Source: an uncultured Solirubrobacterales bacterium | Lineage (GTDB): Bacteria; Actinomycetota; Thermoleophilia; Solirubrobacterales; JBBDJG01 | Length of the DNA stretch: 64,000 nt | Reading direction: 5' to 3' | Assembly (NCBI GenBank): GCA_963816975.1 | Contig: CAWFMD010000006.1 | Span: forward strand, 1,595,008-1,659,007 | Shown here: in pieces, positions 1-64,000 of the stretch | Numbering within the stretch: the first letter of the stretch is position 1 | Layout of the letters: every line of letters begins with the position of its first letter | Translations under genes and position numbers: made by a program | The notes under the pieces: generated by a model | Told to the model about the DNA's origin: nothing | The model's database searches: none | Seen by the model: only the letters and a program-made list of their open reading frames with translations

Positions 1-768
1 GGCCAGGGCTCCCCGATCGTGTGCTTCCACGGGGAGCCGACGTGGTCGTACCTCTACCGAAAGATGGTGGACCCGCTGGTCGCGAGCGGGCACCGCGTGA
101 TCTGCCCCGACTATCCGGGGTTCGGGCGCTCCGACAAGCCCACCGACCGCGACTGGTACACGTACGACCGCCACGTCGAGCACATGACGCGCTTGCTGGA
201 GCAACTCGACGTGCGCGACGCGACGGCCGTCGTGCAGGACTGGGGCGGGCCGATCGGGCTGCGCTGGGCGGTCGAGAACCCCGACAGGGTCGCGCGCCTG
301 GTGATCATGAACACCGGGCTGTTCGCCGGCCGGGTGAACGAGGCGTTCATGGCATGGCGCAACTTCGCCGAGCGCAATCCCGACCTGCCGGTCGGCTTCG
401 TGATCAAGGGCGCGACCGCCACCGATGTCCCGGACGAGGTCGTGAGCGCTTACGAGGCGCCGTGGCCGAACGCCGAGTCGAAGGCGGGTGTCGCGATGTT
501 CCCGCTGATCGTGCCGATCTCGCCCGACGCGCCGGGGGCGGCCGAGATGCGCGCCGTGCAGGAGCAGCTTGCGGCCTGGGAGAAGCCGACCCTCGTGTGC
601 TTCTCCGACTCCGACCCGATCTTTACGCCGAAGGCCGGGCAGCGGTTCGTCGACCTGATTCCGGGCGCCGGCGAGCAGCGCGTGATCGAGGGCGCGGCGC
701 ACTTCCTCCAGGAGGATCGCGGCGAGGCGATCGCGGCCGAGATCAACCGCTTCCTCCAGGATGGCTGA
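1..768 (+). CDS. Haloalkane dehalogenase (alpha/beta hydrolase, DhlA-like), 5' end beyond window
   Basis: Frame is open from base 1. Motifs HGEPTWSYLY, GFGRSDKP, nucleophile elbow VVQDWGG, acid SDSDP and catalytic His in AAHFLQED. Confidence 0.85.
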   Translation, partial: GQGSPIVCFHGEPTWSYLYRKMVDPLVASGHRVICPDYPGFGRSDKPTDRDWYTYDRHVEHMTRLLEQLDVRDATAVVQDWGGPIGLRWAVENPDRVARLVIMNTGLFAGRVNEAFMAWRNFAERNPDLPVGFVIKGATATDVPDEVVSAYEAPWPNAESKAGVAMFPLIVPISPDAPGAAEMRAVQEQLAAWEKPTLVCFSDSDPIFTPKAGQRFVDLIPGAGEQRVIEGAAHFLQEDRGEAIAAEINRFLQDG

Positions 769-1996
769 ACGGCAGGTCGAGTTCCTGCTGGTCGGTGGGG
801 GGATGGCTGCGGCGAACTGCGCCCGCCACCTGCGGGAGGAGGGGGCCGACGGGGAGATCCTGCTGGTAGGGCGCGAGCCAGATCCGCCGTACAACCGCCC
901 GCCGCTCTCCAAGCAGTACGTGCGCGGCGAGGAGTCGCGTGAGGACATCCTGTTCCGGCCCGACGACTGGTGGACGGAGCAGCGGATCGAGCTCGCGGTC
1001 CGCACGAGCGTGATGTCGCTCGACGCCGATGCGCGGACGGCCAAGCTGTCGAACAAGGACGAGGTGCGATTCGAGCAGGCGCTGCTGGCGACCGGCTCCA
1101 ACGTCCGGATCCTGCGCGTCGAGGGCGCGCAGCTCGACGGGATCCACTACCTGCGCACGATCCGGAACTCGGACGCGCTGCGCGAGGAGCTCGCCGACGC
1201 ACAACGGATCGCGCTGATCGGCGGCAGCTACATCGGTACCGAGCTGGCCGCGTCGCTTGCCAAGCTGGGCAAGCGCTGCGAGCTGATCATGCTCGAGGCG
1301 GTCACGCACGAGCGCTTCTACGGAGCGCAGGTCGGCCGGTTCTTCCAGGACACGCTGATCTCGCACGGCGTGCGAGTGCACGGCGGCCAGGAGCTGGAGC
1401 GCTTCGCCGGGACGGGCGACCGGGTGGAGCGGGTCGTGACGAAGTCCGGTCTCGAGATCGAATGCGACTTCGTGGTGATCGGCGCGGGTGTCACGCCCGA
1501 CATCGCGCTCGCGCAGCGCGCGGGGCTCGAGACCGACAGCGGAGTGCTCGTGGACCGCTACCTCGAGACGAGCGCGCCCGGGGTGTTCGCGGCGGGCGAC
1601 ATCGCGGAGTACGACAGCGTCGTGCATGACCGCCGCATCCGCATCGAGCACTGGGACGTCGCCTTCAACCAGGGCAAGTTCGCGGCGCTCAACATGCTCG
1701 GGCGCAAGCAGGCCTACGACGTGGTGCCCTACTTCTGGTCCGATCTCGCCGATTGGGCGAGCATGGAGTACGTGGGGCCGGCCACCGAGTGGGACGAGGT
1801 CTGGATCCGGGGCGGCATCGACGCGGGCAAGTTCACCGCCTTCTACGTGCAGGGCGGGAAGGTCGCCGCGGCGCTCACAGTCGGCCGCTCGGACGACCTC
1901 GCCGTGGCCGCGCGGCTGCTCAAGGAGAAGACCGACGTGAGCGGTCTGCGCGCGCGCCTGGAGGACGTCGAGGCCGACATCGCCGAGCTCGGGTAA
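761..1996 (+). CDS. FAD/NAD(P)-dependent oxidoreductase, ferredoxin-reductase family
   Basis: GGGMAA FAD motif, PYNRPPLSK, ATGS, IGGSYIG NAD motif, TSAPGVFAAGDIA, C-terminal VPYFWSD. Start overlaps the upstream gene end. Confidence 0.9.
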   Translation: MAERQVEFLLVGGGMAAANCARHLREEGADGEILLVGREPDPPYNRPPLSKQYVRGEESREDILFRPDDWWTEQRIELAVRTSVMSLDADARTAKLSNKDEVRFEQALLATGSNVRILRVEGAQLDGIHYLRTIRNSDALREELADAQRIALIGGSYIGTELAASLAKLGKRCELIMLEAVTHERFYGAQVGRFFQDTLISHGVRVHGGQELERFAGTGDRVERVVTKSGLEIECDFVVIGAGVTPDIALAQRAGLETDSGVLVDRYLETSAPGVFAAGDIAEYDSVVHDRRIRIEHWDVAFNQGKFAALNMLGRKQAYDVVPYFWSDLADWASMEYVGPATEWDEVWIRGGIDAGKFTAFYVQGGKVAAALTVGRSDDLAVAARLLKEKTDVSGLRARLEDVEADIAELG

Positions 1997-2014
1997 CGCC
2001 GACCTCCTGCAAAC

Positions 2015-2040
2015 CCGACCGTCCGCTTACGGACGGTCGG
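2015..2040. terminator. Perfect 11-bp hairpin between convergent genes
   Basis: CCGACCGTCCG-CTTA-CGGACGGTCGG. The Kelch gene stop codon lies in the loop, and only a short T run follows on the minus strand. Confidence 0.55.
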
Positions 2041-3037
2041 CTCTGTTCACATCCAAGGCCTCGATCGCGTTCGAGAAGTCGAAGCCCGGCGTGGGGCCGC
2101 CCTCGATCGTGTAGACGCGGCGCCCGCGGGACACGACGCCCAGCCCATGGCGCGGGGTGCGCATTCCGGGCAGGCGGCTCCAGCGGCGGGTCGCGGGGTC
2201 ATACGCCTCGACCTCCCCGATCGTGCCCGTGGCCTCCTCGCCGCCGGCGACGATTACGCGGGGGCCGACCGCGGTCGCCCCGATGCCGCCGCGCGGCCTG
2301 CGCATGTCGGGCAGCCGCTCCCAGCGACGGGAACGCGGCAGGTAGCGCTCCGCGACCTTGAAGTTCCCCTGCCCGGTGACGCGCCCGGCGAGCACGTAGA
2401 ACGCGCCGCCGGCGACCGCTCCCGCGAGGTGCTCGCGCGCTCTGGCCATGCGCGGCCCGCGGGACCAGCGCCGGCGCGCGAAGTCGTAGATCTCGAGCGT
2501 CGCGAGCGCTCCCCGCGCCGTGTTCGCGCCGCCGGCCGCGTAGAGCTTGCCGCCGATCGCTCCGGCCGCGAGCGCGGCGCGCTTCGTGGGCGCGTCGGGC
2601 AGGCGCGACCAGCGGTCCCGGCGCGGGTCGTAGCGGTACAGGGAGGACACCTCGCCGCGCAGGTCGCCGCGGCCCGTGTAGCCGCCGATCACGTAGACCT
2701 TGCCTCGCCAGGCGACGGCCGCCGGGTGGTTCAGCCCCACCGGCATCGACCGCACGCGCCGCCAGCGGTCGCGCGCGATGTCGTAGCGCTCGACCGCCGC
2801 GGTCGTGGCGCCCGACCGGCGCTCGAAGCCGCCCACGACATACACGAACCGCCCCACGCGCGCGGCCGCCACCTCGGTGCGGCTCAACGGCGCCGGCCGC
2901 AGCGCTGTCCACCGGCCGGCGGCGCTGGAGCCGGCCTGCCGGTCGCCGTTCCCGGCCCCATCCGCGACGACCAGCACGGCCGCCGCCGCAACCCCGCTCA
3001 CCGCGGCCGCGGCGACCACCAGCGTGCCGCGGCTCAC
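2027..3037 (-). CDS. Kelch-repeat beta-propeller protein with N-terminal signal/TM segment
   Basis: About six Kelch repeats (VYVVGG, VYVIGG, LYAAGG, FYVLAG, VIVAGG, VYTIEGG). GTG at 3037 overlaps the TGA of the upstream small ORF; hydrophobic N-terminus. Confidence 0.85.
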   Translation of the reverse strand: MSRGTLVVAAAAVSGVAAAAVLVVADGAGNGDRQAGSSAAGRWTALRPAPLSRTEVAAARVGRFVYVVGGFERRSGATTAAVERYDIARDRWRRVRSMPVGLNHPAAVAWRGKVYVIGGYTGRGDLRGEVSSLYRYDPRRDRWSRLPDAPTKRAALAAGAIGGKLYAAGGANTARGALATLEIYDFARRRWSRGPRMARAREHLAGAVAGGAFYVLAGRVTGQGNFKVAERYLPRSRRWERLPDMRRPRGGIGATAVGPRVIVAGGEEATGTIGEVEAYDPATRRWSRLPGMRTPRHGLGVVSRGRRVYTIEGGPTPGFDFSNAIEALDVNRADRP

Positions 3038-3225
3038 CGGCGCTCCTCGTGCCCTGCGTCGCGCCGTTCGTGTCCGGGGCATTGGGCCACCGGCAGAGCG
3101 GGATAGCGCGGGTAGTCCGGATCCGTGCGCGAGCGCTCGCACAGCGAGAAGTTGGACCCGCGCGTCGTGTGGACGAGCCGCTGATGGCGGCAGGTGTCAC
3201 ACAGGCCTGCCCGCGGCCGAGACAT
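3034..3225 (-). CDS. Small Cys-rich hypothetical protein (63 aa, CxxC...C...C)
   Basis: ATG preceded by GGAGG. GTGA stop/start coupling to the Kelch gene. Four Cys residues. Confidence 0.65.
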   Translation of the reverse strand: MSRPRAGLCDTCRHQRLVHTTRGSNFSLCERSRTDPDYPRYPALPVAQCPGHERRDAGHEERR

Positions 3226-3296
3226 GCCCTCCCAGTATGGCAGCGGTCATGTGCCGCTCGCCGTGATCTGCGATTGTCCGGAAAACGGCGGAAGGA

Positions 3297-3752
3297 GTGG
3301 CAATGCCCGGACCACGGCTGAGCGAGACCCAGATGCGCCAGGGGATCGTGTTGCTCGGATTGACGCAACTGGCGATCGGCGTGTGGCTGGCGATCGGGCC
3401 CGACTCGTTCGTTGACTCGCTCGCCGACTTCGGCCCCGCCGACCATCACTTCCTGCGCGACATCGCGACCTTCCAGGCGGGGATCGGCATCGCGCTGATC
3501 GTGGCGGCGGGACGGCCCTCGTGGCGCGTGCCGGTGTTGTTCGCGGCCCTTGCCCAGACGGCCCTGCACACCGTCAACCACCTGTTCGACATCGGTGGCA
3601 CGGACCCCGGCTGGCAGGGCCCCGCCAACTTCGCGAGCCTGCTGCTGCTGACGGCCGGCACCCTTTACCTGATGCAGGAGGCCGCCAGGCTGGCACGCCC
3701 GCGCGACAGCGGTGACCCGCGACCGCGGGAGGCGGAGAGGCTGCCGGCATGA
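3297..3752 (+). CDS. Membrane protein (about 4 TM helices)
   Basis: GGAG RBS, four hydrophobic segments, ATGA overlap with the next gene. Confidence 0.75.
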   Translation: MAMPGPRLSETQMRQGIVLLGLTQLAIGVWLAIGPDSFVDSLADFGPADHHFLRDIATFQAGIGIALIVAAGRPSWRVPVLFAALAQTALHTVNHLFDIGGTDPGWQGPANFASLLLLTAGTLYLMQEAARLARPRDSGDPRPREAERLPA

Positions 3753-4687
3753 AAGTGTTCCTGGCCGGCGCGAGCGGCGTGATCGGCCGCCGTCTGCTGC
3801 CGCTGCTGGTCTCGGCCGGACACGAGGTAACCGCGATCACGCGCAGCGAAGAGCGCACCGCCGGTCTGCGCGCAGCCGGGGCCACGCCACTCGTGTGCGA
3901 CGTGTTCGACGCGGAGGGCCTGGCCGCGGCGCTGCAGGCGGCGGCCCCCGAGGTCGTTCTGCACGAGCTCACCGACCTTCCGCCCAAGCTCGATCCGCGC
4001 AAGGCCGAGCAGCAGACCGCGGGCAACGACCGCATCCGCACCGAGGGCACCCGCAACCTGGTCGCCGCCGCGCTGGGGGCCGGCGCGCGGCGCATGGTCG
4101 CGCAGAGCATCGCGTTCGCGTATCCCCCGAGCGGCGCGGGGCTGAAGGTGGAGGACGACGAGCTCTGGGACGACGCGCCCTGGCCGTGGTCGCGCGGCGT
4201 CGCGGCTTTGCGCGAGCTCGAGCACACGGTCACCCGCACGGACGGCATCGAGGGCCTGGTGCTGCGCTACGGCTTCTTCTACGGCCCGGGCTCGGCGTAC
4301 GCCGACGACGGCCACTTCGCCGGTGAGGTGCGCAGGCGCCGGCTGCCCGTGGTGGGCGGCGGCAGCGGTGTCTTCTCGTTCATCCACGTCGACGACGCGG
4401 CCGCCGCCACCGTGGCGGCGATGGAGCACGGGTCGCCGGGCATCTACAACGTCGTCGACGACGACCCCGCGCCGCTGCGCGATTGGGTGCCCGTCTACGC
4501 CGAGGCAGTGGGCGCGAAGCCTCCCCGGCGCGTGCCGGCCTGGCTCGCGCGCCTGCTGGCGGGGCGTCAGGTCGCGGGCATGGCGACGGCACTGCGTGGA
4601 TCGTCCAACGCCAAAGCGAAGGCTGAGCTCGGTTGGCAGCCACGCTACGCGAGCTGGCGCCAGGGCTTCCGCGACGCGCGCGGCTAG
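3749..4687 (+). CDS. NAD-dependent epimerase/dehydratase (atypical SDR)
   Basis: N-terminal VFLAGASGVIG Rossmann motif, LRYGFFYGPG, FIHVDDAA. Confidence 0.9.
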   Translation: MKVFLAGASGVIGRRLLPLLVSAGHEVTAITRSEERTAGLRAAGATPLVCDVFDAEGLAAALQAAAPEVVLHELTDLPPKLDPRKAEQQTAGNDRIRTEGTRNLVAAALGAGARRMVAQSIAFAYPPSGAGLKVEDDELWDDAPWPWSRGVAALRELEHTVTRTDGIEGLVLRYGFFYGPGSAYADDGHFAGEVRRRRLPVVGGGSGVFSFIHVDDAAAATVAAMEHGSPGIYNVVDDDPAPLRDWVPVYAEAVGAKPPRRVPAWLARLLAGRQVAGMATALRGSSNAKAKAELGWQPRYASWRQGFRDARG

Positions 4688-5547
4688 CCGGCTGCCAGCG
4701 CCGCCTCGAGCGCGCCCGGGGGCAGCGGGCTGCCCGCCGCGCGGGCGGCGAGCGCCGCGCGCACGGCGCGACCGGACGGCACGAGGATCTCGTCGGCCTC
4801 CTCGTTGAGCCGGCGGTCGCGCTCGCCCACGGTCTCGAGGTTCTGCACGGGCAGGCCGGTATCGGCCCCCAGCCGGGTGAGCTTCACGTCGCGCTCCTGC
4901 TGGGAGCGGGTGATGTAGTGGTTGATGCGCAGCAGCTCGACAGACACCTCGTCGCTGGCGTGCCCGTGCATCGGCTGGAAGTTCTCATCCACCGCCCGCT
5001 GGCCGTCGCCGTAGATGAAGTAGTGGGAGACGTAGCCGACGCGCTGTGTGCGGTCCGGATCAACGATGCTCTTGACGGCTTTGTTGCGGGGTCGCTCCAG
5101 GCGGAGCCGGCGCGTGTAGTTCTCGATCACGAGTCCAGCGGGCGGCGTCTGGTGGCCCGAGGTCCCGTAATAGATCATGTTCACCACGACGCCCGGGTGC
5201 GCTTCGAACTCCCTCAGCACGTCGGGCAGGAGCCGGCGGGTGGGGGAGAAGAGGAACTCGTCCAGGTCGATGAACGCGATCCACCGTGACTCGCGGCCGT
5301 GCTCTGCCAGGCAGCGGTCGTATGCCTCCCGCTGCCCGGGGAACATCGGCCAGTCCGACCAGATCACCGTGCCGTCGTCCATGAACGGAGCGAGTACCGC
5401 GAGGTGGTCGTCGGTGCTGCGGTTGTTGAACAGGTAGAACCGCTCCACGCCGAGCAGGCGGTGGAACTCGATCCACTCGGGCAGATACGGCGCCTCGTTG
5501 CGGTAGATGGCGCAGATCGAGAGATAGGACCGCTGACCGTCCTTCAT
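4684..5547 (-). CDS. Glycosyltransferase family 92-like protein
   Basis: YLSICAIYRNEAPYLPEWIEFH, WIAFIDLDEFL (DxD), RINHYITRS. Start placed at ATG 5547. Confidence 0.85.
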   Translation of the reverse strand: MKDGQRSYLSICAIYRNEAPYLPEWIEFHRLLGVERFYLFNNRSTDDHLAVLAPFMDDGTVIWSDWPMFPGQREAYDRCLAEHGRESRWIAFIDLDEFLFSPTRRLLPDVLREFEAHPGVVVNMIYYGTSGHQTPPAGLVIENYTRRLRLERPRNKAVKSIVDPDRTQRVGYVSHYFIYGDGQRAVDENFQPMHGHASDEVSVELLRINHYITRSQQERDVKLTRLGADTGLPVQNLETVGERDRRLNEEADEILVPSGRAVRAALAARAAGSPLPPGALEAALAAG

Positions 5548-5580
5548 CGCCGCAACCTGGTCGGCCACACCGGGACTCGG

Positions 5581-6597
5581 TCAGCCCGGGTGCGCGTCGC
5601 CGGAGGCCGGCAGGGGCTCGCGCAGCTGTTGCATGCCTTCCGGGACCGAGCGCACGGGCTCGTAGCCAAGCTCGTCGCGCGCGCGGGAGATGTCGAGCGT
5701 GCACTCCTGCGCGGAGAGCCAGTAGGCGAGGCGCGTGATCGGCGGGCTGCCGCGGAGCCGGAACGTGCGCCACACGCCCTCCGCGCCCGCCGCCATCGCG
5801 CGGGCAAGTGCCGGCGGCAGGCTGCGGTCGCCGGGTGTCACGCCCTGCGTGCCGAGCAACTCCGTGATGAAGTCGCGAAACACGACCGGCTCGCCGTCCG
5901 TCACGAAGTATGCGCCGCCGGCGCGTCCCCGCTCGGCGCCCAGCAGCAGCCCGTGCACGACGTTGTCGACGTGCGTCGTCGACGTGCGGTGGCGCCCGCC
6001 GCCGATCCAGGCGAAGCGACCGCCCTCGACCGCCTTCACGAGGCCCGGCAGGATCGTCGTGTCGCCCGGCCCCCACACGAGCCGGGGCCGCACCACCACG
6101 GTCTCGAGACCGTCACCGTTCGCATCCCTCACGACCTGCTCGGCCTGCGCTTTGGTCGCCGAGTAGAGGGCCTTCGAGTCCGGCCGCAGGGGCGCGTCCT
6201 CCGTCGCGTTCACGAGCGGCTGCCCGGCCATCAGGCCCGCCTCGGTGCCGACGTGCACGAACCGCCGCACGCCGGCGGCGCGGCTTGCGCCGACGGCGTT
6301 GCGCGTGCCCTGTACGTTCGCGCGCTCGAACTCGTCGCGGGTGCCCCACTCGCCCAGGTGGGCCGCGGCGTGGAAGGCGACGTCGGTGCCCTGCGCGCCG
6401 ACGCGCATCGACTCTTGGTCGTCGAGATCGCCGCGCACCGGCTCGGCGCCCGCGGCGGCGACCTTCGCGGCCGATGCGTCGGAGCGCGCCAGCGCGCGCA
6501 CCCGCCACCCGTCGCCGGCCAGGCGCCGCACGAGGGCCCCGCCGATGAACCCCGAGCCGCCGGTCACGAACGCGGCGCGTCGCGCACCGTCGCTCAC
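5581..6597 (-). CDS. NAD-dependent epimerase / 3-beta-hydroxysteroid dehydrogenase family SDR
   Basis: FVTGGSGFIG, FHAAA, YSATK (YxxxK), RPRLVWGPGD. GTG 6597 follows an AGGAG RBS. Confidence 0.88.
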   Translation of the reverse strand: MSDGARRAAFVTGGSGFIGGALVRRLAGDGWRVRALARSDASAAKVAAAGAEPVRGDLDDQESMRVGAQGTDVAFHAAAHLGEWGTRDEFERANVQGTRNAVGASRAAGVRRFVHVGTEAGLMAGQPLVNATEDAPLRPDSKALYSATKAQAEQVVRDANGDGLETVVVRPRLVWGPGDTTILPGLVKAVEGGRFAWIGGGRHRTSTTHVDNVVHGLLLGAERGRAGGAYFVTDGEPVVFRDFITELLGTQGVTPGDRSLPPALARAMAAGAEGVWRTFRLRGSPPITRLAYWLSAQECTLDISRARDELGYEPVRSVPEGMQQLREPLPASGDAHPG

Positions 6598-6836
6598 CAG
6601 GGCGTCTCCTTTCCGGTCAGTCGCCGGCCCCAATGGCGCCCGGTTGCCACGCCAAGGTCGATCGCAAAGGCTGTCAAGCGGCCCGCCCGCCCGGTCAGGA
6701 ACCGCGCCGCGATGCGGCCCAGCAGCGGTTGCCGACGATCGTTCATCGAACCAGCCTAACCGGCCCGACGCTATCGTTCGGGCCGTGGACCGGCGCGGCG
6801 CAGCTCGGTCGGATCCGTCTTCTCCCTGCACTGACT

Positions 6837-7625
6837 TTGGACCAGGCCCGCCTCACCGAGGAGATAGTCGAGCTCGGCCCCTGGCACCTCGACGTCGAGG
6901 TCGCTCCGGGGCTGAGCACGCGCGCGTGGGTGGACGCGGGCGGGGAAGCGCGCTGCGAGCCGGGAAACTCCCATTTCGAAAGTCCCGGCAACGGATTCAA
7001 GGACCTGCTCAGCGAGGTCTACCCCGGCGGCCTCGACGGCCGGGCCGTGCTCGACTGCGCCTGCAACTGCGGGGGCTACCTGTTCTGGTCGCGCGAGTGC
7101 GGGGCGGGCCGCTGCTTCGGCTTCGACGTGCGCGAGCACTGGATCCGGCAGGCGCGCTTCCTGCGCGACCACCGCACCGGTGCAGATGACGTCGAGTTCG
7201 AGGTGCTCGACCTGTACGACCTGCCGCGGCTGGCGCTCGAGCCGTTCGACATGACCGTGTTCAAGGGGATCTTCTACCACCTGCCGGAGCCCATCGGTGG
7301 CCTGCGCATCGCGGCGGAGCTGACCCGCGAGCTGCTGTTCCTCGACACCGCGACGTGCAACGACCGCCCTGACGGTGGGATGGTCGCGGACTTCGAGGAC
7401 ACGGAGATGCTGATGTCGGGTGTGCACGGGCTCGCGTGGCGGCCGACCGGGCCGGAGGTGCTCGAGGGCATCCTCGGATTCCTCGGGTTCGCGGAGACCC
7501 AGGTCCTGACGTCGATCCCCGAGACCCACCCGGGGCACGGCAGGATCACGATGCTTGCCTCCCGCACGCCGGGGCTGCTCGGTCCGATCGGCGAGCGAAT
7601 CGCCGCGGCCGCCGAGAACGGCTAG
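6837..7625 (+). CDS. Class I SAM-dependent methyltransferase (CmoB/DUF1698-like); start uncertain
   Basis: VLDCACNCGGY motif I, GFD motif II, FDMTVFKGIFYHL, LFLDT. Confidence 0.75.
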   Translation: MDQARLTEEIVELGPWHLDVEVAPGLSTRAWVDAGGEARCEPGNSHFESPGNGFKDLLSEVYPGGLDGRAVLDCACNCGGYLFWSRECGAGRCFGFDVREHWIRQARFLRDHRTGADDVEFEVLDLYDLPRLALEPFDMTVFKGIFYHLPEPIGGLRIAAELTRELLFLDTATCNDRPDGGMVADFEDTEMLMSGVHGLAWRPTGPEVLEGILGFLGFAETQVLTSIPETHPGHGRITMLASRTPGLLGPIGERIAAAAENG

Positions 7626-7641
7626 CCTCCGAGCTGCCGCC

Positions 7642-9054
7642 ATGCCCGTCTCCACCAAGGTCACAGAGCTCCCCGACTCGCGCGTGCGCCTCGATGCCGA
7701 GGTGCCGAGCGAGGAGATCGAGTCGCGCGTCCAACGCACGGCGACGCAGCTCGGGCGCGACCTGCGCATACCGGGATTTCGCAAGGGCAAGGTCCCGGCG
7801 CCGATGGTGATCCAGCGGATCGGGCGCGAGGCCGTGCTCGAGCAGGCGGTGCGCGACTCGCTGCCCGAGTGGTACGAGGAGGCGATCGTGCGCTCCGGCC
7901 TGTCGACGGTGGGCGACCCGAAGCTCGACCTGGACGACCTGCCTGTGTCGGGCGAGCCGCTGAGCTTCACGATCGAGGTCGGTGTGACGCCGAAGGCGAC
8001 GCTCGGCGACTACCGGGAGCTGGAGGTCGGGAAGCGCTCCCCCGAGGTGCCCGACGAGGCGATCCAGGCCGAGCTCGACCGGCTGCGCGAGTCCTTCGCG
8101 CGCCTCGAGAGCGTCGACCGGGCCGCCCAGCAGGGCGACCACGTCGTGATCGACTTCACCGGTCGCGTCGACGGGGAGCTGTTCAAGGGCGGCGAGGCGC
8201 GCGACTACATGCTCGAGCTGGGTGGAAACAGACTGGTCGAGGGCTTCGAGGAGCAGGTGATCGGCGCACGCGCCGGCGAGGAGCGGACCGTCGAGGTCCA
8301 GTTCCCCGACAGCTACCACTCCGAGGAGCTCCAGGGCCGCAGCGCGATGTTCGACGTGCAGGTCAAGGACGTGAAGCAGAAGCAGCTACCCGAGCTCGAC
8401 GACGATTTCAGCTCGGAGGCGAGCGAGTTCGACACGCTCGCCGAGTTGCGTGCCGACATCCACCACAAGCTCGAGCACGCGCAGGAGCATGCGATCGAAG
8501 ACGAATTTCGTCAGGAGGCCGTCGACGCGGCGGTGGCGGAGGCCGAGATCGATCTGCCCGAGGATCTCGTGACCGCGCGCGCGGAAGAGATGTGGGAGCG
8601 CACCGAGCGCGTGCTGCGCGCGCAGGGGGTCGAGCCGGAGTCGTACCTGAACGCGTCCGGGCGCACCCGCGAGCAGATGGTCGAGGAGGCGAAGGAAGAC
8701 GCGCGCCGCACCCTGTCACGCGAGAGCGTCCTGGAGGCGGTCGCGGAGGCCGAGGGCATCGAGGTCTCCGACGACGACCTGCTGGAGGCGCTGCAGCCCA
8801 CGGCCGAGCGGGAGGGCACCACGCCCGACAAGCTGCTCGCGCAGCTCAAGGACGCCGGCCGCGACGCTCCCGTCCGGCGCGAGCTGCGCCTGCGGCGCGC
8901 GGTCGACGCGATCGCCGACAGCGCGCGACCGATCGAGCCCGGTACGGCGCAGGCGCGGGACGCGCTGTGGACTCCCAAGAAGCAGGCCAAGGAGGAGGGG
9001 TCCCAGCAACTCTGGACCCCCGGCGCCGGTGACCCTCCCGGTCCCCAAGACTGA
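7642..9054 (+). CDS. tig: Trigger factor
   Basis: IPGFRKGKVP signature, FKBP domain (GDHVVIDFTG), position upstream of clpP-clpX. Confidence 0.97.
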   Translation: MPVSTKVTELPDSRVRLDAEVPSEEIESRVQRTATQLGRDLRIPGFRKGKVPAPMVIQRIGREAVLEQAVRDSLPEWYEEAIVRSGLSTVGDPKLDLDDLPVSGEPLSFTIEVGVTPKATLGDYRELEVGKRSPEVPDEAIQAELDRLRESFARLESVDRAAQQGDHVVIDFTGRVDGELFKGGEARDYMLELGGNRLVEGFEEQVIGARAGEERTVEVQFPDSYHSEELQGRSAMFDVQVKDVKQKQLPELDDDFSSEASEFDTLAELRADIHHKLEHAQEHAIEDEFRQEAVDAAVAEAEIDLPEDLVTARAEEMWERTERVLRAQGVEPESYLNASGRTREQMVEEAKEDARRTLSRESVLEAVAEAEGIEVSDDDLLEALQPTAEREGTTPDKLLAQLKDAGRDAPVRRELRLRRAVDAIADSARPIEPGTAQARDALWTPKKQAKEEGSQQLWTPGAGDPPGPQD

Positions 9055-9186
9055 CTCCCGCGTTGCGCGGGCAGGATCGCGCGTGCGCCCGGGGAAGCTA
9101 TCGGGCGTGACGCGACCGCTCGGAACTTCGTCCATGAGGTGCCTCCGGTGCTCGGAGAACCCTCCAGGACGCGGAATTCCCGTTGC

Positions 9187-9192
9187 TAGAAT
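9187..9192 (+). promoter_or_regulatory. Probable -10 element (TAGAAT) for clpP-clpX
   Basis: TAGAAT in the tig-clpP intergenic region, about 80 nt before the clpP ATG. Confidence 0.45.
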
Positions 9193-9270
9193 CGCCGCGC
9201 GACGGCGGGATTCGGACGTATTCGAACACAAGGCATTCAACGTCCAGGCGCTAGGCGCCGGAAAGGCAAT

Positions 9271-9855
9271 ATGAGCCCACTGGTTCCAATGGTCGTCGAG
9301 CAGACCTCCCGCGGGGAGCGCGCCTTCGACATCTATTCCCGCCTCCTGAACGAGCGGATCGTGTTCCTCGGGACGCCGGTCACGGAGGACATCGCGAACC
9401 TGATCGTGGCCCAGCTGCTGCACCTCGAGTCCGAGGACCCGGACAAGGACATCAGCCTCTACGTCAACTCCCCCGGCGGAAGCGTGTACGCGGGCCTCGC
9501 GATCTACGACACGATGCAGTTCATCAAGCCGGACGTCCAGACGATCTGCGTGGGCGTCGCGATGAGCATGGGGGCGCTGCTGCTGGCGGGCGGGGCCGAC
9601 GGCAAGCGCATGGCGCTGCCCAACGCGAAGATCCTGATCCACCAGGTGTCGGGGGGCTTCTCGGGCCAGGCCGCCGACATCGAGATCCACGCCCGCGAGA
9701 TCATCGACATCCGGCGCAAGCTGGACGAGATCATCGCGAAGCACACGAAGCAGCCGCTCGAGAAGGTCTCGCACGACACCGACAGGGACTACTTCATGAG
9801 CGCCGAGGAGGCCCAGGAGTACAACATCATCGACAGGGTCATCAGCGAGCACTAG
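9271..9855 (+). CDS. clpP: ATP-dependent Clp protease proteolytic subunit
   Basis: [19 protein letters not shown], catalytic Ser in [20 protein letters not shown]. Confidence 0.98.
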
Positions 9856-9925
9856 GGCGCGACTTATCGCCCCGCAGCCCCTACTCTGTAAAGGCGTCTG
9901 AGGGGGCGCGGGGGGAGAGACGACT

Positions 9926-11242
<1,317 letters not shown>

Positions 11243-11245
11243 ACC

Positions 11246-11794
11246 GTGGCCTCACGGACGGCGGCCTTGGCGGTCGCGGTCCTCGGGGCGCTGGTGTCAT
11301 CCGGGTGCGGCGCGGGCGGCGACGAGGTGGCCGTACCGCATGCCGAGTTCGTGCGCGGCTGCTCCGAGCGCGTCGACGGCGAGCTTGCTCCGGGCTGGGA
11401 GCGGGAGAGCGTGGTGGCCGGGGCGCTCGCGTTTGCGTACGCGCGGCTGCTGGCCGGCGACGACCGCCGCCGCCCTGGCCGGCTCTGGGCGGTGAAGGTG
11501 CTGGCCGTGGTCGAGCCCGGCGAGAGCGTGACGGTCGTGGTGCCGCCGCGGGAGCGCTCCGAGGTAGCGCTGATCTACGACCCCGAGGTATGGGGAAGAT
11601 GGTCGGCGACGCGCACGCCTCGCCTGTCCGACGGACACGACTCGGTGCGCCTGGTGGCCTGTCGCGACGAGCAGCCGCACACGCAGTTCAACGGGGGCTT
11701 CATCGTGCGCTGGCCGCACTGTGCGCGGCTGGAGGTCTACAGCGGCGGCGTGCGCCACGCGGCGGCGATCCCCTTGGGGGAGCCGTGCCGTTAG
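11246..11794 (+). CDS. Hypothetical secreted protein, possible lipoprotein
   Basis: Signal-like N-terminus ending LVSSGC (non-canonical lipobox) and coding-like codon use. Confidence 0.6.
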   Translation: MASRTAALAVAVLGALVSSGCGAGGDEVAVPHAEFVRGCSERVDGELAPGWERESVVAGALAFAYARLLAGDDRRRPGRLWAVKVLAVVEPGESVTVVVPPRERSEVALIYDPEVWGRWSATRTPRLSDGHDSVRLVACRDEQPHTQFNGGFIVRWPHCARLEVYSGGVRHAAAIPLGEPCR

Positions 11795-12718
11795 CCCAGG
11801 TGCCGGCGCAGCACTGCGGCGATGCGCTGCGGTTCGTCGCGGACCTGCCGCCACGTGATCCGGATCACGCGCCAGCCCCGCTCCTGTAGGTAGAGGTCGC
11901 GGTCGCGATCACGGTGGAAGGCGATCGCGTGGCCATGCGTGGCGCGGCCGTCCGTTTCCACGACGAGCCTGTGCGCGGGCCAGTGGAAGTCGACCTGGAG
12001 CATGCCGACGTGGCCGTTCACGACGGGAAACGGCAGGCGGGCGCGGCGGATCAGGTCGAGCATCAGGCGCTCGAGCTCGCTCGCCGCCGTCGGGGGCTCG
12101 CCGGGCAAATCGGAAAGCAGACGGCGGAGCCTGCGCAGGCCGCGTTTGCCCTTCGCCGGTCTCGAGCGCCGCGAGTACCACGTCGAGGTCGAAGATCCGC
12201 AGCTCGAAGGTCCGTTCGAGCGCGCGGCGCAGCCGCCGCTCGCTCACGATGCCTGCCAGGTCGACCAGGGCCCGGGCCCACGTCGTGCAGGGGATGTTGT
12301 CCACGAGCGTCCGTTCCGATTCCGGCAGGGACCGCGTGACGTGCACGGCGATGCCGCGGTGTCGCCGTCCGCCGCCGCGGACCACGGTCACGTCGATCGG
12401 GCCGGAAGGGATCGGGCACAGGCCGATCCGCGCACCCGCCGCGCGGTGGCTGAGCCATGCGCCGTCACAGACCGCGAGCACCGCCGCCATGTCACGAGCA
12501 CCGGGAAGCAGCGCGGTGTGTCCCACGGCATAGACGCCGCGATGGAGCGGATGCAGGTGGCCGAGGTGAAGGCGGCGCTTGATCGTGTCCGAGGTGTGCC
12601 CGATCGCAAGCAATTGCGCCCGGCTGATCACCCCGTGCTGGCGGGCTGCCACCTCCGACACCGCCACCTCCGCGAGTGCGCGGTTTGGGGTGTCTATACG
12701 ACCCACAAAGTGTCGCAC
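11791..12718 (-). CDS. AbiEi-like N-terminal domain / DUF559 (very-short-patch endonuclease-like) protein, one frameshift near 12160
   Basis: One frame carries AARQHGVISRAQL...LHRGVYAVGH. The other carries SELER...VDFHWP..LVVETDG..H....FHRDRDRD..LQERGWRVIRITW. The join occurs at about 12160; start uncertain. Confidence 0.8.
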
Positions 12719-12757
12719 CCGGAGAGGGTGGCGGGAGATGCGTTACGTGTGTGTGAA

Positions 12758-13384
12758 CTACGTCGCGGGGGTGTAGAGCGTGCGGATCCAGATCGTCGCG
12801 AGCGTCGCTACGACCGTGTCGACCGGCGTCGTCGGCAGCCGTCCGAGCGTCATCTGCAGGTAGCGCTCGTTCATCCAGACCAGCGCCGCGGCGGTCGGGG
12901 CGGCATCCATCGGCGCGATGCGCCCAGCCGCGATGTCGGCCTCGACGCGCGTCGCCGTCGCGACCACGAACCGCTGGACCAGGCCGTGGTACACGCGCTC
13001 CACCTCGGGGTCGTGGCCGGCCGCGTCCGCGATCGCGTGCAGCACCAGCCCGTGCTCCGCCCACACCTCCGCGACGCCGCGCAGCGACTCGCGGACGTCC
13101 ACGCGAGGGTCGTCGTTCCCGCCCTCCAGCCAGCGGTTCGCCACCTCGAACAGCGCCTCCCCGATCCCCTCCACGAGGCGCACGGCGAGGTGGTGGCGGT
13201 CGCGGAAGTAGACGTAGAAGGAGGGGCGGGAGAGGGTCGTGCGCGCCATCACCTCGTCGACGGTGAGGTCCCAGAAGGGCCGCTCGCGCAGGAACGACTC
13301 CGCCGCGTCGAGGATCTCGCGCTCGGCGGACTCCGGCGACCGGCGGCGGCGCCGCGAGGAAGTTCCTGGTGCGCTTATTGACAC
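12758..13384 (-). CDS. TetR/AcrR family transcriptional regulator, divergent from the monooxygenase operon
   Basis: ILDAAESFL...LTVDEVMARTTLSRPSFYVYFRDR helix-turn-helix. Start uncertain (GTG 13384 chosen). Confidence 0.9.
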   Translation of the reverse strand: MSISAPGTSSRRRRRSPESAEREILDAAESFLRERPFWDLTVDEVMARTTLSRPSFYVYFRDRHHLAVRLVEGIGEALFEVANRWLEGGNDDPRVDVRESLRGVAEVWAEHGLVLHAIADAAGHDPEVERVYHGLVQRFVVATATRVEADIAAGRIAPMDAAPTAAALVWMNERYLQMTLGRLPTTPVDTVVATLATIWIRTLYTPAT

Positions 13385-13406
13385 GATGTCAGTAAGCCTA
13401 TATGGT
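13378..13406 (+). promoter_or_regulatory. Sigma70-type promoter with overlapping inverted-repeat operator
   Basis: TTGACA (13378-13383), 17 nt, TATGGT (13401-13406). TGACA-CGA-TGTCA palindrome at 13379-13391. Confidence 0.75.
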
Positions 13407-13506
13407 CGCCGCTCGAGGGGCAACCAGAATGCCCGCCGGACGTCGACCACCGGCTGCCCGCCAAGCGTCGACCAACTGCCGGCCAGTTGCCGGGAGGAGA
13501 GCCCAC

Positions 13507-15174
13507 ATGAGCGCCACCACGACCCGCCGCCGCAGCATCACCAAGACGCACGAGCGCATCTCGCAGCTCGGCTGGGAGCCCGACTACTTCCAGCCCGCGG
13601 ACAAGTACCCGTCGCGCTACACGTTCCCGACCAAGGCGAAGGACCCGATGAAGCACATCATGCGGGAGTACCTGCCGATGGAACTGGAGAAGGACGAGCG
13701 CGTGTACGGCGGGCACGACGCCGCGGTCCGCGCCGGGATGACGGGCAAGACCGGCCGGCGCTGGATGGAGATCATCAAGCCGTACATCGTCACGACCGCC
13801 TACGCCGAGGTCGGCGCCGGCCGCTGCATGTCGATGCTGATCGACGCGATTCCCAACAACGAGCTGCGCAACGGCTATCACGTGCAGTTCGTCGACGAGA
13901 TCCGGCACACGGGCCTCCAGATGGCGCTCGCCCGCTGGTACGCGAAGCACGTGCCCGACCCGTCCGGGTGGCACCTCGGACCGGCGACGCTCTCCAAGGA
14001 CCCGGGCGCGCGGCAGGCGCTCAACATGTTGTCGCATTTCATCGTGGGCGACCCGGTGCAGTGCGCCTTCACGCTGATGGTCGTCGCGGAGACGGCGTTC
14101 ACCAACATCGCGTTCGTGGCACTGCCCGACGTGGGCGCGCGCAACGGCGACTTCGCGCTGCCGACCACGTACCTCTCGGTGCAGTCGGACGAGGCGCGCC
14201 ACATCTCGAACGGCTACGCGACGCTCCTGACCGTCCTCCAGGAGGACGACAACGCGCCGCTGATCGAGCGCGACCTCGCGCAGGCATGGTGGATCAACCA
14301 CGCCTACCTCGACGGCTTCGGCTCCGCGATCATGGAGTACAGCTCCGATGACCGCTCCGACCCCGAGAGCTACCTCGACAAGTGGGAGCGCTGGATCGAG
14401 AACGACTGGTACCGCTCCTATGTGCTGAAGCTCGGCAAGCTCGGCCTGAACTTCCCGGCCGAGATGTTCGACCGCGCGAAGGCGCGGCTCGAGCGCGGAA
14501 TGGTCCACAAGAACATGCTCAGCGCGGCGGCGTTCTGGATGCTGCACTTCTGGCGCACCGAGCCGCTGAACGAGCGTGACTTCGAGTGGTTCGAGGCCAA
14601 GTACCCAGGCTGGTATGCGGAGTACGGCCCGGCGTGGGAGGCCTTCCGCCAGACGCGGCACGACCCGCAGCAATTCAAGCACCTGCTGCACATGGCGCTC
14701 GAGCAGGCCGCGCCATCGTGCTGGGTGTGCCTGATGGGCTGCGTGTTCCCCGACGACATGTGCCACCGCGCGGTCGGCGACCGCACGCGGTTCTACTGCT
14801 CGAAGGAGTGCATGTGGCTCGACGAGTCCAACCCGGGCCGCTACGTCGGCGACCGCAACTTCTTCGACCGCTACCACGGGTGGGAGCTGTCGGAGCTGGT
14901 GCGCGAGCTCGGCTTCGTGCGCACCGACGGCAAGACCCTGATCGCCCAGCCGCATCTCGGCAACGACAACATGTGGACGCTCGACGACGTGAAGAGCATG
15001 GACTTCCAAGTGCAGAGCCCCAACATCACCGTCGCCGAGCAGCTGGGGCTGCCGAACGGATCCTCGGCGGGGCTGGTGTCCCCGAACGGCCACCTCGACG
15101 GCGGGCTGAAGGCCGCGGCGCCCTGGTCGAACGGGGCCGCGAACGGCAAGCCGGTGACCAGCACGCCGACGTGA
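13507..15174 (+). CDS. Soluble di-iron monooxygenase hydroxylase alpha subunit (ThmA/DxmA-like, group 5 type)
   Basis: GGAGGAG RBS. Di-iron ligands E101, DEIRH (E131/H134), VAETAFTN (E195), SDEARH (E229/H232). DP.K.I...Y..M..EKD.RVYG and CS.EC..NPGRYVGDR..FDRYHGWE motifs resemble ThmA as recalled. Confidence 0.93.
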   Translation: MSATTTRRRSITKTHERISQLGWEPDYFQPADKYPSRYTFPTKAKDPMKHIMREYLPMELEKDERVYGGHDAAVRAGMTGKTGRRWMEIIKPYIVTTAYAEVGAGRCMSMLIDAIPNNELRNGYHVQFVDEIRHTGLQMALARWYAKHVPDPSGWHLGPATLSKDPGARQALNMLSHFIVGDPVQCAFTLMVVAETAFTNIAFVALPDVGARNGDFALPTTYLSVQSDEARHISNGYATLLTVLQEDDNAPLIERDLAQAWWINHAYLDGFGSAIMEYSSDDRSDPESYLDKWERWIENDWYRSYVLKLGKLGLNFPAEMFDRAKARLERGMVHKNMLSAAAFWMLHFWRTEPLNERDFEWFEAKYPGWYAEYGPAWEAFRQTRHDPQQFKHLLHMALEQAAPSCWVCLMGCVFPDDMCHRAVGDRTRFYCSKECMWLDESNPGRYVGDRNFFDRYHGWELSELVRELGFVRTDGKTLIAQPHLGNDNMWTLDDVKSMDFQVQSPNITVAEQLGLPNGSSAGLVSPNGHLDGGLKAAAPWSNGAANGKPVTSTPT

Positions 15175-16193
15175 GTCCACGGGTCGTCTTCGAGCCGATC
15201 GGCGAGGAGATCGACTGCGACGAGGAGGAGTCCGTCCTCGACGCCGCGTTCCGGCACGGCTACAACCTCGTCTATGGCTGCCGGGAGGGCCAGTGCTCGG
15301 CCTGCAAGGCATACCTGCTGGAGGGCGAGGTGGTGCTGAAGCCCTATTCCACCTTCGCCCTGGCGGAGTCCGAGGAGGCAAGCGGCTACACGCTGCTGTG
15401 CCGCGCGATGCCCGAGGAGGACCTGGTCGTCGAGCTGCTGCACTTCGACCCGGACAACTACAAGCTCGCGCACGAGATCCGCGACGGGCGCGGCACCGTG
15501 ACGGCCGTCGAGGCGCTCACGCGCGACATCCGGCGGCTGGAGCTGGAGGTGGCCGAGCCGGCCGATTTCTCGTTTCTCCCCGGCCAGTACGTGGACGTGT
15601 GGGTGCCCGGGGCAGACGGCGCCCGCCGCTCCTTCTCGATGGCGAACTTGCCCGGCGACGGGCGCATCGAGCTGATCGTCAAGCACTATCCGGGCGGCCG
15701 GTTCTCGAGCCTGCTCGAAGGAACGCTGGCGCCCGGCGACGAGCTGCGCTTCACCGGCCCCTACGGCGCCTTCCACCTGCGCAGCAGCAAGCGCCCGGTG
15801 CTGATGGTGGCGGGCGGCTCGGGCATGGCGCCGGTCCTGTCGCTGCTGCGGACGCTGGCGGCCGAGGGCAGCGAGCGCATGGTCCGCTTCTTCTACGGCG
15901 CGCGCACCGAGGAGGACCTGTTCTACGTCGACCTGATCGGCGAGCTCGGCGCGGGGCTGCGCGACTTCGACTTCCGCCCCGTGCTCTCCGACACCGACGG
16001 CTTCGTGCACGAGGCGGCGGGCGAGCTGCTCGAGTCGGGCGCCATGGACGACCCCGAGATCTACATGTGCGGGCCGCCCCCGATGATCGATGCGATGATC
16101 GAGCTGGCAACGCAGCGCCACGGCATCGACGAGGCCGGCAGGATCTTCCACGATAAATTCACGACGTCAGCCGATGCGGTGGCTGCCGGATAA
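15171..16193 (+). CDS. Monooxygenase reductase subunit (2Fe-2S / FAD / NAD domains)
   Basis: CREGQCSAC...C ferredoxin, RRSFSMAN, GGRFS, GPYG, AGGSGMAP, YMCGPPPM. GTGA coupling to alpha. Confidence 0.95.
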   Translation: MSPRVVFEPIGEEIDCDEEESVLDAAFRHGYNLVYGCREGQCSACKAYLLEGEVVLKPYSTFALAESEEASGYTLLCRAMPEEDLVVELLHFDPDNYKLAHEIRDGRGTVTAVEALTRDIRRLELEVAEPADFSFLPGQYVDVWVPGADGARRSFSMANLPGDGRIELIVKHYPGGRFSSLLEGTLAPGDELRFTGPYGAFHLRSSKRPVLMVAGGSGMAPVLSLLRTLAAEGSERMVRFFYGARTEEDLFYVDLIGELGAGLRDFDFRPVLSDTDGFVHEAAGELLESGAMDDPEIYMCGPPPMIDAMIELATQRHGIDEAGRIFHDKFTTSADAVAAG

Positions 16194-16202
16194 GGAGGAG
16201 AG

Positions 16203-17294
16203 ATGTCCGCTGGCACAGGACCACCCGTGAAGCACGTCGGCGACGGCGCCCTGCGCCGCGGCGACGAGCCCGAGCGCTCGTTCCAGTGGTACACCCCGAA
16301 GAAGCGCAGGGCGTCGATCTACGAGGACGTGACCGTCGACTCGCAGCCCTCGGTGCACCGCCACATCCAGAGCGGGCGGGGATGGCCGCTCCACTTCGAG
16401 GATGGGCGCGGCCTGTGGTCGGACGACTCGACGCGGCTGCGCGCGGGCGACTGGTACGCCTTCCGCGATCCCGGCCAGATGTGGGAGCGGCCGTACTACC
16501 AGGCCGGCACCGCCTACGAGCAGCTGATCGAGGGTGCGGTCCGCACGGCCAAGCGCGAGCGGGCGCTCGACGACTTCACTCCCGAGTGGGTGGACTTCCT
16601 GCGCACGCACCTGCAGGTGCCGGCGTTCATCGAGCACGGCATCTGGCTCGCGCTGGCGAGCGCCGCGCGTGACACGCTGTCCGACACGGTCACGCACTGC
16701 GTGGCCCTGGAGGCGGCGATGAAGCAGCGCCAGGCCCAGGCCTGCCTGCTGTACGGCATGGACCTGGAGGAGCACTTCGGGGACTTCCCGGTCGAGCGTG
16801 CGCGCGAGAGCTTCCTCAACGACGCCGCCTGGCAGCCGGCGCGCAGCTACGTGGAGCGGCTGCGCGCGACGCCCGACTGGGCCGAGCGGGTGATCGCCGC
16901 GAACCTGTGCTTCGAGCCGGCCGTGGGCCTGCTCGTGCGGCGGGAGCTTTTCATGCGCTCCGTGCGCTTCAACGGCGACATCGTGACCCAGGCCGTCAGC
17001 CACGTGGCCCAGCTCGAGTGGGAGTGGGTGCAGGGCTGGACGACCGAGCTCGTGAAGTTCGTGCAGGAGGATCCCGAGCACGGTGCCGCGAACCGCGACG
17101 TGCTGGCGGACTGGCTCGCTGAGTGGATGCCGCTCGCCGATCAGGCGGCGCTCGCGCTGGCCCCCGTGTTCGGCGACCTGCCCGCCGGGATCTCGTTCGA
17201 CGACGCGCGCGCCAACGTGCGCGTCGACGTGGACCAGCTGTTCGGCGACTGCGGCCTGTCCGAGGCGGCCGCGCCGACCGGAGGTGCCACGTGA
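16203..17294 (+). CDS. Soluble di-iron monooxygenase hydroxylase beta subunit
   Basis: AAGGAGG RBS. YEDVTVDSQP, DWYAFRDP..MWERPYY, ferritin-like helical pattern lacking iron ligands. Confidence 0.92.
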   Translation: MSAGTGPPVKHVGDGALRRGDEPERSFQWYTPKKRRASIYEDVTVDSQPSVHRHIQSGRGWPLHFEDGRGLWSDDSTRLRAGDWYAFRDPGQMWERPYYQAGTAYEQLIEGAVRTAKRERALDDFTPEWVDFLRTHLQVPAFIEHGIWLALASAARDTLSDTVTHCVALEAAMKQRQAQACLLYGMDLEEHFGDFPVERARESFLNDAAWQPARSYVERLRATPDWAERVIAANLCFEPAVGLLVRRELFMRSVRFNGDIVTQAVSHVAQLEWEWVQGWTTELVKFVQEDPEHGAANRDVLADWLAEWMPLADQAALALAPVFGDLPAGISFDDARANVRVDVDQLFGDCGLSEAAAPTGGAT

Positions 17295-17599
17295 GCGGGC
17301 AAACGTACGACTACGTCGGGATCGTGATGGCGAAGAGCGAGGAGGGTGACGCCGTCGCGAACGTGCTGCGCGGGCACGAAGGGGTCGAGATCGTGGAGAA
17401 CCCGTCGTTCTGGGACGTGCGGGCGAAGGATCGCCTCGTGATCGATTTCGACGCGGTCAGCGAGGAGCTCGGCTTCGACGTCGACCCATATGCGATGCAG
17501 CACGAGATGTCCACCCATTATGGTCGGCTGGTCGTGACCGATGACGCGCTGATGCTGTTCTCGGATCCGGTCGAGGCGATGGAGTACCTGAGCAACTGA
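17291..17599 (+). CDS. Monooxygenase coupling/effector protein (MmoB/DmpM family, ThmC-like)
   Basis: YDYVGIVM...RAKDRLVIDFDAV.EELG...M(S)THYGR. 102 aa; GTGA coupling to beta; GGAGG RBS. Confidence 0.9.
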   Translation: MSGQTYDYVGIVMAKSEEGDAVANVLRGHEGVEIVENPSFWDVRAKDRLVIDFDAVSEELGFDVDPYAMQHEMSTHYGRLVVTDDALMLFSDPVEAMEYLSN

Positions 17600-17621
17600 G
17601 TGAGAGGAATAGGAGAGGCGG

Positions 17622-19629
17622 ATGAGTGAGCTGAACGAGGCCCGGCGCGCTGTGCTGCAGGCGGTGTGCAACACGGTCGTGCCGAGCATTCCCCACGACC
17701 CCGACCCGACCGGGCTGTGGGCGCGCAGCGCCACGGACATGGGTGCGGACCAGGGCATCGAGCAGGTCTTCGGCACGCTCCCGCAGGAGCAGTTCGCGGG
17801 GATGATGGAGCTGCTCGACGGCCTCGCGGCAGCAGGGCTTCACGCAGGTCTCGCAGCGCTCGCGCGAGCAGATCCTGCGCAACGTCGCGCTGGTCGGGCC
17901 CGAAGCCGCCGCCGGCATCTCGACGCTGGTGGGGCTGACGCTCTTCATCACCTATGGCGCACCCGACCCGGCGACCGGGCAGAACCCCAACTGGGCGGTG
18001 TTCGGCTATCCGGGACCGACCGCAGCGCCGCCCGCGCGGCCCAAGCCGATCGCGCCCGTCGCGCCCAGCGGCGACGAGCTCACGCTGGAGGCGGACGTGT
18101 GCATCGTCGGGTCGGGCGCGGGCGGCGGCGTGATCGCGGGCGAGCTCGCCAAGGCCGGCCTGAAGGTCTGCGTGGTGGAGGCCGCCGGCTACTTCAACGA
18201 GTCCGACTTCGACCAGCTCGAGCTGTCCGCATACGAGCGCATGTACTGGCGCGGCGGCCCGCAGCCGACCGCCGACTTCAACGTGACCGTGTACGCGGGG
18301 GTGGGGCTCGGCGGCGGCACGGTGATCAACTGGACCAACTGCCTGCGCACCCGTCCGTGGGTGCGGGAGCAGTGGGCGGGCGAGCACGGCCTCGAGGGCG
18401 TCGACGGCCCCGACTTCGACGGCCACCTGGACGCGATCTTCGAGCGGATCTCGGTGAACGACCGGTGCTCGGACCTGAACGGCCCGCACCAGCGCATGAA
18501 GGAGGGCGCGGACGGGCTGGGCTGGTCCTTCCGGACGATCCTGCGCAACACGGACGAGAGCTGCTACGACCCGGCCTCGGTCGCCTACATCGGCTTCGGC
18601 GACCAGTCGGGCTCGAAGCTCAGCACGCAGCGCACCTACCTGCAGGACGCGTTCGACGCGGGCGCCGACATCGTCGTGCGCTGCACCGTCGAGCGCGTGC
18701 TGGTCGAGCAAGGCCGCGCGGCGGGCGTGGAAGGGACATGGCTCGATCCCGAGACCGGCCGCTCCGCGCGGGTGACCGTGCGTGCGCCGCAGGTCGTGGT
18801 CGCGGCCGGCGTCGCTGGAGTCGCCCGCGCTGCTGCGCCGCTCGCAGATCGGCGGCCCGGCCGTCGGCAACTACCTGCGCATCCACCCGTGCACGGCGCT
18901 GTTCGGCATCTACGGTGAGGATCAGGAGGCGTGGTGGGGCGCGCCGCAGGCCGGGACTCGTGGACGAGTTCGCGGCGGTCGAGGACGGCTACGGGTTCCT
19001 CGTCGAGGCGACCCAGTACGCCCCCGCGCTGGTCGGCTCGGCGCTCCCCTTCACGGGCGCGCGCAGGCACAAGGAGATGATGGAGCAGGTGCGCTACGGC
19101 GCCACCTTCATCGGCCTGCTGCGCGAGCGCGGCCACGGCCGCGTGGACGTGGACGCAAACGGCCAGGCGGTGGTCTACTACGACCTCACCGACGAGCTTG
19201 ACATCCGCAACACCCACCGCGCGATCGACGCGCAGGCGCGCCTGCACGCGGCCGCGGGCGCGCGCGAGATCCAGCCGATGGCCGCCGGCGCCGCCGCGCT
19301 GGCGCGCGGGCGACGACCTCGACGAGTGCATCGCGCGCTGGCAGCGCGTGCCGCTGCGGGCGGGCGGCTTTCGCCTGTTCTGCGCCCACCAGATGGGCAC
19401 CTGCCGGATGGGCAAGGACCAGCAGACGAGCGTCGCCGACCCCTGGGGACAGCTGCACGACACGCCGGGCGTGTGGATCGGCGACGGCAGCGCGTTCCCG
19501 ACGGCCTCGGGCACGAATCCGATGATCTCGATCATGGCGCTCGCGCGGCGGACGGCCGGTGCGATCGCCTCCCAGCATTCGCCTGCGACGGGTCAGACGG
19601 CCCGCGAACCAGTCACCACGACCCGATAA
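17622..19629 (+). CDS. GMC oxidoreductase (long-chain alcohol oxidase-like), broken by four apparent frameshifts
   Basis: DVCIVGSGAGGG, GVGLGGGTVINW, VVVAAG, VGNYLRIHP, C-terminal AHQMGTCRMG and GDGSAFPTASGTNP. Frame changes near 17835, 18810, 18955 and 19295. Confidence 0.85.
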
Positions 19630-19638
19630 GGAGCACTC

Positions 19639-21076
19639 ATGGCCGTAGCCGCAGAACTTCAGGTACGCGACAAGCTCTTCATCGGAGGCGAGTGGGTCGA
19701 CCCGGCGGGGTCGGAGACGATCGACGTCGTGAACGCCGCCACCGAAGAGGTGATGGGCCGCATCCCGCAAGGCACGCCACAGGACGTCGACCGCGCGGTC
19801 GCGGCCGCGCGCGCGGCCTTCGAGTCGTGGTCCCAGGCGCCGCTCGAGGAGCGCGCGAACGTGGTCCGGGCGATCGCCGCCGGGCTGGCTGCGCGCAGCG
19901 ACGAGATCGCCGCGACGATCGCCCAGGAGCTGGGCATGCCGATCGGGCTGTCCAAGGCGATCCAGGCGGGCCTGCCGACGATGACGTTCACCTCCGTCCC
20001 CGACCTGGTCGAGGAGATCGTGTGGCAGGAGGAGATCGGCAACTCGCTGGTGGTCCGCGAGCCGATCGGCGTGGTGGGCGCGATCACTCCCTGGAACTAC
20101 CCGCTCCACCAGATCGCGGCCAAGGTCGCCCCGGCCCTGGCCGTGGGCTGCACGGTCGTGCTGAAGCCCAGTGAGGTTGCGCCCCTGAACGCGTTCATCC
20201 TCGCCGAGATCATCGCGGCGGCGGGCGCGCCCGCCGGAGTGTTCAACCTCGTCACGGGGACCGGCCCGGTGGTGGGCGAGGCGATCGCCTCCCACCCGGG
20301 GGTCGACATGGTGTCGTTCACCGGGTCCACGCGCGCCGGGCGGCGCGTCAGCGAGCTGGCCGCGCAGAGCGTGAAGCCCGTCGCCCTGGAGCTGGGCGGC
20401 AAGTCGCCGAACGTGATCCTCGACGACGCGGACCTCGAGACCGCGGTCACGGACGGCGTCTCGAAGTGCTTCCTCAACTCCGGCCAGACGTGCAGCGCGC
20501 TGACGCGCATGCTGGTGCCGCGCGAGCGGCTCGCCGAAGCGGAGCAGATCGCGGCGGCCGTGGCCGGCGCCTTCACCGTCGGCGACCCGTTCGGCGAGGA
20601 GACGAAGCTCGGCCCGCTGGTGTCCGACGTCCAGCGGGAGCGCGTGCGCGGCTACATCCGCAAGGGAGTGGACGAGGGCGCAAAGCTCGTCGCGGGCGGC
20701 GCGGAGGCGCCCGACGGTCTCGGCCGCGGCTACTTCGTGCGGCCGACCGTGTTCTCGGACGTGCGCAGCGACATGACGATCGCGCAGGAGGAGATCTTCG
20801 GTCCCGTGCTGTCGATCATCCCCTACGACGGCGAGGAGGACGCGGTCCGGATTGCGAACGACTCGAGCTACGGGCTGGCCGGCGGCGTGTGGTCGGCCGA
20901 CGAGGATCGCGCCAAGCGCGTCGCGCGCCGCATCAGGACCGGGCAGGTCGAGATCAACGGCGGGGTGTTCAACCCGCTGGCGCCGTTCGGCGGCTACAAG
21001 CAGTCGGGCCACGGCCGCGAGCTGGGGCGCTATGCCCTGGAGGAATATCCTCCAGGTGAAGTCCATGCAGCTCTGA
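19639..21076 (+). CDS. NAD-dependent aldehyde dehydrogenase (CddD-like subfamily), +1 base near 21050
   Basis: [27 protein letters not shown], catalytic Cys in [23 protein letters not shown]. The natural C-terminus [11 protein letters not shown] is in the adjacent frame. Confidence 0.92.
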
Positions 21077-21081
21077 GCCGC

Positions 21082-21858
21082 GTGCGGTTCGAGACGCTCG
21101 CGGCGGGTGGGTACGGCCTGCTGGAGGCCCCCTGCTGGGACGGGGACGGGGGCGTCTACTTCAGCGACGTGCTCCAGGGCGGCGTGCGCCGGTGGTCGGC
21201 GGGCGGCATCGAGGACGTGGTGCCCAAGCGGCGCGGGATCGGCGGGTTGTGCCGGCATGCGGACGGCGGATTGGTGATCAGCGGGCGCGACGTGCTGCGC
21301 GTGCACGGCGCCGAGCAGCGCGTGTTGCTGGGCGACGTGGAGGGCGTCACCGGATTCAACGACCTCGGCGTCGACCCGCAGGGGCGCGTGTACGTGGGGG
21401 CGCTGCGCTTCAAGCCGTTTGCGGGAGAGGAGCCCAAACCCGGTCAGGTGTGGAGGATCGACGCCGAGGGCGCAACGCCGGTGCTGGAGGGGATCGACTG
21501 GCCCAACGGGATCGGCTTCTCGCCCGACGGCGCCGAGATGTACGTGTGCGACTACGCCCATGGGACGGTGCGCGCGGGTGACGGCGGTACGTTCGCGCGG
21601 TCGCCGGCGGGGTCCGCGGACGGGCTGGCGGTGGACGAGACCGGTGGGGTATGGGTGGCGCTCGGCGAAGGCGGCGGCATCGCCCGGTTCGCGGCGGACG
21701 GCTCCCTCGACTCCCGCGTCGACGTGCCCGCCGATTTCGTGACGAGCCTGTGCTTCGGTGGCGACGACCTGCGCGACGTGTACGTCACGACCATGGGTGC
21801 ATTGCTGCGCGGCCGCTCCGACGTCGCCGGCCTCCCGGTTCCGGCCGCGACCGTTTAG
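21082..21858 (+). CDS. SMP-30/gluconolactonase/LRE family protein (lactonase)
   Basis: [58 protein letters not shown]. Confidence 0.9.
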
Positions 21859-21903
21859 ATCTGTCGCAGCCGGGCACGCGGAACGCCTGAATAGACTCTG
21901 GAC

Positions 21904-24489
21904 GTGCCCCGCGAAGGATTGGACGCGCTCGAGGACCGCACCCGCTACGACCCCGCCGAGGTCGAGCCGCGCGTGCTGGAAAAGTGGCTGCAAGCCGGCT
22001 ACTTCCACGCCGATGCGCAGGGAACCGCGAGCGACAGCTACTCGATCGCGATACCGCCTCCGAACGTGACCGGCGTGCTGCACATGGGTCACGCCCTGAA
22101 CGCGGCAATCCAAGATGTCCTGATCCGCTTCAACCGGATGAGCGGGCGGCGCACCAAGTGGATCTTCGGGACCGATCACGCCGGGATCGGCACGCAGGCG
22201 CAGGTCGAGAAGGCGCTGCTCGCGGAGGGTACGAGCCGGGCGGAGTTGGGCCGCGAGGAGTTCGAGCGGCGCGTGTGGAAGTGGCGCGAGCGCTACGGCC
22301 GCGCGATCGTCGAGCAGTTCAAGCGCATCGGCGCCTCGGCGGACTACCAGGATGAGCGCTTCACGCTGGACGAGGGCTACGTCGAGGCCGTCATGAAGGT
22401 GTTCGTGGACCTGTACGACAAGGGCTACGTCTATCGCGACCGCTACATGGTGAACTGGGACCCGGGCACGCGGTCCGCGATCTCGGACCTCGAGGTGGAG
22501 GACCGCGAGGTCACCGACACCCTCTTCTACATCGACTATCCGCTCGCGGACGGCAGCGCAGTGGTGACCGTCGCCACCGTGCGGCCGGAGACGATGCTCG
22601 CGGACACCGCGGTCGCGGTGCACCCCGGTGATCAGCGCTACCGCGACATCGTCGGCAAGCAGGCGATCCTGCCCCTGGTCGGCCGCCCGCTCCAGGTCAT
22701 CGCCGACGACTACGTGAAGCCGGAGTTCGGCACAGGGGCATTGAAGATCACCCCGGGCCACGATCCCAACGACTTCGAGATCGGGCGCCGGCACGGCCTC
22801 GAGCAGGTCACGGCGATCGGCGAGGACGGCCACATGACGGAGGCGGCGGGGCGGTTCGCGGGGCTGACCGTGGACGAGGCGCGTGACGCGGTCGTCACGG
22901 CGCTGGAGCACGAGGGGCTGATCCGCAAGCGCGAGCCCTACACGCACACCGTGCCGTTCTCGCACCGGTCGGGTCAGCGCATCGAGCCGCTGATCTCGTT
23001 GCAGTGGTTCATGCGCATGGACGAGCTGGCCGGGCCGGCGATCGAGGCGGTGCGCGACGGCCGCGTGAAGTTCCATCCCGATCGCTGGGGGCGCGTGTAC
23101 CTCGACTGGCTCGAGCAGATCAGGCCGTGGTGCATCTCCCGCCAGCTGTGGTGGGGTCACCGACTGCCCGTGTGGTACTGCGACGCGTGCGACGAGACGT
23201 TCGTGAGCGTCACCGCACCGCCGCGCTGCGGCGCCTGCGATGGTGAGCTGCGGCGCGAGGAGGACGTGCTCGACACGTGGTTCTCCTCGGCCCTGTGGCC
23301 GTTCGCGACGCTCGGCTGGCCGCGCGACACACCCGCGCTCCGTGCCTTTTATCCGACGGATGCGCTCGTCACCGCGCGGGACATCATCTTCCTGTGGGTG
23401 GCGCGCATGGTGATGATGGGCCTCGAGTTCCGGGGGGATGTGCCGTTCACGGACGTCAACATCACGTCGATCATCCAGGCGCCGGACGGGCGCCGGATGT
23501 CGAAATCGCTGGGCACGGGCATCGACCCGCTCGACGAGATCGAGGCGCACGGCGCCGACGCGGTGCGGTTCGGGCTGCTCGCGATGTCGTCGTCCCAGGA
23601 CGTGCGCTACTCGCCGGAGAAGGTCCAGCAGGGCCAGCAGCTGGCGAACAAGATGTGGAACGCGTCGCGCCTGGTGCTGCTGAACGCCGCGGACGTGGAG
23701 CGCGCGCCGCGGCCCCGCACGGCCGAGGACCGCTGGATCCTGTCGCGCCTCCAGCGCGCGATCGCCCGCTGGAGAGAGCAGGTCGCCCGGTACGACTTCT
23801 CGCACGCGGCGCTCGACCTGTACGCGTTCTTCTACGGCGAATTCTGCGACTGGTATCTGGAGATGGTGAAACCGCGCCTGTACGAGCACGAGGAGGAGCT
23901 CTCCGCCACGGCGCTGTACGTGCTGGGCGAGACGCTCGCGCTTGCCCACCCGATGCTGCCGTTCGTGACCGAGGAGATCAACTCGTTCATGCCGGGCGCG
24001 GCGCGCGACCTGGCCGTCGGTCCCTTCCCGGAGCCTGACGAGCGGCTGGTGGACGAGCACGCCGAACGCGAGGTGGAGGCCGTGATCGAGACGGTGCGGC
24101 GCCTGCGCAACTACCGCGACTCGGTCGGAGCCCCGCCGTCGGCGCTGATTCCGGCGCGGCTCGTGGGCGAAGTCCACGAAGACTTCTTGGACTCCATCGG
24201 TCGCCTTGCGCGATTCGACATCACCACGGACGGTCGCGACGGTGAGGTTGTCGGCTCGATCGGGCTCGAGGGCGCGACCCTCGAGGTGCTGCCCAGCGAC
24301 ACGGTCGGTCCCGCGGAGGCGCGCGCGCGGATCGACGCCGAGCGCAACCGCCTGCGCGCCGAGGTCGAGCGCGCGCGCGGCAGGCTCGCGAACAAGGGAT
24401 TCACCGACAAGGCGCCCCCGCAGCTGGTCCAGACCGAGCGCCAGAAGCTCGAGCGCTTCGAGGCCGAGCTGGCCGAGCTCGATGAGTGA
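21904..24489 (+). CDS. valS: Valine--tRNA ligase
   Basis: PPPNVTGVLHMGHA (HIGH), WCISRQLWWGH, DVLDTWFSS, RMSKS, C-terminal coiled coil. Confidence 0.98.
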   Translation: MPREGLDALEDRTRYDPAEVEPRVLEKWLQAGYFHADAQGTASDSYSIAIPPPNVTGVLHMGHALNAAIQDVLIRFNRMSGRRTKWIFGTDHAGIGTQAQVEKALLAEGTSRAELGREEFERRVWKWRERYGRAIVEQFKRIGASADYQDERFTLDEGYVEAVMKVFVDLYDKGYVYRDRYMVNWDPGTRSAISDLEVEDREVTDTLFYIDYPLADGSAVVTVATVRPETMLADTAVAVHPGDQRYRDIVGKQAILPLVGRPLQVIADDYVKPEFGTGALKITPGHDPNDFEIGRRHGLEQVTAIGEDGHMTEAAGRFAGLTVDEARDAVVTALEHEGLIRKREPYTHTVPFSHRSGQRIEPLISLQWFMRMDELAGPAIEAVRDGRVKFHPDRWGRVYLDWLEQIRPWCISRQLWWGHRLPVWYCDACDETFVSVTAPPRCGACDGELRREEDVLDTWFSSALWPFATLGWPRDTPALRAFYPTDALVTARDIIFLWVARMVMMGLEFRGDVPFTDVNITSIIQAPDGRRMSKSLGTGIDPLDEIEAHGADAVRFGLLAMSSSQDVRYSPEKVQQGQQLANKMWNASRLVLLNAADVERAPRPRTAEDRWILSRLQRAIARWREQVARYDFSHAALDLYAFFYGEFCDWYLEMVKPRLYEHEEELSATALYVLGETLALAHPMLPFVTEEINSFMPGAARDLAVGPFPEPDERLVDEHAEREVEAVIETVRRLRNYRDSVGAPPSALIPARLVGEVHEDFLDSIGRLARFDITTDGRDGEVVGSIGLEGATLEVLPSDTVGPAEARARIDAERNRLRAEVERARGRLANKGFTDKAPPQLVQTERQKLERFEAELAELDE

Positions 24490-25784
24490 CCCTGGTCCTG
24501 CTGCCGAAGGGCCGCCGGTGCGCGCGATGCCGGTTCCGGTCGCGAGCGCGCTGCGCGACGCCGAGCGCTACCTCGACTCGCTCGAGATGTTCGGAATGCG
24601 CTTCGGGCTGGAGCGCATGCGGAGGTTGATGACAGTGCTCGACTCCCCAGCACGAGCGCTTCCGCGCGATCCACGTGCTGGGCTCGAACGGCAAGTCGTC
24701 GACGGTCAGGATGATCGCCGCGCTGCTCGAGCGCCACGGACTGCGCACCGGCGCCTACCTGTCTCCTCACCTGACGTCCTGGGCCGAGCGCGTCCAGGTG
24801 GGCGGCCGTCCCGTCCCCGACGAGCGCTTCGCGGCGGCGATCGCGCGCGTGAGGGAGGCCGCCGCGCTCGTCGACCGCACGCTGGACGCCGGCGACCGCG
24901 TGACGCAGTTCGAGGCACTGACGGCGGCCGCCTACCGGGAGCTTGCCGGCGCGCGCGTCGAGGTGGCGGCGGTCGAGGCGGGTCTCGGCGGCCGCTACGA
25001 CGCGACCAGCGTGATCCGCTCCTCGGTGCAGGTCCTCACCAACGTCAGCCTCGAGCACACGCGCTGGCTGGGCCCGACCGAGACCCACATCGCGCAGGAG
25101 AAGCTTGCGGTCGTGCGGGAGGGGGGTGTGGTCGTCGCCGGTCCGCTGGGCGCGGAGCCGCTGGCCGTCGCGGAGCGCGTGGCGCGGGAGCGTGGCGCGC
25201 GGCTGCTGCTGCTGGGCCGCGACTTCGGCGACCCCGGCGTGCCGCTGCATCCGCGGGGCGCGTTCCAACGTGAGAACTTCGCGGTCGCCGTGGCCGCGGC
25301 GGAGGCGTTCCACGGGCCGCTCGACCCGGTGCACGTCCGCGCCGCGGCGCAGTCGGTGCGCACGCCAGGGCGCCTCGAGGTCGTCGCGCGCGACCCGCTC
25401 ACGATTCTCGACGGTGCGCACAACCCCGCCGGAGCGCGAGCGCTCGCGGCGGCCCTCGGCGACGTCACCGAGGGCCGCCGGGCGGTGGGGGTGATGTCGG
25501 TGCTCGACGACAAGGACGCGTCCACCATGCTGTCGATCCTGCTGCCGCTCTTCGGAGCTGTCGTCTTCACGCGTTCGTCGCGTCGCGGAGCGCTCCCGGC
25601 GGCGACGCTGGAGAGCCTTGCGCGCCAGCACGGGGGCCACGAGGTGCAGGTCGAGCCGTCGGCAGCCACGGCGCTCGCGCGTGCGCGCGAGCTGGCCGGC
25701 CCCGCAGGCGCGGTGGTCGTGACCGGCTCGATCTACCTGCTGTCGGACCTCGCGCGCGGCGGCGCGCCTGCGGAGCGGGAGTGA
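24482..25784 (+). CDS. folC: Folylpolyglutamate synthase/dihydrofolate synthase, +1 base near 24649
   Basis: GMRFGLERM, then IHVLGSNGKSS, EAGLGGRYDAT, PGRLE, LDGAHNP, VTGSIYL. Removing one A near 24649 restores DSPHERFRAIH. Confidence 0.93.
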
Positions 25785-25885
25785 CCCAGCATGCACGCAT
25801 GCTGGGGTTCGTGGCGTTGGTCGTGGCCGTCGTGATCCTCGTGTTCTTCGCCCTGGGATACGGCCTGGGGAGGCTGCTGCTCTAG
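25781..25885 (+). CDS. Small single-pass membrane protein (34 aa; alternative ATG 25799 gives 28 aa), absent from ORF track
   Basis: MTQHARMLGFVALVVAVVILVFFALGYGLGRLLL*. GTGA overlap with folC stop; GC3-rich codons. Confidence 0.6.
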   Translation: MTQHARMLGFVALVVAVVILVFFALGYGLGRLLL

Positions 25886-25971
25886 GTCCCGCGGACAGGC
25901 TCCGGAATTGGGCGGCCACCCGCTCGGGTACCCTTGTGCTCGCTGGGAATTTCCAGCCACGACCCATCGCA

Positions 25972-26622
25972 ATGACGCTCGCCCTCTTCGGCATCGAGAA
26001 CGACGGCCTCAACCTGGTCGTCAACCTGCTCGTCTTCTTCCTGGTCGTGATCTGGGTCGCGCTCGTGTACTGGACCTACTCCGACGCGACCAGGCGCCTC
26101 GACGACCCGATGCTCGTGGCGTCTGCGACCGGCGCGTCGCTGTTTCCGTTCATCGGCACCATCGTCTACACGATCGTGCGCCCTCCCGAGTACCTGGAGG
26201 ACCGCCACGAGCGCGGCCTGGAGATCAAGGCGGCCGAGAAGCGACTGGCGCTGCTCGAGAACCGCACGTGCAGCAACTGCGGCGCCGAGGTCGACGCCAG
26301 CTACCTGCGCTGCCCCAGCTGCACCCGCAAGCTGAAGGAGCCGTGCGCGAGCTGCGGCAAGCCGCTCGACCCGCGCTGGCGCGTGTGCCCCTTCTGCGAG
26401 GCGGAGGTCGCGGCACCGGTGCGTCCCGCCGCCGAGCCACGCGCGGGACGCCGCCAGGAAGCGCGCACCGAGGCGGGCAAGCGGGCGGCGGAGCGCAACG
26501 AGCGTCGCGATCGCCAGGTCGACCGGGAGCGCCCGCGCGAGCGCGAGCGGCCACCGGACCGCGACGGCGCCCGCGTGGAGACGGCCCAGCGCACGCCGTT
26601 GCAGCCGCCCCCCAACCGGTAA
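25972..26622 (+). CDS. Membrane-anchored double zinc-ribbon protein
   Basis: Two or three TM segments, then CSNC..CPSC..CASC..CPFC, then a charged low-complexity tail. Confidence 0.85.
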   Translation: MTLALFGIENDGLNLVVNLLVFFLVVIWVALVYWTYSDATRRLDDPMLVASATGASLFPFIGTIVYTIVRPPEYLEDRHERGLEIKAAEKRLALLENRTCSNCGAEVDASYLRCPSCTRKLKEPCASCGKPLDPRWRVCPFCEAEVAAPVRPAAEPRAGRRQEARTEAGKRAAERNERRDRQVDRERPRERERPPDRDGARVETAQRTPLQPPPNR

Positions 26623-26659
26623 GGTCCCGCGGCCTGCCAACCGCCCACCCGCCGACTGA

Positions 26660-27073
26660 ATGTCTCGCACTCTGATCCTGGTCAAGCCCGACGCCTTCGC
26701 CCGCAGCCTCACGGGCGAGGTGATCGCGCGGTTCGAGCGCAAGGGCCTGCGCATCGCGGCGCTGAAGCTCATGCGGGTCGAGCGCGCGCTCGCGGAGCAG
26801 CATTACGACGAGCACAAGGGCAAGCCGTTCTTCGGCGAGCTGATCGAGTTCATCACGGGCGGACCGCTCGTCGCGCTCGTGCTCGAGGGTGAGGACGCCG
26901 TGCCCGCGGCGCGCTCGCTGATCGGCGCAACGAATCCCATCGAGGCCACGCCCGGCTCGATCCGCGGCGACTTCGCGCTCGAGGTCACCTACAACCTGGT
27001 GCATGGTTCCGACGCCGACGACACCGCGGAGCGGGAGATCGGCCTGTGGTTCCCGGAGCTTGCCGGGCCCTAG
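26660..27073 (+). CDS. ndk: Nucleoside diphosphate kinase
   Basis: [25 protein letters not shown]. Confidence 0.97.
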
Positions 27074-27623
27074 GCTGGTACTCGCCTCCCGCTCCCCCCA
27101 GCGGCGGGCGATCCTGGAGCAGCTGGGCATCCCGTTCGACGTCGTGCCCGCGGACGTCGCGGAGGACACGGTCGGCGATCCGGCCGACGTCGTGCTCCGC
27201 AACGCGCGGCGCAAGGCGCGGGCGGTCTCCGGAGCGGTGGTGCTGGGCGTCGACACCGAGGTCTATCTCGACGGCCGGCTGTTCGGCAAGCCGGCCGACG
27301 AGCGCCAGGCCCGCCGCTGCCTCGAGCTGCTGTCGGGCCGCACGCACGAGGTGTTCAGCGGGCTGGTCCTGATCCGCGACGGCGCCGAGATCAGTGGCGT
27401 GGCGCACACGCGGGTGACCTTCCGGGCCCTCGGGAGCGACCTGATCGACTGGTACGTGGCCAGTGGGGAATGGCGGGAACGGGCGGGGGGCTATGCCGTC
27501 CAGCAGCGCGGCGCAGCGCTGGTCGCGTCCATAGATGGTGACTTTTGGAACGTGGTCGGGCTCCCCACGGCCCTGCTGCTGGAGCTCGCACCTGGGCTGC
27601 TCGACAGCCCCCTCGATATGTGA
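27060..27623 (+). CDS. maf: Maf family nucleoside triphosphate pyrophosphatase
   Basis: [22 protein letters not shown]-like [14 protein letters not shown]. Confidence 0.92.
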
Positions 27624-27737
27624 TCTTCCTGCAAGACGAGCGCCACGCAGCGGACTCCCCCAGCCCGTCCGGTACTATTCGCCGCTGCGGACGCGCCCCG
27701 CTGGCGGAGGCCAAGGTCTCCCTGCGACCAGGCGTAA

Positions 27738-28856
<1,119 letters not shown>

Positions 28857-28946
28857 GGTTCCCGGTGGGTGGAGGAATGCGCGGGCAATGAGGTCCGGGA
28901 TGGGCAAGATCATTGACCACACAGCAAGCTTGAAGAGGACTTTCCC

Positions 28947-29831
28947 TTGTACAAGAAGTCGGTTCGCAGGCGACGAGCGGTCCTGGCGCTGCTCGTCAGC
29001 CTCTCCATAGCCCTACTGACGATCTACTTCGGCGAATCCGCCTCTGGCGGACTGCATTCGGTCCAACGGGGCTTCCTCGAGGTGATGGCGCCGCTCCAGG
29101 AGGGCGCCAGCCGCGCCTTGAAGCCGGCCAGCGACCTGGTGGAGTGGACGGGCGACGTGTTCGACGCCAAGTCGCAGAACGAGGACCTGAAGAGCCAGAA
29201 CGACAAGCTGCGGCGCGAGCTGGCGGCGGCGCAGACGGCCGCGCGCGACGTGCGCCAGCTGCGCGGGCTGGTCGGGTTCAACCAGTCCGCGAGCTTTCCG
29301 GAGGGTCACGATCCGGTGCCCGCGCGTGTGATCGGCCGCTCGCCCACCGTGTGGTACTCCGCGATCACGATCGACAAGGGCTCCGACCAGGGGGTGCGCG
29401 ACGACCAGCCCGTCGTGAGCGGCGCCGGCCTCGTCGGGCGTGTGTCCGACGTGGCACCCGACGCGGCCCGCGTGACGCTGATCACCGACCACACGAGCGG
29501 CGTGTCCGCGCAGCTCGTGCCGGACGGCCCGAACGGCCTCGTGAAGGCCACGGTCGGCAACCCGAACGACCTGATCCTCGACTTCGTGCAGAAGGGGCGC
29601 GCCGTGCGCAAGGGCGCGACCGTCGTCACTTCCGGCTGGCGCTCGTCCCGGCTCGAGTCGCTGTTCCCGCGCGGCATTCCGATCGGGCGCGTCTCACGCG
29701 TGGACTCCGACGAGCGCGAGCTGTATCAGCGCGTACACCTGCGGCCGTTCGCGGACCTGCGCGAGCTCGACGTGGTCGAGGTCCTGACCCGCGACTCGGG
29801 CGCGGTACAGAACGCCCAGGCAGGACCGTGA
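28947..29831 (+). CDS. mreC: Rod shape-determining protein MreC
   Basis: N-terminal TM, coiled coil, ITIDKGS..GV, GLVGRV, VVTSG, FPRGIPIGRV. Confidence 0.95.
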   Translation: MYKKSVRRRRAVLALLVSLSIALLTIYFGESASGGLHSVQRGFLEVMAPLQEGASRALKPASDLVEWTGDVFDAKSQNEDLKSQNDKLRRELAAAQTAARDVRQLRGLVGFNQSASFPEGHDPVPARVIGRSPTVWYSAITIDKGSDQGVRDDQPVVSGAGLVGRVSDVAPDAARVTLITDHTSGVSAQLVPDGPNGLVKATVGNPNDLILDFVQKGRAVRKGATVVTSGWRSSRLESLFPRGIPIGRVSRVDSDERELYQRVHLRPFADLRELDVVEVLTRDSGAVQNAQAGP

Positions 29832-29838
29832 CGGCGCG

Positions 29839-30396
29839 GTGAACGTCACGTGGGGAACCGTGGTCCGCCTCACCGTCCTGGTGATCGCGGTGGTCGTGCT
29901 GCAGCTTGCCGTGGTGGCGCAGATCTCCGTGTTCGACGCCAGCCCGGACCTGCTGCCGCTGGTGGCGCTCTCGATCGGGCTGCTGGCCGGCCCGGTCGCC
30001 GGTGCGACCGTCGGCTTCCTGCTCGGGCTCGTCGCCGACATGGCCCTGCTCCAGACCCTGGGGGTCAGCTCGCTGCTGCTGATCGGCGTGGGCTACATGG
30101 CCGGCCGCTTCCGCGAGATGCGCGACGCCACCCACAAGCTGGTCCCGCCGATCGGCGGCTTCCTCGCAACCCTGGGTTTCGACGCGGGGTTCGCGCTGGT
30201 GCAGTTCCTGCTGGGGGTCGACTCCTCCGTGAGCCCGCTCGTGATCCGGGAGGCGCTGGTCAGCGCGGTGATCAACGGGCTGCTCGTGATCCCGGTGTTC
30301 GCCGCGGTGCGCGCGCTGCTGCGCTCGGACCTGATCGACGACCTGCGACCGCGGCGCCGGCCGGTCACCCGCACGAGGGTGCTCTCGCAGAGCTAG
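29839..30396 (+). CDS. mreD: Rod shape-determining protein MreD
   Basis: Polytopic membrane protein with PDLL and GFLLGLVAD, between mreC and the PBP2 gene. Confidence 0.92.
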   Translation: MNVTWGTVVRLTVLVIAVVVLQLAVVAQISVFDASPDLLPLVALSIGLLAGPVAGATVGFLLGLVADMALLQTLGVSSLLLIGVGYMAGRFREMRDATHKLVPPIGGFLATLGFDAGFALVQFLLGVDSSVSPLVIREALVSAVINGLLVIPVFAAVRALLRSDLIDDLRPRRRPVTRTRVLSQS

Positions 30397-30442
30397 TGGC
30401 CGGCACCGCGAACAACCGCGCCCGTACCGGGGGCCACTGACC

Positions 30443-32314
30443 GTGTACCTGCCGCAGGGCGACAAGCGCATGGTGGTCACGCCGCAGCTCGCGCTGCGCG
30501 TGGCGATCCTGGGCGGGATCGCGCTGGTGCTGTTCGCCGTGATCTTCTTCCGGCTGTGGTACCTGCAGGTGCTGTCGGGCGACAAGTACCTCGCCGAGGC
30601 CAACGACAATCGCGTCCGCGAGGTGAAGGTCGAGGCGCCCCGCGGGCGGATCGTCGATCGCAGCGGGAAGCTGCTGGTGGACAACCGCACTGCACTGGTC
30701 GTGCAGGTGCTGCCCGAACGGCTCCCCGATCAGCGAGTGCGGCGCGGCCGCGTGTACCGCCGGCTCGGCCATGCGCTGGACAGGTCGCCGCGCGCGATCC
30801 GGCGCACGATCCGGCGGGAGGTGAAGGAGCTGCCCTTCAGCCCGGTCACGCTCAAGACCGACGTCGGCCTCACCACGGTCCTGTATCTGCAGGAGAACCA
30901 GGCCCGCTTCCCGGGCGTCGAGGTCGAGCGCGTGTTCCTGCGCAAATACCCGCACCACGAGGTCGGCGCGCACCTGTTCGGCACGATCGGCGAGGTCACC
31001 CAGAAGCAGCTCGACCTGCCGCGCTACTCCGACGTGGCGCTCGGCGACCGCGTTGGGCAGTCCGGAGTCGAGCTCCAGTACGACCGCTACCTGCGCGGTC
31101 GCAACGGCGCCAGCCGCGTGCAGGTCGACGCGATGGGCCGGCCCAAGGGAGAGCTGTCCGTGCGCGACCCCGAACCCGGCAAGACGCTGCGCCTGTCGAT
31201 CGACTTCGACGTGCAGAAGACCGGCCAGGCCGCGCTCGGCCGCTACGGCCTGCCCGGGGGTTTCGTGGCGATGGACCCGCGCAGCGGCGAGGTGATCGGG
31301 CTCGGATCAAACCCGGAGTACGACCCCAACGTGTTCGCGAAGGGGGTGCGCGCCTCCGTCTACAAGCGTCTCCAGGACCCCGACAACGGCGCGCCGCTCG
31401 CCAACCGCGCGACCCAGGGTCTTTATCCGACGGGGTCCACGTTCAAGCTGATCACCGCGACGGCGGCGCTCGAGAGCGGGCTGATCACTCCCTCGTCGGT
31501 GTTGTTCGACGGCGGCTCGCTGACCGTCGGCGGGGTCACCTTCAAGAACGCGGGAGACGTGTCGCACGGTGCGCTGGCGCTCCCGCGGGCGCTGCAGGTC
31601 TCCTCCGACGTGTTCTTCTACCGCGTCGGCCTGATGGCCGACCAGCGCGGCGGTGAGGTGATCCAGAAATGGGCCCGCCGCCTCGGCCTCGGGCGCCCCA
31701 CCGGGATCGACCTGCCGGGTGAGGGTGCGGGCCTGGTGCCCACGCCCGAGTGGCGCAACCGCCTGTTCCGGCGCAACCTCACCGACCGTCCCTGGACCCC
31801 GGGCGACAACATCAACCTCGCCGTCGGCCAGGGCGACCTGCAGGCGAACCCGTTGCAGATGGCGGTCGCCTACAGCGCGGTCGCCAACGGCGGCCGGATC
31901 GTGACGCCGCACATCGGTCTGCGCGTGGAGGACAGCGACGGGCGCATCCTGCAGCAGATCGAGCCCGGCGCGCGCCGCCGCGCCGGCCTATCGTCCTCGA
32001 CGCGGGCGGCCATCATGCAGGGCCTGCGGGCCGCGGCGAACGACCCGGGCGGCACTTCGACGGGCGTCTTTGCGGGATTTCCGATCACGGTCGCCGGTAA
32101 GACGGGGACCGCGGAGCGCGGCGCCCAGGGCGACCAGTCGTGGTACGTCGTGGCTGCACCGGCGAACGACCCGCGGATCGTGCTGGCCGTGACGATCGAG
32201 CGAGGCGGCTTCGGCGCCGAGGCGGCAGCGCCGGCGGCGCGCCGGATCCTGGCCGCCTATTTCGGGATCAAGGGCAAGAAGGCCATCGGCGAGGCGGGGA
32301 GCGCACCGGACTAG
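30443..32314 (+). CDS. mrdA: Penicillin-binding protein 2
   Basis: APRGRIVDR, PTGSTFK (SxxK), SSD (SxN-like), AGKTGTAE (KTG). Confidence 0.96.
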   Translation: MYLPQGDKRMVVTPQLALRVAILGGIALVLFAVIFFRLWYLQVLSGDKYLAEANDNRVREVKVEAPRGRIVDRSGKLLVDNRTALVVQVLPERLPDQRVRRGRVYRRLGHALDRSPRAIRRTIRREVKELPFSPVTLKTDVGLTTVLYLQENQARFPGVEVERVFLRKYPHHEVGAHLFGTIGEVTQKQLDLPRYSDVALGDRVGQSGVELQYDRYLRGRNGASRVQVDAMGRPKGELSVRDPEPGKTLRLSIDFDVQKTGQAALGRYGLPGGFVAMDPRSGEVIGLGSNPEYDPNVFAKGVRASVYKRLQDPDNGAPLANRATQGLYPTGSTFKLITATAALESGLITPSSVLFDGGSLTVGGVTFKNAGDVSHGALALPRALQVSSDVFFYRVGLMADQRGGEVIQKWARRLGLGRPTGIDLPGEGAGLVPTPEWRNRLFRRNLTDRPWTPGDNINLAVGQGDLQANPLQMAVAYSAVANGGRIVTPHIGLRVEDSDGRILQQIEPGARRRAGLSSSTRAAIMQGLRAAANDPGGTSTGVFAGFPITVAGKTGTAERGAQGDQSWYVVAAPANDPRIVLAVTIERGGFGAEAAAPAARRILAAYFGIKGKKAIGEAGSAPD

Positions 32315-32324
32315 TGAGCCACCG

Positions 32325-33521
32325 ATGAGCCAGCCGGCGACACCCTTCGGGACGGGCGTCCAGCGCTTCAGCGAGCCGCGCCGGCGGCTGCTGCGGCTGG
32401 ACCTGCTCGTGCTGCTCGCGACGTTCGGTCTGATCGCTTTCAGCCTCGTGACGCTCGACACGGCGACCGCGGCCGACGTCCCGGGCTCGCCGGACTACTT
32501 CGTGATCCGCCAGGCGCTCTACGCGGTCATCGGGCTCGCGCTGATGCTGCTGCTCGCGTCGATCGACTACTCGCGCTTCCGCGAGCTGCGGGTGGGCCTG
32601 TACGCATCGATGATCGGCCTGATCCTGCTGGTGCTGGGCGTGGCGGGCGCGACCCGCGGCTCGCGGCGCTGGATCGAGCTCTCCTTCTTCCGCTTTCAGC
32701 CATCGGAGCTCGGCAAGGTGCTGCTGATCCTCGCCCTGTCGGCGTTCATCATCGACCGCCTGCGCCGTCTGGGCGAGCGCGAGACGACTTCACGGATCAT
32801 GCTGCTGGCGCTGCTGCCGACACTGTTGGTGATGGCTCAGCCGGATCTCGGCACCAGCATCGTGTACGTGACGATCGCGCTCGCGCTGCTGTTCGTGGCC
32901 GGCACGCGGTGGACCCATTTTGCCGCGCTGGGCGGCCTCGCGGCCGCCGCGGTGGCGATCGCTTTCGTGATCGCGCCCGCGGCCGGAGTACCGTTGTTGA
33001 AGGATTACCAGAAGGATCGCCTCACGGCGTTCCTTGAAAAGGACAATGCAGACCCCGCCAGCCAGGGCTATCAGCTCAACCAGGCAGAGACAGCGATCGG
33101 GTCCGGCCGCAAGACCGGCCGGGGCACCGAGCGCGCGACGCAGACCCGCCTGGACTTCCTCCCGGAAAGCCGCACCGACTTCGTGTTCGCGGCCGTCGGG
33201 GAGCTGTACGGCTTCGTTGGTGCGGGCATAGTTTTGTCCCTGTATGCCCTGCTGATCTGGCGCTCGTTACGGATCCTCACGATCGCCAAGAACCTCTACG
33301 GGGCCCTGCTGGCCGCCGGAGTCGGCGCCATGCTGTTGACACAGGTGTTCGTGAACGTCGGCGGCAATGTCGGGATCATGCCCATCACGGGCATCCCGCT
33401 GCCGCTGATGAGCTATGGCGGCTCGTCCGTGATCGTGACGTTGATCGCCCTGGGGATCCTGCAAAGCGTGTACGTGCAGGCGAAGGAAGCCGCGGCCTCC
33501 AAACCGGAGGTGCTCGCATGA
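32325..33521 (+). CDS. rodA: Rod shape-determining protein RodA (SEDS)
   Basis: GSRRWI, FQPSELGK, QPDLGT, PESRTDFVFA, GIPLPLMSYGGSS. Confidence 0.96.
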   Translation: MSQPATPFGTGVQRFSEPRRRLLRLDLLVLLATFGLIAFSLVTLDTATAADVPGSPDYFVIRQALYAVIGLALMLLLASIDYSRFRELRVGLYASMIGLILLVLGVAGATRGSRRWIELSFFRFQPSELGKVLLILALSAFIIDRLRRLGERETTSRIMLLALLPTLLVMAQPDLGTSIVYVTIALALLFVAGTRWTHFAALGGLAAAAVAIAFVIAPAAGVPLLKDYQKDRLTAFLEKDNADPASQGYQLNQAETAIGSGRKTGRGTERATQTRLDFLPESRTDFVFAAVGELYGFVGAGIVLSLYALLIWRSLRILTIAKNLYGALLAAGVGAMLLTQVFVNVGGNVGIMPITGIPLPLMSYGGSSVIVTLIALGILQSVYVQAKEAAASKPEVLA

Positions 33522-33575
33522 CGCCCTCGCCGCGCGACCCGCGAAATGGAAGTTCGAAGTTCCAAAGGAGATTTG

Positions 33576-35585
33576 ATGCGTAAGCAGGTATTGGTATCCG
33601 TCGACCGCGGGGAGACCCGCGTCGCGATACTCGAAAGCAAGAAGGCCGCGGCACGCGCGGGGACGCAGACCAAGCCCTCGAAGGGCGCGCCACAGGTCGA
33701 TCAGGAATGGCGGGTGGGCGAGCTCTACATAGAGCGCCGCGGCCGCCGCTCGATCGTCGGCAACGTCTACAAGGGCCGCGTCGACAACGTGCTGGGAGGG
33801 ATGGAGGCGGCCTTCGTCGACATCGGCCTCGAGAAGAACGGCTTCCTGCACGTCGACGAGATCGTCACGCCCGACGGCGAGACCCAGCGCCGCGGACGCG
33901 GCCGTGGTCGCGGCGGCCCGCGGATCTCCGACCTGCTGAAGGCGGGCCAGGAGATCGTCGTGCAGGTCACGAAGGACCCGTTCGGGACGAAGGGCGCGCG
34001 CCTCTCGATGGAGGTCTCGATTCCGGGCCGCTACCTCGTGTACGTGCCCGACGGCGACGGCGTCGGAGTGTCGCGCCGCCTGCCGGACAAGGAGCGGGAG
34101 CGGCTGCGCAAGCTCGCCGCCGGGCTCAAGCTGAAGGATGCGGGGCTGATAATTCGCACGGCGGCGGTGGGTGCGCGCAAGAGCGACATGGAGCGCGAGC
34201 TGCAGTACCTGTTCCGCCTCCATGAGGTGCTCCAGAACCGCGTCGAGGAGTCTCGCGGGCCGACGATGGTGTTCCAGGAGGCAGACCTCCCGATCCGGGT
34301 CGTACGGGACGTGTACTCGCGCGAGTTCGAGCGCGCCGTGATCGACGACCCCAAGCAGCACCACCGCATGTCCAGCTTCTTCACCCGCACCGCGCCGGAA
34401 CTGGTCGACCGCGTCGAGCTGTATGAGGGCGACGACCTGTTCCAGAGCTCCGGTGTGAACGACGTGTTCAACCAGACGCTCTCGCGGCGCGTGGACCTGC
34501 CGCACGGCGGCTACCTGATGATCGACCACGCCGAGGCGCTGACGGTGATCGACGTCAACACCGGCAGCTACACCGGCCGCGGCAAGGGGTCCCTCGAGGA
34601 CACGATCGTGAAGACGAACCTCCAGGCCGCCGAGGAGGTCGTGCGCCAGCTGCGGCTGCGCGACATCGGGGGCATCATCGTGATCGACTTCATCGACATG
34701 GCGTACACGCGCAACCGCGACAAGGTCCTGGGGGTGCTGAAGACTGCGCTCGAAGGCGACCGCACCCGCACGCACGTGGTGGAGATCTCGCCGCTCGGGC
34801 TCGTCGAGATGACTCGGCAGAACGTGTCGGAGGGCGTGCGCGAGATCATGAACAAGACCTGTCCGACCTGCGACGGTGAAGGTGTCGTGCGCTCGGAGGA
34901 GACGATCGCGATCGACGTCGAGCGCGGCCTGCGCAAGATGGCCAAGGAGACCAAGGCCGAGGCCTTCCTCGTGCAGGTCCACCCGCGCGTGGCCGCGATC
35001 CTGATCGGCGGCGGCGGCAAGCCGCTGCGCGAGCTCGAGGTCGAGACCGGAAAGCTCTTCCATTTCCAGGGCTCGGAGGGCATCCCGCTCGACACGTTCA
35101 GGATCACGTCCGAGGGCACCAGGGACGAGATCGAGGAGCGGGCGCTGCCCTTCAAGCAGGGCGAGGAGGTCCTGATCCGGATCGAGGAGCCCCACATGTA
35201 CAACATCGACGACGCGATCGCCAAGATCGACGGCTACGTGATCTCGGTGGCCGGCGGCGGGCCGTTCGTCGGTGAGAGCAAGCTGATCAAGATCGACGAG
35301 GTGAAGCGCACCGCGGCCTACGCGAGCATCGTCACCGGCAACGGCGTGCCCGAGACGCAGCCGAAGCCGCAGGCGCGGAAGCGGGCCCCGGCCCGCAGGG
35401 AAGAGGTCGTCAAGGCGCCTGCGAGCGCCGAGACCGAGGCCGACGACGCACCGGAGGAAGAGGGCGGCAAGCTACAATCGAACGGCTCCGCGAGCAGACG
35501 CCGCCGGGGCCGCAGAGGCGGTCGGCGGCGTTCCGGCGCGCGGGGCGGCGGCGGTGCCTCAAGCAGCGGGGGCGGGACCGACTGA
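33576..35585 (+). CDS. Ribonuclease E/G family with C-terminal TRAM domain
   Basis: AAGGAG RBS. S1 domain (AAFVDIGLEKNGFLH), KGARLS, IDVNTG, LRDIGGIIVIDFIDM, CPTC, TRAM-like segment and Arg-rich tail. Confidence 0.95.
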   Translation: MRKQVLVSVDRGETRVAILESKKAAARAGTQTKPSKGAPQVDQEWRVGELYIERRGRRSIVGNVYKGRVDNVLGGMEAAFVDIGLEKNGFLHVDEIVTPDGETQRRGRGRGRGGPRISDLLKAGQEIVVQVTKDPFGTKGARLSMEVSIPGRYLVYVPDGDGVGVSRRLPDKERERLRKLAAGLKLKDAGLIIRTAAVGARKSDMERELQYLFRLHEVLQNRVEESRGPTMVFQEADLPIRVVRDVYSREFERAVIDDPKQHHRMSSFFTRTAPELVDRVELYEGDDLFQSSGVNDVFNQTLSRRVDLPHGGYLMIDHAEALTVIDVNTGSYTGRGKGSLEDTIVKTNLQAAEEVVRQLRLRDIGGIIVIDFIDMAYTRNRDKVLGVLKTALEGDRTRTHVVEISPLGLVEMTRQNVSEGVREIMNKTCPTCDGEGVVRSEETIAIDVERGLRKMAKETKAEAFLVQVHPRVAAILIGGGGKPLRELEVETGKLFHFQGSEGIPLDTFRITSEGTRDEIEERALPFKQGEEVLIRIEEPHMYNIDDAIAKIDGYVISVAGGGPFVGESKLIKIDEVKRTAAYASIVTGNGVPETQPKPQARKRAPARREEVVKAPASAETEADDAPEEEGGKLQSNGSASRRRRGRRGGRRRSGARGGGGASSSGGGTD

Positions 35586-35590
35586 CACCC

Positions 35591-36058
35591 ATGACCTACG
35601 CGATCATCGAAATGGGCGGAAAGCAGTACCGCGTGGCGGAGGGGGACTCGATCCTCGTCGACCGCGTGGGCCAGGACGAGGGCGCGAAGGTGTCGCCCCG
35701 TGCGCTGCTGTTCGCCGACGGGAAGACCGCGGTGATCGACGGCGCGGACCTCGGCAAGGTGAAGGTCGAGGCCGTCGTGACCGAGCATCTGAAGGGGCCG
35801 AAGATCCGCGTCGCCACTTACCGTCCCAAGAAGCGGCACAAGCGGCAGATGGGCCACCGCTCGCACTTGTCGCGCGTCGAGATCAGGAAAATAACCGGCC
35901 CCGCCAAGGCGGGGACCGGGTCGGCGGCGGGACGAGCCCCCGCCAAGGCGGAAACCGGGTCGGCGGCGGGACGAGCCCCCGCCAAGGCGGAGACCGGGTC
36001 GGCGGCGGGACGGTCGCAGCGCAAGACGGAAGGCGAGAAAGAGACCGATGGCACATAA
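35591..36058 (+). CDS. rplU: 50S ribosomal protein bL21 with repetitive C-terminal extension
   Basis: [24 protein letters not shown]. Confidence 0.96.
35900..36013 (+). repeat. Tandem repeat, about 3 x 39 nt ([13 protein letters not shown]), inside rplU
   Basis: Units start at 35900, 35939 and 35978 and differ essentially only in the codon for residue x (GGG/GAA/GAG); the third unit is truncated. Confidence 0.95.
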
Positions 36059-36302
36059 AAAGGGACTTGGATCGAGCCGCAACGGCCGCGACTCCCAGGC
36101 CAAGCGCCTCGGCGTGAAGGTATTCGCGGGACAGCGGGTGACCGGCGGGGAGATCATCGTGCGCCAGCGCGGCACGCGTTTCAAGCCGGGCCCCGGCGCC
36201 GGCATCGGCCGCGACGACACGATCTTCGCCACGGCGGCGGGCATCGTCGAGTTCAAGACGGGCCGCCACGGCCGCCTGATCTCAGTCGTTTCTGCCGAAT
36301 AG
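36048..36302 (+). CDS. rpmA: 50S ribosomal protein bL27
   Basis: [26 protein letters not shown]. Confidence 0.98.
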
Positions 36303-36343
36303 GTCCTCCCGCGTCACACGTTGGCGGGCAAGACACGGGGTAG

Positions 36344-37678
<1,335 letters not shown>

Positions 37679-38779
37679 ATGCCCCTGACCGTCGTAAAGC
37701 TGGGCTCCACGCTCGTCGCCGACGACGCCGGTGACGTGCGCGCCGACGTGCTGCGCGAGGTGTGCCGTCAGGTCGGGGCGATCCATGCGGACGGCGACGC
37801 CGCGACGCTCGTCACGTCCGGCGCGATCGCGCTCGGCATGCGCCGCATGGGGATGCCGTTGCGCCCCTCCGCGATCGAGGAGCTGCAGGCCGCGTCCGCG
37901 GTCGGGCAGGGTCCGTTGTACGACGTATACGCCGGCCTGCTCGGCGAGCACGGCGTGAGCGCGGCGCAGGTGCTCCTCACCTTCTTCGACGTGTCGGCCC
38001 GGGAGCAGTACGTGAACGCGCGGCGCACCCTCGCGAAGCTGCTCGAGTGGGCCGTCGTGCCGATCGTCAACGAGAACGACACGACCGCGACGGACGAGAT
38101 CACGTTCGGCGACAACGACATCCTTGCGGCCCAGGTGGCGATCCTGATCTCCGCGGACCTGCTGGTCGTCCTCTCGGACGTGGACGGTCTGTTCAGAAGC
38201 GATCCGGCCCGCGACCCGCGGGCGGCGCTCGTCGCCGAGGTGCACGATCTCGCCGAGCTGGACGACTACGAGATCGGGATGTCCAGCTCGCACGTCGGCT
38301 CGGGCGGGATGCGGAGCAAGGTCCTGTGCGCGGAGATGGCGACCGCGGCGGGCATCCCGGTCGTGATCTGCAACGGCACCGAGCCGGGGGCGCTGTTGCG
38401 GGCCGCGCGCGGCGAGCCCGGCGGTACGCGCTTCCACCCCCAGGCCAAGCGCCAGTCGAGCTTCAAGTTGTGGCTGCGCTATGCGAAGTCGTCGAGCGGA
38501 GTCGTGCGGGTCGACGCCGGCGCGGAGCGCGCGCTGCGCGAGCAGGGGACGAGCCTGCTGCCCGTCGGAGTGGTCGCGGTCGAGGGGCAGTTCGAGGCCG
38601 GCGACGCGGTCGACGTCGTCTCCGCGGGCGACGGGGACCGGCGCATCGGCAAGGGCATCGTCAAGCTGTCGGCCGCGGAGCTGAGGCGCGTGAAGGGCAT
38701 GAAGTCGGCCCAGGTGCGCGAGCTGCTGCCGCGCGCCGGCGAGGAGGCGGTGCACCGCGACTACTTCGTGCTCGGCTGA
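37679..38779 (+). CDS. proB: Glutamate 5-kinase with PUA domain
   Basis: VVKLGS, VTSGAI, PIVNEND, FGDND, GSGGMRSK, VHRD. Confidence 0.96.
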   Translation: MPLTVVKLGSTLVADDAGDVRADVLREVCRQVGAIHADGDAATLVTSGAIALGMRRMGMPLRPSAIEELQAASAVGQGPLYDVYAGLLGEHGVSAAQVLLTFFDVSAREQYVNARRTLAKLLEWAVVPIVNENDTTATDEITFGDNDILAAQVAILISADLLVVLSDVDGLFRSDPARDPRAALVAEVHDLAELDDYEIGMSSSHVGSGGMRSKVLCAEMATAAGIPVVICNGTEPGALLRAARGEPGGTRFHPQAKRQSSFKLWLRYAKSSSGVVRVDAGAERALREQGTSLLPVGVVAVEGQFEAGDAVDVVSAGDGDRRIGKGIVKLSAAELRRVKGMKSAQVRELLPRAGEEAVHRDYFVLG

Positions 38780-38830
38780 GCGTCCCGCTCCGGGCGAGCC
38801 GTGCCCGATCCGTGCAGGTATGCTCGAACC

Positions 38831-38902
38831 ATGACGCCTGCCGAGACAGCGAACGGAGCCGGGCTCACCGCCGCGCATCGCTCGCTGCACCAGCGCGCGT
38901 AG
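38831..38902 (+). CDS. Candidate leaderless micro-ORF (23 aa, MTPAETANGAGLTAAHRSLHQRA)
   Basis: TATGCT at 38819-38824, 6 nt before the ATG. Stops 17 nt before the carbamoyltransferase start. Confidence 0.3.
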   Translation: MTPAETANGAGLTAAHRSLHQRA

Positions 38903-38919
38903 GGCAAAGCCGGCGAGCT

Positions 38920-40548
38920 GTGCTGATCCTCGCGGTGAAACCCGGGCACGACGGCGCCGTGGCCGCGCTCCAGGACCGCGAGCTGCTGTTCTCGCTGGAG
39001 GCGGAGAAGGACTCCTTCCGGCGCCACCGGAGGCTCGACGTGAGCACCATCATGAGCGCCGCGGAGCACCTCGGCGAGCCGCCTGACGTGGTCGCCGCCG
39101 GAGGCTGGGACTGGATTCACCACGCCGTCGGGGCCGGCTACATGGGCGTCGACGACCAGACCGTGATCCGGGAGCCGCGCAAGATGTTCGGGAAGGAGGT
39201 CAGCTTCTTCTCCTCCTCGCACGAGCGTTCCCACCTCGCGATGGCGATCGGCATGGCCCCGCGCGACGACGCGCGGCAGCGCGCAGTGTTGATCTGGGAG
39301 GGTCACGTTGGTCATCTCTACCTGGTCGAGGGCGCAACGAAGGTGGTCAAGCGCATCGAGGTGCTGAAGCAGCCCGGCCGCCGCTGGGCGTTCCTGTTCG
39401 CGCTCGCCGATCCGAGCTTCCCCGATCGCGGCGCGCGCCACCGCCGGGAGGACAGCGGCAAGCTGATGGCGCTGGCGGCATTCGGCGACGCGGCCGACGC
39501 CGACGCCGGTGTGGCCGACACGATCGAGCGGATCCTCGCGAGCGACTCCGGCATTCACTGGTCACCCTCTCCCAAGCACGAGTTCAGGGACTCGCCGGTC
39601 TACAACGCGGGCATCGAGTCGGAGGTCACCAAGGTCGCGGCGGCACGGCTCACGGCCCGGATGTTCGAGGTCTACCGCGATGCGGCGCTCGAGCACCTCC
39701 CGGCCGGGATACCGCTGCACATATCCGGGGGCTGCGGGCTCAACTGCGACTGGAACGCCAAGTGGCGAGAGCTCGGCCACTTCTCCTCGGTGTTCGTGCC
39801 GCCCTGCACGGACGACTCCGGCTCGGCGCTCGGAACCGCGATCGACGCGCTCGCGGCGGCGACCGGCGATCCATACATCGACTGGGACGTGTACAGCGGT
39901 CTCGACTTCATCTGGGATCGCGAGCCCGGCCCGGCCCGGTGGAAGCGACGCACCGCCGACGACGCGGACCTGGCGGAGGCGATCGCGTCCGGACGGGTGG
40001 TCGCCTGGGTACAGGGGCGGTGGGAGATCGGGCCACGGGCCCTGTGCAATCGCTCGCTGCTCGCCGAGCCCTTCAGCGCCGGCACGCGTGACCGCCTGAA
40101 CGAGATCAAGCAGCGAGAGGGCTACAGGCCGATTGCACCGGTCTGCCGCAGCGAGGACGCCGGGCGGCTGTTCGCCGACGGCTTCGAGGACCCGTACATG
40201 CTGTACTTCCAGCGCGTTGCGTCCGGCGACCTGGGGGCGGTGACGCACGTCGACGGCTCGGCGCGCGTGCAGACGGTGACGCCGCGTGCCAACCAGCGGA
40301 TGTACGACCTGCTGTCGGCCTTCGCTGCCCGCACCGGGGTGGGCGTGATGTGCAACACGTCGCTGAACTTCAGCAGCTTCGGCTTCATCAACCGCATGTC
40401 GAACCTCATCCAGTACTGCCAGCAGCGGGGGATCTCGGACATGGTCGTGGGAGACGCCTGGTACGAGCGCGTGCCCGAGCGCGAGGTGATCAGCATCCCG
40501 GGGGGGACACGACAGGGCGAGTCCCTGCGGCGCACGGTGAAGGGTTAG
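38920..40548 (+). CDS. Carbamoyltransferase, NodU/CmcH family
   Basis: Kae1-like N-domain (GHDG, HERSH, GKLMALA, SGGCGLNCDWN, DDSGSALG) and YrdC-like C-domain (EIGPRALCNRS, KQREGYRPIAP, THVDGSARVQTV, NTSLN). Confidence 0.9.
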   Translation: MLILAVKPGHDGAVAALQDRELLFSLEAEKDSFRRHRRLDVSTIMSAAEHLGEPPDVVAAGGWDWIHHAVGAGYMGVDDQTVIREPRKMFGKEVSFFSSSHERSHLAMAIGMAPRDDARQRAVLIWEGHVGHLYLVEGATKVVKRIEVLKQPGRRWAFLFALADPSFPDRGARHRREDSGKLMALAAFGDAADADAGVADTIERILASDSGIHWSPSPKHEFRDSPVYNAGIESEVTKVAAARLTARMFEVYRDAALEHLPAGIPLHISGGCGLNCDWNAKWRELGHFSSVFVPPCTDDSGSALGTAIDALAAATGDPYIDWDVYSGLDFIWDREPGPARWKRRTADDADLAEAIASGRVVAWVQGRWEIGPRALCNRSLLAEPFSAGTRDRLNEIKQREGYRPIAPVCRSEDAGRLFADGFEDPYMLYFQRVASGDLGAVTHVDGSARVQTVTPRANQRMYDLLSAFAARTGVGVMCNTSLNFSSFGFINRMSNLIQYCQQRGISDMVVGDAWYERVPEREVISIPGGTRQGESLRRTVKG

Positions 40549-40598
40549 CCCGCAGCCGCAGCGGGGCGCGCGAGCGGCTGCCCGGTACCCTTCTCTGA

Positions 40599-41870
40599 AT
40601 GGCGACCCAGGTGAGATCGGTCGAGGAGACCTGCGCCCAGGCCAAGCAGGCGGCGCTGAAGCTCGCGACGCTCGATTCCGAGGTCAAGGACGCCGCGCTG
40701 CGCGCGGTCGCCCATGCGCTCGAGGGCGGCGTCGCGGAGATCGTCGAGGCCAACGCGATCGATCTGGAGGCGGGCCGCGCCGCCGGGCTGAACGATGCCC
40801 TGATCGATCGGCTGACGCTCGACGCCGAGCGGGTGCGGGGCATGGCCGCCGGCGTGCGCGCGATCGTCGAGCTGGACGACCCGGTCGGTGAGGAGCTCGA
40901 GGCGCGCACCCTCTACAACGGCCTCGAGCTGCGGAAGATTCGCGTGCCCCTGGGCGTCGTCGCGATCGTCTACGAAGCACGCCCGAACGTGACCGTCGAC
41001 GCCGCTGCGCTCGCGATCAAGTCGGGGAACGCCGTCGTGCTGCGGGGATCCTCGACGGCCGAGCGCTCGAACGCGGTGCTCGCCGCGATCGTCGCCGAGG
41101 CCGCGGAGGGAGCCGGCCTGCCCCAGGGATCGGTTGCGCTGATCGGTGGCGGCGACCGCGCCGAGCTCGCCGAGCTGGCGCGGCAGGACCGCTACGTGGA
41201 CCTGATCATCCCGCGCGGCGGCGGCGGGCTGAAGGAGGCGCTGAAGAGTGGCGCGACCGTTCCGGTGATCTTCGCCGCCGCGGGAAACTGCCACGTGTAC
41301 GTGGACGCCGCAGCGGATGTCCCGATGGCCCAGCGCATCGCCTACAACGCCAAGGTGCACCGGCCGGGCGTGTGCAACTCGGCCGAGACCCTGCTGGTCC
41401 ATTCCGACCTTGCGCGGCAGGTGCTGCCCGCCCTGATGGAGAAGCTGCGCGAGGCCGGCGTCGAGCTGCGCGTGGATTCGCGCACGCGCGCCCTCGCGGG
41501 GCCCGCCGGCGACGGCCTGGTGGCGGCCACCGACGAGGATTGGGACACCGAGTATCTCGGCATGACGATGGCGATCAAGGTGGTCGACGGCATCGACGAG
41601 GCGATCGACCACATCAACCGCCACGGGACCGGGCACTCGGAGGCGATCGTGACCGCGGACGACGACGCGGCGCGGCTCTTCACCAGCACCGTGGACGCGG
41701 CCTGCGTGTACGTGAACGCATCGACGCGCTTCACGGACGGAGGCGAGTTCGGGATGGGCGCCGAGATGGGCAACTCGACGCAGAAGCTGCACGCGCGCGG
41801 CCCGATCGCGCTGCGCGAGCTGACGACCTCGAAGTACGTCGTGCACGGTACGGGACAGGTACGCGAGTAG
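40599..41870 (+). CDS. proA: Gamma-glutamyl phosphate reductase
   Basis: VPLGVVAIVYEARPNVT, CNSAETLL, NASTRFTDGGEFG, QKLHARGP. Confidence 0.97.
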   Translation: MATQVRSVEETCAQAKQAALKLATLDSEVKDAALRAVAHALEGGVAEIVEANAIDLEAGRAAGLNDALIDRLTLDAERVRGMAAGVRAIVELDDPVGEELEARTLYNGLELRKIRVPLGVVAIVYEARPNVTVDAAALAIKSGNAVVLRGSSTAERSNAVLAAIVAEAAEGAGLPQGSVALIGGGDRAELAELARQDRYVDLIIPRGGGGLKEALKSGATVPVIFAAAGNCHVYVDAAADVPMAQRIAYNAKVHRPGVCNSAETLLVHSDLARQVLPALMEKLREAGVELRVDSRTRALAGPAGDGLVAATDEDWDTEYLGMTMAIKVVDGIDEAIDHINRHGTGHSEAIVTADDDAARLFTSTVDAACVYVNASTRFTDGGEFGMGAEMGNSTQKLHARGPIALRELTTSKYVVHGTGQVRE

Positions 41871-41891
41871 CACCCTGCGGAGCGTTCGAAG

Positions 41892-42485
41892 CTGCGACTT
41901 GGAATCCTCGGAGGCGTCTTCAACCCGCCGCACATCGGTCACATGGTGTGCGCGCAGGAGGCGTGTTGGCAGCTGGGGCTGGACGGCGTCGTGCTGATGC
42001 CGCTGGGACGCGCCTCCCATCGCGTGATCGAGCACGACCCCGGCCGGGAGGAGCGCTATCGCCTGTGCGAGGCGGCCGCCGCGGGCGTGGACTGGCTGAC
42101 GGTCTCGCGCGTCGAGGTGGACCGCACGGGCGAGACCTTCACCGTGGACACGCTGGAGGAGCTGCGGACCGCAGACCCCGATGCCGAGTACGTGTTCGTG
42201 CTGGGGGCCGACCAGGCCGTGCGCCTGGAGAGCTGGCGCGCGCCCGCGCGGGTGTTGGAGCTGACCCGCCTGGCGGTCGCGGAGCGCGCCGGGGTCCCCA
42301 TCGCCGACGTACTGGCGGCGGTCGCGCGGCTCGGCGGCGAGGGTCGCGTGACGACCTTCTCGATGCCGCGCGTCGACGTGTCGTCGACCGTGGTGCGCGA
42401 GCGCGCGGCCGCGGGCCGGCCCTACCGGTTCCTGGTGCCTGAGCGCGTGGCTGAGCTGATCGAGCGCGAGGGCCTGTACCGGTGA
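41892..42485 (+). CDS. nadD: Nicotinate-nucleotide adenylyltransferase (apparent CTG start)
   Basis: RLGILGGVFNPPHIGH lies upstream of the called ATG at 41943. Also FTVDTL, VLGAD, VSSTVVR. No ATG/GTG/TTG in frame between the proA stop and this motif. Confidence 0.92.
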   Translation: MRLGILGGVFNPPHIGHMVCAQEACWQLGLDGVVLMPLGRASHRVIEHDPGREERYRLCEAAAAGVDWLTVSRVEVDRTGETFTVDTLEELRTADPDAEYVFVLGADQAVRLESWRAPARVLELTRLAVAERAGVPIADVLAAVARLGGEGRVTTFSMPRVDVSSTVVRERAAAGRPYRFLVPERVAELIEREGLYR

Positions 42486-42868
42486 GCGCCGAGGTGCAGA
42501 AGGCACTCTCCTCCGAAGCGCTGGCGCGGCGCATCGCGGCGGTGGCGCTCGACAGGAAGGCGCGCGACGTGGTCGTGCTGGACATGCGCGACGTCGTCTC
42601 CTACACCGACTTCCTGGTGATCGCGACCGGCAACACGGAGCGCCAGACGCACGCGATCGAGGACGCGGTCCACCAGGACCTCAAACACGCCGACGAGGGG
42701 GGACGCACGCCGCGGCGCGTCGAGGGCCGCGCGGAAGGTCGCTGGATCCTGATGGACTACTTCGACGCCGTCGTGCACATCTTCACGCCCGCCGCGCGCG
42801 AGTACTACCGGCTCGAGACGCTGTGGGGAGAGGTCCCGGAGCTCGAGGTCGGGGCGGGTTCGGCGTAG
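42482..42868 (+). CDS. rsfS: Ribosome silencing factor
   Basis: KARDVVVLD, DFLVIATG, WILMDY.D.VVHIF, YYRLETLW. Follows nadD. Confidence 0.95.
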   Translation: MSAEVQKALSSEALARRIAAVALDRKARDVVVLDMRDVVSYTDFLVIATGNTERQTHAIEDAVHQDLKHADEGGRTPRRVEGRAEGRWILMDYFDAVVHIFTPAAREYYRLETLWGEVPELEVGAGSA

Positions 42869-42900
42869 CTCCCGGCAGCACTGTCCATCCGCATCGGATG

Positions 42901-42914
42901 CGAACATACGTTCG
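42901..42914. promoter_or_regulatory. LexA (SOS) box
   Basis: CGAAC-ATAC-GTTCG, a perfect match to the Gram-positive/actinobacterial CGAAC-N4-GTTCG core. It overlaps the GTG at 42914. Confidence 0.75.
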
Positions 42915-43540
42915 TGTACACCCCGAACGAGAAGGGCGCGATCGCTGAGCAGGTGATCGCCGCGGAGGCGACCAAGCTCGGCATCGTCGTCTCGCGCCCG
43001 AACGTCGACGCGAGATATGACCTCATCTTCGACACTGGGAGTTCGCTGTGGCGTGTCCAGTGCAAGTGGGGCGCACTCGACGTGGATGCAGGGGTTATCA
43101 AGGTCAGTCTGACGTCAACGTGGTGCACGCCCACCGGATACACCAGGAGCACCTACGCTGCGGGCGAGGTCGATCTCTTTGCGGTGTACTGCGGCGAGCA
43201 GAACCGTTGTTATCTCCTCCGCGGGGATGGACTCGTGGACCGTCGTGCGATCTGGCTTCGACTATCGGAGCCCCGGAATGGGCAGCGAGCGTGCGTTAAC
43301 CTTGCTTCCGACTTCACTTTTGACGGGGCTGTAGCTCAGTTGGGAGAGCGGGGCGCTGGCAGCGCTCAGGTCAGGGGTTCGAGTCCCCTCAGCTCCACTT
43401 CCCCGGCGCCTCCGGAGGCCGTCGGCGCCAATCAGTTCCGCGACCGCTTCGGCTGGTACATGGAGCGGGCAGCGGCTGGCGAGGTGTTCCTGATCACTCG
43501 CCACGGCAGGGCATTCGCCCGGATCACGGGCCCGAGTTAG
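42914..43540 (+). CDS. PD-(D/E)XK endonuclease (I-Ssp6803I / group I intron-associated family) fused to a C-terminal Phd/YefM-type domain, spanning a tRNA gene in frame
   Basis: KGAIAE (E12), RYDLIFD (D36), RVQCK (Q49/K51), Y...EVDLFAVYC. C-terminal VGANQFRDRFGWYMERAAAGEVFLITRHG is Phd-like. No stop codon across the tRNA. Confidence 0.8.
   Translation: MYTPNEKGAIAEQVIAAEATKLGIVVSRPNVDARYDLIFDTGSSLWRVQCKWGALDVDAGVIKVSLTSTWCTPTGYTRSTYAAGEVDLFAVYCGEQNRCYLLRGDGLVDRRAIWLRLSEPRNGQRACVNLASDFTFDGAVAQLGERGAGSAQVRGSSPLSSTSPAPPEAVGANQFRDRFGWYMERAAAGEVFLITRHGRAFARITGPS
43325..43397 (+). tRNA. tRNA-Ala(GGC)
   Basis: 73-nt cloverleaf: acceptor GGGGCTG/CAGCTCC with G3:U70, D arm GCTC/GAGC, anticodon stem GGGCG/CGCTC with GGC at 43358-43360, T arm AGGGG-TTCGAGT-CCCCT, discriminator A. 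CCA not encoded. Confidence 0.95.
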
Positions 43541-43563
43541 TGCGGATCACGGGCCCGAGTCAG
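43520..43563 (+). repeat. Near-tandem direct repeat (18 bp perfect, 20/21 extended)
   Basis: CGGATCACGGGCCCGAGT at 43520-43537 and 43543-43560, at the convergent ends of the nuclease and HD-GYP genes. Confidence 0.9.
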
Positions 43564-44175
43564 CTCGGGCTCTGCTCGTTCCACGACCCGCAGGAACGCC
43601 TCCACCACGACCTCGTCGAACTGGCCGCCCGCACACGCGCGCAACTCCGCGCACGCGCGGTGGCTCCCGATCGACGACCGGTACACGCGGTCGTTCGTCA
43701 TCGCCTCGTAGGCGTCGGCGACGGCCAGGATGCGCGCCTCGAAAGGGATGTCGTCCCCCGCCAGGCCACGCGGATACCCGCAGCCGTCCGGGCGCTCGTG
43801 ATGGCAGTAGATCCACTCGCGGATCTGGTCCAGTCCGGAATCCTCCAGCAGCTCCACGGCGATCCACGGATGGCGGCGCATCTCGAGCCACTCGATGTCG
43901 CTCAACGGGCCGGGCTTCGCGAGGATCCGTTCCGGGATCGCAGACTTGCCCACGTCGTGCAGCAGCCCCGCCACCCGGATGTCGTCGACGACGTCGTCGG
44001 GCAGGTCCAGCTCGCGCGCGGTCAGCTCCGCGTAGTGGGCGACGACCTGCGAGTGCCGCTTCGTGCCTCCGTCGCGGGAGTCGATCCTGCGCGCGATGTC
44101 CAGCGCGCGGTCGACCGACTGGGCCACGGCGCGGCGCGGGCCCGCCAGGCGGGGGATCAGCTCATCCACGGACAT
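43537..44175 (-). CDS. Stand-alone HD-GYP domain phosphodiesterase
   Basis: HSQVVA, LLHDVGK, HHERPDGCGYP, RILAVADAYEAMT.DR.YR. AAGGAG RBS (ATG 44175 or GTG 44169). Confidence 0.92.
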   Translation of the reverse strand: MSVDELIPRLAGPRRAVAQSVDRALDIARRIDSRDGGTKRHSQVVAHYAELTARELDLPDDVVDDIRVAGLLHDVGKSAIPERILAKPGPLSDIEWLEMRRHPWIAVELLEDSGLDQIREWIYCHHERPDGCGYPRGLAGDDIPFEARILAVADAYEAMTNDRVYRSSIGSHRACAELRACAGGQFDEVVVEAFLRVVERAEPELTRARDPH

Positions 44176-44264
44176 CTCCTTACGACCGTGCCCGGCCGAA
44201 TCCTGCGCGCGCCGCAACCACGGCACGGAAAATCCCTGCCGCGATGGACCGTCGGCCCGATGAT

Positions 44265-44293
44265 AAAAAGGGCCCGCCTTGCGGCGGGCCCTT
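44265..44293 (-). terminator. Rho-independent terminator
   Basis: Minus strand AAGGGCCCGCC-GCAA-GGCGGGCCCTT followed by TTT: an 11-bp stem, GNRA loop and U-tract. Confidence 0.85.
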
Positions 44294-44466
44294 GGGCCAT
44301 GGGAAGCGCGGATGTCCGCGCGAGCGGATATGTATTTTTTTGTCGCCGGGCTAGCCGGCGTACTGCTCCTCGATCGGATGGTCCCGCTGGAGCTCCGCGT
44401 TGCGCGGAGCCGGCACGGACGTGGCCATCGACTTCCTGGTGTGACCGTGTCGGGGGACATCCATGC
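44265..44466 (-). ncRNA. Candidate structured non-coding RNA, 6S (SsrS)-like rod with central bubble
   Basis: Hand pairing on the minus strand: GGAUGUCC/GGACAUCC closing helix (44462-44455 with 44317-44310), CGA and CGG pairs, a central bubble with an A-rich 3' side (ACAAAAAAAUACAUAU), GUCG/CGAC and GCCGGC/GCCGGC helices, apical hairpins. It ends in a terminator. Confidence 0.5.
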
Positions 44467-44525
44467 CGACTCAACGATGGGGACTCGCCGAACCTGCGCG
44501 TTCCGGCGGCTGCTGGACGTACGTA

Positions 44526-44963
44526 CTAGCGCCCGCGCGCACGCTGTCGCGCGGGCCGGCCGCGCGGCTGCACGCGCTGCACGCGCAGCTTCGCCCGCAT
44601 GCCGAGCTGCGCGTGGCCCGGCAAGGAGCACCACAGCTTGTAGCGGCCGGCCGGCAGCCGCGCCTCGAGCTCGGCCAATCCTCCCGACGGTGTCTCCGGC
44701 ACCGCGAACGTACGTCGCGCCGAGACGCCTCTGGGGACGATGCGCCGCAGGCGCAGGTCGTGCGGGTCCTCGCCGCGATTCAGGAGCTGGATCAGGGCCG
44801 GACCCGCGGCGATGCTCTGCCGCGACAGCAGCAGGCTGTGCTCCTGGGCGGACACCAGCAGGCGCGCGGGTGGGCGTTCGCGCCGCGCCCCGGCGGCCGC
44901 GGTGCCCCCGAGCACGGCCGCGCAGGCGACCGCGGCGACCGCCGCCATGAGCGCGCGCCTCAT
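44526..44963 (-). CDS. Secreted cupredoxin (type 1 copper protein)
   Basis: Signal peptide. His in EDPHDL plus WCSLPGHAQLGM (C-x4-H-x4-M). ATGA coupling to the DUF1501 gene. Confidence 0.85.
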   Translation of the reverse strand: MRRALMAAVAAVACAAVLGGTAAAGARRERPPARLLVSAQEHSLLLSRQSIAAGPALIQLLNRGEDPHDLRLRRIVPRGVSARRTFAVPETPSGGLAELEARLPAGRYKLWCSLPGHAQLGMRAKLRVQRVQPRGRPARQRARGR

Positions 44964-46336
44964 TTCAACAGCGCCGGGCGCCCGAACCGTGCGGCCTCGG
45001 GCATCACGGCGCCGGCGTCGTGGCCGAACCACTGCTCCAGCAGGCTGCAGTAGACGCTCCGGTAGTCCGACGTCGCGCGCAGGTTGCCGTCGTCATCGAG
45101 CCGGTCCATGCCCGGGTACTCGCCGATCATCGTCCCGCGGGCCCGCGTACCGATCAGCATCCCGAGCCCGGCGGCGCCGTGGTCCGTGCCGTCGGAGCCG
45201 TTCTCCTCGCCGCGGCGGCCGAACTCCGACCACACCTGCACGAGCACCCGGTCGGCCAGGCCGCGCGCCTCGAGGTCGCGCTGGAATGCGAGCAGCCCGT
45301 CGGCGGTGGCCTGCAGGTTCTCCGCGAGGTCGGTGGGCTGGCTGTCGTGGGTGTCGTAGTCGCCGGGCGCGTTCAGTGCGACGCACTTGAGCGGCAGCGC
45401 GCCGCCCAGCATCGCGGCCAGCGAGGCGAGGCGGCGCGAGAACCCGGAGTCGTCGGAGGCCGGATAGGCCACGGGGCTCTGGATCTGCTTGCCGCCGAAG
45501 GGCAGCAGCTGCTGGCGCAGGCGCGCGGACTGCACGGCCACCGCGCCGGCCGCGCCCATCGCGGAGTCGCGGCTGCCCGCATGGGCGTTCCCGATCGACT
45601 GGAACGACTCGAGCATCCAGTCCTCCACCTCGCCCCAGACGCCCGGCGCCCAGAAGTCGTAGTCGCCCGGCCCGTCGATCGCCGCGACCGGCATCCGGGC
45701 CGTGGCGAGCGCCGGCGCGAGGTCGCCGCTGAGCGCCAACCCCTGGAGCGGGTTGTCCGGCCGTCCCACGCGGTCCAGGAAGCGGCCCAGCCAGCCCGTC
45801 GCGAGCTTCGGCTGCAGCGCCCCGACCTCGTAGAAGTGGCGGGAGTTGAAGTGGGACTGGTCGGGGTGGTCGTAGCCCACCGCGGGCATCACCGACGCCT
45901 TGCCCTCGGCGTGCAGGGTCGCGAGCCCGGTGGCGGAGGGGTGCCAGTGCAGGCGGGGGTCCTCGGGGAACGGCGTGCCCTCGGATTCGGCGAGCGCGAG
46001 CCGCGGCCGCAGCCGCCGGTAGGAGGCGTCGCCCACCGGCGCGAGCACCGAGAGCGAGTCCACGCCGCCGGGCATGAAGACCGACACCAGCACGCGATCG
46101 CTCGGCGCGGCGGCTGCCGCGACGCCCTCGCGCAGGGCGGCGACGTCAAGCCGGGTGGCGCCGTAGAGCGACAGCACCACGCCGCTGCCGCGCAGCAGGA
46201 ACTGGCGCCGGTCGAGGCCCTTGCCGGCGGCCAGCGGCGCACGTGGGTCCCGCGGTGCCGCCGCCCGCCCCGCGCCCGCCGCGGCCCGGCGCAGCGCCTG
46301 CGAGCGCGTGAAGTCGTTGCAGCAGTTGTGCGACAT
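44960..46336 (-). CDS. DUF1501 domain protein with twin-arginine-like signal
   Basis: LDRRQFLL, VSVFMPGGVDSL, VGYDHPDQSHF, YDTH, VWSEFGRR, GTDHG. ATGA coupling to the DUF1800 gene. Confidence 0.88.
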   Translation of the reverse strand: MSHNCCNDFTRSQALRRAAAGAGRAAAPRDPRAPLAAGKGLDRRQFLLRGSGVVLSLYGATRLDVAALREGVAAAAAPSDRVLVSVFMPGGVDSLSVLAPVGDASYRRLRPRLALAESEGTPFPEDPRLHWHPSATGLATLHAEGKASVMPAVGYDHPDQSHFNSRHFYEVGALQPKLATGWLGRFLDRVGRPDNPLQGLALSGDLAPALATARMPVAAIDGPGDYDFWAPGVWGEVEDWMLESFQSIGNAHAGSRDSAMGAAGAVAVQSARLRQQLLPFGGKQIQSPVAYPASDDSGFSRRLASLAAMLGGALPLKCVALNAPGDYDTHDSQPTDLAENLQATADGLLAFQRDLEARGLADRVLVQVWSEFGRRGEENGSDGTDHGAAGLGMLIGTRARGTMIGEYPGMDRLDDDGNLRATSDYRSVYCSLLEQWFGHDAGAVMPEAARFGRPALLK

Positions 46337-47766
46337 CAGGCCGCCTGCAGGTCGGGCGACGTGGCGACCAGCACGCGCAGCGCGTTCTGGCGCAGGATGG
46401 GATAGGTCCTGCGCTTCGACGTGCTGGTCGCGCCTCGCTCGCAGCGCTCGGCGAACGCGACCAGCCGCGACCGCGTCGCGGGCGAGATCGCGGGCCCGCC
46501 CCAGAAGTCGATCGCCCGCTGCACCGCCGTCGCGGGCGCGTCGGGCTCGTAAGGGGCGTCGGTCTTCAGCTCGCGCTCGCGCACCGCGCGCGTGACCGCG
46601 ATCCACCGCCCGCGCCACGTGCCGGTGTCGAGCCAGCGCTCGTCCTGCCAGCCGGCCACGTTCGGTGGATAGAAGAGTCGCTGGCGCATCACGTCCGACA
46701 TCCAGGTCCACGACTCGGTGTCGACGCCGCGCCGCATGCCGCGCAGCAGCCCCGCGAGGAACACCACGGGCGGCTTTACCATCCGCGGCCCGCGATACAG
46801 GCTCGGGTGCTTCAGGATCGCCTCCAGCACCGGCCTCACGCGGTGTCCCTCGCGCACATACAGGCGCTGGAGCGCAAGGCGCGTGTGCTTGCCCGGCGGC
46901 ACGGGGATGAAGTACGACCACAGCTTCTCGATGAAGAACGAGGGGTGGCTTTCGTGCTCGAGGCACAACCGGCAGGAGTCGCGCCAGTCGAAGCGCCCCC
47001 GCTCGCCCAGCACCTTCTTCACGCCGCGATCGTGCTGCTCGGGATCGAAGCGGAAGTTGTGCGGTCCCACGCCGTCGTCCCAGTCGTTCTGGAAGCCGGT
47101 CAGCGCACGTGCCTGCTCGCGCACGTCCTGCTCGGTGTAGCCGCGGTCTGCGCCGAGCGTGAACAGCTCCATCAGCTCACGTGCGTAGTTCTCGTTGGGC
47201 GACTCCGCCGTGTTCTCGGAGCCCGACAGCCACAGCAGCATCGCGGGGTCGCGCGTGACCCGCACCAGCAGGTCGTCGAACGTGCCCAGCCCGTGCTTGC
47301 GGAAGAGCTCGTTCTGGTGGAGCATCAGGCGCTGCGCGCCCACGCCGTCGTTGGAGGTGGCGAACCAGTCGTGCCACACGAGCGCCATGCGCTCGACCAG
47401 TGGCCGGTTCGACCGGACCATGCGGTCCAGCCACCACAGGTGGTCGTGCCCCCAGGCGTCGGCCGGCGCCAGCGGCCGCCCGTCGTCGTCGGTGGGGGCG
47501 GGACCGGTGAGCTTCTCCTTGGCAGGTCGCGTGAGCGACTCCACCGCGCCCTTGAGGCCCTTCTGCGCCAGCCTCTGCGCCTCACCCGGACGTGGGCCGA
47601 ACCCGGCGCGCCACAGCAGGCGCTCCGCCTGTGCGGGGCCGAACCGCCCCTTGTAGCGCGGCACGTTCGATCCGGCCGGGCGCCGTCGCCGGCGCCGGCG
47701 CCCGCGCGTGCGCCTCCTCGCGGCCAGCGCCTCCAGCTGTTCCTCCTCGTTGCGTCCCTGCGGCAC
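46336..47766 (-). CDS. DUF1800 domain protein (start uncertain)
   Basis: LLWRAGFGP, ERMALVWHDWFATS, DPAMLLWL, PNENYARELMELFTLG, ARALTG, PPNVAGW. Confidence 0.9.
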   Translation of the reverse strand: MPQGRNEEEQLEALAARRRTRGRRRRRRRPAGSNVPRYKGRFGPAQAERLLWRAGFGPRPGEAQRLAQKGLKGAVESLTRPAKEKLTGPAPTDDDGRPLAPADAWGHDHLWWLDRMVRSNRPLVERMALVWHDWFATSNDGVGAQRLMLHQNELFRKHGLGTFDDLLVRVTRDPAMLLWLSGSENTAESPNENYARELMELFTLGADRGYTEQDVREQARALTGFQNDWDDGVGPHNFRFDPEQHDRGVKKVLGERGRFDWRDSCRLCLEHESHPSFFIEKLWSYFIPVPPGKHTRLALQRLYVREGHRVRPVLEAILKHPSLYRGPRMVKPPVVFLAGLLRGMRRGVDTESWTWMSDVMRQRLFYPPNVAGWQDERWLDTGTWRGRWIAVTRAVRERELKTDAPYEPDAPATAVQRAIDFWGGPAISPATRSRLVAFAERCERGATSTSKRRTYPILRQNALRVLVATSPDLQAA

Positions 47767-47917
47767 CGGCGGTCCTCCTGACCCTTGACCCTCTACTGCC
47801 TCAACGCCCTATTCGACATCCCGTACTCGATCGTGAGGACCCCGCTGGACCCATGTTCGAGGGCACGCTTGAGGGCCCCGTCGCGAGGTTCTCCGTCGCG
47901 GTCGATTTAATGGATGC

Positions 47918-50425
47918 ATGAGCGTGCCCCCCGACAGCGCACCCGACCGCTACGACGCCCGCTTGATCGAGCGCAGATGGCAGGATCTGTGGGAGCGTGA
48001 GGGAGCCTGGGAGGTCCCGAGCCCGGGCGACCCGGGCTTCGACCCGGACATGCCCGAGAGCTACGTGCTGGAGATGCTGCCCTACCCGTCGGGCGAGCCG
48101 CACATCGGTCATCTCAAGAACTATTCGATGGGAGACGCGCTGGCGCACTACCGGCGCCGCCGGGGCATGCGGGTGCTGCACCCGATGGGCTACGACGCGT
48201 TCGGCCTGCCGGCGGAGAACCACGCGATCAAGACCGGCGAGCACCCCGCGGTCTCGACGAACAAGTCGATCGAGGAGTTTCGCCGCCAGTTCCGCTCGTG
48301 GGGGATCTCGATCGACTGGCGGCGCGAGTTCGGCACGCACGAGCCCCGCTACTACCGCTGGACGCAGTGGATCTTCGTGAAGCTGTACGAGCGGGGGCTT
48401 GCGTATCGCAAGCGCGCACCGGTCAAGTGGTGTCCCCTCGACCAGACGGTGCTCGCCAACGAGCAGGTGATCGACGGCGCCTGCGAGCGCTGCGGCACGC
48501 CCGTCGTGGTGAAGATGCTGGAGCAGTGGTTCTTCAAGATCACCGAGTACGCCGACCGCCTGCTGGAGGATTTCAGCCTGCTGGAGTCCTGGCCGCAACG
48601 CGTGATCACCATGCAGCGCAATTGGATCGGCCGCTCGGAAGGCGCCGAGGTGGTGTTCCACTGCCCGGATCCGGTGATCGACTTCCCCGTCTTCACGACG
48701 CGCCCGGACACGCTGTTCGGCGCGACGTTCTTCGTGCTCGCGCCCGAGCATCCCGACCTCGAGCGCCTCGCCGCGGGCACGTCCATGGAGGAACGCGTGC
48801 GCGAGTACGTGCAGCACGCGCTGAAGCAGTCGGTCGAGGAGCGCGCCAGCACCGAGCGTGAGAAGACGGGCGTGTTCACCGGCCGCGAGGTGATCAACCC
48901 CGTCAACCACGAGCCGATCCCCGTCTACGTGTCCGACTACGTGCTGATGGACTATGGGACCGGCGCGATCATGGGGGTCCCCGCGCACGACGAGCGCGAC
49001 TTCGAGTTCGCCCGGAGGTTCGGGCTGCCGATCCGGCCGGTGGTCGATCCGGCCGCCGACGAGGGGACCGCCGACCACGCGTTCGTGGGCCACACCGAGC
49101 ACGAGCGGCTGATCAACTCGGGCCAGTTCACCGGCATGGCCGTGCCGGAGGCGACCGCGGCGATCATCCGGTGGCTCGAGGGCGAGGGCCAGGGACGTCC
49201 CGCGGTCAGCTACCGGCTGCGCGACTGGCTCGTGTCCCGCCAGCGCTACTGGGGCGCGCCGATCCCGATCGTGTACTGCGAGCAGTGCGGAATGGTGGCG
49301 GTGCCCGCGGACCAGTTGCCCGTGCTGCTGCCCGACATCACCGACTACACGCCCAAGGGCAAGCCGCCGCTGGCGGCGAGCGAGGAGTTCGTGAACACCA
49401 CGTGCCCCAGCTGCGGGGGCCCGGCGCGCCGCGAGACCGACACGATGGACACCTTCGTCGACTCCTCCTGGTACTTCCTGCGCTACTGCGACCCGGACAA
49501 CGACCGCGCGCCGTGGGACAAGGGGATCGTCGACCACTGGATGCCGGTCGACCAATACATCGGCGGCGTCGAGCACGCGATCCTGCACCTGATGTACGCC
49601 CGCTTCTTCACCAAGGCGCTGGCGGACATGAACCTGGTTGGCTTCCTCGAGCCGTTCGCGAACCTCTTCACCCAGGGGATGATCACCTACCAGGGCGCGA
49701 AGATGTCGAAGTCGAAGGGGAACACGGTCAGCCCGTCCACGATCGTCGAGCGCTTTGGCGCCGACACCGCCCGCGCCTACATCCTGTTCCTGGGCCCGCC
49801 CGAGCACGACGCCGACTGGTCCGACGACGGGGTCGGTGGCGTGCACCGCTTCCTGGGGCGTGTCTGGCGGCTGCGCCCGGTCGGCGGGGACCCGCTCGTG
49901 TCGCCGGCGGCGGACGAAGTCGCCGGCGCGGCCCTCGAGCTGACCCGCAAGGCGCACTGGGCGATCCAGAAGGTGACGGGCGACATCGAGCGCTTCCAGT
50001 TCAACACGGCGATCGCCGCGCTGATGGAGCTGGTCAACGAGATCTACCGCGTCGACGCGGAGCTGCGCGGCGACGAGTCCGGCGAGCACGCCGTCTCGTT
50101 CGCCACCGCGACGGTCGCATCGCTGCTGTTCCCGTTTGCTCCGCACCTGGCGTGCGAGGTCTACGAGCGGGTGACGGGGAGCCGCGTGTGGGAGGCGGAT
50201 TGGCCGGAGGCCGACCCCGCGCTGCTCGAGACCGACACGGTCAACATCGTCGTGCAGGTCAACGGGAAGGTGCGCGACAGCGTCGAGGTCGACGCCGGCG
50301 CCGGCGAAGATGAGCTGAAGCAGGCAGCGCGGGCGCGGCCGAAGGTGCAGCGCCATCTCGACGGCCGCCAGGTGGCGCGCGAGGTGGTGGTGCCGGGCAA
50401 GCTCGTGAATTTCGTGGTCCGCTAG
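47918..50425 (+). CDS. leuS: Leucine--tRNA ligase
   Basis: MLPYPSGEPHIGH, FTTRPDTLFG, DWLVSRQRYWGAPIP, DTFVDSSWY, KMSKSKGN. Confidence 0.98.
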   Translation: MSVPPDSAPDRYDARLIERRWQDLWEREGAWEVPSPGDPGFDPDMPESYVLEMLPYPSGEPHIGHLKNYSMGDALAHYRRRRGMRVLHPMGYDAFGLPAENHAIKTGEHPAVSTNKSIEEFRRQFRSWGISIDWRREFGTHEPRYYRWTQWIFVKLYERGLAYRKRAPVKWCPLDQTVLANEQVIDGACERCGTPVVVKMLEQWFFKITEYADRLLEDFSLLESWPQRVITMQRNWIGRSEGAEVVFHCPDPVIDFPVFTTRPDTLFGATFFVLAPEHPDLERLAAGTSMEERVREYVQHALKQSVEERASTEREKTGVFTGREVINPVNHEPIPVYVSDYVLMDYGTGAIMGVPAHDERDFEFARRFGLPIRPVVDPAADEGTADHAFVGHTEHERLINSGQFTGMAVPEATAAIIRWLEGEGQGRPAVSYRLRDWLVSRQRYWGAPIPIVYCEQCGMVAVPADQLPVLLPDITDYTPKGKPPLAASEEFVNTTCPSCGGPARRETDTMDTFVDSSWYFLRYCDPDNDRAPWDKGIVDHWMPVDQYIGGVEHAILHLMYARFFTKALADMNLVGFLEPFANLFTQGMITYQGAKMSKSKGNTVSPSTIVERFGADTARAYILFLGPPEHDADWSDDGVGGVHRFLGRVWRLRPVGGDPLVSPAADEVAGAALELTRKAHWAIQKVTGDIERFQFNTAIAALMELVNEIYRVDAELRGDESGEHAVSFATATVASLLFPFAPHLACEVYERVTGSRVWEADWPEADPALLETDTVNIVVQVNGKVRDSVEVDAGAGEDELKQAARARPKVQRHLDGRQVAREVVVPGKLVNFVVR

Positions 50426-50478
50426 CTGGCGGGAGGCGGCACGCATGGCTGCCCACCCGCACCACTACAATCTGCGCC

Positions 50479-50874
50479 GTGCGGGTCCGGCGCCTCTCAG
50501 ATGCGGCCGTCCAGGAACGCGGCCGGCTGCGCTCACATTTCCTGATGGACGCGGGCGACCTCGGCTCGCGCAACATGACGGTCACCTGGGTGGACGTCCC
50601 GCCGGGCGCGGAGCAGCGCGCGCATTCGCACGCTGAGTCCGAGCAGGTGTACGTGATCGTGCGCGGCCGCGGGCGCATGTCGGTCGCGGGCGATGTGGAG
50701 GAGGTCAGCGAGGGCGACCTCGTGTTCATTCCCCCGGCTACGGCCCACGGCGTCGTCAACGACGGGCCGGAGATCCTCGTCTACATCGCGGCGGCCTCGC
50801 CGCCGGTGTCGATGCAGGAGCTCTACAGCGCGGAGCTGGCGCCCGACGTGGCCGGCTACGTCGAGGACGAGTAG
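50479..50874 (+). CDS. Cupin domain protein
   Basis: HSH..SEQVY...G, and GDLVFIPP...H. Confidence 0.88.
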   Translation: MRVRRLSDAAVQERGRLRSHFLMDAGDLGSRNMTVTWVDVPPGAEQRAHSHAESEQVYVIVRGRGRMSVAGDVEEVSEGDLVFIPPATAHGVVNDGPEILVYIAAASPPVSMQELYSAELAPDVAGYVEDE

Positions 50875-50925
50875 CCACACAATTCTGACTCAGGCGTCTG
50901 GAGCGGTACGGGTTGCGCCCGTACG

Positions 50926-51516
50926 GTGCCTCGCGCCATGTTGGAGATCTCGCGGCAGCAGCTGGTGGTGTACGCGGCGGCGCTCGTGGCCGTCGCGCTG
51001 ATCGGCGCACGCTATCTGAGGTCCGAGCGCGATCCGCCCGCACGGGCGCCGTCGCCGGTGAAGGTGGTGCGCGCGGGTGGCGGCGGTTCCGTCGTGCACG
51101 TCGTGGGGGCCGTGCGGCGGCCGGGCGTGTACCGGCTGCCCCCCTGGGCGCGCCTGGCGGCGGCCCTGCGCCGCGCGGGTGGGGCCACCGCCGGCGCGGA
51201 TCTCCAGGGGGTGAACCTGGCGGCGAAGGTGTCCGACGGGCAGCAGGTGATCGTGCCCGCGCGCGCGGCCGGCGCCGCGGGCGCGCCCGGGGCGGGGCCT
51301 GCCGCCGGGACAGTGGCGCCGGGTCAGCCGGTGAGTCTCAACAGTGCCACGGCGGATCAGCTCGACGAGCTCGACGGGATCGGTCCCGCCACGGCGCAGA
51401 AGATCCTCGACTACCGCAAGCAGCATGGCGGCTTCGGTTCGGTCGACGACCTCAAGCAGGTCAGCGGTATCGGACCGAAGCGGTTCGCGGCGCTGAAGGA
51501 GAAGGTGCGCATGTGA
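50926..51516 (+). CDS. comEA: Competence protein ComEA (SLBB + helix-hairpin-helix)
   Basis: VHVVGAVRRPGVY, VNLAA.V.DG, SLNSAT..L.LDGIGP, F.SVDDL..V.GIG. Confidence 0.93.
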   Translation: MPRAMLEISRQQLVVYAAALVAVALIGARYLRSERDPPARAPSPVKVVRAGGGGSVVHVVGAVRRPGVYRLPPWARLAAALRRAGGATAGADLQGVNLAAKVSDGQQVIVPARAAGAAGAPGAGPAAGTVAPGQPVSLNSATADQLDELDGIGPATAQKILDYRKQHGGFGSVDDLKQVSGIGPKRFAALKEKVRM

Positions 51517-53825
51517 GCGCGGCCGAGCGCCTGCTGCGACACCCGCGGCACATGGCGCTCGGGGCGCTCTGCGCGGGCCTGTTGCTGGCGGGGCATCCTT
51601 GGCTGGCGGTCGCCGGCGGCCTGGGCGCGGCGGTTGCGCTGGTGAGCGCGATGCGACCGACGACCACGGTGGCGGTGCTGGCGCTGATCGTGCTGCCGCC
51701 CGCCGCAGCGCTGCTCGGGTCCGCGCGGCTCGCGGCGATCGACCGCTCCGACCTCGCGAGGTACGCCGGATCGGCGGTGACGCTGCGTGGGCACGTGGTG
51801 AAGCGCGAGCGCGAGTCCTTCGGCGCCGCGCGCATGCGCGTGCGCGCCACCGCCGCGCGCGTGGGCGGGCGTTGGCGCGCGACCACCGGGCTCGTGCAGG
51901 TGCGCGTGCGGCGGCCACCCGCGGGGGCGGCGACGATCGGCGACGAGGTCGAGGCGGCCGGAGCGCTCGCGGCGCCCAGTCGCCAGGCGGAGGCGTCCGG
52001 CTACGCCGCGTACCTGCGCCGCGGCGGAGTGCGGGTGGTGCTGCACGCGGATCGCGTGCGGCTCACGGGCCGCCGGCGGGGTGGCTTCATCGGTGCGATC
52101 GACGTGGTTCGCCGGAGGGCCGAGGCGGGGGTCAGCGCCGGGCTCGGCGACGCGCAGGGGGCACTGGCCCGCGGGATGGTGCTGGGGGCCGACGAGGACA
52201 TCCCGGAGCGCATGGCGGAGGACTTCAAGCGCTCCGGCCTCGCGCACCTGCTCGCCGTCAGCGGTCAGAACGTGACGCTGCTGGCGGTGCTGGCTTGGCC
52301 GCTGCTCGCCGCGCTGGGCATCGCCCGCGGGCCACGTCTGTGGATCGTGATCGCGTTGATCGCGCTGTACGTGCCGCTCACGGGAGCGGGCGCCTCGATC
52401 GTGCGCGCCGGCGCGATGGGCATCGCGGGGACGCTCGCGGCGCTTGCGGGCCGCCCCGCCTCCCGGTGGTACGGCCTGCTGATCGCCTGCGCGGTCACGC
52501 TCGCGACGGACCCGCGCGCGTGGCAGGACGTCGGGTGGCAGCTGAGCTTCGCCGCGGTGGTGGGCATCTTCGCGCTCGCGCGGCCACTGGGACGGGCCCT
52601 GGGAGCGGCGCCCGAGCCCCTGCGCAGCGGGGCGGCTCTGACCGTTGCCGCAACGCTGGCGACCGCTCCGCTGATGGCGTTCCACTTCGGGCGCGCGTCG
52701 CTCGCGGCGCTCCCGGCGAACCTCGCGGCGCTGCCCGCGGTGGCTCCCGCGATGTGGCTGGGCATGCTGAGCGCGGGCGCGGCGCAGGTGGCGGCCGCGC
52801 CGGCCGAGCTGCTCAACGCGATCAACGCCTTCTGCCTCGCCCACGTCGCCGCGATCGCCCACTGGGGCGCGGGGCTGCCCGGCGCGAGCGTCGACGTGCG
52901 CATCGCCTCACCGCTCGCGCTGGCGCTGGTGTATGCGGCCGGGGCCGTCGCGCTGTGGGGCGGCGCGCGGCTGGCGCGCAGCGCGGGCGGGCGCCTCTGC
53001 GTCGCGGCCGCCCCGGCCGTGGCGATCGTGGCCGCGGCGGTCCTGGCCTCCGGCGCCCCGCCGACCGCCCCGCGGCAGTTCACGGTCACGGCGCTGGACA
53101 TCGGCCAGGGCGATGCAACGCTGCTGCAGGCGCCCGGCGGCGCGGCCGTGCTCGTGGACGGTGGCGCGCCGGGCATGGGCCTCGCCGTCAAGCTGCGCGA
53201 TCACGGAGTGCGCGCGCTCGACATGATCGTGCTGACGCACGCGCAGGCCGATCATCAGGGCGGCCTCCCCGAGGTGCTCGCGGGGTTTCCCGTGCGGATG
53301 CTGCTGGACGGCGGGCTGCCCCTGGACGGACCGGACCATCGCCGCATCGTGGCGCTCGCCAGGGAGCGCGGAGCACAGGTGCGGGCCGCGCGTGCGGGCC
53401 AGCTGTTCCGGTTCGGCGGGGGCTTGCGGCTGCGGGTGCTGGCCGCGGCCGCGCGGGACTCCGATCCCGGCAGCGACCCGAACCTGCGCGCTGTCGTGCT
53501 GAGCGCCTCATGCCGCGGCCGCGACGTGTTCCTGCCCGCCGACGCGGAGAGCGAGGTCACAGGCGGGCTCACCCTGCACGACGTCGACCTGCTCAAGGTG
53601 GCGCACCACGGCAGCCAGGATCCGGGCCTCCCCGAGCTGCTCGCCCGCCTGCAGCCGGAGATCGCGATGATCGAGGTCGGCCGGCCCAACCGCTTCGGGC
53701 ATCCGCACCCGGCCACGCTGGCGGCGTTGCGGGCCGCGGGCGCGAAGGTGCACCGCACGGACCTCGAGGGCGACGTGTCGATCACCGCGGCGCCCGCCGG
53801 GCTGAGCGTGAGCGGGGGCGGGTGA
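51513..53825 (+). CDS. comEC: Competence protein ComEC/Rec2
   Basis: GLAHLLAVSGQNV, GWQLSF, metallo-beta-lactamase domain (LDIGQGDA, LTHAQADH, KVAHHGS, GHP). Confidence 0.93.
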   Translation: MSAAERLLRHPRHMALGALCAGLLLAGHPWLAVAGGLGAAVALVSAMRPTTTVAVLALIVLPPAAALLGSARLAAIDRSDLARYAGSAVTLRGHVVKRERESFGAARMRVRATAARVGGRWRATTGLVQVRVRRPPAGAATIGDEVEAAGALAAPSRQAEASGYAAYLRRGGVRVVLHADRVRLTGRRRGGFIGAIDVVRRRAEAGVSAGLGDAQGALARGMVLGADEDIPERMAEDFKRSGLAHLLAVSGQNVTLLAVLAWPLLAALGIARGPRLWIVIALIALYVPLTGAGASIVRAGAMGIAGTLAALAGRPASRWYGLLIACAVTLATDPRAWQDVGWQLSFAAVVGIFALARPLGRALGAAPEPLRSGAALTVAATLATAPLMAFHFGRASLAALPANLAALPAVAPAMWLGMLSAGAAQVAAAPAELLNAINAFCLAHVAAIAHWGAGLPGASVDVRIASPLALALVYAAGAVALWGGARLARSAGGRLCVAAAPAVAIVAAAVLASGAPPTAPRQFTVTALDIGQGDATLLQAPGGAAVLVDGGAPGMGLAVKLRDHGVRALDMIVLTHAQADHQGGLPEVLAGFPVRMLLDGGLPLDGPDHRRIVALARERGAQVRAARAGQLFRFGGGLRLRVLAAAARDSDPGSDPNLRAVVLSASCRGRDVFLPADAESEVTGGLTLHDVDLLKVAHHGSQDPGLPELLARLQPEIAMIEVGRPNRFGHPHPATLAALRAAGAKVHRTDLEGDVSITAAPAGLSVSGGG

Positions 53826-53872
53826 GCGGTGCGCGCCCGGTCGCCGCGGCGGGCTGAAGTATCCTCGCCCGG

Positions 53873-54847
53873 ATGGCCGCGCTGAAGCCGGTGTACCTGC
53901 TCCACGGGGACGACGAGGTCAAACTCGACGCCGCGCGCGCCCGCGTGCGCGGGCGGGCCGCGCAGGAGGGGGCGTCGCTGGAACTGATGGACGGCGAGCG
54001 CGATGCGGGCGAGGCGGTGGCGCTCGCGCTGTCGGCGATGACGCTCGCATTGGGGCAGCGCTACGTGCTCGTGGACCGGATCGAGCGCTGGAAGGAAAAG
54101 GACGTCGTGGCGGTCGCGGCCGCGCTCACGACACCCCCGCCCGAGACCGTGGTGTTCCTGTTCGGGACCGGGCGGAAGGAGCCGGGCAGGAAGCCGTGGT
54201 CACCGCCGGCCAAGCTCACCAAGGCGGTCGACCAGGCCGGCGGCGAGCGGACCGAGCTTGCTTCGCCCAAACCGGCTGCGCTCCCTGGCTGGATCACCCA
54301 GCAGGGCAAGGACCTCGGCCTGGCCGTGGACCGCGACGCCGCCCAGGCGCTGGTCGAGCGGATCGGCACGCGGCAGCGCCGGCTGCGGCGCACGCTCGAG
54401 AAGATCGCGAGCTACGGTCCCGACCGCGGTCGCGTCGACCTCGATGTCGTCGAGGCGCTGACGGTCTCCGACGTCGAGGCGCAGGGCTATCAGCTCGCGG
54501 ACGCCGTCGTCGATGGAGACCGCGCACTCGCGCTGAGGCTCGCGGAAAACCTCCGTGATCACGACCAGGACATCATGCACATCCTGTACGCGATGGTGCG
54601 GCGCACGCGCGACATCAGGCGGGCGTGGGCGCTGCTGGAGGAAGGGCGCTCCAGTCAGGACATTGCGTCGCTGTTGCGCGTTCCGCCGTTCGTCGCGAAG
54701 CGGATGGCCGCGCAGGCGCGCGGCCTCGACGCGGAGCGACTCGAGCGGATCACCGCCGGCCTGGCCGACCTGGACTACGCGATCCGCGGCGGGGGCAAGG
54801 TCGACACCGGCACCGCCCTGACGCTGACTCTCGCGCTGGCGGCTTGA
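53873..54847 (+). CDS. holA: DNA polymerase III delta subunit
   Basis: PVYLLHGDD and conserved comEC-holA-rpsT context. Confidence 0.88.
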   Translation: MAALKPVYLLHGDDEVKLDAARARVRGRAAQEGASLELMDGERDAGEAVALALSAMTLALGQRYVLVDRIERWKEKDVVAVAAALTTPPPETVVFLFGTGRKEPGRKPWSPPAKLTKAVDQAGGERTELASPKPAALPGWITQQGKDLGLAVDRDAAQALVERIGTRQRRLRRTLEKIASYGPDRGRVDLDVVEALTVSDVEAQGYQLADAVVDGDRALALRLAENLRDHDQDIMHILYAMVRRTRDIRRAWALLEEGRSSQDIASLLRVPPFVAKRMAAQARGLDAERLERITAGLADLDYAIRGGGKVDTGTALTLTLALAA

Positions 54848-54859
54848 GCAGCCGGCCGG

Positions 54860-55126
54860 CTAGGAGCTTGCCCGGCGGCGGATCCTGGCGGCCCGCGCCT
54901 TCTTGCGTGCCGCGTTGTTGCGGTGCAGGGCACCGTGTTCGGCGGCCTTGTCGATCTTCGACACCAGGGTGCGGTGCTCGGCCTCGATCGCGTCCGCGTC
55001 GCCTCCCGCAACCGCCTGCTGGAGCCGGCGGAAGTAGGTCTTCACCGTCGAGGTGCGGCGGCGGTTCTCCATCCGCTCCCGCTCTGACCGGTGAATGCGT
55101 TTTTCTTGGGACTTGATGTTGGCCAT
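54860..55126 (-). CDS. rpsT: 30S ribosomal protein bS20
   Basis: MANIKSQEKR, IDKAA..G.LHRNNAARKK. Confidence 0.97.
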   Translation of the reverse strand: MANIKSQEKRIHRSERERMENRRRTSTVKTYFRRLQQAVAGGDADAIEAEHRTLVSKIDKAAEHGALHRNNAARKKARAARIRRRASS

Positions 55127-55209
55127 TGGAGTCGAGTGCCGCGCGGCGGTGGTCACAGGTGATCGCGCGCGGCGGCGGCGAAGTATAGCGGCGCCACGCT
55201 CGCCGACCC

Positions 55210-56817
55210 GTGGCTGAGCATCCGGCGCCGGCGCCCGAGCCGGCGCCCCAGCCGCGCGCCGGGCGCCTCGCGCTGTCGACCGCATTCTTCTCGCTGGCCA
55301 CCGGTCTGTCGCGGATCGCCGGGCTGGTGCGCGAGATCGTCGCGGCGGGCTACTTCGGCGTGAAGGGGCCGATGAGCGCGTTCACGATCGCGTTCCAGGT
55401 CCCCAACCTGGTGCGCAGCCTGTTCGCCGATGCCGCCCTCCAGGCGGCGTTCGTGCCGGTCTTCACGGAGCAGCTGGAGCATCGCAGCCGCGCGGACGCG
55501 TTTCGCGTGGCCTCGGCCCTGCTGTTCGTGATCTCGGTGTCCCTGGGCGTGCTCACCGCGCTGTTCGTGCTGCTCGCGCCCGTGCTCATGCCGCTGTTCG
55601 CGCCGGGCTTCGACGAGCAGCTGACGGACCTGACCGTGAACCTCGCACAGCTGCTGTTCCCGATCGTGCTGCTGCTCGGGCTGTCGGGCCTGGTCGTCGG
55701 CATCCTCAACAGCTTCGACCAGTTCGCGGTCCCGGCGCTCGCGCCGCTGGCCTGGAATCTCGCCATCATCGCGACGCTGGTCGCGCTGGTCCCGCAGTTC
55801 GAGGGCGACGACCGGATCTACGCATATGCGATCGGCGTGTTGATCGGGACGCTCGTCCAACTGCTGCTGCCGCTGCCGTGGCTACGACGCACCGGGTTCC
55901 GCATCGCGCGCGGCTTCAACTGGCGCGACGAGCGCGTGACGCGCGTGCTGAAGCTGATGTTCCCGGTCACGATCGGCCTCGGCTTGATCAACTTCAACCT
56001 CTCGGTCGACAGCATCTTCGCGACCTTGATCTCGGACGAGGCGCCGGCCGCGATCGACAAGGCCTTCCGCATCTACATGCTTCCGCAGGGCGTGTTCGCG
56101 GTCGCGCTCGCGACCGTGCTGTTTCCCACCTTCTCCCGGCTCGCGACACGGGGCGACACCGACGGCCTGCGAGCGGTGCAGGGCAGCGGCGTGCGCCAGA
56201 TGCTGTTGCTGCTGGTGCCCTGCGCCGCGCTGATGATGGTGCTGAGCGACCCGATCACCCGCGTCATCTATCAGCGGGGGGAGTTCGATGCGGCCCAGAC
56301 GGACCTCGTCTCCGAGGCCCTGTTCTTCTTCGCGCTGTCGCTGCCGTTCGCGGGCATCAACCTGATCTTGATCCGCACCTTCTTCAGCCTCCAGACCCCG
56401 TGGATCCCGACCTTCGTGGCGCTCGCCAACCTGTTCGTGAACGCCGGCCTCGACGCGCTCCTCTACAAGCCGATGGGCATCGGGGGCATCCCGCTCGCGA
56501 CCGCGATCGTCTCACTCGCGACCAGCATCCTGCTGGCGGTCGCCTTGCGGAGACGGCTGGGAGGAGTGGACATGGCCCGCACGCTCGCCGCGGGCGTCCG
56601 CATCCTCGCGGCCGGGACCCTGTGCGCCGCCGTTGCCGTGGGCCTGCGTGAGGCGCTCGGCAGCCTCGGCGACGGCCTGCTCGAGCAGGCCGCGGTGGTG
56701 ATCGCGGCCTCGGGTGCGGGCCTGGCGGCGTACGCGGCGGCGGTGCTCGCCACCAGGGTCGAGGAGGCGCGGCAGATCACGGCCCTCATTCGCGGCCAGG
56801 TCGCCCGCTTCCGATAG
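55210..56817 (+). CDS. murJ: Lipid II flippase MurJ
   Basis: SRIAGLVRE, AFQVPNLVR.LF, AFVPVF, polytopic membrane protein. Confidence 0.95.
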   Translation: MAEHPAPAPEPAPQPRAGRLALSTAFFSLATGLSRIAGLVREIVAAGYFGVKGPMSAFTIAFQVPNLVRSLFADAALQAAFVPVFTEQLEHRSRADAFRVASALLFVISVSLGVLTALFVLLAPVLMPLFAPGFDEQLTDLTVNLAQLLFPIVLLLGLSGLVVGILNSFDQFAVPALAPLAWNLAIIATLVALVPQFEGDDRIYAYAIGVLIGTLVQLLLPLPWLRRTGFRIARGFNWRDERVTRVLKLMFPVTIGLGLINFNLSVDSIFATLISDEAPAAIDKAFRIYMLPQGVFAVALATVLFPTFSRLATRGDTDGLRAVQGSGVRQMLLLLVPCAALMMVLSDPITRVIYQRGEFDAAQTDLVSEALFFFALSLPFAGINLILIRTFFSLQTPWIPTFVALANLFVNAGLDALLYKPMGIGGIPLATAIVSLATSILLAVALRRRLGGVDMARTLAAGVRILAAGTLCAAVAVGLREALGSLGDGLLEQAAVVIAASGAGLAAYAAAVLATRVEEARQITALIRGQVARFR

Positions 56818-56847
56818 GAGGGCAGCACCCTCCTAACATGGGGTCCC

Positions 56848-58647
<1,800 letters not shown>

Positions 58648-58668
58648 CGGATCGGTAGAGTGCAGCCC

Positions 58669-59565
58669 GTGGGCCGGGGTCTAGCAGCAGCCATGGCGCT
58701 TGCGGTCGTGCTCGCGTGCGCCGGCCCGGCCGTCGCCGCGGACCGCGTGCTGACGCGCGATCGCACCGCCGCGAACGTGAGCACCCACAGCGGGCAGCCC
58801 GTGTGGTCCCGTATCGCGCGCGACGGTCAGGCGCGGCTCGTGCAACGGGTGCGCGGGCGCAACCGCGACCTGCCCGTGACGCGCAAGGTGGGCCTCTTCG
58901 ACCCGGATGTGGGCCACACGCCGCGCGGCAACCTGACGATCGTCTACACGCGCTGCGCTGGGCTCTCCGGTCAGGGGTGCGACATCTGGCAGTACGACGG
59001 CTTCGACCTGAAGGAGCGCAAGGTGCGCGGCGCGTCCAGCGCGAGTTGCTCGGAGTTCGCGCCGTCGGTGTGGTTGGGCTCGGTCGCATTCGCGCGCACC
59101 GGTCCGGGCAGGTGCAACGGCCTGTACGTCGTGCGGCGGGGGAAGCTGCGCAAGATCGACAGCCGTGTACCCGTGGACACCGACCTGCGCGGTGGCCGCC
59201 TGGCGTACCTGTTCATCCCGCCGGGGGACACGCTGCGCAGTCAGATCCGGCTTCGCACGCTGCGCCACAAGCGCTCGCGCGTCGTCGTCACGGGCTTTGC
59301 GTCCGACGGCGAGAGCTACGCGGTCAGCAGCCCCGTGCTTACGAGTCGCCACATCCATTGGCTGCAGGAGGACCGGGTCCGCAACGAGTTCTTCGCGGGA
59401 CGTGCGCGGGTCGGCGCCCGTCGCGCGCCACTCGAGTTCACGCAGCGCACGTTCGCGCGCGCCGCCGATTCGATCGCGATCACGCGCGAGCGCTTCTACT
59501 ACACGAACGGCAAGGGCCTCTTCCAGGCGACCGACCCGGCCCCGGCCTTCAGCGCCCGCGGCTAG
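58669..59565 (+). CDS. Hypothetical secreted protein
   Basis: Signal peptide ending AVAA and four mature-region Cys. GTG 58669 lies 7 nt after TAGAGT. Confidence 0.7.
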   Translation: MGRGLAAAMALAVVLACAGPAVAADRVLTRDRTAANVSTHSGQPVWSRIARDGQARLVQRVRGRNRDLPVTRKVGLFDPDVGHTPRGNLTIVYTRCAGLSGQGCDIWQYDGFDLKERKVRGASSASCSEFAPSVWLGSVAFARTGPGRCNGLYVVRRGKLRKIDSRVPVDTDLRGGRLAYLFIPPGDTLRSQIRLRTLRHKRSRVVVTGFASDGESYAVSSPVLTSRHIHWLQEDRVRNEFFAGRARVGARRAPLEFTQRTFARAADSIAITRERFYYTNGKGLFQATDPAPAFSARG

Positions 59566-59599
59566 AATCCCGCCGGTCCCCGACCGCGAGGTGAGGCAC

Positions 59600-60034
59600 T
59601 TGGCAGATGCACCGATCGGCAAGCAGTACCCCGCCTTCGAGTACGAAATCGGCAGGGAGAAGATCCGCGAGTACGCAAACGCGGTGGGGGAGTCGAACCC
59701 GGTCCACCACGACCCCGCCGCTGCACGACAGGCAGGCTTTCGCGGCGTGGTCGCTCCTCCGATGTTCTGCGTGGTCTACTCGGCCGGCGCGATGGGCCCG
59801 GCGATCCTTGACCCGGAGCTGGGCATCAACCTGATGCTGATGGTCCACGGCGAGCAGGAGTTCGAGTGGCAGGAGCCCGTCTGCGCAGGGGACACGATCA
59901 CCACGACGGCGCAGGTCAAGGACGTGTTCGAGAAGAAGGGCATGACGTTCTACGTGTTCGAGTCCGAGTCGCTCAACCAGGACGGTCGGCCGACCGTGAA
60001 CGGCACCTGGACCAACATCGTGAGGGGGGGCTGA
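59600..60034 (+). CDS. MaoC/FAS1-like dehydratase, N-terminal type (HadA-like)
   Basis: IREYANAVG, APPMF, LMVHGEQEFEW..PVCAGD. Confidence 0.88.
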   Translation: MADAPIGKQYPAFEYEIGREKIREYANAVGESNPVHHDPAAARQAGFRGVVAPPMFCVVYSAGAMGPAILDPELGINLMLMVHGEQEFEWQEPVCAGDTITTTAQVKDVFEKKGMTFYVFESESLNQDGRPTVNGTWTNIVRGG

Positions 60035-60441
60035 TGGCCGCCGCCGAGCTCGAGCCAGGCGCCGCGATTCCGACGCTGAGCGTGACCCCCGACAAGTACG
60101 TGCCGCATCGCTACGCAGGCGCATCGGGCGACTTCAACCCGATCCACATCGACGCCGGGTTCGCGCAGGCGGTCGGCCTGCCACAGAACATCCTGCACGG
60201 CCTCTACTCGATGGCACAGGTGGCGCGGGCCGCGACGCAGGCCGCGGGCGGCGACCCGCGCTCGCTGAAGCGACTGTCGGTGCAGTTCCGCGGGATGGGG
60301 ATCCCCGAGCAGGAGATCGCGGTCACGGGAACCGTGCGCGCGGTGCAGGACGGCCGCGTCGTGATCGACACGGTCGCCGAGCAGGCCGGGAACCAGATCG
60401 TGCGCAACGCCGAGGCCGTCGTGGAACCGGGATTTCCCTAG
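60034..60441 (+). CDS. MaoC family dehydratase (HadB-like)
   Basis: YAGASGDFNPIHID.GFA...GL...ILHG. TGATG coupling to the upstream gene. Confidence 0.9.
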   Translation: MAAAELEPGAAIPTLSVTPDKYVPHRYAGASGDFNPIHIDAGFAQAVGLPQNILHGLYSMAQVARAATQAAGGDPRSLKRLSVQFRGMGIPEQEIAVTGTVRAVQDGRVVIDTVAEQAGNQIVRNAEAVVEPGFP

Positions 60442-60490
60442 CCGCGCTCCCTGGCGCCGCTCCGCGGTAGGCCCCTCCTACAATTCAACG

Positions 60491-61513
60491 ATGCTCACGG
60501 ATCGACAGCAGCTGCTCCTGCGCACCGTCGTCGAGGCGCACGTGAAGCTGAGGCAGCCGGTCGCTTCCCGCTGGCTGGCCGAGCGCTCCGAGGTGAACTG
60601 GAGCCCGTCCACGATCCGCTATGAGCTGGCGGCGCTCGAGGAGGCGGGCTATCTCCAGCACCCCCATACGTCCGCCGGGCGGGTGCCGACCGATGCGGGC
60701 TACCGCTACTACGCCGACACGATCCTCCACGAGGGCGCCCTGCCGCGGCCCAGCGGCGTTCAGTTCGACCTGGAGCTGTCCCACATGCGACGCGAGGTCG
60801 ATGCGGCGATGCGCTTCACGACCACCACGCTCTCGCAGATGACGGATCTGCTGGCGGCGGTCTCGGCGCCGCCCCTGCACACCGCCACGATCAAGCACGT
60901 CGAGGTGCTCTTGCTCCAGCCGCAGATCGCGCTGGTGGTGGTGATCACCTCGAGCGGCACGGTCACGAAGCGCGCCTTCACCTTCGACGAGCAGGTCGAC
61001 GCGGGGCTCGCCGAGTGGGCCGCCAGCTACCTGAACGAGCGGCTCGCGGGCACCGACCTGGGGGCGCTCACGCTGCAGAGCAAGCTGCTGCTGCCCGAGC
61101 TGTCGGCCACGGAGCGCGGGTTCCTGGAGGCGATCGCTCCCGTGTTCTCCGACCTGCCCGAGACGCTCGAGGACACGCTGTACATCGAGGGCACGTCCCG
61201 GCTGCTGTCCGGCACCAGCGACGTATCCGAGATGAACGAGTTGCTGCGGATGCTGGAGCGGCGCGTGACGCTGCTGTCGGTGCTGCGCTCGGCGCTGCGG
61301 GAGCCGGCCGTGTACCTGCGGATCGGGGCCGAGAACCAGGCGCCCGAGCTGCGCTCCGCGAGCGTCGTCGCCGCGAACTACGGTCTCGGGCATCGCACGC
61401 TCGGCGCGGTCAGCGTGATCGGCCCGGTGCGGATGGACTACCGCCGCGCGATCCTGTCGGTCCGCGAGGCGGCGAAGGCGCTCAGCGGGTTCGTCGAGGA
61501 GGTCTACGAGTGA
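60491..61513 (+). CDS. hrcA: Heat-inducible transcription repressor
   Basis: [40 protein letters not shown]. Confidence 0.97.
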
Positions 61514-61541
61514 CGCGCGACCGCCACCGCCCGCGCTGACG

Positions 61542-62678
61542 ATGCCGCGCGACTACTACGAGGTCCTCGGGGTCGGCCGCGAGGCAAGCGACGACGAGAT
61601 CAAGAAGACGTTCCGGGGGCTCGCGCGGGAGCTGCATCCCGACATCAACCGCCACGACCCCGAGGCGGAGAACAAGTTCAAGGAGGTCGCCGAGGCCTAC
61701 GAGGTGCTGAGCGATCACGAGCGCCGCGCCGTCTACGACCGCTACGGGCACGACGGCCTGCGCCGCGGCGGGTGGCAGCCGCGCGCCGGCGGCTTCGGGA
61801 ACATCTCCGACATCTTCGAGGCGTTCTTCGGGGGCGGCGACCCGTTCGGGTCGCCCTTCGGGGGCCGCGCGCGACCGGGTCCCGAACGCGGCCGCGACGT
61901 CGCGGTGCAGGTCGTCCTGACCCTCGAGGAGGTCCTCACCGGAGCCGCGAAGCAGGTCGAGTTCGACGTCACCACGCAGTGCTCGCACTGTCGTGGAAAC
62001 GGCGCGGAGCCCGGAACTCCGATCGAGACGTGTCCGCGCTGCGAGGGGACCGGCCAGCTGCAGTCGATGACTCGCACCGTCTTTGGCCAGGTCGTCCGCA
62101 CGCTTGCATGCGACCGCTGCGGCGGCGACGGGCGGATCGCGCAGACTCCGTGTGAGGTGTGCCGCGGCTCGGGACACGAGGTCGAGGCGCGTGTGCGCTC
62201 GGTGGACATACCGGCGGGCATCGAGGACGGCCAGCGGGTGCGGCTCACCGGTCAGGGCCACGTGGGCGGACCGGGCGGACCGCCCGGGGACCTGTACGTG
62301 CTCGTCGGCGTGGAGCCGGACCCGCGCTTCGAGCGCCGCGGCGAGGACCTCATCACGCGGCTCGACGTGCCGTTCACGCAGGCGGCCCTGGGCGCGACGA
62401 TGGGTGTTCCGACGCTCGCGGGGGAGGCGCAGGTAGAGCTGGAGCCGGGGTCGCAGCCGGGGACCGTCAAGCGCCTGCGCGGCCACGGCCTGCCCGCCCT
62501 GCGGGGACGCGGCCGCGGCGACCTGCACGTGGTCCTGAACGTGATGATCCCGAGCCACCTCAGCGACGAGCAGCGCGACCTGCTCCAGCGATTCGACGAC
62601 TCCGCGAACGGCGAGACCTACGCATCCAGGCACGGCGACGGGCTGTTCGACCGCATCCGCCAGGCGTTTCGCGGTTGA
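61542..62678 (+). CDS. dnaJ: Chaperone DnaJ
   Basis: J domain with HPD, G/F region, four CxxCxGxG repeats. Confidence 0.98.
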
Positions 62679-63505
62679 TCCGGCTCGCGGTCCGCTGCCG
62701 CGCGGAACAGGCCGAGATCGTGCTCGCCGAGCTGCTCGCCCTCGCACCCGGCGGCTGCGAGCAGGTCGACGCGCCGGGGGGCAGGGAGGACGTCGTCGAG
62801 TACGCGATCTACGGCGCGGCGGGCGAGCTGCCCGACCTCGGCGACGTGCAGGCCGCCGTGGGCGACTTCCTGGTCGAGGTCGACAGCCGTGAGGTGCCCG
62901 ACGACTGGGCCGAGCGCTGGCAGCGCTTCTACTTCCCGGTGCTGGTCGCGGGCCGCTTGTACGTGCGCCCGCCCTGGGAGCGGCCGGCCGAGCGGGGCGG
63001 GGTGGAGGAGGTCGTGATCGACCCCGGCGGCGCCTTCGGCACCGGCACACATGCGACCACGCGCATGTGCCTGGAATTGATGCTCGAAGTGCCCGCGGCA
63101 GGGTCGTTCGCCGACCTCGGCTGCGGCTCGGGCGTGCTGTCGATCGCGGCCGCGAAGCTCGGCTTCGATCCGGTCGTGGCGATCGACGCCGATCGCGCGG
63201 CCGTGTCGGAAACCGAGCGCAATGCGCGGGCCAACGGCGTACAGGTCGACGTGCAGCGCCTCGACCTGCGCAGCGCGCCCGTGCCGACGGCGGACGTGGT
63301 GAGCGCGAACCTCACGTTGCGGCTCTGCGAGGCGGTCGCGCGCGACTGGGCCGCGCGCGGCGAGCGCCCGCGGGCGCTGATCGCCGCGGGCTTCCTGCGG
63401 CCGGACGCCGACCGCGTCGGCGCTGCGCTGGCGCCCTGCGGCCTGACCGAGCGGCGTCGCATGGTGGAGGGCGACTGGGCCGCGGGCCTATATTCCGCGG
63501 GGTGA
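62675..63505 (+). CDS. prmA: Ribosomal protein L11 methyltransferase
   Basis: [31 protein letters not shown]. Follows dnaJ. Confidence 0.93.
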
Positions 63506-64000
63506 CGACCTTCCACACCAAGTTCCTCGGCTGCAAGGTCTCGCAGGCCGACGCGATGCTCGCGCGGGCGCGGCTGCTGGAGGCCGGCCACGTCGAGGCG
63601 CCCGAGGCCGACGCCGACCTGCACGTCGTCAACACCTGCTGCATCACCCGCGAGGCGGAGGCGAAGTCGCGCCAGTCGGTGCGGCGCTCGGCGAATGGTC
63701 GCGCGGGACGGCGCGTGGTCGTCACGGGCTGCGCCGCAAACCTGAACGCCAGGCAGTTCGACGAGATCGCGCCGCAGGTGACGGCGCTGGTCGGCACGGC
63801 CGATGATGTGGCGCGGGAGGTGACCGGGGTGGCGGGGCCGGGCTGCGTGGACGTCGAGACCGACGTGCTGGCGCGCCAGCCCCTGTCGGCGACGCGCACC
63901 CGCGGCTTCGTGAAGGTGCAGGACGGCTGCGACTGCCACTGCTCGTACTGCATCATCCCCAAGGTGCGCGGGGCGGCGCGTTCGCGCCCGGCCGGTGCCG
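63502..64000 (+). CDS. mtaB: MiaB/RimO-family radical SAM methylthiotransferase (MtaB-like), runs off window end
   Basis: FLGCKVSQAD, VVNTCCIT, VVTGC, VKVQDGCDCHCSYCIIP (CxxxCxxC). Position after dnaJ-prmA. Confidence 0.85.
   Translation, partial: MTTFHTKFLGCKVSQADAMLARARLLEAGHVEAPEADADLHVVNTCCITREAEAKSRQSVRRSANGRAGRRVVVTGCAANLNARQFDEIAPQVTALVGTADDVAREVTGVAGPGCVDVETDVLARQPLSATRTRGFVKVQDGCDCHCSYCIIPKVRGAARSRPAGA

Follow-up and report, generated by a model that had tools for sequence, protein, structure and literature searches.

Structure of the Locus

The window, i.e., the whole analyzed stretch of 64,000 nucleotides, contains at positions 13507–17599 four intact, closely spaced genes, arranged alpha–reductase–beta–coupling (Table 1). 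The alpha gene is preceded by the Shine-Dalgarno sequence GGGAGGAG. The reductase gene starts with GTG, which overlaps the alpha stop codon as GTGA, and the same overlap joins the coupling gene to the beta gene. The beta gene follows the reductase gene after a gap of 9 nt and has AGGAGG upstream. Pfam matches of alpha, beta, reductase and coupling protein all exceed the gathering cutoffs. Each of the four subunits gives a single unbroken HSP against the orthologues in close relatives; therefore the monooxygenase genes are free of hidden frameshifts.

The alpha subunit carries all six diiron ligands (E101, E131, H134, E195, E229 and H232), which align, in order, with E114, E144, H147, E209, E243 and H246 of MmoX and are invariant in the 16 clade members compared. 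Such an alpha subunit, encoded together with a beta paralogue, an MmoB/DmpM effector and a Fer2-FAD-NAD reductase, is characteristic of the soluble diiron monooxygenase (SDIMO) superfamily. According to Pfam annotation of the flanks, no genes of a gamma subunit, MmoD, Rieske ferredoxin or GroEL adjoin the operon. A group-3 gamma query and a query with the Prm DUF59 protein gave zero matches genome-wide, and the single groEL copy of the assembly is located ~750 kb from the operon. No transposase or integrase was seen in the operon flanks.

Table 1. Genes and regulatory elements of the monooxygenase locus (positions in the window).
Feature	Position	Strand	Evidence and remarks
DUF559 / restriction-endonuclease-like small gene	11791..12108	-	Pfam DUF559 6.5e-9; clpX-side edge of the inserted block
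Divergent TetR-family regulator, EthR_C-type ligand domain	12758..13450	-	Pfam TetR_N 2.5e-7, EthR_C 3.9e-17
Candidate promoter	13378..13406	+	TTGACA-N17-TATGGT, read from sequence
Hydroxylase alpha subunit	13507..15174	+	555 aa; Pfam Phenol_Hydrox 1.2e-46; diiron centre; C-terminal Cys4 motif
NADH oxidoreductase	15171..16193	+	340 aa; Pfam Fer2 + FAD_binding_6 + NAD_binding_1; [2Fe-2S] ferredoxin, FAD and NAD domains
Hydroxylase beta subunit	16203..17294	+	363 aa; Pfam Phenol_Hydrox 1.7e-46
Coupling/effector protein	17291..17599	+	102 aa; Pfam MmoB_DmpM 1.8e-18
GMC-family flavoprotein oxidoreductase	17622..19629	+	Pfam GMC_oxred_N; ~665 aa in relatives
NAD(P)-dependent aldehyde dehydrogenase	19639..21076	+	Pfam Aldedh 1e-162; native stop 21074-21076 (cf. 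L036 orthologue)
SMP-30/gluconolactonase-like protein	21082..21858	+	Pfam SGL 3e-44

Genomic Context

On one side the operon is flanked by tig, clpP, clpX, a hypothetical gene, the DUF559 gene and the TetR gene, and on the other by the genes of GMC oxidoreductase, aldehyde dehydrogenase and lactonase, followed by valS, folC, ndk and mreB. A sequence-only reading of this DNA had placed four intact, translationally linked genes with six ligands, and with no gamma subunit, MmoD, Rieske ferredoxin, dedicated GroEL, transposase or integrase nearby, between clpX and valS on the chromosome of a probable member of Thermoleophilia. This description agrees with the coordinates, gene overlaps, Pfam matches, MmoX alignment and flank annotation given above; the labels of same-genus genomes specify the order Solirubrobacterales, and it should be added that six other genes share the clpX–valS interval with the operon.

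The TetR gene stands beside the alpha gene in all close relatives (L033, L036–L045), and its true start is probably located downstream of the longest ORF start. The palindrome TGACA-CGA-TGTCA, which spans the −35 box of the candidate promoter, may serve as the TetR operator.

In other families clpX directly adjoins valS, and in the sister genus it adjoins lactonase–valS. The DUF559 gene occupies the same position in same-genus loci, and other genera have none between clpX and valS. By gene order, the TetR gene, the monooxygenase operon and the genes of GMC oxidoreductase and aldehyde dehydrogenase form a block of ~9 kb that was inserted in this genus into an otherwise conserved clpX–valS junction. 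The same module is kept across several genomic contexts (L033–L035, L031, L036–L045). The lactonase is an older neighbor of valS situated outside the module, because the sister genus G407 has clpX–lactonase–valS without a monooxygenase at this site; in L033, L040 and L042 no lactonase follows the aldehyde dehydrogenase. In most of the clade (alpha 65–70% identical), the neighbors are a PucR-type regulator and an SCP2-like gene, without GMC oxidoreductase or aldehyde dehydrogenase; therefore the downstream pathway is not clade-wide.

Phylogenetic Position and Distribution

In two alpha trees the subunit joins ThmA and PrmA, apart from groups 3, 4 and 6, with group-5 node supports of 100/98 and 100/100. 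Group 5 is divided into two parts, a separate Prm clade (100/100) and a Thm-side clade, which has a support of 100/96 with the window clade included; the window clade alone is supported at 98/93. ThmA groups at 100/100 with the P0149 cluster (Pseudonocardia N23 and D17, R. ruber) and with six nearer relatives, in a clade from which the window alpha is excluded. The nearest environmental relatives of ThmA are also Solirubrobacterales (59–62% identical to ThmA), and the branch that holds the window alpha is large and consists almost purely of Solirubrobacterales. These topologies place the window clade as sister to canonical ThmA/DxmA together with the nearest relatives of ThmA, clearly outside the propane monooxygenase clade. 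The alpha subunit is neither nested within Prm nor near-identical to ThmA (51%), so that the two sequence-based outcomes named by the sequence-only reading as refuting its proposal did not occur.

The group-5 assignment made by the sequence-only reading is thus retained, on the basis of both gene order without gamma and alpha phylogeny. Its view that alpha and coupling protein are nearer to Thm than to Prm yet diverged could be extended to all four subunits, which share only 41–55% identity with Thm. The proposed sister clade is preserved as a separate branch on the Thm side, but it is not the nearest neighbor of ThmA, the Solirubrobacterales set mentioned above being closer. The idea of an unrecognized reservoir has to be narrowed: clade members are already named propane 2-monooxygenase or methane monooxygenase in JGI, NCBI and UniRef, and Prm-like operons in Thermoleophilia MAGs were noted before (PMC7901476, PMC13603553). 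The literature search revealed no paper that handles this clade separately and no biochemical data for any of its members.

Among the 194 species genomes scanned, every one of the best 80 carries the label Solirubrobacterales, one of its families, or unclassified Actinomycetota/Actinomycetes, the taxon labels of MAG proteins being dependent on binning. Of the 401 genomes sampled from the class, 8 carry the clade type. Soil and ice metatranscriptomes contain assembled contigs of relatives (not reads of this organism) 93–96% identical to alpha. The operon belongs to a widespread, uncharacterized enzyme clade.

Proposed Function and Alternative Readings

The locus most probably encodes a functional soluble diiron monooxygenase of group 5, made up of four components, in an uncultured Solirubrobacterales soil bacterium, with alpha in a clade beside ThmA/DxmA (probability of about 0.8). 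In the proposed mechanism, the reductase would transfer electrons from NADH via FAD and [2Fe-2S] to the diiron centre. The effector-bound diiron centre would activate O2 and hydroxylate a hydrophobic substrate of small or medium size. The resulting alcohol or hemiacetal could then be oxidized by the GMC flavoenzyme and further to a carboxylate by the aldehyde dehydrogenase. Binding of an inducer would release the TetR repressor from the palindromic operator over the promoter.

As to the substrate, a rough split would give slightly over a third of the weight to terminal oxidation of short and medium alkanes, between a fifth and a quarter to ethers, cyclic ones included, and the rest to other compounds (ketones, alkenes or something new).

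The enzyme could tentatively be regarded as a propane/short-chain-alkane (or acetone) monooxygenase hydroxylating gaseous or short alkanes, with GMC oxidoreductase and aldehyde dehydrogenase taking the primary alcohol to the acid. A GMC enzyme that oxidizes alcohols, with an aldehyde dehydrogenase acting next, suits terminal alkane oxidation, and genes of wax-ester synthase, acyl-CoA ligase and patatin occur near the module in the related contigs L033–L035. The database names of clade members point in the same direction, but they are homology transfers with no tests behind them. The position of alpha outside the Prm clade, the coupling protein falling under the MimD cutoff, the missing Prm accessories and a predicted pocket unlike that of Prm (all detailed in the last section) argue against this function.

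Oxidation of cyclic ethers of the THF/1,4-dioxane type, one option of the sequence-only reading, with ring opening (lactol to lactone, hydroxy acid and diacid) finished by GMC oxidoreductase, aldehyde dehydrogenase and lactonase, seems rather unlikely and for the window enzyme amounts to a guess. It is favored by ThmADBC being nearest for all subunits, by the Thm-side position of alpha within group 5 and by the motif features common to ThmA and the window alpha; aldehyde dehydrogenases flank thmADBC as well as the clade member in L024. However, the modest ThmA identity, the seven pocket positions unlike ThmA and the existence of closer ThmA relatives, with the window alpha not among them, speak against it, and the lactonase beside valS predates the arrival of the module. 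The module aldehyde dehydrogenase is 42% identical to ThmS and ranks only fifth among the ThmS matches of the genome, the best of which (53%) is located on a different contig; by these comparisons it is not the ThmS orthologue.

Frameshifts in the Downstream Genes

The frame plot and three-frame translation show four +1 shifts in the GMC gene (near 17820–17830, 18792–18812, 18952–18957 and 19280–19297), which break it up into five frame segments. In the aldehyde dehydrogenase gene, a one-base insertion near 21049–21051 puts the final 8 codons out of frame, and the ORF becomes fused to the gene that follows. If these frameshifts were real, the downstream pathway would be broken in this strain. 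Near-identical short-read soil contigs (0–3 mismatches per 150–380 nt) have one base fewer at 17831/2 and at 18810, i.e., at both covered shift sites, and show no other indels over ~5 kb. All five shifts share one direction and substitution divergence is almost nil, which is unlike pseudogene decay. Frame breaks are also seen in long-read MAGs of the same genus and in two closely related contigs from metagenomes (L039, L043, L031, L032), at other, scattered sites, a pattern typical of consensus errors. Decay of the operon, with the monooxygenase left as a remnant without a downstream pathway, could be suggested by five +1 frame changes within 17820–21051 next to a clean monooxygenase and valS, but it is improbable given this evidence and the intact orthologues, GMC included, in L033, L036 and L037. 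The five frameshifts are probably consensus errors, and a working monooxygenase remains the preferred reading.

Comparison with Known Monooxygenases

Soluble methane monooxygenase (MmoXYBZDC) shares the fold family and the six matching ligands, and no other close relative has a solved structure. It carries gamma and MmoD genes in another gene order and is distant in sequence (phmmer E ~1e-76). The alpha subunit SmoX of Rhodococcus sp. ZPP, which belongs to group 3, shares 34% identity with the window alpha. Group 4 references have a gene order other than alpha–reductase–beta–coupling. Group-6 enzymes (propane monooxygenase of Mycobacterium dioxanotrophicus PH-06, SmoABCD of M. chubuense NBB4) have four components, an alpha identity of ~40% and the DEARH second motif, but their order is alpha–beta–coupling–reductase with GroEL downstream, and they form a clade separate from the window alpha.

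The propane/acetone/phenol monooxygenases PrmABCD/MimABCD of Gordonia, Rhodococcus, Mycolicibacterium and Methylocella also belong to group 5 and have the gene order and component set of the window operon. Identities to the window subunits are 41% for alpha, 44–46% for reductase, 32–34% for beta and 28–35% for coupling protein (PrmD). Prm alpha subunits contain the motif DESRH and an insertion of 12 aa, neither of which is found in the window alpha, and the predicted pockets differ at MmoX L110, E111, G113, F188, L216 and F236. Prm operons run on into genes of amidohydrolase, DUF59 protein, alcohol dehydrogenase and GroEL, unlike the window operon. Membership in PrmABCD/MimABCD is contradicted by the separate alpha clade, the score of the coupling protein against NCBIfam MimD (87 bits, below the 150-bit cutoff) and the missing downstream Prm genes. 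The true Prm type is additionally present in some Solirubrobacterales (L012–L015).

The tetrahydrofuran/1,4-dioxane monooxygenase ThmADBC/DxmADBC is known from Pseudonocardia spp. and Rhodococcus ruber YYL (pYYL1.1). ThmADBC of strain YYL is the closest characterized relative for every subunit: alpha is 51%, reductase (ThmD) 55%, beta (ThmB) 41% and coupling protein (ThmC) 53% identical. The cluster context differs: thm is plasmid- and transposon-borne, with thmS (succinate-semialdehyde dehydrogenase) upstream and thmH downstream, whereas the window operon occupies a chromosomal housekeeping region at the clpX–valS site, has TetR and GMC oxidoreductase instead, and is accompanied by an aldehyde dehydrogenase that is the fifth-best ThmS match. 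The first motif is DEIRH in the window alpha vs. DEQRH in ThmA, and the predicted pockets differ at seven positions (T/V, A/V, L/T, A/V, A/I, F/L and Y/M at MmoX 110, 111, 188, 208, 216, 217 and 236). Both systems have the identical four components in the same order, with neither gamma nor linked GroEL, and their alpha subunits share two derived features unlike Prm, namely the DEARH second motif and the absence of the 12-aa insertion in the Cys4 region.

Gene organization of the monooxygenase cassette

The soluble di-iron monooxygenase (SDIMO) is encoded by four genes in the order alpha, reductase, beta, coupling protein. Since the G+C content of the window is about 70%, long open reading frames are mostly spurious, and the four real genes were called with a third-position G+C filter and direct reading. 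GTGA overlaps link alpha with reductase and beta with the coupling gene; reductase and beta are separated by 9 nt, and AGGAGG precedes the beta start. Alpha residues E101, E131, H134, E195, E229 and H232 align with MmoX E114, E144, H147, E209, E243 and H246 (PDB 1fyz). These six diiron ligands are invariant in the 16 compared members of the window clade, the alpha branch that is sister to ThmA and its nearest environmental relatives. Each subunit aligns with its close-relative orthologues as one unbroken segment. The cassette encodes a complete, conserved enzyme system, and the sequence-only reading described its four genes correctly. NCBIfam has no model for alpha and gives only sub-threshold equivalog matches for the other subunits.

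The element TTGACA-N17-TATGGT is located between the TetR gene and alpha. The palindrome TGACA-CGA-TGTCA (TGACACGATGTCA), which overlies its -35 box, could be the TetR site. Rearranged cassettes were observed in two relatives: reductase-beta-coupling-alpha at locus L076, and a reductase divergent from alpha-beta-coupling at locus L030 (genome G071).

Coordinates of the features discussed, in the window and at loci of relatives
Sequence	Feature	Position	Strand	Pfam domains
Window	Inserted block	~11.8-21.1 kb		
Window	Alpha stretch matched by metatranscriptome contigs	13272-15407		
Window	TTGACA-N17-TATGGT element	13378-13406		
Window	Alpha	13507-15174		Phenol_Hydrox
Window	Reductase	15171-16193		Fer2, FAD_binding_6, NAD_binding_1
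Window	Beta	16203-17294		Phenol_Hydrox
Window	Coupling protein	17291-17599		MmoB_DmpM
Window	GMC query against sequencing runs	17600-19700		
Window	Region of five frame changes	17820-21051		
Window	739-aa ORF, rejected fusion	19639-21858		
Window	Lactonase	21082-21858		
L116	Lactonase	15359-16152		
L053	PucR-type regulator	8741-9919	-	
L053	SCP2-like gene	14097-14522	+	
L113	PucR-type regulator	8617-9861	-	
L113	SCP2-like gene	14329-14760	+	
L076	Rearranged cassette	7500-11545		
L030	Rearranged cassette	8315-12897		

Genomic context and insertion of the module

The upstream neighbours are trigger factor, clpP, clpX, a hypothetical gene, a DUF559 gene and a divergent TetR/EthR_C regulator. Downstream are a GMC oxidoreductase, an aldehyde dehydrogenase (ALDH), an SMP-30/gluconolactonase-like gene (lactonase), valS, folC, ndk and mreB. 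No gamma subunit, MmoD, Rieske ferredoxin, GroEL, transposase or integrase gene was found near the locus, which bears out their absence as reported from the sequence alone. The assembly (2.95 Mb, 6 contigs, 93% complete) contains this SDIMO as its single one and a single groEL about 750 kb away; a search of it for relatives of the gamma subunit and of the DUF59 protein of Prm (propane monooxygenase, PrmABCD) returned nothing resembling either. A plasmid or phage origin was rejected, as alpha identity to plasmid records reaches 51% at most and mobile-element genes were not seen.

The module TetR-alpha-reductase-beta-coupling-GMC-ALDH recurs in at least three genomic contexts in relatives with 79-95% alpha identity. 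Its placement between clpX and valS is common to at least five species-level genomes (loci L036, L037, L039, L043 and L045). In three other families valS comes immediately after clpX, and in the sister genus G407 (locus L116) the lactonase stands between the two, with no monooxygenase. These comparisons identify the block as inserted, at the level of the genus, into a housekeeping junction. The lactonase is an older neighbour outside the module; since it predates the insertion, it does not argue for a lactone step.

In most of the clade, at 65-70% alpha identity, the cassette has other partners. A divergent PucR-type regulator is present in 49 of the 81 loci examined (80 scanned plus L033), and an SCP2-like sterol-carrier gene lies directly 3' of the coupling gene in 34 of the 81, with L053 and L113 as examples. 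Thiolase, SDR and MaoC genes, a 2-oxoacid dehydrogenase and lipB/lipA occur near cassettes of this type. The conserved unit is the four-gene cassette, and the accessory genes vary.

Frame changes in the GMC oxidoreductase and ALDH genes

Between the monooxygenase and valS genes, which are clean, the frame changes five times by +1 of a single base, four times within the GMC gene and once at the ALDH 3' end. In the frame plot the coding frame switches four times within the GMC gene, and relative to the intact orthologue of L037 (Illumina MAG) it is divided into five segments in frames 1, 2, 3, 1 and 2. The fifth shift, near 21050, takes away the final eight codons of ALDH together with its stop. 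The apparent ALDH-lactonase fusion was rejected, because this one-base insertion abolishes the native stop; in relatives a 5-nt gap separates the two genes.

One study's four soil metagenomes yielded low-coverage short-read contigs that differ from the region by 0-3 mismatches per piece. They are one base shorter at 17831/2 and 18810, the only two shift sites covered, and contain no further indel in about 5 kb. Scattered frame breaks are found elsewhere in same-genus long-read MAGs and in two closely related metagenome contigs, and L033, L036 and L037 are intact. The frame changes could also be read as decay of the GMC gene to a true pseudogene, which was judged unlikely given the intact relatives and the short-read contigs without extra bases; several lines of sequence comparison point to consensus errors. 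Indexed sequencing runs, queried with the GMC stretch as the sole DNA query, shared at most 19% of the sampled words in any run.

Distribution and transcripts

At 60-92% identity, the closest proteins bear the labels Solirubrobacterales, Solirubrobacteraceae, Thermoleophilaceae, Baekduia, Paraconexibacter or Conexibacter and, where named, are called propane or methane monooxygenase. In a scan of 185,579 species genomes (one genome per species), up to 194 have a Thm-side alpha, canonical ThmA type included. The best 80 of these 194 relatives (65-94% identity) are all labelled Solirubrobacterales, one of its families (including Thermoleophilaceae), or unclassified Actinomycetota/Actinomycetes; Conexibacter sp. 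DBS9H8, with a complete genome, is among them. Cultured carriers are this strain, Conexibacter sp. SYSU D00693, Paraconexibacter algicola and Paraconexibacter sp. AEG42_29. The survey across Thermoleophilia suggested with the sequence-only reading, run on 401 evenly sampled genomes of the class, gave 8 with the clade type, 4 with the Prm type and 2 with both. Same-genus genomes are labelled Solirubrobacterales, so the earlier assignment to Thermoleophilia holds. Nothing specific to the window clade was found in the literature. The clade is large, uncharacterised and mislabelled in databases, and has cultured members.

True Prm-type alphas, about 42% identical to that of the window and grouping with Rhodococcus PrmA, were observed in four Solirubrobacterales genomes (G125, G393, G005 and G017; loci L012-L015), and G005 and G017 carry both types.

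Soil and ice metatranscriptomes contain transcripts of close relatives. Over alpha, contigs at 93-96% identity reach a summed depth of 42-595 in most bins, and over beta, coupling and GMC only 1-13; the difference probably arises because sequence conservation lets relatives map in alpha alone. As these are assembled contigs of relatives, the transcript evidence is supportive only.

Predicted pathway and substrate

By analogy with the family, electrons would pass from NADH through FAD and [2Fe-2S] to the diiron centre, where O2 would be activated for hydroxylation. In the window's lineage, the GMC enzyme and ALDH would carry the oxidation of the hydroxylated product further. Among characterised and solved proteins the GMC enzyme has no close relative (best PDB match 1.7e-22, partial length) and for this reason gives no hint to the substrate.

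Pocket residues predicted by mapping from MmoX
MmoX	L110	E111	G113	F188	G208	L216	I217	F236
Window	T	A	A	L	A	A	F	Y
ThmA	V	V	A	T	V	I	L	M
Prm	I	P	P	G/A	A	L	F	F

The predicted window pocket has neither the ThmA nor the Prm pattern, and alkanes are somewhat more likely as substrates than ethers. A link to cyclic ethers is unproven, and two of its supposed supports drop out. The lactonase was rejected as evidence for ring opening, because it is present in G407 without the monooxygenase and absent from the module in other contexts. The supposed ThmS-like dehydrogenase, the module ALDH, is 42% identical to ThmS, and four other genes of the genome match ThmS better.

Phylogeny, possible origin of ThmA and significance

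Maximum-likelihood alpha trees (LG+C20; 54, then 58 sequences) recover group 5 as a clade (support 100/100) and within it separate a Prm clade (100/100) from a Thm-side clade (100/96). Canonical ThmA (cluster P0149, including Pseudonocardia sp. N23, D17 and R. ruber) forms a clade (100/100) with six environmental sequences 56-62% identical to it (P0150-P0155). The window belongs to the other Thm-side branch (39 sampled sequences, 98/93). The alpha phylogeny proposed earlier sets the enzyme apart from both Prm and ThmA's own clade.

Labels in the window clade and in the smaller clade nearest ThmA are Solirubrobacterales, a few stray bins excepted; P0150-P0155 are Conexibacter or Solirubrobacteraceae MAG proteins by label. 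Because its nearest sequences are also so labelled, ThmA appears nested between two Solirubrobacterales groups, and the tetrahydrofuran (THF)/dioxane enzymes may derive from this radiation. A broader reading, to which we give a probability of roughly one in three, is that the Thm side is essentially a Solirubrobacterales family, that the plasmid-borne ThmA/DxmA of Pseudonocardia and Rhodococcus were captured horizontally from this abundant soil order, and that its members run transcribed hydrocarbon or ether oxidation in ordinary soils.

Group-5 diiron monooxygenases are key to the breakdown of tetrahydrofuran, 1,4-dioxane, propane and related pollutants and serve as field biomarkers. The window branch is called propane monooxygenase in databases, though it is sister to the THF/dioxane enzymes. 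Identifying its substrate would correct these annotations, show whether prmA/thmA biomarker assays miss or miscount the clade, and could reveal the source of plasmid-borne dioxane enzymes. Since cultured carriers exist, the substrate question is directly testable.

Comparison with known group-5 systems

The best annotated plasmid match is the thm cluster (THF/1,4-dioxane monooxygenase, ThmADBC) of Rhodococcus ruber YYL pYYL1.1. Prm stands here for plasmid copies only (Rhodococcus, Methylocella, Caballeronia), not for chromosomal references such as Prm1A/Prm2A of Pseudonocardia sp. TY-7, Gordonia TY-5 PrmA or MimA. The impression that alpha and the coupling protein are closer to ThmA and ThmC than to PrmA and PrmD, yet diverged, agrees with these values.

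Amino acid identity of the window subunits to reference SDIMO
Subunit	Thm	Prm	Group 6
Alpha	51%	41%	~40%
Reductase	55%	44-46%	~38%
Beta	41%	32-34%	~32-34%
Coupling protein	53%	28-35%	

Like ThmA and unlike Prm, the window clade has DEARH as the second iron motif and lacks the 12-residue insertion in the C-terminal Cys4 region. DEVRH/DESRH was reported for Actinomycetota operons, those of Solirubrobacterales included, by a 2026 survey of MAG-encoded prmABCD (PMC13603553), which therefore saw the true Prm type rather than the window clade. In architecture and mechanism, the window enzyme is of a known kind, a group-5 SDIMO.

Follow-up and report, generated by a model that had tools for sequence, protein, structure and literature searches.

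Which of the genes that follow a soluble di-iron monooxygenase (SDIMO) in the chromosome of an uncultured Solirubrobacterales bacterium belong to the pathway of that enzyme? The window analysed here (the whole stretch of 64,000 nucleotides) carries, behind the coupling-protein gene of the monooxygenase, genes for a GMC flavin oxidoreductase, an aldehyde dehydrogenase (ALDH) and an SMP-30 protein, which a sequence-only reading had combined with it into a candidate complete ring-opening route of the THF type. The locus as a whole is best explained (probability about 0.7) by a six-gene catabolic island that was inserted beside an older SMP-30 gene and would act by hydroxylation followed by alcohol and aldehyde oxidation, the apparent frameshifts in the GMC and ALDH genes being errors of the assembly.

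Layout of the locus

The features of the locus are listed in Table 1. The families of the three genes behind the coupling protein and their shared (+) strand had been recognized correctly from the sequence, but in the deposited form they are not three clean genes. Likewise, the intergenic gaps of 22, 9 and 5 nt that had been given are right once five extra bases are ignored and wrong as written; the frameshifts had been read through without mention. In the corrected frames, the stop of the coupling-protein gene (17599) is followed by the GMC start at 17622, the GMC stop (19629) by the ALDH start at 19639, and the ALDH TGA codon (21074-21076) by the GTG codon of the SMP-30 gene at 21082. Further upstream, the reductase and alpha-subunit genes overlap by 4 nt, as do the coupling-protein and beta-subunit genes. 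The true start of the divergent TetR gene probably lies downstream of the first start codon of its ORF.

Table 1. Features of the locus, by position in the window (GMC and ALDH in frame-corrected form)
Feature	Position	Strand	Basis and remarks
clpX	9926..11242	(+)	translation and synteny; left flank of the insertion site
TetR/EthR-type regulator	12758..13450	(-)	Pfam TetR_N and EthR_C; divergent from the monooxygenase genes
Promoter-like site TTGACA-17-TATGGT	13378..13406	(+)	consensus scan, 10/12 matches; points at the alpha subunit
SDIMO hydroxylase alpha subunit, 555 aa	13507..15174	(+)	Pfam Phenol_Hydrox in orthologue
SDIMO reductase (Fer2, FAD_binding_6, NAD_binding_1)	15171..16193	(+)	translation; Pfam domains of orthologue
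SDIMO hydroxylase beta subunit, 363 aa	16203..17294	(+)	orthologue Pfam; NCBIfam beta-subunit model E 2e-35, below the cut-off of that model
Coupling/effector protein MmoB/DmpM, 102 aa	17291..17599	(+)	translation; Pfam MmoB_DmpM in orthologue
GMC flavin oxidoreductase, 667 aa (corrected)	17622..19629	(+)	Pfam GMC_oxred_N/C; full-length intact homologues
NAD(P)-dependent ALDH, 478 aa (corrected)	19639..21076	(+)	Pfam Aldedh
SMP-30/gluconolactonase/LRE-like six-bladed propeller hydrolase, 258 aa	21082..21858	(+)	Pfam SGL
valS	21904..24489	(+)	translation and synteny; right flank of the conserved clpX-SMP30-valS-folC backbone

The promoter-like site in Table 1 was the only well-scoring one between clpX and valS, and the consensus scan gave no further promoter-like site on the (+) strand from there to valS. 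Terminator-like sites were absent between the beta-subunit gene and valS, the last one lying inside the beta-subunit gene (16928-16944). Sites of both kinds are weak evidence. The island genes are predicted to be co-transcribed, and the SMP-30 gene may be read through from the island promoter.

Assignment of the monooxygenase

The gene order (alpha subunit, reductase, beta subunit, coupling protein) is that of group 5 SDIMO operons (alpha-hydroxylase, reductase, beta-hydroxylase, coupling protein), for which a review sets the limit of group membership at an alpha-subunit amino-acid identity of at least 40% (PMC11825192). The closest characterised relative found for the alpha subunit was ThmA of R. 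ruber YYL, with 51.3% identity over 94% of the length, which places the enzyme in group 5 by both order and identity. The other plasmid-borne SDIMOs found, which we take to be members of groups 3, 4 and 6, were ~40% identical, and the best solved relative was MmoX of sMMO (E 8e-76). None of four proteins (alpha subunit, GMC enzyme, ALDH and SMP-30 protein) was assigned to an NCBIfam equivalog, and a literature search for SDIMOs in Solirubrobacterales returned nothing specific.

Because the substrates of group 5 are varied and include propane, acetone, phenol and THF (PMC11825192), an identity of 51% to ThmA does not fix the substrate. Judged by this similarity, a cyclic ether is a possible substrate, and many enzymes from Actinomycetota MAGs were grouped with the Thm enzymes in subgroup A (PMC11825192). 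Subterminal carbons are the main site of hydroxylation by characterised group-5 SDIMOs (PMC11825192); with alkanes this leads to ketones, not aldehydes, which counts against the reading preferred here.

The GMC oxidoreductase and the aldehyde dehydrogenase

The frame pieces of the GMC gene matched Pfam GMC_oxred_N (E 1.6e-33) and GMC_oxred_C (E 1.4e-20), and the enzyme has an N-terminal extension of ~150 aa. Its N-terminal FAD motif GxGxxG is present as GSGAGGG. H589 (AHQMGTCRMG) and N632 (GTNPM), both invariant in the homologue alignment, are retained in the window and presumably represent the catalytic pair of the C-terminal active site (His and Asn/His). The long-chain alcohol oxidases known are GMC enzymes from fungi or plants (PMC9299179), and a literature search for bacterial GMC-type long-chain alcohol oxidases gave nothing specific.

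The ALDH matched Pfam Aldedh (PF00171) over its full length (E 1.1e-162, profile positions 1-455 of 461), and the motifs of the catalytic Glu (ELGGKSP) and Cys (GQTCSA) are present in its translation. It stayed below the cut-offs of all NCBIfam ALDH equivalogs, including those for succinate-semialdehyde dehydrogenase (SSADH; TIGR01780, 349 bits against 646; NF006916, 352 against 521). Identities of 42% and 32% to the upstream and downstream ALDHs of the thm cluster on pYYL1.1 rule it out as an orthologue of either.

The chemical roles predicted for these enzymes form a short chain. The di-iron monooxygenase would hydroxylate the substrate, the GMC flavoenzyme would turn the product, a primary alcohol (or a hemiacetal or an omega-hydroxy acid), into an aldehyde, and the ALDH would convert that aldehyde to a carboxylic acid.

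Conservation of the island

The block consisting of a divergent TetR gene and SDIMO (alpha-reductase-beta-coupling)-GMC-ALDH is conserved across three genera, all from a single Solirubrobacterales family. The same order with short gaps (~10-50 nt) was found in five genomes of genus g1 (G001, G002, G004, G005, G006), in g3 (G013) and in g4 (G009 and G016, and G014 up to the contig end), and also in L001, L002 and L004. A TetR homologue stands at the equivalent position in every island-bearing relative, and the copies lie in at least three different genomic contexts. The expected co-occurrence of the GMC and ALDH genes with the monooxygenase was thus borne out, since both follow the SDIMO directly in three genera and in different surroundings, and it is reasonable to let them act after the hydroxylase. 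The SDIMO-linked GMCs (n=10) form one clade (SH-aLRT 100) with one change on the tree, which indicates a single origin of the linkage; the clade branches from within the unlinked GMC-ALDH cassettes. A megablast search of the whole cluster against plasmids returned ALDH-level matches only.

The GMC-ALDH pair is itself a widespread cassette that is not specific to SDIMOs. It is adjacent in ~75 of 80 species, with an SDIMO upstream in only 4, and occurs in unrelated neighbourhoods; in one Streptomyces, the cassette comprises a TetR gene beside GMC-ALDH-acyl-CoA synthetase-esterase. SDIMO homologues at 60-83% identity from genus g2 and other families of the order are without the pair, which is therefore not required by the enzyme family; of the SDIMO homologues in the order, the majority do not have it. 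Since the pair so often occurs away from any SDIMO, two modules could have come together by chance and been passed on as neighbours. These counts would suit an independent, general alcohol-to-acid cassette (for example for fatty alcohols) that stands behind the SDIMO by chance and outside the monooxygenase pathway. We consider this unlikely, given that the linkage was kept through the divergence of three genera and moved to new sites as a block with the TetR gene, that the short gaps contain no promoter-like site, and that the linked GMCs are a distinct, well-supported clade. A catabolic unit of SDIMO alpha subunit, reductase, beta subunit, coupling protein, GMC and ALDH with its divergent TetR gene would account for these features.

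The ORFs that follow the ALDH gene were examined in island copies outside genus g1 in search of a conserved next gene. A 242-aa ORF in L002 and G016 belongs to a multi-copy family, apparently of secreted proteins, with about ten further copies in the genome of the window; the ORFs of L005 have no Pfam match and no relatives. Both were rejected as operon members.

The SMP-30 gene

The SMP-30 protein (Pfam SGL, PF08450, E 3.3e-44) shares the SGL domain with lactonases of the SMP-30/regucalcin type, and its Glu, Asn and Asp metal ligands align with those of regucalcin (3g4e/4gn7) and 7plb. The protein is probably active as a metal-dependent hydrolase. Its similarity to these lactonases is distant (E 6e-19 at best), and with 258 aa it is smaller than they are (about 290-300 aa); among solved structures, the best match is 7plb, an SMP-30/Cgr1-family protein and sugar (xylono-)lactonase.

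The lactonase step had been made part of the operon by the sequence-only reading, which had itself taken conservation with the monooxygenase as the test. That conservation was not found: SMP-30 was absent from all 82 GMC-centred loci (E 1e-10) and from beside the islands of g3, g4 and L002. The arrangement clpP-clpX-SMP30-valS-folC with no island beside it was present in seven relatives (G009, G010, G011, G012, G013, G014, G016), 4 of which carry the island elsewhere. The conserved partners of the gene are thus clpX and valS, with no catabolic gene among them, and it is an ancestral neighbour of valS and not a member of the island. The island would have been inserted in the ancestor of the genus, between clpX and the pre-existing SMP-30 gene upstream of valS, so that the adjacency of SMP-30 would be an accident of the insertion site.

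These observations bear on the complete THF-type route, in which the GMC enzyme would generate by oxidation the lactone from the lactol and/or succinic semialdehyde from 4-hydroxybutyrate, the SMP-30 protein would hydrolyse the lactone and the ALDH would produce succinate. Its attractions are the group-5 gene order with ThmA as closest characterised relative, the placement of many Actinomycetota MAG enzymes with the Thm enzymes in subgroup A, the metal ligands kept in SMP-30, and the 5-nt gap between ALDH and SMP-30, which together with the missing terminator-like site permits read-through. Moreover, no lactonase is seen among the thm genes of R. ruber YYL, so that the step is available in principle, and a literature search for a lactonase in thm clusters gave nothing specific. 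We nevertheless regard this route as improbable: SMP-30 accompanies the SDIMO or GMC-ALDH in one genus only and predates the island at clpX-valS, its nearest solved relative presumably acts on sugar lactones, the ALDH is neither close to the thm-cluster ALDHs nor above the SSADH cut-offs, and similarity to ThmA does not settle the substrate within a group of varied substrates. The GMC enzyme and the ALDH could in any case take THF to succinate via 4-hydroxybutanal with no lactonase. In the preferred reading, the candidate functional unit narrows to SDIMO, GMC, ALDH and TetR, and pathway searches are relieved of a tempting wrong candidate, the SMP-30 'lactonase' being a bystander.

Comparison with known systems

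The alk operon of Pseudomonas putida GPo1 combines the hydroxylase AlkB with AlkJ, a GMC-type alcohol dehydrogenase, the aldehyde dehydrogenase AlkH and the acyl-CoA synthetase AlkK. The window follows the same logic (hydroxylase, GMC-family flavin alcohol oxidoreductase, ALDH), a likeness in gene roles. The Streptomyces cassette adds an acyl-CoA synthetase too, which supports this alk-like logic. The two systems differ in that AlkB is a membrane hydroxylase whereas the enzyme of the window is soluble, and in the extra N-terminal region of the window GMC.

Prm and Mim clusters usually carry a downstream NAD-dependent alcohol dehydrogenase, an amidohydrolase and a GroEL-like chaperonin, none of which adjoins the operon of the window. 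By gene order and the 40% identity criterion, the PrmABCD and MimABCD clusters of Actinomycetes (propane, acetone, phenol) fall into the same SDIMO group as the enzyme described here (PMC11825192). The ThmADBC cluster for THF and 1,4-dioxane (Pseudonocardia spp.; R. ruber YYL, pYYL1.1) shares the four-gene order and the presence of ALDH genes. There, the monooxygenase lies between two ALDH genes and is accompanied by a hydroxyacid-oxoacid transhydrogenase, a GntR regulator and an EthD protein but by no GMC enzyme, and the cluster lies on a plasmid among transposases, whereas the island of the window is chromosomal and has a single, non-orthologous ALDH, a GMC flavoenzyme instead of an NAD-type alcohol dehydrogenase, and a TetR regulator. 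To our knowledge, no Prm or Thm accessory set has a GMC enzyme beside a group-5 SDIMO where an NAD-dependent alcohol dehydrogenase is usual, and hydrocarbon or ether metabolism in uncultured soil Thermoleophilia is essentially unstudied.

A more specific proposal, which we offer as speculation, is that a small clade of uncultured Solirubrobacterales, themselves abundant in soil, joined a Thm-like group-5 SDIMO to a GMC enzyme and a single ALDH under one TetR regulator. The result might be a compact three-step route, either from a cyclic ether to a dicarboxylate via a 4-hydroxy-aldehyde and a 4-hydroxy-acid, or from a ketone (for example acetone) to a 2-oxoacid via a hydroxyketone and oxoaldehyde. 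If so, neither route would need an NAD-linked alcohol dehydrogenase or a lactonase.

Apparent frameshifts in the GMC and ALDH genes

The reading frame of the GMC gene switches four times (0->1->2->0->1), near 17827-17832, 18810, 18951 and 19291, and the ALDH gene contains one extra base at 21047-21049 (GAATAT-C-CTCCAG). Because of the latter, the uncorrected sequence holds a single ALDH-SMP30 fusion ORF of 739 aa, in frame (19639-21858). In an alignment with six intact orthologues, all five shifts are single extra bases that the orthologues lack. Over its whole length, the frame-corrected GMC protein matches more than 100 intact homologues (660-670 aa; best 90% identity), and the ALDH orthologues end in EE[FY]LQVKSMQL followed by a stop. 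Short-read contigs of ~99% identity lack the extra base at 17831/2 and that at 18810, which restores the family consensus. No near-identical short-read contig spans 18951, 19291 or 21047, the organism being present at ~2-3x in the contigs searched; for these three sites, comparison and the genome-wide pattern suggest an error.

That pattern is extensive. The same genome contains 212 candidate shifts, 137 of them +1, with ~20 clusters of three or more, for example in gatA/gatB and pyruvate:ferredoxin oxidoreductase. The four GMC frameshifts and the ALDH-SMP30 fusion are therefore most likely insertion errors of the long-read metagenome assembly.

Were the frameshifts genuine, the GMC gene would be a pseudogene and the ALDH truly fused to SMP-30, with the downstream pathway decaying or rewired in this strain. 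The deposited sequence does have the five extra bases, and independent read evidence covers only 17831/2 and 18810 among them. We still hold this to be very doubtful: each of the five is a +1 insertion and neither a stop nor any other lesion accompanies them, two are contradicted by the short-read contigs, the orthologues are intact in four relatives (G001, G002, G004, G006), and the essential genes gatA and gatB of the same assembly show similar clustered +1 shifts. The GMC gene also shows no decay in its codon-position pattern, its divergence by position (48/36/175) being dominated by third positions as in intact orthologues. Programmed +1 frameshifting, with four shifts in the same direction in one gene, was rejected in view of the orthologues without shifts, the short reads without two of them and the many unrelated genes affected. 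Given such clustered +1 errors, apparent pseudogenes and fusions elsewhere in this genome need read-level confirmation. In related long-read MAGs, valS, clpP, folC and ALDH genes are split.

Gene organization of the locus

The genome carrying the locus (2.95 Mb in six contigs, 70% G+C; window at C6:1595008-1659007) is, judged from its relatives, a MAG of an uncultured soil bacterium of the Solirubrobacterales (Thermoleophilia). The genes of the soluble di-iron monooxygenase (SDIMO) operon follow the group-5 order, and the alpha subunit shares 51.3% identity with ThmA of Rhodococcus ruber YYL, compared with about 40% for the enzymes of groups 3, 4 and 6 that were recovered. The group-5 boundary has been set at 40% identity, one subgroup combines Actinomycetota MAG sequences with Thm enzymes, and group-5 substrates span propane and acetone to tetrahydrofuran (THF) and dioxane (PMC11825192). 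The AbiEi-like gene has homologues at the same position in the congeneric genomes G001 and G004, and seems to be a passenger of the island or a marker of its left edge.

Features of the locus (window positions) and example frameshift clusters in the same genome (contig:position)
Feature	Position	Strand	Remark
tig, clpP, clpX	ending 11242		left flank; followed by a small ORF
AbiEi-like regulator	11909-12718	-	between clpX and the TetR gene; probable frameshift near 12153
TetR/EthR regulator	12758-13450	-
SDIMO alpha	13507-15174	+
SDIMO reductase	15171-16193	+
SDIMO beta	16203-17294	+
SDIMO coupling protein	17291-17599	+
GMC oxidoreductase	17622-19629	+	frame-shifted as deposited
Aldehyde dehydrogenase (ALDH)	19639-21076	+	one extra base as deposited
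SMP-30/SGL protein	21082-21858	+
valS, folC			right flank, after SMP-30
Frameshift clusters	C4:126000-129100; C3:273000-278100; C3:117199-118781; C6:1705000-1710500

Frameshifts in the deposited sequence

The sequence-only reading described three genes separated by 22, 9 and 5 nt. This layout was recovered once five surplus bases were disregarded, and was confirmed only in part because the resulting frameshifts had gone unmentioned. As deposited, the GMC gene forms no single ORF (frame 0->1->2->0->1), and a surplus base in the ALDH gene (...GAATAT-C-CTCCAG) causes an in-frame run-on into SMP-30, giving one 739-aa ORF. DNA alignment with six orthologues (from G001, G002, G004, G006, L001 and L002), all of them intact, placed the single surplus bases at 17827 (equivalently 17831/2), 18810, 18951, about 19291 and 21047.

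That the frameshifts are real is improbable, given short reads, their genome-wide pattern, the essential genes struck and the codon-position pattern. Contigs assembled from short reads of two soil metagenomes match the window at about 99% identity (0-2 mismatches in stretches of 176-380 nt) and contain exactly one base fewer at 17831/2 and at 18810; deletion of these bases restored the family consensus (DGLAAQGF... and AAGSLESPALL...). A genome-wide Viterbi scan based on codon position returned 212 candidate shifts (137 in the +1 direction), with about 20 clusters of three or more, made up mostly of +1 shifts; several were at contig ends and several +1 only. The clusters struck gatA, gatB, pyruvate:ferredoxin oxidoreductase subunits, panB and others; gatA and gatB are not dispensable, yet carry the same clustered shifts. 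Split valS, clpP, folC and ALDH genes were found in sister long-read MAGs. Between the GMC gene and its G006 orthologue, differences at codon positions 1/2/3 numbered 48/36/175, similar to comparisons among intact copies. Some doubt is left because near-identical read coverage was absent at three of the five sites. Pseudogenes or fused genes that seem to be present in this genome require read-level confirmation.

Distribution and history of the island

Loci from 80 species, identified with the frame-corrected GMC protein, were taken from genome contigs and searched with all cluster proteins. In about 75 of them, the next gene downstream of GMC encodes an ALDH 67-87% identical to that of the window; an SDIMO lies upstream in only the four closest, and SMP-30 was found in none. 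The GMC-ALDH cassette, with a 660-aa GMC protein bearing an N-terminal extension of ~150 aa, is very widely conserved in Thermoleophilia. It is also scattered among Actinomycetes (Nocardia, Virgisporangium, Streptomyces) and present in one Chloroflexota MAG. No characterised member of the cassette turned up.

SMP-30 was searched in 40 relatives and 20-kb regions were retrieved. Seven genomes of other genera in the family (G009, G010, G011, G012, G013, G014 and G016) showed clpP-clpX-SMP30-valS-folC, lacking monooxygenase, GMC and ALDH genes there. In the window's genus (G001, G002, G004, G005, G006 and, in part, G003), AbiEi-TetR-SDIMO-GMC-ALDH lies between clpX and SMP-30. An alpha-subunit search of 401 genomes of the order gave 45 matches. 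Two further genera (g3 and g4) carry the full TetR-SDIMO-GMC-ALDH block at other loci, 31 kb from SMP-30 in G016 and on different contigs in G009, G013 and G014; the SDIMO alone, unaccompanied by this GMC-ALDH pair, was seen in genus g2 (alpha identity 82-83%) and in other families (60-72%). In a maximum-likelihood tree of 87 GMC proteins, all 10 SDIMO-linked copies formed one clade (SH-aLRT 100), nested among unlinked cassettes.

Gene distribution and tree together show that the cassette joined this SDIMO once, that the block then relocated as one unit, and that in one genus it came to rest beside an older SMP-30 gene. Conservation with the monooxygenase, the check named in the sequence-only reading, was seen for GMC and ALDH in three genera but not for SMP-30, whose assignment as the pathway lactonase is not supported.

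Throughout one Solirubrobacterales family (relatives L098-L102), clpX and valS flank an SMP-30-like gene. These two genes are its conserved partners, which is unusual housekeeping company for a putative lactonase. The alignment of the protein's metal ligands with those of regucalcin makes a working hydrolase plausible; its best solved relative was 7plb (E 6e-19). Transcripts from the island's promoter may read through into SMP-30: the gap after ALDH is 5 nt, a single promoter-like site was found (13378-13406), and beyond the terminator-like site at 16928-16944, in the beta-subunit gene, no further one was found before valS. Such read-through would be a consequence of insertion and no evidence for shared function.

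Predicted function and related neighbourhoods

The pathway proposed earlier was supported in part. A role for GMC and ALDH after the monooxygenase is credible; neither the lactonase step nor the "complete ring-opening pathway" was upheld. In the GMC enzyme the FAD motif is retained, as is the conserved His/Asn pair; no closely related protein with a solved structure or a name was found. The ALDH matched no NCBIfam equivalog, succinate-semialdehyde dehydrogenase among them. Two ALDHs and a hydroxyacid-oxoacid transhydrogenase are encoded in the known thm cluster, which has neither a GMC enzyme nor a lactonase; the window's ALDH is 42% and 32% identical to its ALDHs and an orthologue of neither.

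The best-supported mechanism is generic: the SDIMO would hydroxylate the substrate, the flavin-dependent GMC enzyme would oxidise the alcohol or hemiacetal, and the ALDH would take the aldehyde to the acid. The alkB-alkJ-alkH system follows the same logic, which a Streptomyces cassette followed by acyl-CoA synthetase and esterase genes (L111, Streptomyces sp. NBC_01381) fits. In principle, the GMC-ALDH pair could carry THF via 4-hydroxybutanal and 4-hydroxybutyrate to succinate. A route from acetone via hydroxyacetone and methylglyoxal to pyruvate, or from a terminally hydroxylated alkane to the corresponding acid, is equally conceivable, and the data favour none of these routes over the others.

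In the homologous SDIMO operon of another family in the order, a small ORF with an SCP2 (sterol-carrier-like) domain comes right after the coupling-protein gene (L154 of genome G035, region 7782-9868). The domain had Pfam support in L154 and L156, and L152 and L161 carry a small ORF at the same position; the protein hints at a hydrophobic substrate. In G035, the SCP2 ORF is followed by a different, 553-aa GMC oxidoreductase, and the SDIMO-GMC association may have arisen twice. Family f5 has, directly upstream of the alpha gene, a gene for a different ALDH that shares 44-45% identity with that of the window (L149 of G034, 2073-3479; L150 of G021, 14206-15612); one of the two thm-cluster ALDHs has the same upstream placement.

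Follow-up and report, generated by a model that had tools for sequence, protein, structure and literature searches.

In the genome of an uncultured Solirubrobacterales bacterium a gene for a PD-(D/E)XK nuclease starts on the last base of a perfect palindrome, CGAACATACGTTCG, and reads in frame into the gene of tRNA-Ala(GGC). The locus raises the question whether this 14-mer is an operator of the SOS repressor LexA, and which purpose a control by DNA damage would serve for a nuclease in this position. We analysed it in the assembly G000 (2.95 Mb, 70% G+C, 93% complete). The window, i.e. the whole stretch of DNA under analysis, comprised 64 kb (G000:C6:1595008-1659007); its features are collected in Table 1.

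Table 1. Features of the nuclease-tRNA locus in window coordinates.
Feature	Position	Strand	Remarks
PafBC-type '-26' element	42883..42891	+	here GTCCATCCG; lineage consensus TTCCGTCCG
Extended -10 (predicted)	42899..42907	+	TG 42899-42900, C, GAACAT 42902-42907; hexamer in left half of the box
LexA operator (predicted)	42901..42914	.	perfect palindrome CGAAC-N4-GTTCG; at most one mismatch in 57/77 loci
Start codon GTG and predicted transcription start	42914..42916	+	sole in-frame start
PD-(D/E)XK nuclease domain	42914..43324	+	Pfam PDDEXK_5; no stop before the tRNA
Internal -10 TAACCT, predicted constitutive tRNA promoter	43297..43302	+	28 nt before the tRNA, inside the nuclease CDS
tRNA-Ala(GGC)	43325..43398	+	ARAGORN; read through in frame by the ORF
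Phd/YefM-like N-terminal domain	43418..43540	+	in frame with nuclease and tRNA; TAG stop 43538-43540

The palindrome and the SOS genes of the same genome

The sequence-only reading had placed the palindrome at 42901-42914, with its last G being base 1 of a GTG start codon (42914-42916), and both positions were confirmed. With its flanks the 14-mer extends to the 16-mer GCGAACATACGTTCGT (42900-42915); the window letters 42898-42916 are gat-gCGAACATACGTTCGtg, and ccatccgcatcggatgCGAACATACGTTCGtgtac gives a longer stretch around the site. The palindrome is the same as in the SOS box TCGAAC-N4-GTTCGA of M. tuberculosis, S. venezuelae and B. subtilis (Cheo box). TCGAAC(N4)GTTCGA is the experimentally defined consensus of mycobacteria (PMC3381160), and Streptomyces has the same LexA box (PMC9380542). 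A further likeness to the actinobacterial and Gram-positive SOS boxes is the overlap with the -10 region and the start site, which is predicted for the site studied here.

No second 14-mer of this kind had been noticed in the window by that reading, and a motif search of the 64 kb indeed yielded a single CGAAC-N4-GTTCG. Shuffling of the window gave an expectation of 0.13 copies, with one or more present in 13 of 100 shuffles. The whole assembly contains 5 perfect boxes, and 30 palindromes of the same half-site composition were present in 0 to 9 copies each with a mean of 2.4. Because the five copies fall into this composition-matched range, we discarded the argument that the perfect palindrome is over-represented. 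The perfection of the box alone is weak evidence and not beyond chance; the support for an operator thus rests on context and conservation.

As to the context, the remaining four perfect boxes precede lexA, imuB-dnaE2, a gene for an Rv2578c-like radical-SAM protein and a UvrD-like helicase gene. The genome's own lexA, which encodes Peptidase_S24 and LexA_DNA_bind domains, has CGAACATGTGTTCG upstream, and an imuB-like IMS gene followed by dnaE2 carries a box identical to the 14-mer, CGAACATACGTTCG. The boxes at lexA and imuB-dnaE2 bear out the earlier assumption that this lineage uses CGAAC-N4-GTTCG. The gene set is in line with the actinobacterial SOS regulon, in that lexA would be auto-regulated and imuB-dnaE2 and the Rv2578c-like radical-SAM gene are included; Rv2578c itself is bound by LexA in M. 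tuberculosis (PMC3381160). A difference concerns recA, which in this lineage mostly lacks a LexA box, in contrast to recA of mycobacteria and Streptomyces. At imuB a canonical TTGACT is located 18 nt upstream of GAACAT and the ATG is at box position 15. The radical-SAM gene reads CATCCG-N10-GAACAT with a GTG at box position 14, and this is the same design as that of the studied site.

As a motif from the same genome we used a weight matrix trained on 8 other sites with the tested site left out. The 14-mer scored 23.7 bits, the third-highest value of about 5.9 million genome positions and the highest among positions outside the training set. Thus the check that had been suggested along with the original claim spoke for the site.

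Two further places, on other contigs of the genome, carry promoter signals of interest. At G000:C4:81141-81190 a PafBC-type promoter (see below), TGTCCG-N10-TACCTT, lies between the LexA-like boxes AGAACACGTGTTCT and CGAACCTATGTTCT, and an A-rich leader and an ORF come next. A Pfam scan assigned no family to this ORF; an SOS cell-division inhibitor or a small RNA is conceivable here. At G000:C5:9123-9830 a gene for an HNH endonuclease with an HTH N-terminus lies behind CGAACATACGTTCT, which overlaps TGTCCG-N10-TACGGT, and a tRNA-like 3' end is found on the opposite strand just past the promoter of this gene. The gene encodes another predicted damage-controlled nuclease beside a tRNA. A search of the literature retrieved nothing on a LexA, SOS or PafBC regulon in Thermoleophilia and no LexA-controlled PDDEXK_5 or tRNA-linked nuclease; in the LexA-regulon papers PMC9380542 and PMC3381160 no tRNA-fused nuclease gene of the I-Ssp6803I family was found.

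Conservation of the box and anatomy of the predicted promoter

A genome search detected homologues of the nuclease gene in 30 of 61 relatives, and 56 loci were added by a related-locus search with a single protein. Removal of near-duplicates left 77 distinct loci from Thermoleophilia, mostly Solirubrobacterales. The box was perfect in 46 of them, had one mismatch in 11, two in 3 and three or more in 17; as the loci are related, these counts are not independent events. Conservation upstream of homologues, which the sequence-only reading had named as a check, was therefore evident: in 57 of 77 distinct loci a box with at most one mismatch occupies the same position relative to the start codon. 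When the loci were anchored on the box, its columns carried 1.1 to 2.7 bits, while spacers and flanks remained at about 0 to 0.3 bits. The columns of an element further upstream were conserved likewise, so that box and element together show 1 to 2.7 bits per column. Judged by this alignment the pattern is a genuine phylogenetic footprint. In the nearest relative, L006, with 85% identity, the box is perfect as it is in this genome. A perfect box is also present at the locus of the cultured Svornostia abyssi J379 (L075), together with a TGTCCG element. On the other hand, 20 of 77 loci, intact genes included, have two or more mismatches, and LexA control would thus not be universal.

The paralogues linked to tRNA-Thr, among them the pseudogene copy of this genome (C6:1398706-1399089), had no box, and neither had the PDDEXK_5 genes of other actinobacterial families in the loci sampled. 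This argues for the box being a specific, selected feature of the clade. An initial assumption of strict synteny with rsfS was dropped, as rsfS was directly upstream in only 21 of 78 loci; other loci have a gene for a coiled-coil protein and a divergent leuS.

The boxes fell into two classes. Class A, to which the box of the window belongs, has the spacer ATAY or ATGT and the promoter consensus TGCGAACAT, or TTCCGTCCGg..c...TGCGAACATatGTTCGt with the upstream element included. Here TG-n-GAACAT would be an extended -10, with the hexamer inside the box. The start codon of class A is always at box position 14 to 17, i.e. 7 to 10 nt past the hexamer, and a leaderless mRNA is hence predicted. In class B the spacer is TAGY, which offers TAGYGT as a -10, and the start codon is at box positions 16 to 22 in 10 of 12 loci. 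Between the end of the upstream element and the box there are 9 nt in class A and 5 nt in class B. With this shift YGTCCG is placed exactly 10 nt before a usable -10, GAACAT or TAGYGT, in both classes. Among the internal lines of evidence, this shift of the element in step with the box class speaks most strongly for the promoter model.

In the window the last base of the box is part of the start codon, and together with its left flank the box contains TG-n-GAACAT; this predicted -10 begins with G instead of T. The GTG start is supported by the Pfam profile, position 4 of which aligns with residue 5 of the ORF. No -35 of the TTGACA type was found at the promoter of 42914, and a scan for canonical sigma-70 promoters gave no hit near the site, which fits a promoter without a -35 and proves nothing.

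The upstream element resembles that of mycobacterial PafBC promoters, which are described as tGTCgg(N10)tA(N3)T with a '-26 element' in place of the -35 (PMC8635444). It was conserved, with its spacing fixed, in 47 loci of class A and 12 of class B. Neither this element nor the place of the -10 hexamer within the box had been part of the sequence-only reading. The element of the window is a variant: its core CATCCG (42886-42891) ends exactly 10 nt before the -10 hexamer and differs from the consensus CGTCCG, and relatives have CGTCCG or TGTCCG followed by N10. In CATCCG-N10-GAACAT both halves deviate from tGTCgg-N10-tA(N3)T, and the element of the window is presumed to be active. Elsewhere in the genome YGTCCG-N10-TANNNT precedes recA, lexA, recJ, priA, a UvrD-like gene and the HNH endonuclease gene, and ruvC and ruvA have a variant of the motif with a -10 beginning with GA. 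The genome's own recA has the PafBC-type motif and no LexA box. Of 30 relatives, 24 have the same motif upstream of recA, and a LexA box is mostly lacking there; for this order recA was examined at G000:C5:207309 and in the loci L128-L156.

In addition, the genome encodes a fused PafBC-like protein of 714 amino acids with two WYL domains, two WCX domains and HTH_PafC, similar to the naturally fused PafBC that was used for a crystal structure (PMC6789036). The system shares several traits with the mycobacterial PafBC promoters (RecA-NDp, sigma adaptation), namely, in its lineage consensus, the bipartite motif with N10 and the GTC core, and further the lack of a -35, the position before recA as well as many other genes of repair, and a PafBC homologue encoded in the genome. 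It differs from mycobacteria in the consensus, ttCCGTCCG, and in a presumed activator that is one fused polypeptide; in the present promoter the motif is also joined to a predicted LexA operator that contains the -10.

These data suggest the following mode of action. In the undamaged cell a LexA dimer would cover about -13 to +1 and block RNA polymerase. Upon damage, RecA-stimulated self-cleavage of LexA would free the site, and the fused PafBC-like activator, presumably switched on by single-stranded DNA as in mycobacteria, would recruit the housekeeping holoenzyme. Transcription would then start at the GTG (42914) and yield a leaderless mRNA of the PDDEXK_5 nuclease. What the data show is the anatomy of the sequence, the use of the motif by SOS genes of the same genome and the conservation of the two elements with their spacing; LexA binding, the transcription start sites, induction and the role of PafBC are inferred. 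We consider it very probable that the 14-mer is a functional LexA operator within a -35-less, DNA-damage-responsive promoter, and we regard the nuclease gene as a genuine, previously undescribed member of the predicted DNA-damage regulon.

The nuclease, the tRNA gene and the reading frame across both

The ORF 42914-43540 has 208 codons. Its residues 5-136 match PF11645 (PDDEXK_5) with an E-value of 8.6e-29, and a profile of 16 homologues matches the homing endonuclease I-Ssp6803I (PDB 2OST) with an E-value of 1.2e-16. The residues E12, D36, Q49 and K51, which form the catalytic E/D/QxK motif, are invariant in the 16 homologues. The genes nadD and rsfS are located upstream, a convergent gene for an HD-domain protein downstream. 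Among the relatives the nuclease gene is patchily distributed (30 of 61), and pseudogenes and a deletion remnant occur.

I-Ssp6803I resides in the tRNA-fMet intron of Synechocystis and shares homology, the catalytic motif and the association with a tRNA gene. In contrast to I-Ssp6803I the present nuclease is not intron-encoded: its gene lies 5' of a tRNA gene and reads into it, and this tRNA gene is uninterrupted at the locus, with no group I intron in it. Predicted control by DNA damage and an apparently mostly vertical inheritance are further differences. In other Actinomycetota (L094-L122) every sampled PDDEXK_5 gene had a tRNA gene at a distance of no more than a few hundred bases. The linked tRNAs of Actinomycetota were Thr-TGT, Arg-TCT, Tyr-GTA, Ala-GGC, Ser-TGA and Pro-GGG, in varying orientation. 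The linkage of PDDEXK_5 and tRNA genes is family-wide.

The paralogue in the same genome (L003; G000:C6:1398706-1399089, minus strand, outside the window) abuts tRNA-Thr(TGT), and its stop codon is a TAG within the 5' part of the tRNA (GTAGCTCAG). It contains a TAA nonsense codon and is hence a pseudogene; as noted above, it has no LexA box. The same tRNA-Thr-linked arrangement was seen in L030 and L031. At the other end of the ORF in the window, an 18-bp direct repeat, CGGATCACGGGCCCGAGT, is present at 43520-43537 and 43543-43560, 5 bp apart. The repeat spans the ends of both the plus-strand ORF and the convergent HD-domain gene, whose C-termini a small duplication may have reshaped.

The tRNA-Ala(GGC) at 43325-43398 is the sole credible copy in the assembly, which is 93% complete. 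A second ARAGORN prediction of tRNA-Ala(GGC), at C6:728005, is 98 nt long, GC-rich and a false positive. Rfam yielded tRNA-like and sub-threshold matches only in the region, and a terminator between nuclease and tRNA was not found. The sequence-only reading had proposed TAACCT (43297-43302) as an internal -10 that keeps the tRNA expressed. This proposal gained support from the comparison of the loci: a TANNNT is located 16 to 30 nt before the tRNA in all 74 loci with a downstream tRNA, at -28/-29 in 53, at -25/-26 in 13 and at -30, -22, -17 or -16 in the rest. It is often made of ATA, CTA or TTA codons, which are rare at 70% G+C. Genomes without the nuclease point to the same predicted promoter. 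In L123 (G024:C1:~1100975-1101130) the nuclease is deleted, yet its last 13 codons with TAATCT are kept before tRNA-Ala(GGC), and in G033 the tRNA follows directly after rsfS with TAGGAT. Thus tRNA-Ala(GGC) would stay expressed from the internal TAACCT while LexA is bound.

The order in L123 is rsfS, a trace of a CCGTCG element, the nuclease remnant and tRNA-Ala(GGC). In L126 (G021:C104), likewise without the nuclease, a gene for an ArfB-like protein with a GGQ peptidyl-tRNA hydrolase domain is inserted between rsfS and tRNA-Ala(GGC).

A parallel to the internal promoter exists in phage T4, where promoters embedded in endonuclease genes favour retention of these genes (PMC2988022). The free-standing endonucleases of T4, such as SegB in the tRNA gene cluster, are comparable in that a free-standing nuclease gene lies beside tRNA genes, and the promoter of an essential neighbouring gene inside the nuclease ORF disfavours deletion (PMC2988022). 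They are GIY-YIG enzymes of a phage, whereas the nuclease studied here is of the PD-(D/E)XK type and chromosomal. Furthermore, the T4 endonucleases have no LexA control, and homing has been shown for SegB, but not for the nuclease of this locus.

Beyond the tRNA the reading frame continues into a Phd-like segment. The match to PF02604 is below the cut-off (E 1.8e-4), that to TIGR01552 just above it (21.6 versus 20.8 bits). Only the N-terminal part of a Phd/YefM antitoxin is present, and the adjacent gene is the convergent HD-domain gene instead of a toxin gene. In the window the segment lacks a start codon of its own and begins with GTC. Its first codon is GTC, ATC, ATT, CTC or GTT in 37 of 38 loci; hence the Phd-like domain, which is in frame where it follows, is without a start of its own. 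Of 74 loci (L005-L093), 69 have the 5' end of the tRNA in frame 0 of the nuclease, and in 67 the ORF ends past the tRNA. The frame is kept despite tRNA lengths of 73 to 75 nt. By these counts the ORF through the tRNA looks selected rather than accidental.

It is therefore tempting to view the product as a fusion of nuclease, linker and Phd-like domain: a leaderless mRNA gated by LexA and PafBC would be translated through the essential tRNA-Ala(GGC), so that the tRNA gene would be coding only after DNA damage. This may well be so, although we lean slightly towards doubt. Maturation by RNase P and RNase Z would compete with translation of such a message and limit a potentially dangerous nuclease.

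Possible reasons for a control by DNA damage

Homing, suicide or defence, and repair as the reason for a damage control of the nuclease are all conjecture. One candidate is a domesticated repair nuclease. It is favoured by the location at the same tRNA across class-level divergence, by the invariant catalytic residues and by a divergence that correlates with that of RsfS.

Another reading accepts the operator as real and assumes that it was selected to time a selfish homing endonuclease that targets tRNA genes. Homing needs RecA-dependent repair, which would tie expression to the SOS state, and the embedded tRNA promoter would make deletion of the element costly, just as the promoters inside T4 endonuclease genes favour retention (PMC2988022). 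The protein is clearly homologous to I-Ssp6803I, which targets a tRNA gene, all sampled PDDEXK_5 genes of Actinomycetota adjoin a tRNA gene, and the patchy presence in 30 of 61 relatives, the pseudogenes and the deletion remnant would be expected of such an element. Yet across the divergence of a class (40-59% identity) the nuclease is found beside the same tRNA and its catalytic residues are invariant, and no intron or second allele is visible. A Mantel test of nuclease divergence against that of the adjacent RsfS gave a correlation (r 0.40, 0 of 999 permutations), which fits vertical descent, and a dual control by LexA and PafBC is typical of host repair genes. On balance we consider this role rather unlikely.

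An operator that mainly gates damage-dependent read-through into tRNA-Ala(GGC) and the Phd-like segment, be it for tRNA supply or a regulatory RNA, with the nuclease being secondary, is very improbable. This tRNA-Ala(GGC) is the only one in the assembly and belongs to the same transcription unit without a terminator in between; against this, it has its own conserved -10 in every locus, nuclease-less genomes keep the tRNA promoter without a LexA box, and purifying selection acts on the catalytic residues of the nuclease. Finally, a chance or fossil palindrome without a present regulatory role in the genome is hardly credible: about 2.4 such palindromes per genome are expected by composition and the upstream element of the window is degenerate, but the box is at a fixed position in 57 of 77 loci with unconserved flanks and is perfect both here and in the nearest relative L006 (85% identity).

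The preferred reading of a LexA operator within a PafBC-type promoter combines elements of known kinds, and its novelty is their attachment to an unusual nuclease-tRNA gene. Thermoleophilia, a class of soil actinobacteria, are abundant and have hardly been cultured. For them the data provide a first sketch of a DNA-damage regulon, predicted from sequence, with the actinobacterial LexA box, a PafBC-type element at recA and several genes that carry both signals. To this regulon they add a conserved homing-endonuclease-like nuclease, either as a domesticated selfish nuclease or as a case of SOS-timed selfishness. The predicted promoter that the tRNA has of its own in the coding sequence of the nuclease would explain how an essential tRNA can be located inside a repressed transcription unit, and the predicted control by DNA damage defines when the ORF that spans the tRNA would be expressed.
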